Part shown: positions 1-17,713 of the stretch, one piece after another | How the letters are laid out: each line of letters opens with the position of its first letter | How positions within the stretch are numbered: position 1 is the stretch's first letter | Origin: Candidatus Hermodarchaeota archaeon | Lineage (GTDB): Archaea > Asgardarchaeota > Hermodarchaeia > Hermodarchaeales > Hermodarchaeaceae | DNA: 17,713 bases | Reading direction: 5' to 3' | Assembly: GCA_016839365.1 (NCBI GenBank) | Contig: JAEOUH010000057.1 | Span: 1-17,713 of the forward strand | Notes under the pieces: model-generated | Seen by the model: only the letters and a program-made list of their open reading frames with translations | Told to the model about the DNA's origin: nothing | The model's database searches: none | Made by a program: the position numbers and the translations under genes

Positions 1-11
1 GGCAGAGAGAA

Positions 12-1379
12 TTGAGTAGGCGAGTGAAGTGTCGGGAAGCGTGCATTGTCGTAGTTGTGTCCCTCATGGTGATGGTTGCTGGGTTGGGGGGTGTCCAGCT
101 TCGAAATAGCGTTGCGAGTGCAGAGGCATCAACAGCTCCGCGGGCTGGCTCTCCGCCATTTTGGTCTACTATAATTGCGCATAATGACCAGGGTATTGTA
201 TTGTATCCTGAACGGTTAATTGAAACCGCTGATGGCGGGTATGCAGTACTGGCGTTTTCTATGGGTCATCCTGATGGGACCATATGGCTGGGTCGCTTTG
301 ATGCTCAGGGCACGCTTTTATGGGAAGAGGTTTACAAAATCGATTATTTATTTGGAGGCGGCGCACCGAAGGACGTGTGCCAGTGCGCGGATGGGGGATT
401 TGCAATTATTGGCACTACTCCGAATATTCATGGAGATATGACACATTTTCTTATTCGAACGGAACCTGATGGAATGCTTCGTTGGAAGAAGATGTTTCCC
501 CTTCTATCGGGGAATATTGATCAGGGGGGTTGTTCGGTCATGGAATGCGGAGACGGGGGATTTGTTATGACTGGTTGGAGAGTAGCGGATTATTTCCTTC
601 ATCGGATAGATGCGGAAGGGAATTATCTGTGGCATCAGTTCTATTCTTCAGCGGGGAGTACTTTTGTGGATTTCGTCCATTGCGAGGATGCAGGCTTTGC
701 ACTGGCTGGGACGTACAATGGAGATTACATTGCTTTGACGCGTACCAACTCGACCGGAGGATTTCTTTGGGAACAAAACTTCACCTTTCCAGGTGCACCA
801 CTTGGTCTTACTTTTTCGGGTCTGAAACAAACAACCGATAACGGATTCATCTTGTACGGGGAAACTTTTGGTCAAGGATCAAATTCTGCGGCCTTCGATA
901 TCTATCTTCTCCGAACTGATACAAATGGCGTAATGCTTTGGAACCATACGTTCGGTGGACCACTCCATGATACCATATTTGATGTTGTCCAGTGTTCAGA
1001 TGGAGGATATGCGCTGGTTGGTGGTACCTGGCGGATCGGTGAAGACTTCAGGGATATTTTGCTGGTTCGAACAAATGTGACTGGAAACCAAGAATGGAAT
1101 TGTACGTATCCTGATTATCTTCCTAAAGGGACGTTCGGCATTGGAATCATTGAGTCAAGTCCTGGGGTATTTGTCGTGTGTGCAGATATTGTTACGGTAT
1201 GTTGTTCCAGTGTTTGGTTGTTTTCGATTCCCGATATCCCACCCCCTGATCCGAACCTTCCCTTTCTGGGTATCCCACCAGAACTAGTTCCTGCCATATT
1301 GTTTGTGATCGCCGTGGTTGCGGTAATTGTCATATTTGCTTTAGTGTGGATTTTACGTCAGCGTAGACTGGCAATCTGA
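12..1379 (+). CDS. Secreted, C-terminally membrane-anchored beta-propeller repeat protein (probably 7 blades)
   Basis: Basic N-terminus plus hydrophobic signal stretch; ~50-aa repeats of the form xDGG(F/Y)xxxG...(I/F)xLxRxDxxGxxxW (six clear, a seventh degenerate); Pro-rich linker (IPDIPPPDP); C-terminal TM helix and RQRR tail; sequons NST, NFT, NHT, NVT, NCT. TTG start is uncertain because the frame is open to the window edge. Confidence 0.8.
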   Translation: MSRRVKCREACIVVVVSLMVMVAGLGGVQLRNSVASAEASTAPRAGSPPFWSTIIAHNDQGIVLYPERLIETADGGYAVLAFSMGHPDGTIWLGRFDAQGTLLWEEVYKIDYLFGGGAPKDVCQCADGGFAIIGTTPNIHGDMTHFLIRTEPDGMLRWKKMFPLLSGNIDQGGCSVMECGDGGFVMTGWRVADYFLHRIDAEGNYLWHQFYSSAGSTFVDFVHCEDAGFALAGTYNGDYIALTRTNSTGGFLWEQNFTFPGAPLGLTFSGLKQTTDNGFILYGETFGQGSNSAAFDIYLLRTDTNGVMLWNHTFGGPLHDTIFDVVQCSDGGYALVGGTWRIGEDFRDILLVRTNVTGNQEWNCTYPDYLPKGTFGIGIIESSPGVFVVCADIVTVCCSSVWLFSIPDIPPPDPNLPFLGIPPELVPAILFVIAVVAVIVIFALVWILRQRRLAI

Positions 1380-1380
1380 A

Positions 1381-1497
1381 TTGTCGAATCGGATTGTCTT
1401 TTTGTACACTGATGGGTCGAAGGAGGAGAAGCCGTGGGCGTGGTTCCAAGAGAAGAGCCGAGAAGAGCGGGAACGCGTGAAAGCTTGGCGCGGTTAA
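1381..1497 (+). CDS. Putative 38-aa small protein MSNRIVFLYTDGSKEEKPWAWFQEKSREERERVKAWRG (not in ORF track)
   Basis: TTG begins one base after the upstream TGA, suggesting translational coupling; the same 'gaaTTG' context occurs at the starts at 12 and 9076; protein-like composition. Translated by hand. Confidence 0.4.
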   Translation: MSNRIVFLYTDGSKEEKPWAWFQEKSREERERVKAWRG

Positions 1498-1895
1498 TCA
1501 CAGAATTCTAGTGAACTCATTTCTATCGTCCTTTTTATGTTCAGAAGAGCTTAGTTGAAATTGGGAAATCCATGCGTTATCGGCTTTTCGTAAAACCCTG
1601 TTGAAGGCAAAACAATTTGTGCCCATTTGTAGGTGTCTTTTTTCTTCGTGTTTAAGCTTCCGAAATAGCTGATACTCGCCCACCTCCATGAAAGTGAATT
1701 TACGTGAGTAGTGTGGCTAATTGGGGTTCTTCACTGAGGGTGAATAATGTTCATGTTATTAACTCCTTCAAGAAGAGGCACTATTCTAATATCGGGGAAA
1801 GGGAGTAGTAGGAGAGGAACGCACTGAGTTAGTATGCGTCATGGTTAGGATTCCAAAGGCCAGGAAGGATCAGTCATGACGTGGAGGTGTTATAG

Positions 1896-2960
1896 GTGGT
1901 AAAAGATAAGCGGAGACGATCTAGCCAAGTTGGGCTTCCGCCAGGCACGGCGATTTATGTGGGTGAAAGGAAACCAGAGAAAACGCGGATTTGGGTTCTC
2001 GATTATGATAAAAGACAGTACATTGCTAAGGAGCTGGAGGAAGTTGAGGAGTGTGTGAAGTACAAAGAAAGCGCACCGATGACATGGATCAGAGTGGTCG
2101 GACTTCATCAAGTAGAGATCTTAGAAAGACTGGGGGTTTGTCTTGGGTTTCACCCGCTTGTAGTTGAGGATATTCTGAACACCACACAACGACCCAAGAT
2201 TGAGGATTATGGTGAATACCTGTTTATTGTCATAAAGAATGTTAGTTATGATGAGGATACTCTTGAAGTGATTGCCAAGCAGATAAGCATCGTTTTAGGC
2301 TCAAACTTTGTTGTTTCCTTACAAGAGACTGAAGAGGCTATTTTTGAACCTATTTTGGAACGAATTCGAAACAAACGTGGAAAGATTAGGCAGATGCATA
2401 GTGATTATCTAGCCTATGCTTTGTTAGATGCAATCGTTGACAACTATTTTAGTGTCATTGAAAAATTTAGTAGCAAAATTGAGTTACTTGAAGACGAGTT
2501 AGTAGAGGATCCCACACAAAAAACCTTGAATGAGATTCACCGCTTGAAACGGGACATGATTGTCTTACGAAAATCTATTTGGCCAATTCGCGAAGTGATC
2601 AGTCATTTGGATCGCGGTCAGTTTAGTCTAATAAACGAAAATACCAAAATATACATTCGTGACCTTTACGATCACACAATCCAGGTAATGGAGACTGTTG
2701 AGACCTATCGAGACATGCTTTCGGGGATGCTTGACATTTACTTGTCTAGTGTCAGTAACCGAATGAATGAAGTCATGAAAGTTCTTACCGTCATCACCAC
2801 AATTTTCATTCCGTTATCATTGATTGCAGGAATTTATGGTATGAACTTCCAATTCATGCCTGAACTCGGAATCCCTTGGTCTTATCCAGTTATCATAATA
2901 GTGATGATCATTATTGGAGTATTAATGATAGCAATGTTTCGAAAAAAGAAATGGCTATGA
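1896..2960 (+). CDS. corA: Magnesium/cobalt transporter CorA
   Basis: GLPPG N-terminal motif, QRPKIEDY, MNEVMKVLT, YGMNF signature, MPEL loop, two C-terminal TM helices, KKKW end; RBS GGAGGTG at 1883-1889; GTG start. Confidence 0.96.
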   Translation: MVKDKRRRSSQVGLPPGTAIYVGERKPEKTRIWVLDYDKRQYIAKELEEVEECVKYKESAPMTWIRVVGLHQVEILERLGVCLGFHPLVVEDILNTTQRPKIEDYGEYLFIVIKNVSYDEDTLEVIAKQISIVLGSNFVVSLQETEEAIFEPILERIRNKRGKIRQMHSDYLAYALLDAIVDNYFSVIEKFSSKIELLEDELVEDPTQKTLNEIHRLKRDMIVLRKSIWPIREVISHLDRGQFSLINENTKIYIRDLYDHTIQVMETVETYRDMLSGMLDIYLSSVSNRMNEVMKVLTVITTIFIPLSLIAGIYGMNFQFMPELGIPWSYPVIIIVMIIIGVLMIAMFRKKKWL

Positions 2961-3209
2961 AAAAAAGGAGATCCTGGATGTTTCAGCTGTACCAATAAAA
3001 TTATTCTCACTTATCCTGACAAGTCAAAAAATGAGAAGCCTTGGAATCGGTTTCAGCAGAAAAGCTGTAAAGAGTCGAACTGCGTGAAGACCTGGCGTGG
3101 GTAACTCTGGTAAGTTCCTTAGAGTTATAGCACCCTTTTCCAATCACTGGTTAGTGCTATTATTTGTTAGAGGCGTTTGGAATTCGTAGCATTAGGAGAA
3201 TTGATTGAA

Positions 3210-3611
3210 ATGAAGAAGGCAAGAGAAATTACCGAAGAAGAATGGAAGGAGAATCTGTCAAAAGAAGAGTATCATGTGTTGCGCGAGAAGGGGACAGAAC
3301 GCGCGTTTTCGGGTAAGTATTGGAACCATAAGGAGAAGGGAACCTACAAGTGTGCGGGTTGTGGGGTGGAGCTTTTTTCATCGGATGCTAAATTTGAGTC
3401 GGGTACTGGGTGGCCGAGTTTCTATGAGGCTCTAGATAAAGACAAAATTGAGGAAAAAGTGGATCTGTCGCATGGGATGCGGCGAATCGAAGTCGTGTGC
3501 AAGAATTGTGGCGGGCATTTGGGGCACATGTTCGATGATGGACCGCGAGATAAGACTGGGTGCCGCTACTGTATTAATTCTCTCGCACTCAAATTTGAAA
3601 AGGAGAAGTAA
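3210..3611 (+). CDS. msrB: Peptide methionine-R-sulfoxide reductase MsrB (zinc-binding type)
   Basis: GTERAF, KFESGTGWPSF, HLGHMFDDGP and RYCINS motifs; two CxxC zinc pairs (CAGC, CKNC). Start moved to ATG 3210 behind a GGAG RBS. Confidence 0.96.
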   Translation: MKKAREITEEEWKENLSKEEYHVLREKGTERAFSGKYWNHKEKGTYKCAGCGVELFSSDAKFESGTGWPSFYEALDKDKIEEKVDLSHGMRRIEVVCKNCGGHLGHMFDDGPRDKTGCRYCINSLALKFEKEK

Positions 3612-3631
3612 TTCTTCTTCTTTTTTATTTT
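3612..3631 (+). terminator. Oligo-T/pyrimidine tract terminator after msrB
   Basis: ttcttcttcttttttatttt immediately follows the stop; typical archaeal U-rich terminator. Confidence 0.55.
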
Positions 3632-3722
3632 AGAAAGTGGGTTTTGGAGAAAACTTTGTGGTAGTAGAAGGCTTTTTTAGCAGAAGCGAATCATAAAGGT
3701 GACCCACTGGAGCGTGCGCCAT

Positions 3723-4877
3723 GTGCAGGTTATCTTACCTCCACCATTGAATGTCATTGTAACCTTATTGATGATTGTGATCTTTCCTGGGTTCCTCTTC
3801 CTGATGGGCTATGCCTTCTACCTGGAATGGGTGGACCGTAAATTCTATGCTGACCAACACCACCGCATTGGCCCCTTACACACGGGCTGGCGCGGCATCC
3901 TCCAACCCTTCGCTGATTTTGTCAAGCTGATGGCTAAAGAGGATATTACCCCCGCTGCAGTGGATAAGATTGGCTTCACGTTGACCCCGATTTTAGCCCT
4001 GGCGATTCCGATTTCGGTGCTGATGCTGGTGCCGATTGCCATTTCCCAGACACCCTTATTCACCGTGACGGGGATTATGTATTTTGAAGGAGATCTGTTG
4101 ATGATTGGCTTTTTCAGCACCATGTTCACTATGATGCTGTTCATCGCCGGGTGGTCGTCGTCGAACCGGTTTGGATTTACCGGTGCTATCCGGGGCGTTG
4201 TCCAGATGCTCGCCTATGAAATTCCTTTGCTACTTGCCCTCTTTGCAGCAGGGATGGTGGCAGGTAGCCTGAGTCTGACGGGCGTGGTCATTTACCAGGC
4301 CAACCTCGGCTTACCCCTGCTCTTCAACCCCGCCTTCATCGGGCTCTTCGTCGTCTTTATTATCGCAGCACAAGCTGAAGCCGAACGGATTCCCTTTGAC
4401 GCCCCCATTGCTGAAACCGAAATCGTCGGGGGCTGGGAAACCGAATTCTCCGGCAAGAAGCTAGCATTCTTCCGCCTCTCCAATAACTTTGAAGTCCTCC
4501 TCGCAGCGGCACTGGGCACGGCCGTCTTCCTAGGAGGTCCCCTGGGCCCTGAAATCTTTATGGTCTTCTTAGCTAATGGTGGCTTTGTCCACGGCGTCAC
4601 CATCAACTCGGGTCAATACATGACTTGGGTTGCAGCAAACATGCCCTTTCTGCTGAATCCTGCCCTGGCTGCTATTTACTATGCCTTCTGGTTCATCGTA
4701 AAAACTTCCATCATCGTCCTAATCCTGTCCAACATCAAAGCCCTCATGTCTCGCTGGCGAATCGACCAAATCGCCAAGTCCAGTTGGAAATGGGTCATCC
4801 CTATAAGCCTCCTCATGGTAGGTATCCTGCTAGCTTGGCCCTTCATCATGGACTGGATTATTGCTATCACCCCCTAG
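3723..4877 (+). CDS. Complex I subunit 1 family membrane protein (NuoH / MbhM / HyfC-like)
   Basis: DRK...RIGP, GILQPFADFVKLMAKE, QMLAYEIP, RIPFDAPIAETEIVGGWETEFSG, FLGG, RWRIDQ; about 8 TM helices. Probable GTG start at 3723 behind GGAG (ORF track starts at 3699). Confidence 0.92.
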   Translation: MQVILPPPLNVIVTLLMIVIFPGFLFLMGYAFYLEWVDRKFYADQHHRIGPLHTGWRGILQPFADFVKLMAKEDITPAAVDKIGFTLTPILALAIPISVLMLVPIAISQTPLFTVTGIMYFEGDLLMIGFFSTMFTMMLFIAGWSSSNRFGFTGAIRGVVQMLAYEIPLLLALFAAGMVAGSLSLTGVVIYQANLGLPLLFNPAFIGLFVVFIIAAQAEAERIPFDAPIAETEIVGGWETEFSGKKLAFFRLSNNFEVLLAAALGTAVFLGGPLGPEIFMVFLANGGFVHGVTINSGQYMTWVAANMPFLLNPALAAIYYAFWFIVKTSIIVLILSNIKALMSRWRIDQIAKSSWKWVIPISLLMVGILLAWPFIMDWIIAITP

Positions 4878-4894
4878 GAGTGTGAAACACAAAC

Positions 4895-5290
4895 ATGCCA
4901 CGACCTGGAGCAATGCAAGGCGAAATCCTCGGCACCGTACTCCGAAGAAAAACCGCCACCATCCGCTACCCCTTCCAAGAAGCCGTCCGCCCCGAACGCC
5001 TCCGCGGCAACATCGAACATGACCTCGAAAAATGCACCGGCTGCGGTCTCTGCAGCCGCGAATGCCCCGCTACCGCCATCGAAATGGTCGAATCCACCAA
5101 AACCAAAACCCAAAAGAAACCCCAATTCCGCTTTGACCGGTGCATCTGGTGTGGCACCTGCGAGGCCGTTTGCCCCAAGAAAGCGATAACAATGACGGGC
5201 AAGTTCGAGTTAGCGGCTTTCACATTGAAGGACGATCATTTGTTTGTGGTATCGGAAGATCCCGAACCAACAGAGCAAACGAAAGAATAG
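4895..5290 (+). CDS. 2x[4Fe-4S] ferredoxin-like subunit (NuoI / MbhN-like)
   Basis: TIRYP..RG motif; CTGCGLCSRECP and CIWCGTCEAVCP; GGAG RBS; 17 bp after the NuoH-like gene. Confidence 0.92.
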   Translation: MPRPGAMQGEILGTVLRRKTATIRYPFQEAVRPERLRGNIEHDLEKCTGCGLCSRECPATAIEMVESTKTKTQKKPQFRFDRCIWCGTCEAVCPKKAITMTGKFELAAFTLKDDHLFVVSEDPEPTEQTKE

Positions 5291-5391
5291 GTATTTCATT
5301 CGATTGGTGTAATCGTTGCCACCAACTTAGTAATAGGCCAAGTCCATGCGCGAGAATGATGGATTGGCATTGAGAAGAGCAAGGGGCATTC

Positions 5392-7218
5392 TCATTTTTT
5401 CTTATGCCCATAGAGCTCTTTTTTAAGTACTCTCACTTCTTTAGCCTCATTCTTTCGATCCAGGGTCTTGAGATGAGCGGCAATTTGGTCAAGGACCCAC
5501 TTTTGTAGGAGTCGGTGTCTAGAATCAGTTTGAGCCAGCGCCTTGAGCTCTTTTAGTGGATTATTCCATTTTACACCGCGGCAGTTTTCAACCCAGAGTT
5601 CGTCTTCGCCATCAAAGGTTACTGTCTCGCCCTTGGGTAGGAACCAGAGCCCTTCTATGGATGGATGGGGGTAGGCAGGTCGTAAACCAAGCATTGTTTG
5701 TATGTAGAGTTGCCCTTCGTCGACCTTGGCGAGATTGAAGGTAGGTTCTATTCCATAATAGGTGGCTTTGTAAATCCCTGTTATTTTCTGAGCTTGTTCC
5801 GGGTTGAGCGATGGGGCATTTGGGGTGGGTCCAACGGGATTCACTCGTGACATATTGAGTTCAGCTATGGGATATCTGACACCAACGTAAGTTACGCTAT
5901 ACGGCAGTTTGGATTTCTTTGATTTGAAGTTGAATCGCACACTACTCCCAGATGGCAGGACGAATCCATTTCCCTTTGGTGTTAGTTCGAATTGATCATG
6001 CCAATAGAGCGTCTCTTCTTTGTATGTGATGAGTACGGTGTTATTCCATAGCCCGGCATAGAAACCAGCAAGTTGTGAGATATCCTTGATAATGGGAGCT
6101 TCGACTTTTTCATCAAGGAACTCATTGGGTTTTCTTCGAGTAAGCGTTACACCGTGTATCTTGAGGAGCTGTTCTCGCGCTTGCGTTCCGAGCGTATGGG
6201 GGTTCTTGGTTTCTCCCGAATAATCTTCTCGATTGGTCTGGACACTTACACCAAAGTCATAGGCAGGAATCCAGTAGAAGGTGCTTCCATATCCGATTGA
6301 GCCACCGCCATGTCCTAGAATTCTCGGGGTGAACCCTCCGTAGATGTCAACGCCCAGACCATAATTGAATCCTCTGTCTTTGACGAAATGTGGGCGAATC
6401 ATCTGTTGGAAGAGATCCTTTCGAAGTACTGTCTTTCCATCATACTTACCCTCATTCAGAACGAGGACAAGAACCTTCGCAAGATCTTCTTGGCCAATCC
6501 AGACATCCCCGCAGCCATAATCTTCGGACGCACCAAATTCACACTCGTGTCTTCCAGTTTCAGTTCCTATGGCAACGTTATCTTCCTTGAGGGCTTCGCT
6601 GCTTCCATATCGAAGGGTGGTCATCCCAAGAGGTGCGCCTAGCTTCTTCTTTGTCCAATTTGGGTAGGTCATACCTGTGGCATATTGAAGCGAGTAGGCT
6701 ACGATGTCCATTCCAATGTTTGAGTAGTAGTAGCGATCATTAACTGGGGCAATCATCCAACACTCTTTGATAGATTCAACTGCGTCCTCGAAAATGTATG
6801 GGTCTTCATTACCGAAGTTTCCACCAATGCGGGGCTCTCTGGGTAAACCGGCGCGATGCGATAGAAGATGTCGGAAAGTAATCTTCTCATGTTCTCTTGG
6901 ACCATGTCTAGAGTTGATTGTAAATTGAGGCCAACGATCGATTATCTTATCATCAAGAGAAACCAGACCTTCCTGAACAGCAAGCATGAATGAGAGACCA
7001 GTGAACAACTTTGTGGTGGATCCTATCTGAAAGATTGTCTGGGTGTCCACTTGGCCAGACTTTGCCAAATCCCGATATCCAAATCCTTCCATCCAGAGGG
7101 GACCAGCACTAGTAACCACGGACATGGTGGCCCCAGGAGTGGGTCCATTCTCCACATAATTTTTCATTCGACGTTGGAGTCGTCTGATGACGGAACCATA
7201 TCGCTCTTTGTCGTTCAT
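5392..7218 (-). CDS. Serine hydrolase, beta-lactamase class C / D-peptidase (CubicO/Pab87-like) fold with C-terminal accessory domains
   Basis: IGSTTK (SxxK), LLSHRAGL, YYYSN (YxN), GHGGG triad; no signal peptide; GGTGA RBS. Confidence 0.9.
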   Translation of the reverse strand: MNDKERYGSVIRRLQRRMKNYVENGPTPGATMSVVTSAGPLWMEGFGYRDLAKSGQVDTQTIFQIGSTTKLFTGLSFMLAVQEGLVSLDDKIIDRWPQFTINSRHGPREHEKITFRHLLSHRAGLPREPRIGGNFGNEDPYIFEDAVESIKECWMIAPVNDRYYYSNIGMDIVAYSLQYATGMTYPNWTKKKLGAPLGMTTLRYGSSEALKEDNVAIGTETGRHECEFGASEDYGCGDVWIGQEDLAKVLVLVLNEGKYDGKTVLRKDLFQQMIRPHFVKDRGFNYGLGVDIYGGFTPRILGHGGGSIGYGSTFYWIPAYDFGVSVQTNREDYSGETKNPHTLGTQAREQLLKIHGVTLTRRKPNEFLDEKVEAPIIKDISQLAGFYAGLWNNTVLITYKEETLYWHDQFELTPKGNGFVLPSGSSVRFNFKSKKSKLPYSVTYVGVRYPIAELNMSRVNPVGPTPNAPSLNPEQAQKITGIYKATYYGIEPTFNLAKVDEGQLYIQTMLGLRPAYPHPSIEGLWFLPKGETVTFDGEDELWVENCRGVKWNNPLKELKALAQTDSRHRLLQKWVLDQIAAHLKTLDRKNEAKEVRVLKKELYGHKKK

Positions 7219-7362
7219 GAACTCTCACCGTCAAGGGCGAAGATATAGTTTTTGGAATTAATTTCAGCCCGAAACGGAAAGCCTATGATGGCATTTTCCA
7301 AAGAAGAACAATTGGTACAACCTGAAGATTAGATGCGCATTTAACTAATTTTCCGATCTTGA

Positions 7363-8229
7363 TTAGTGCTGTCCTTTTAATCGTTCTAAGAGCCGGTCGA
7401 CGACGTGTTGGAACGCTTGGGCGACCGGGGATTTGGCTTCGGTGACGATGAAAGGTTTACCTTCATCAGATAGTATCATAACACGTGGATCGAAGGGAAG
7501 ATCGCCAAGGAAAAAGAGGTTGAGTTCTTTGGCGGCATTTTTACCGCCACCTTTACCGAAAAGGTTGGTTATTTTGCCGCAGTGGGGGCAGTGGAAGCCG
7601 GACATGTTTTCGATGAGGCCGAGGATAGGGATGTTCATTTGGCGTACCATGATGGCGGCTTTACGGGAGTCGAGGAGGGCGACTTCTTGAGGGGTGGTAA
7701 CGATGATGACGCCGTTGAGGTCGGGGAGAAGTTGCATGATGCTTAAGGATTCGTCACCAGTGCCGGGTGGAAGGTCGATGATAAGGTAGTCGAGGTTACC
7801 CCAGTTGACTTTGGAGAGGAATTCGCTGATGACCCGCATTTTAAGAGGGCCGCGCCAGATGACAGGTGTGTCTGCGGATTGGAGGAGGAATTCCATGGAG
7901 ACGGAGAGGATATTGAGGGGCCCGATAACGGGTTCTAAACCCTTGTCGCCGCCGACCATGCGGGTGCCTTCTAATCCGAGCATTTTGGGGACGTCGGGTC
8001 CATGGATGTCAGCGTCGAGGATGCCTACGACTTGACCTTTCCAAGCGAGAGCGGTGGCGAGGTTAACGGCGATAGTAGTTTTGCCGACGCCACCTTTGCC
8101 CGAGAGAATGACGATCTTGTGTTTAACATGGCGCATTTTTTCAGCGATTTCTTGTTCAGCACTTGTCTTAGCGCCCACCAAAAGGTCTTTGGGAATTTTC
8201 CCTGATGATTTTGAAGTGTCTTTCGACAT
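7363..8229 (-). CDS. mrp: Mrp/ApbC/NBP35 family Fe-S cluster carrier ATPase
   Basis: SGKGGVGKT deviant Walker A, DADIHGP, WRGP, DLPPGTGD, VTTPQ, ENMS, CPHC; no N-terminal Cys cluster. Start taken at ATG 8229. Confidence 0.95.
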   Translation of the reverse strand: MSKDTSKSSGKIPKDLLVGAKTSAEQEIAEKMRHVKHKIVILSGKGGVGKTTIAVNLATALAWKGQVVGILDADIHGPDVPKMLGLEGTRMVGGDKGLEPVIGPLNILSVSMEFLLQSADTPVIWRGPLKMRVISEFLSKVNWGNLDYLIIDLPPGTGDESLSIMQLLPDLNGVIIVTTPQEVALLDSRKAAIMVRQMNIPILGLIENMSGFHCPHCGKITNLFGKGGGKNAAKELNLFFLGDLPFDPRVMILSDEGKPFIVTEAKSPVAQAFQHVVDRLLERLKGQH

Positions 8230-8373
8230 AGAAATAATCACGACCAGAGACTAGTCGGAAACAGTTGGTGCTTTATGGGAAATACCTTTAATGTTACGCT
8301 TCGGCAAAACATCAAAAAATCCTTAACTCAAAGATTTACCCAAAGAGAAGGCTGAATCTTATTGGGTGATTGT

Positions 8374-9072
8374 ATGGTCAAAGTGATTGCGCACCGAGGG
8401 TGCGGAGAAGGTCCTCTTGAGAATACCCTCACAGCTTTTCAGACCGCGATTTCGTGGGGTGTGGATTGCATTGAGTGCGACATTCGGAGTTCCCGTGATG
8501 GGGTTGCAGTCATCATTCATGATTTGTCATTGGAGCGATTCTCTAATCAACATGGGATAGTGACCGAATATTCATTGAGTGAACTGAAAAAAATTAAGGT
8601 TGGCAGTAGAGATCGAATTCCTTCATTGGTTGAATTTTTGGGCTTGGTGAAACCGCATAAAAACCTGGATATTAATCTTGACGTCAAAGTGATGGGATTG
8701 GAAGCGCAGATAATGCAGCTCATTCAAGAGTATGGTTTAATTCATCGAACACTAATCTCGTCGTTTATTCAACCTGTTCTGACAGCATTTCGACGTCTCA
8801 ATGACGAGATTGCTACAGCTCTGTTATATGAATATGATTTACGGAACCCCACTGCTGTAGCAAAGGAGCTTGGATGTACTGCCATTAATCCGTCGTTACA
8901 TTTTGTTGATTCATCTCTTGTACTAACAACTCATCAACAGGGATTGAAGATTAATCCGTGGGTAATTAACGAGCAAGAGGAGATGCAGCGATTTATTGAT
9001 TTGGGGGTGGATGGCATTATTACGGATTTCCCAGATCGTCTGCTGAAGATGCTCAATCGGGGAGATGCATGA
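8374..9072 (+). CDS. Glycerophosphodiester phosphodiesterase (GDPD family)
   Basis: IAHRG, ENTL, ECD, IIHD, GVDGIITDFP; ATG 8374 behind a GGTGA RBS. Confidence 0.93.
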   Translation: MVKVIAHRGCGEGPLENTLTAFQTAISWGVDCIECDIRSSRDGVAVIIHDLSLERFSNQHGIVTEYSLSELKKIKVGSRDRIPSLVEFLGLVKPHKNLDINLDVKVMGLEAQIMQLIQEYGLIHRTLISSFIQPVLTAFRRLNDEIATALLYEYDLRNPTAVAKELGCTAINPSLHFVDSSLVLTTHQQGLKINPWVINEQEEMQRFIDLGVDGIITDFPDRLLKMLNRGDA

Positions 9073-9075
9073 GAA

Positions 9076-10134
9076 TTGCGAGAATTACTGCGAGAGTTGG
9101 TGTTAGCTGATGCGCCACCAGGGCGTGAAAACGAAGTTCGTGAAATTGTAATTCGTGAATTAGAACCACTTGTAGATGAACTGCACGTTGACACATTAGG
9201 AAATGTGATTGGTACAAGAACCGGACGGACAGAAAAGACAATCATGCTGATTGCCCATCAAGACGAGGATTGGGCACTGCTCTTAACCTATATTAGCAAC
9301 GAGGGATACTTACGGTTCAACCGGCTGATTGGCCACCGCTGGAATATTCTCGGACAACGAATAACCATTCACGGACAGCAAGGAAAAACCCCTGGTGTTG
9401 TGGGATTGAGTGCACCTCACATTATTCCGCTGAATGAGTATCAGCAAGGCTATGAGCCAGATTTTGATAAGATGTTCATTGATTGTGGTGCTCAGAGTGC
9501 AGAAGAAGCACGGGCAATGGGATTAGAAATCGGTCAGTATGTTACAGCTGAAAAGCATCTTCAAGAACTCACTAATGAAAGGCTTCTTGGGAATTGTTTT
9601 GATGATCGTGTTGGACTAGTGGCAATGATTGAAACCTTTCGTAGAATTCGAAGTGAGACGCTGCCGATGAGGGTGGTGGGTGTAGCGTCGGTACAAGAGG
9701 AGTTGGGAACTCGGGGAGCGGGACCTGCTGCGTTTGGAGTGGAACCTGACTTTGTGATAGCCTTGGATGTGTCACCAACTGGCGATCATCCCAACATCAA
9801 AGCAGGACTGGTTCCTGCGAGACTCGGCGATGGACCAGTGTTACTAAAAGCAGATCAGTTTCATGTAACCTCACCGTTAATGAATAGCTGGATTATTACT
9901 GTAGCAGAGCAACATGGACTATCATTGCAAGAAGTCGCCTTGCGTGCTCCTATTCATTTTGGGACGGATGCAGCTGCTGTTGAAGTGGTGAAATCGGGAA
10001 GCAAGGCAACATCGTTGCTTGTCCCAACCCGATATTTCCATACGACGAACGAATTGATTCAATATTCGGATCTAGAAGCTACCGTGCACTTGTTGGTTGA
10101 ATGTATAAGGTCCCTCGATCAACTAGGAGAGTAA
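9076..10134 (+). CDS. M42 family (TET-like) metallo-aminopeptidase
   Basis: PGRE, DTLGN, AHQDE, DDRVG, QEELGTRGA, ALDV, GTDA, RYFHT: all metal ligands present. TTG start 3 bp after the GDPD stop, so probably one operon. Confidence 0.9.
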   Translation: MRELLRELVLADAPPGRENEVREIVIRELEPLVDELHVDTLGNVIGTRTGRTEKTIMLIAHQDEDWALLLTYISNEGYLRFNRLIGHRWNILGQRITIHGQQGKTPGVVGLSAPHIIPLNEYQQGYEPDFDKMFIDCGAQSAEEARAMGLEIGQYVTAEKHLQELTNERLLGNCFDDRVGLVAMIETFRRIRSETLPMRVVGVASVQEELGTRGAGPAAFGVEPDFVIALDVSPTGDHPNIKAGLVPARLGDGPVLLKADQFHVTSPLMNSWIITVAEQHGLSLQEVALRAPIHFGTDAAAVEVVKSGSKATSLLVPTRYFHTTNELIQYSDLEATVHLLVECIRSLDQLGE

Positions 10135-10145
10135 GTGCCTGACAT

Positions 10146-10162
10146 GGAACCCGCAAGGTTCT
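10146..10162. terminator. Small hairpin between convergent M42 peptidase and tbp genes
   Basis: ggaacc-cgcaa-ggttct followed by tt in a 36-bp convergent gap. Confidence 0.35.
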
Positions 10163-10170
10163 TTAACCGT

Positions 10171-10722
10171 TTATTCGATGAGGCCTAGGTCGCGCATGTG
10201 GTCTGCGAGGAGATAGATGGCTTTACGGGTAATAGTCTCTTTGTTCGTACCCGCGCAGACGATACGTCCACTGCTGAAGATGAGGAAGACGGCTTTGGGG
10301 GTTTTCATGCGGTAGATAAGTCCGGGGAAGACTTCGGGTTCATACAGACAGCGTTCAAGGGCCATCTGGGCCATGTCGAGATCGACTCGACTATGTAGAT
10401 CGCCTGACGCGACGATGTTTTGAATCGTGATTTTGGGTGTTCCCGATACGGTGATGCCAGCTTTTCGAATTTTCAGAATTACGTTTTCAACAGCCTTCTC
10501 TGCTTCACTTTCTCGACGTAATCCGGTGATGACCATTCGTCCACTATTGAAGACGAGGATGGTGGCTTTGGGGTTTTTGACGCGAAGCATTAGTCCTGGG
10601 AATTGTTCAGGATTATATTCTGCATCCCGTTGTTTTCGAGCAAGAAGATTAAGATCAATTTTTGCGTCGACTTCGACGCTAGCAACGACGTTTTCAATTT
10701 TATATTTGGGTCTCTTTGCCAA
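10171..10722 (-). CDS. tbp: TATA-box-binding protein
   Basis: Two TBP repeats: IENVVAS...YNPEQFPGL...VFNSGRMVITG and IQNIVAS...YEPEVFPGL...IFSSGRIVCAG; TTG start with GGAGGT RBS; no acidic C-terminal tail. Confidence 0.98.
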   Translation of the reverse strand: MAKRPKYKIENVVASVEVDAKIDLNLLARKQRDAEYNPEQFPGLMLRVKNPKATILVFNSGRMVITGLRRESEAEKAVENVILKIRKAGITVSGTPKITIQNIVASGDLHSRVDLDMAQMALERCLYEPEVFPGLIYRMKTPKAVFLIFSSGRIVCAGTNKETITRKAIYLLADHMRDLGLIE

Positions 10723-10761
10723 AACGAATACCTCCCAGCCGGTGGAGTGCGCTTATTAGCC

Positions 10762-10811
10762 TTTTTAAAGACCTTTTATAGAGTGGCTGATGCCCTTATA
10801 AACTTTTTATA
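10762..10811 (-). promoter_or_regulatory. Tandem BRE/TATA elements upstream of tbp
   Basis: Minus strand: tataaaaag-TTTATAAG (TATA 10802-10795) and tataaaaggtc-TTTAAAAA (TATA 10769-10762). Confidence 0.55.
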
Positions 10812-10851
10812 CAACTGAGAGACTGGCGTAGAAGAGGAAAAGATGAGGATT

Positions 10852-10872
10852 TCCGGCTCACACAGAGCCGGA
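10852..10872 (-). terminator. 8-bp stem-loop downstream of cdc48
   Basis: tccggctc-acaca-gagccgga, 11 bp past the cdc48 stop, followed on the minus strand by a pyrimidine-rich run (tcctcatcttttcctcttc). Confidence 0.5.
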
Positions 10873-10883
10873 TTTTTGAAATG

Positions 10884-13136
10884 CTAGGTGTACGGACCGG
10901 GTGTTGTGTCAATTGCATCACGTTGAGTGGACATAGCGTCTATGTAATCTTTGTAGGCTTTCATCATTTCGGGAGTAACGCTGGGTTTAATTTTCGCCTT
11001 TGCATCATCGAAGTGTTTAGCACTGACGGTGGATAATTGTTCTTCGCGGCGGATGGCATACATTCCTGCTTCGCGGACGAGATTGGCAAGGTCGGCACCC
11101 GAATAGCCATCTGTGGTCTTGGCGATTTTCTCGAGGTCAACATCATTAGCGAGTGGCATATTCCGGGTGTGCACCTTTAGAATTTCTAGCCTGGCTTCTT
11201 GATCGGGTGGTGGTACCAAGATGATTCGGTCGAAGCGTCCAGGTCGCAAGAGGGCGCGGTCAATGATTTCTGGGCGATTAGTAGCCGCGATTACGACGAC
11301 GCCTTTGAGCTCCTCCATGCCATCCATTTCAGCCAGTAATTGGTTGAGGACGGATTCATAAACGTGACTGCCTTGCCATTGTCCACGGGCAGGAGCGATA
11401 CTGTCGAGTTCGTCGAAGAAGATGATACTGGGGGCAACTTGTCGAGCCTTCCGGAAAATCTTGCGAATGCCTTTCTCAGATTCGCCAACCCACTTGCTAA
11501 AGATTTCTGGTCCACGAATAGCAATGAAGTTGGCTTCACTTTCAGTAGCAACTGCTTTTGCTAGCAAAGTCTTTCCCCCTCCTGGTGGTCCCACAAGTAG
11601 GATGCCTTTGGGTGGTTGGACACCGACTTTTTCAAACTTTGCGGGAAACTTCAGAGGCCACTCAACGGCCTCACGGAGTTCATTCTCGACATCTTTTAAC
11701 CCCCCAACATCATCCCAAGATACCTTCGGGATTTCTAGATACACTTCACGTAAGGCTGAGGGTTCAGCCCGGCGAAGCGACTCATTAAAGTCATCTCCTG
11801 TGACTTCAAGGCCCTCAATGATATCGGCGGGAAGAGGTTGGTCTTCATCCAGATTAATCTTCGGGAGAATCCTTCGAAGCGTATTCATGGCAGCTTCACG
11901 TGCAATTGCTGAGAGATCTGCCCCTACAAAGCCGTGAGTCGAATCAGCAAGCGCATCTAGGTCCACATCACTCGTTAATGGCATACCCCTGGTGTGAATT
12001 AGGAGAATCTCCTTGCGTCCATTACGTGTTGGTACAGGAATCTCAATCTCTCGATCAAAGCGCCCAGGACGTCGCAGGGCTGGATCCAAGGCGTCTTGTC
12101 GGTTTGTCGCGGCAATGACAATCACTCGTCCTCGGGCTTGAAGCCCGTCCATGAGAGCAAGTAATTGAGCGACGACGCGGCGTTCGACTTCACCTTGGAC
12201 TTCTTCACGTTTGGGGGCAATACTGTCGATTTCATCAATGAAAATGATGCTTGGAGAGCGTTCAGAGGCTTTTTCGAATAATTCTCGGAGACGTTTTTCC
12301 GATTCACCATAGAACTTGCTCATGATTTCAGGACCATTGATGGAAATGAATGTGGCGTCGGATTCGTTAGCCACAGCGCGTGCAAGCAGGGTTTTACCTG
12401 TACCTGGAGGACCATAAAGTAGAACCCCTTTCGGTGGATCAATGCCGAGACGATCAAAGAGGACAGGGTGTTTGAGGGGAAGTTCAATCATCTCCCGAAC
12501 CCGGTCAATAGCTTCATCGAGTCCACCGATGTCTTCGTAGGTAACTAAGGGAGCTTTGACGGTGACATCAACGGCTTCAGGTTGAATTTGAATAATGGTG
12601 TCCTCAGTGATTTTGACCACGCCTTTGGGAGTGGTATTTGTAACAACGAACTTGATTTCGCCAAGGGCAAAGGGCGTGCCTGCACCTCGCATCATGGCTT
12701 CGAAGACAGAGAAATCACCACTGCGGTAAGTGCCAGATCCGGCTGTGCTAATAATATCGCCGGGCGCGACGGGGCGCTGATTGAGACTGGGTTTTACAGC
12801 TTCACCTTCAGCGACAATGCGAACGCCACGTTGAGCGGGAGCCAGTTCCACTCGTTTTGCTGGCGGTGGATCAATACGTTTGACTTCAACGAATTCCCCG
12901 ATTCCTGTACCGGCGTTACTTCGGACAAGGCCATCCATGAAGATTTTACTGGAACCGGCATGGATGGATTGGCCTCGCAAGACCCGGGCACCGGTGATCT
13001 TTTTGCCGGTGATTTCGATGATATCTCCGGATGTGACGCCAAGGCGTTCCATGACCCTGGGGTCGACGCGAACGATTCCTCGTCCAGCTTCATCACTGGG
13101 TAAGGAGACAACACGCAGCTGAATTTTGTTTGACAT
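10884..13136 (-). CDS. cdc48: CDC48/VCP/VAT-type AAA+ ATPase
   Basis: N-domain GRGIVRVD; D1 [25 protein letters not shown]; D2 [24 protein letters not shown]; pore loops KFYG and KWVG; C-terminal PYT. Confidence 0.98.
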
Positions 13137-13559
13137 TTATTCGGTTTCCTCCATTAATTCGGATAAACGCTTACGGACCGATTGGAACTCAGAGGCCATT
13201 AACTGGAAGAGCGCTTCGTATGTATCAAAGTAATGGTCAATCATAGCTTGGAGCAGGCGATCGCCATCCTTTGTTAACCTATAATATCGGCGCATGGGTC
13301 CTCGCCCTTCACTGCGGACTTTGACATCCCCTACGACCCAGCCTTTCTCTGCGAGACGGTTGAGGAGGGGATAGATGGTTCCAGGTTCCATTTGAATACG
13401 CCCTGCCGACATGTCTTCGATAAGAGCGCTAATACGTGCTCCATAAAGGCTTTCCTGCCGTAATAGGTTGAGTACCCAGAACTCAAGAATGCCACGGTTA
13501 ATTTCACGGGTCCATTCACGTATTTTGTTGTAGGTTCTGTCGGTGGGCATTTCGGTCAT
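13137..13559 (-). CDS. PadR-family winged-helix transcriptional regulator, directly upstream of cdc48
   Basis: RGILEFWVLNLL, LYG, PGTIYPLLNRL, GWV, RRYYRLTKDG. Start reassigned to ATG 13559 (GGAG RBS at 13572-13569); its stop abuts the cdc48 ATG. Confidence 0.9.
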   Translation of the reverse strand: MTEMPTDRTYNKIREWTREINRGILEFWVLNLLRQESLYGARISALIEDMSAGRIQMEPGTIYPLLNRLAEKGWVVGDVKVRSEGRGPMRRYYRLTKDGDRLLQAMIDHYFDTYEALFQLMASEFQSVRKRLSELMEETE

Positions 13560-13574
13560 TTTGATTTGCTCCAA

Positions 13575-13598
13575 ATATATAGCTACGCTATATATAGC
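13575..13598. promoter_or_regulatory. Nested palindromic operator (likely PadR site) at the start of the padR-cdc48 transcript
   Basis: ATATATAGC-tac-GCTATATAT (13575-13595) overlaps the perfect 12-mer GCTATATATAGC (13587-13598); it lies ~25 bp downstream of a minus-strand TATA. Confidence 0.65.
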
Positions 13599-13621
13599 TT
13601 CACAATGCAGTAATGCTATTC

Positions 13622-13629
13622 TATTTAAA
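13622..13629 (-). promoter_or_regulatory. TATA box of padR-cdc48 operon
   Basis: Minus-strand TTTAAATA about 63 bp upstream of ATG 13559. Confidence 0.55.
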
Positions 13630-13710
13630 CCCATCGAATTGGCGAAAGCCAAAACCGCCTGTGAGGTTATGTCTGCGAGAAAAATCGGATTTGCACATTC
13701 CTTCCGAGTC

Positions 13711-13726
13711 AGAAAGACTTTAAAAG
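13711..13726 (+). promoter_or_regulatory. BRE/TATA for the divergent surface-protein gene
   Basis: agaaagac-TTTAAAAG about 57 bp upstream of GTG 13783. Confidence 0.5.
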
Positions 13727-13782
13727 CTGCATTAAACATTGGCTCTGCACTCTAAGACCAGTAATAGCAAGGTGGCCGACTA

Positions 13783-14628
13783 GTGAAACTGTCACTTCGC
13801 ATCTGTACGCTCATGATTGCAGTGTTGTTCATGACCTCAGCTATAGGTCTGCAAGGTTTCGTCCCTGCAGCTGCACCGAATATTCAAATCAGCGATGTTA
13901 ATGTACCAACTGAACTTTACCAAGCAGAGAGAGGCCAAGTAAATGCAACAGTCCAAAACCTACTAAATACCTCATTTGACGGGTTTGCTCGTTTTGTGGA
14001 TATATCAGGTGAAATTCGAAGCCAGAGTCCAGTTGACCCACTCAGTGAGTTTGTAAACTTTACCATTGGTCCGGAAGAGACGTTGACAGTTGTCGTTGAC
14101 TACACAGTGAACGAAACAGCAACCCTAGGCACTCACACGGTCACTTTTGAGATTAATGTCGGCGAGTTTTCATTTCTATTTGCCCAGTATCAGATCACTG
14201 TGCTCCCTGTTGCCAGTATCCACTCCGTTGTGCCTGGAAACGTCTTTTCTCAAGATCAAGCTGGGCTGTTGTTAGTAGCAATAGAAAACCATGTAGATCG
14301 AACTAGGTCGGTAAGACTTGATGTCTTTGGACCTAAATTCGTCAATGCTTCAGAAGAAGTAGACCTTGCGCCCGGATTAAATACAGTGGCCATCCCATTA
14401 ATGCCCAACGTCTCTCATGTCTATGATTTTGGCATGTTCACTGCAAACGTTTCATTGTTCTATTTTGACGAAATGATCGGCACTGAAATTGTTACTGTTC
14501 CTGTTGATATGGCGATCCTTAACAAACTCCTAGCGGTTGTCCTACCTGCAGTAATCTTTCTCGTCCTGGTGCTCTTCTATGCACTACGGAAACGCCAGCG
14601 GATACGTGCAGCAATTACGAGCGAATAA
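13783..14628 (+). CDS. Secreted, membrane-anchored glycoprotein with two probable Ig-like (CARDB/NEW3-type) beta-sandwiches
   Basis: Signal peptide; alternating beta-strand patterns (TVQN...TIGPEETLTVVV...GTHTVTF; IEN...DLAPGLNTVAI...GMFTANV); 7 N-x-S/T sequons; C-terminal TM and RKRQR tail. Confidence 0.75.
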   Translation: MKLSLRICTLMIAVLFMTSAIGLQGFVPAAAPNIQISDVNVPTELYQAERGQVNATVQNLLNTSFDGFARFVDISGEIRSQSPVDPLSEFVNFTIGPEETLTVVVDYTVNETATLGTHTVTFEINVGEFSFLFAQYQITVLPVASIHSVVPGNVFSQDQAGLLLVAIENHVDRTRSVRLDVFGPKFVNASEEVDLAPGLNTVAIPLMPNVSHVYDFGMFTANVSLFYFDEMIGTEIVTVPVDMAILNKLLAVVLPAVIFLVLVLFYALRKRQRIRAAITSE

Positions 14629-14656
14629 CATTAAGAGGAATGGTCCCACTTCATAG

Positions 14657-15289
14657 GTGTCAGAACCAAGCAAGTGGTCAACCATGTCATCAACTCAATG
14701 GAGTGAGTTGCAAAAAGAAATCCTTGGGTGTACGAAGTGCAGGCTTGCTGAATCTCGAACTCAAGCAGTCCCTGGCGTCGGACCCCAAAATACTCAATTA
14801 GTAATAATCGGTGAAGCGCCTGGACGACAAGAGGATTTGCAGGGCGAACCATTTGTTGGTGCCGCTGGTCAATTACTCACCAAGATGCTCGAAAACGCTG
14901 GCATCAAGCGGGAAACCGTCTTTATAACAAATACCGTGAAGTGCCGCCCACCCGAAAATCGACAGCCTTTCGCCGATGAACGGGAGGCATGTTACCCGTA
15001 CTTACTGCGACAGCTGGATCTGATCCAACCCAAAGTCATCGCATTAGTAGGTCGAGTACCAGCAGAGACAATATTGGAGACAACCATCCGAATGGGTACG
15101 ATGCATGGAAAAACCATGGAACGGCTTGGACGAACCTATTTTGTGATGTTTCACCCCGCAGCGGGTCTATATAATCAAAATTTAGTTCCTGACATGGAAG
15201 CTGATATGCACGTTTTGAAACGCCTCTTAGATGAAGGAACTGCATTTGGACCTGAGAAGAGTCAACAGGATTTGAGCAGATTCTTCTAG
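14657..15289 (+). CDS. udg: Family-4 uracil-DNA glycosylase ([4Fe-4S]) with C-terminal PIP box
   Basis: CTKC, GEAPG, PFVGAAG, KCRPPENR, HPAA; ends in QQDLSRFF. Start may be GTG 14657 or ATG 14684. Confidence 0.95.
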   Translation: MSEPSKWSTMSSTQWSELQKEILGCTKCRLAESRTQAVPGVGPQNTQLVIIGEAPGRQEDLQGEPFVGAAGQLLTKMLENAGIKRETVFITNTVKCRPPENRQPFADEREACYPYLLRQLDLIQPKVIALVGRVPAETILETTIRMGTMHGKTMERLGRTYFVMFHPAAGLYNQNLVPDMEADMHVLKRLLDEGTAFGPEKSQQDLSRFF

Positions 15290-15307
15290 AGCGAACAGTG
15301 AACCCAG

Positions 15308-15769
15308 CTATTCTTCGTCCATCATGGATTCAAGGGCTGCCCGGCGCCGTTCTAAGAAGGATTGCAATTCGCCTTGCATTTGAGCACGGATGCCCAGACC
15401 GCCTGAAGCAGCAGCGCCCATAGGGGATGTTGGGGTCTGAGGTGGTGGAGCCGCCAATCCAGGCGAAGCTCCTGTGAGTGAAGGAGACTGTGGCATGCCA
15501 GGGCTAGACGAGGCTGTGACTGGTGGTGGTTGGGGAGCAGCAGTTGACGAGGGAGTCGGAGCCCCCTTTGCCCCACCCATACGGAGAACGGTATCGACTT
15601 GCGTTTCGAGTTTTGCTAGTCGCGTGCGAAAATCATCCATCTGTTTTTCAAGCGAGCCAACACCATTAAGAAAAATCGTTGCCACCCTTTCGAGTACATT
15701 AGCCAGTTCCTCGATCTTTTTGGTGGTATCTTTTTCAGCTGCTAAAAAGTCAAAGCCTCCGAGTGCCAT
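15308..15769 (-). CDS. Hypothetical protein: N-terminal coiled coil, Pro/Ser-rich linker, C-terminal amphipathic basic helix and acidic tail (WASH/WAVE/VASP-like architecture)
   Basis: Clean ATG..TAG ORF with its own TATA; heptad hydrophobics at aa 19-61; PPP runs; ends GELQSFLERRRAALESMMDEE. CDS reality is well supported; function is inferred. Confidence 0.8.
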   Translation of the reverse strand: MALGGFDFLAAEKDTTKKIEELANVLERVATIFLNGVGSLEKQMDDFRTRLAKLETQVDTVLRMGGAKGAPTPSSTAAPQPPPVTASSSPGMPQSPSLTGASPGLAAPPPQTPTSPMGAAASGGLGIRAQMQGELQSFLERRRAALESMMDEE

Positions 15770-15780
15770 GCTGTATCAGT

Positions 15781-15806
15781 TTCAAGTTAACTTGAATAGT
15801 TTAAAA
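15781..15806 (-). promoter_or_regulatory. TATA box plus perfect 16-bp palindrome upstream of the 153-aa gene
   Basis: TTCAAGTTAACTTGAA (15781-15796) lies between minus-strand TTTTAAAC (15806-15799) and ATG 15769. Confidence 0.6.
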
Positions 15807-15899
15807 CCTTGTGGGGTAACGAGTCTGCTCCTAGTAGTTTTAGGGGAAAACTAAACAAATAGATGAACTAACCGCGAAAAGCAGGAGGAAGACGCATCA

Positions 15900-16565
15900 A
15901 TGCTGGCTCGTTCCCAGTATCCACGTTTCGTTAGTTGGATATTGGAACTATTACACCGCCGAACACGACAGACTCGCGTCATCACCATGGATGGTTTGCA
16001 CATTCAAATTTGTCCTCAGGTATTCAATCCGGTCATGGGACGAACCACCCATTTCTTTATTCAGCACATGCAGCTACGGTCGGAAAGCCGCATTTTAGAC
16101 CTCGGGACTGGATCTGGTGCGATAGCAGCCGCTGCAGCTCAAATCTGCCAGTCAGTAACGGCCACAGACATCAGCCCGTATGCGGTGAAATGTGCAAAAG
16201 CAACATTTCGGTTGAATGGCGTAGCAGATCATGTTCGTGTTCTTCAGGGCGACCTGTTTGCCCCCGTAGAGGGTGAGGCCTTCGATATTATCCTGTTCAA
16301 CCCCCCGTATTTGCCAGGTGATGCAACAAGCTGGATGGCCAAAGCATGGTCTGCAGGTTCCAAGTTTGAACTCCTTAGTCGGTTTCTAGAGGACGCTCGA
16401 CAAGTGCTAGCTAAAGACGGTCAGATTCAGGTTTTACTTAGTTCTACCACCTCTATGACACAGATTATATCATGCATGAAACAGAACGGATACAGGATTC
16501 GAATTCTTGGAAAAGGACGGATCCTTGGACCTCTGGAACAGATTTTTTTATTCCAACTTTTTTGA
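15900..16565 (+). CDS. HemK2/PrmC-like class I SAM-dependent methyltransferase
   Basis: LDLGTGSG, TDIS, GDLF, FNPPY; GGAGG RBS. Confidence 0.88.
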   Translation: MLARSQYPRFVSWILELLHRRTRQTRVITMDGLHIQICPQVFNPVMGRTTHFFIQHMQLRSESRILDLGTGSGAIAAAAAQICQSVTATDISPYAVKCAKATFRLNGVADHVRVLQGDLFAPVEGEAFDIILFNPPYLPGDATSWMAKAWSAGSKFELLSRFLEDARQVLAKDGQIQVLLSSTTSMTQIISCMKQNGYRIRILGKGRILGPLEQIFLFQLF

Positions 16566-17582
16566 ATTTCGCCGTAGCTTCCCGAGTAATTTTCCCCAGG
16601 GAACAAAAAAGAGACCAATCAAGGCGATACCGATGATTAGATAGATAGTGTCCATTACCGGGTCAGACCCTCCACCGAAGATTTGTATGAGAAAGGGTTG
16701 GAGAAAGGGGAGTTGCGCCCCCAAAGTGATTATCAGCGCTAAAACGACTTTCCCAAAGAAACAGAATAACAGAGCTTTCCATAGTGGGTATTTGGTTGCC
16801 CCTAGGGCAATGAGTAGAATGTCATCTGGCAGGGGTGTCGCAGCGTAGAAGAAAATCAGAAGCCCGCCATAACCTCGTTCGATTTGCCCGCGAAGCCTGA
16901 GGATTTGTTGCCCTGTAGATGAACCTTCCAGGGATTCACTCTGAGTGCGTCCCAGAAGCCAGGCAACGGTTTCGCCAATGGCAGCTCCCGCTCCTGCGAC
17001 AATACCAAGGAGCAATCCGTAAAGAAGTGTAAAACCTGGTTGAAGGGCGATCAGCAGGAGAACGAACAGATAGGGAATGGGAAAAATTACGGTGAAGTTT
17101 CCAAAGAGGCTTATAATGAACACGCCAATATAGAGACCCAGGGGCCCAAAGGTAGCTAAAGCCCAATTAATAATGGCGTTCATGATATCGAGTACGGATA
17201 GACCGATAAGGACAGGTACCACTAACAGGATGACAAAGAAGGTGACGAACACAAGGAAGCGCAGGGTTCGCTTCACGTCATCAATTTGGACGTGAGCTTT
17301 CCATACTTGGCTGAAGGTTAAATCCTTGCCCCGAAAGACTTTACCTAAGCCCCAGACGAAGAGCACAATTCCAGGGAGTAAATACCCTAATCCAGCAATC
17401 AGCGAGGCAAGTCCTATATTCGGACTAAACAGAAATAATCCAAGGTAATTCAGAAGATAGGGGAGAAGTAGAAGTATACCCAAAACGATGAAAGATCCAC
17501 TGCCCAAGGATAAGAAGAATTTCGCATCCCCTGCACGTTCTTCTAAATTGTCGACTTCGCGGGTTTGTGATGCTTCGGTCAC
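16548..17582 (-). CDS. DedA/VTT (SNARE-associated, TMEM41/VMP1 superfamily) membrane protein with extra N-terminal TM helices
   Basis: FPIPY, GAGAAIGE..AWLLGR, AATPLPDD, FFGK motifs. Start reassigned to GTG 17582 behind a GGTGA RBS; 18-bp convergent overlap with the methyltransferase. Confidence 0.85.
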   Translation of the reverse strand: MTEASQTREVDNLEERAGDAKFFLSLGSGSFIVLGILLLLPYLLNYLGLFLFSPNIGLASLIAGLGYLLPGIVLFVWGLGKVFRGKDLTFSQVWKAHVQIDDVKRTLRFLVFVTFFVILLVVPVLIGLSVLDIMNAIINWALATFGPLGLYIGVFIISLFGNFTVIFPIPYLFVLLLIALQPGFTLLYGLLLGIVAGAGAAIGETVAWLLGRTQSESLEGSSTGQQILRLRGQIERGYGGLLIFFYAATPLPDDILLIALGATKYPLWKALLFCFFGKVVLALIITLGAQLPFLQPFLIQIFGGGSDPVMDTIYLIIGIALIGLFFVPWGKLLGKLRRNSKKLE

Positions 17583-17587
17583 ACAAT

Positions 17588-17713
17588 TCACCCTTGCCAG
17601 AGGATTTTGGTCGTGTGGCTCGTATCGGTTGGAATTATAATCTGTGATGATTGTGGGAATAAAAATTGGGTGGTTAGGAGAAGATGAGCTGAAGAGCACC
17701 AATTATCTCGTAA
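17588..17713 (-). CDS. Possible 3' end of an upstream gene (partial; ...QFLFPQSSQIIIPTDTSHTTKILWQG*)
   Basis: The frame is open from the window edge to a TGA that overlaps the RBS of the DedA gene, an operon-like junction. Confidence 0.4.
   Translation of the reverse strand, partial: LRDNWCSSAHLLLTTQFLFPQSSQIIIPTDTSHTTKILWQG

Follow-up and report, generated by a model that had tools for sequence, protein, structure and literature searches.

A small Asgard protein family with a putative assembly coil, a proline-rich arm and a near-invariant end helix: a possible adaptor of the actin cytoskeleton

Introduction

In the Ena/VASP proteins, a proline-rich region is combined with EVH2, which contains the GAB, the FAB (residues 259-278) and a C-terminal tetramerisation coil (PMC10340426). 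Arcadin-2 is the adaptor of crenactin, as cited in PMC12050087. Protrusions and crawling of Asgard archaea are driven by their eukaryote-like actin cytoskeleton (PMC9834061, PMC13716822). The actin regulators known in them are profilins and gelsolins only (PMC12050087, PMC13716822), and no Asgard protein has been identified as a nucleator, an elongation factor or a bundler (PMC12050087).

Here, we analyse a gene for a protein of 153 residues in a stretch of archaeal DNA of 17,713 nucleotides (called the window). The protein belongs to an undescribed family, present in most Asgard archaea, in which a putative assembly coil is followed by a proline-rich arm and a near-invariant end helix. This layout can be compared with several described systems. 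Like Ena/VASP, it has a coil, here putatively oligomerising, a Pro-rich region and an amphipathic basic helix preceded by Gly; unlike Ena/VASP, it has neither EVH1 nor a WH2-like GAB, its coil is N-terminal rather than C-terminal, long polyproline occurs in some of the Asgard lineages only, and no homology is detectable. Like arcadin-2 and ParR (ParM), which are also prokaryotic, small and non-enzymatic, it has a body domain, a flexible tail and a short terminal helix, for which docking is presumed in the Asgard family. The body of ParR binds DNA, as is predicted also for the integrase-like body of one group of Asgard carriers. However, the genes of arcadin-2 and ParR adjoin actin genes, which the Asgard gene does not do in the 11 families surveyed.

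With the VCA region of WASP the protein shares the order of a Pro-rich part, a basic helix and an acidic end, with Trp present in the acidic end of one sister lineage, and BRK1/HSPC300 and CCDC53/WASHC3 are small coiled-coil proteins too. Against these likenesses, the C helix and WH2 score at background and the CCDC53 matches in Pfam are sub-threshold noise, as detailed below. No Arp2/3 complex is known in the Asgard hosts of the family. The MIM1 tails of ESCRT-III are similar in being flexible, partly Pro-rich and tipped by an amphipathic helix, and Vps4 is encoded in the same genome as our protein; but the body of the Asgard protein is a coiled coil and not the ESCRT-III fold, and the ESCRT-III tails of that genome do not resemble the end helix.

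Results

The gene and its predicted structure

The features of the gene are collected in Table 1. In the AlphaFold2 model of the 153-residue protein, which was built with an alignment of 27 sequences, residues 5-65 form a helix with pLDDT above 90 across residues 20-60, residues 67-120 are disordered with pLDDT below 50, and residues 125-152 form a second helix with pLDDT of 84-90. The initial annotation had described a three-part protein, and the ORF, the layout and the AlphaFold2 parts agree with this description, the layout being kept across the phylum. All of the strings that it quoted are present, namely FLNGVGSLEKQMDDFRTRLAKLETQV (aa 33-58), QPPP and APPP in the linker, GGLGIRAQMQGELQSFLERRRAAL and the end ESMMDEE. 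The Pro runs of the linker are at most 3 long, its SPG, PG and TPTSP positions are kept within the clade of the window protein, and the tail ESMMDEE contains no aromatic residue. Since 64 clusters have the same layout and a broad profile matches in 250 of 301 Asgard genomes, the gene is real and not a chance frame.

Table 1. Positions of the gene, its parts and its putative promoter in the window, and of the integrase-like carriers of the end helix in their own loci (aa, amino acids)
Feature	Position	Strand	Basis or remark
Whole gene	15308..15769	-	153 codons + stop; ATG 15767-15769, stop 15308-15310; ORF list and translation; 64 homologous clusters of the same length
N-terminal acidic/aromatic motif, aa 1-14 (MALGGFDFLAAEKD)	15728..15769	-	Alignments; pLDDT 57 over first 10 residues
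Long helix, aa 5-65, putative homo-oligomeric coiled coil	15575..15757	-	AlphaFold2 pLDDT >90; PDB profile matches
Disordered Pro/Ser/Ala/Gly linker, aa 66-124	15398..15574	-	pLDDT <50; sequence and length vary among families
End helix, aa 125-146, putative docking helix	15332..15397	-	AlphaFold2 helix 125-152; register of 37 carriers; other scaffolds
Acidic end ESMMDEE, aa 147-153	15311..15331	-	Clade-specific; most other families stop after the basic cluster
Putative promoter: TATA-like TTTTAAAC 15799-15806 and palindrome TTCAAGTTAACTTGAA 15781-15796	15781..15806	-	Read from the sequence
Integrase-like carriers of the end helix (f13)	L070:1357-3075; L071:46-1761; L072:124-1788	-; +; +	Three genera; six-frame genome searches

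The element TTCAAGTTAACTTGAA in front of the gene is a perfect 16-bp palindrome that is separated from the ATG by 11 nt, and it may be the operator of an almost leaderless gene. It is also noted that an antisense open frame of 126 aa, at 15474-15854 (+), overlaps the gene over the linker and can be regarded as a by-product of the Pro-codon-rich linker. In some genomes the gene callers could pick this wrong strand, in which case proteomics databases would lack the protein.

Distribution and conservation of the family

The word-indexed search gave 64 clusters that share this layout, at lengths of 136-165 aa, and that, where named, are from Promethearchaeota or Thorarchaeota. With a pan-Asgard profile built from 29 sequences, the family was found in 250 of the 301 Asgard genomes sampled, in 83 of 90 high-quality genomes and in 62 of 70 genera. 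The named members come from Lokiarchaeia and from Thor-, Frey-, Jord- and Hodarchaeota, so that among named members the homologues are in Asgard archaea only. The exhaustive phmmer search against 1.84 billion representatives gave seven matches, including three distant proteins with the same layout and one spurious TPR match, the latter being the sole one without this layout. P0066 (1952 aa, with 9 matches to the C-terminal module) was rejected as an NB-ARC/TPR-repeat protein, the match being spurious because the tail is imitated by its AALES repeats. The family is covered by no entry of Pfam, NCBIfam or the Atlas; the ESM Atlas search gave unnamed archaeal clusters only, and the C-terminal part has no match among the named clusters.

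Four features are universal in the family: the N-terminus has an acidic/Phe motif, a helix of about 60 residues follows, the linker is disordered and rich in Pro/Gly/Ser, and the end helix is present. The window protein has all four of them (an N-terminal [DE]F motif, a helix with an LN[GA]V-type core, the disordered linker and a terminal ELKxLFxRxR helix), with a helix score within the family range. In the N-terminal motif, F6 is invariant even among the distant members, the motif reading elsewhere DDFSELL, IDFGES or DDFFGDD. The VATIFLNGVGSLE core of the long helix is invariant in the clade of the window protein, where the linker is variable and the core of the N-terminal helix reads invariantly VATIFLNG.G.LE; most other families have [FIL]LN[GA]V at this place, and the alignment of the sister clade has an insertion of one heptad in the long helix. 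In the end helix, the residues invariant in the clade are A129, M131, E134, L135, F138, L139, R141-143 and L146. The two strings on whose conservation the initial annotation had relied, FLN and ELxxxLxRRR, are thereby recovered as FLNG and ELxxFLxRRR, invariant in the clade.

The same annotation had also cited the polyproline and the acidic tail, and as features of the family these two are not borne out, both being lineage-specific. True polyproline runs are present in the P0068 subclade and in families f16, f21 and f27, and there are none in the clade of the window protein or in the Frey/Jord-type members. An acidic end is present in 8 of the 37 carriers of the end helix, and in several lineages a strongly acidic tail of up to 50 residues follows the helix. 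The Trp described as missing from the acidic tail is indeed missing from ESMMDEE of the window protein, but not from the tail of the sister lineage f21, which ends ...ARIKKGWDEDG.

The full-length profile gave no longer fused forms, and the helix profile gave proteins of 122-183 aa only, the integrase-like carriers described below having come solely from the six-frame genome searches. In the genome of the window, a second weak family match at G000:C45:89233-89577 (L068:1201-1905:-), a protein of 234 aa, was rejected as a different coiled-coil protein that has no end helix. Its coiled coil is accompanied by a long (Ala-Pro)n repeat and by a second helical part.

The end helix and its portability

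The 37 carriers were set in one register, with the invariant Glu taken as position 0. In this register Glu(0) and Leu(+1), which are E134 and L135 of the window protein, are invariant in 37/37 carriers, phylum-wide. The positions -3, +1, +4, +5 and often +8 are hydrophobic and lie on one face of the helix, at 40-140 degrees, and the basic residues are at -6, +2, +7 and +9. For the window protein this gives a hydrophobic face of M131/L135/F138/L139 with the basic residues R128, R141 and R143, and R142 takes the +8 position, which is hydrophobic in more than half of the carriers. Such a fixed residue pattern suggests that the helix docks on a specific protein rather than binding lipid.

The end helix is not confined to the coil of the window protein. 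In three genera (f13, Table 1) it is present on proteins of 555-573 aa, which start with a Xer-type tyrosine-recombinase domain of ~310 residues (match to Phage_integrase at 50-53 bits, above the cut-off), followed by a tether of Gly/Pro-rich repeats, by the helix (e.g. QMGELKALLARRRKMAD) and by ~50 acidic residues ending with D[LI]PDF. In f16 and f21 the same helix is joined to a different coil, and the f27 protein has two copies of the helix with an acidic stretch between them. Based on its presence on the integrase-like scaffold, on the other coils and in double copy, we infer that the end helix is a portable module, presumably for docking. As a side remark, box I of the f13 domain has the motif TG.QI.E where the catalytic Arg is usual, on account of which the domain may be catalytically inactive.

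In the genome of the window, our gene is the sole carrier of the end helix. Two further matches, one in a Lon-type protease (20 bits) and one in a flavodoxin-like reductase, are internal helices of folded domains and were rejected as chance matches.

Comparison with known families and motifs

The searches for actin-binding families gave no significant match in Pfam, NCBIfam, PDB or ESM Atlas, and no homology to the eukaryotic regulators was detected. The initial annotation had likened the coil to CCDC53 and BRK1. Against Pfam, the N-terminal coil gave sub-threshold coiled-coil families only: CCDC53/WASHC3 (PF10152) is matched by 2 of 27 members with a best E of 0.1, and NPV_P10 (20/27) and FlaC (19/27) rank far above it. 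When the N-terminal profile was compared with all PDB sequences, 188 matches were obtained, of which the best 60 (E up to 0.13) include neither BRK1 nor CCDC53, being generic coiled coils that are mostly trimeric; among the matches listed are reovirus sigma-1, GCN4-pII/adhesin fusions, CoilSer and designed trimers. The PDB search with the single sequence gave no BRK1 either. What is left of this likeness is thus generic coiled-coil matches only, which is the outcome that had been named beforehand as refuting it.

The domains of the other systems are missing as well. EVH1 (WH1) has no Pfam match at E up to 10, and the protein starts directly with the coil. VASP_tetra has no match, and the coil, which is N-terminal, resembles left-handed trimeric coils. 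WH2 (PF02205) has no Pfam match, and neither an LKKV nor a KLRK motif is present in the sequence. With the end-helix profile against PDB at E up to 10, no WH2, no MIM-bearing chain and no other known motif was obtained.

For short motifs, we scored published sequences on a helix matrix made from 24 distinct family helices (37 carriers), with every window of the 3225 ORFs of the genome as the background. The motif sequences were taken as printed in the papers (VASP FAB, PMC10340426; N-WASP C helix and WH2, PMC5609757). The family members score 26 to 50 bits. The human VASP FAB scores 14.0 bits in the full register, with a per-window p of 4.3e-6, and windows as good are present in 3 of the 3225 ORFs. 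By contrast, the N-WASP C helix (-3.9 bits, p 1.0e-3, 565/3225 ORFs as good), the N-WASP WH2 (-12.8 bits, p 1.3e-2, 2404/3225 ORFs) and the two ESCRT-III tails of the genome (-9.9 and -12.9 bits, p 0.6-1.3e-2, 1831 and 2443 of 3225 ORFs) are all at background, and the VASP GAB peptide, with -10.8 bits, is unlike the end helix. The FAB fits the required residue class at 6 of the 9 key positions of the family helix and differs at +1, where it has Met and the family has the invariant Leu.

Among the motif likenesses tested, therefore, that to the FAB alone survives, being measurably above background at the level of sequence. No true family member scores as low as its 14 bits, however, and the genome has two unrelated ORFs that reach the same level. 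Since about 48 windows as good are expected by chance per 1.1e7 residues, i.e., in a human-sized proteome, the likeness is not decisive. Of the likenesses that the initial annotation had proposed for the C-terminal part, the one to the Ena/VASP FAB is thus measurable, and those to the WASP C helix and to WH2 are at background.

Genomic context

To our knowledge, actin and Vps4 are both near-universal in the Asgard phylum, as is the family itself, so that its co-occurrence with either would not discriminate between them. The genome of the window has one profilin gene, and besides actin it has two divergent actin-family genes; of the ESCRT system it encodes two ESCRT-III proteins and one Vps4, which has an MIT domain. 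The presence of actin and profilin, which the initial annotation had presupposed for the host, is thus borne out. The gene itself stands alone, divergent from a gene for a small-domain methyltransferase and convergent with a uracil-DNA glycosylase (UDG) gene. Within the clade the order of the methyltransferase, this gene, UDG, a membrane/secreted protein, PadR, CDC48 and TBP is kept down to ~50% identity, and none of these conserved neighbours points to a partner. In other families, the flanking genes encode a molybdopterin-oxidoreductase-like protein, PGM/PMM, PIG-L, VTT/DedA, a pterin-binding enzyme, ArsA/Get3, a TRAP-beta-like protein, a cytidylyltransferase, ThiI and gamma-glutamyltranspeptidase. 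Across the 11 families surveyed, genes for actin, profilin, gelsolin and ESCRT never adjoin the gene, and in five further genomes the nearest actin-family gene is at least 100 kb away or on another contig.

It is noted in addition that a VTT/DedA-type membrane protein is encoded near the gene at 16548-17702 (-) of the window, at L013:3959-5056 and at L034:2244-3107, i.e., in the family of the window protein and in the distant f18, though not in all genomes of that genus. The canonical actin gene, G000:C21:30609-31622, is cut at the contig end, as it is in several genomes of the same genus (L057-L060), which suggests a recurrent assembly break beside the actin gene, perhaps at a repeat or a second copy. 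A full-length actin of the same genus is 99.4% identical to the partial copy. The divergent actin-family genes form a tandem at G000:C71:16486-17481 and 17629-18636 (L002, L003), with 119 and 111 bits to the Actin profile versus 382 bits for the canonical actin, and the pair is on the same contig, C71, as Vps4, ~26 kb apart.

Discussion

Based on the above results, we propose tentatively that the protein is a small cytoplasmic adaptor across Asgard archaea, with eukaryote-like actin (Lokiactin) as the most likely partner. In this proposal, the 60-residue N-terminal helix would join several chains as a parallel coiled coil, probably a trimer, after which each chain bears a flexible arm of ~55 residues, modelled as disordered. 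The amphipathic basic helix at the end of the arm would dock by one face on a conserved partner protein, as suggested by the conservation pattern, and the oligomer with its docking arms would be a multivalent tether. On actin, the end helix would work in the manner of the Ena/VASP F-actin-binding segment, or of the ParR and arcadin-2 tail helices, which plug into actin-fold filaments, and the oligomer would bundle, cluster or tether the filaments. In the lineages with true polyproline arms, the arms could also feed in profilin-actin. The protein is, as far as the comparisons reach, an analogue of the Ena/VASP, ParR and arcadin-2 systems and not a detectable homologue of them, and it is not a relative of WASH/WAVE/WASP.

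For the actin reading we counted the layout, the invariant E-L core, the confinement to Asgard archaea, the portability, the FAB score, the polyproline lineages and the actin and profilin of the genome, together with the weak binding of polyproline by the Thor and Heimdall profilins (PMC8410842). Against it we counted the lack of any actin-family match, the FAB score below that of the members, the lack of actin adjacency and the short Pro runs in many lineages, together with the report that the Loki profilins do not bind polyproline (PMC8410842). In the co-immunoprecipitation of Lokiactin from L. ossiferum, profilin, five gelsolins and an ARF GTPase were significantly enriched, and the paper makes no mention of a protein of this kind (PMC13716822). 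A more far-reaching form of the proposal is that the family is the missing Asgard actin-assembly factor, an oligomeric hub that would recruit profilin-actin by its arms in the polyproline lineages and bind Lokiactin filaments by the end helix, being the counterpart and possible source of the Ena/VASP EVH2, with the Xer-like carrier coupling DNA to actin as in ParR-ParM; this we consider rather improbable.

Other explanations should be weighed against the actin reading. A serious, though on balance unlikely, one is that the end helix docks on another conserved cytoplasmic machine, e.g., a small GTPase system, the N-domain of CDC48, a chaperone or a translocon-associated factor, the likeness to actin regulators being coincidental. 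Short amphipathic basic helices are a generic docking device, the FAB, MIM1, the VCP-binding motifs and the formin DAD looking similar by eye; chance matches of FAB grade are present in the very genome of the window; and the neighbours are of the housekeeping and membrane kind, with VTT/DedA in two distant families, ArsA/Get3, the TRAP-beta-like protein and CDC48 in the conserved synteny. However, this context yields no specific candidate, the recurring neighbours vary from family to family, and the restriction of the family to Asgard archaea favours a phylum-typical partner. If the partner were the ESCRT ATPase Vps4, the end helix would be a MIM1-type motif for its MIT domain and the protein a multivalent recruiter or regulator of Vps4. 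The hydrophobic spacing of the helix can be fitted by eye over the MIM1 pattern, and the genome encodes one MIT-domain Vps4 alongside two ESCRT-III proteins; but the tails of these ESCRT-III proteins, which are real ligands of Vps4, score at background, the helix profile has no MIM-bearing PDB match at E up to 10, and in no family examined is an ESCRT gene a neighbour, so that this explanation is improbable.

Membrane anchors of the classic layout have a terminal amphipathic helix with flanking Arg/Lys at the end of a flexible linker. The end helix has this layout and a VTT/DedA membrane protein recurs close by in two families, in line with a membrane-targeting helix as in MinD/FtsA that would anchor the oligomer and the f13 integrase-like protein to the cell membrane. 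We regard this as decidedly improbable, because the lipid-binding helices tolerate drift, as opposed to the fixed register with Glu and Leu invariant in 37/37 carriers, and because the acidic tails of up to 50 residues in several lineages would be repelled by anionic lipids. The least credible explanation, and one that we take to be very improbable, is that of the initial annotation, in which the protein is a homologous single-gene precursor of the WAVE/WASH coiled-coil bundle (BRK1/CCDC53) with a WASP-type C helix and an acidic tail. The order of coil, Pro-rich arm, basic helix and acidic end is present, the f21 tail ...KKGWDEDG contains Trp and the f13 carriers have their long acidic tail ending with D[LI]PDF. 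On the other hand, CCDC53 is matched by 2/27 members at E of at least 0.1, neither BRK1 nor CCDC53 is among the best 60 PDB matches, the N-WASP scores are -3.9 bits for the C helix and -12.8 bits for WH2, and most families have no acidic tail; with no homology to the eukaryotic regulators detected, the precursor explanation is largely refuted at sequence level.

Returning to the adaptor that we propose, the family is a near-universal, Asgard-restricted protein of ~150 residues, short and soluble, which has the modular logic of actin-assembly factors. Even if the partner is not actin, the end helix would be a portable, almost invariant docking signal on at least two scaffolds, and identifying its receptor would reveal a conserved element of Asgard cell biology. 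What is new here is the ranking of the rival motif likenesses by score, the integrase-like and Trp-tailed carriers and the negative survey of gene adjacency.

Finally, we note two minor observations on the window. At 13783-14628 (+), a protein of 281 aa without a Pfam family has a signal-like N-terminus, a hydrophobic C-terminal segment and many N-x-S/T sites; being kept in synteny down to ~50% identity, it is likely a surface glycoprotein. At 10884-13739 (-), the gene of the PadR-type regulator ends at 13137 and that of the CDC48 AAA-ATPase starts at 13136, and the conservation of this abutting pair in all relatives examined suggests a PadR-CDC48 operon.
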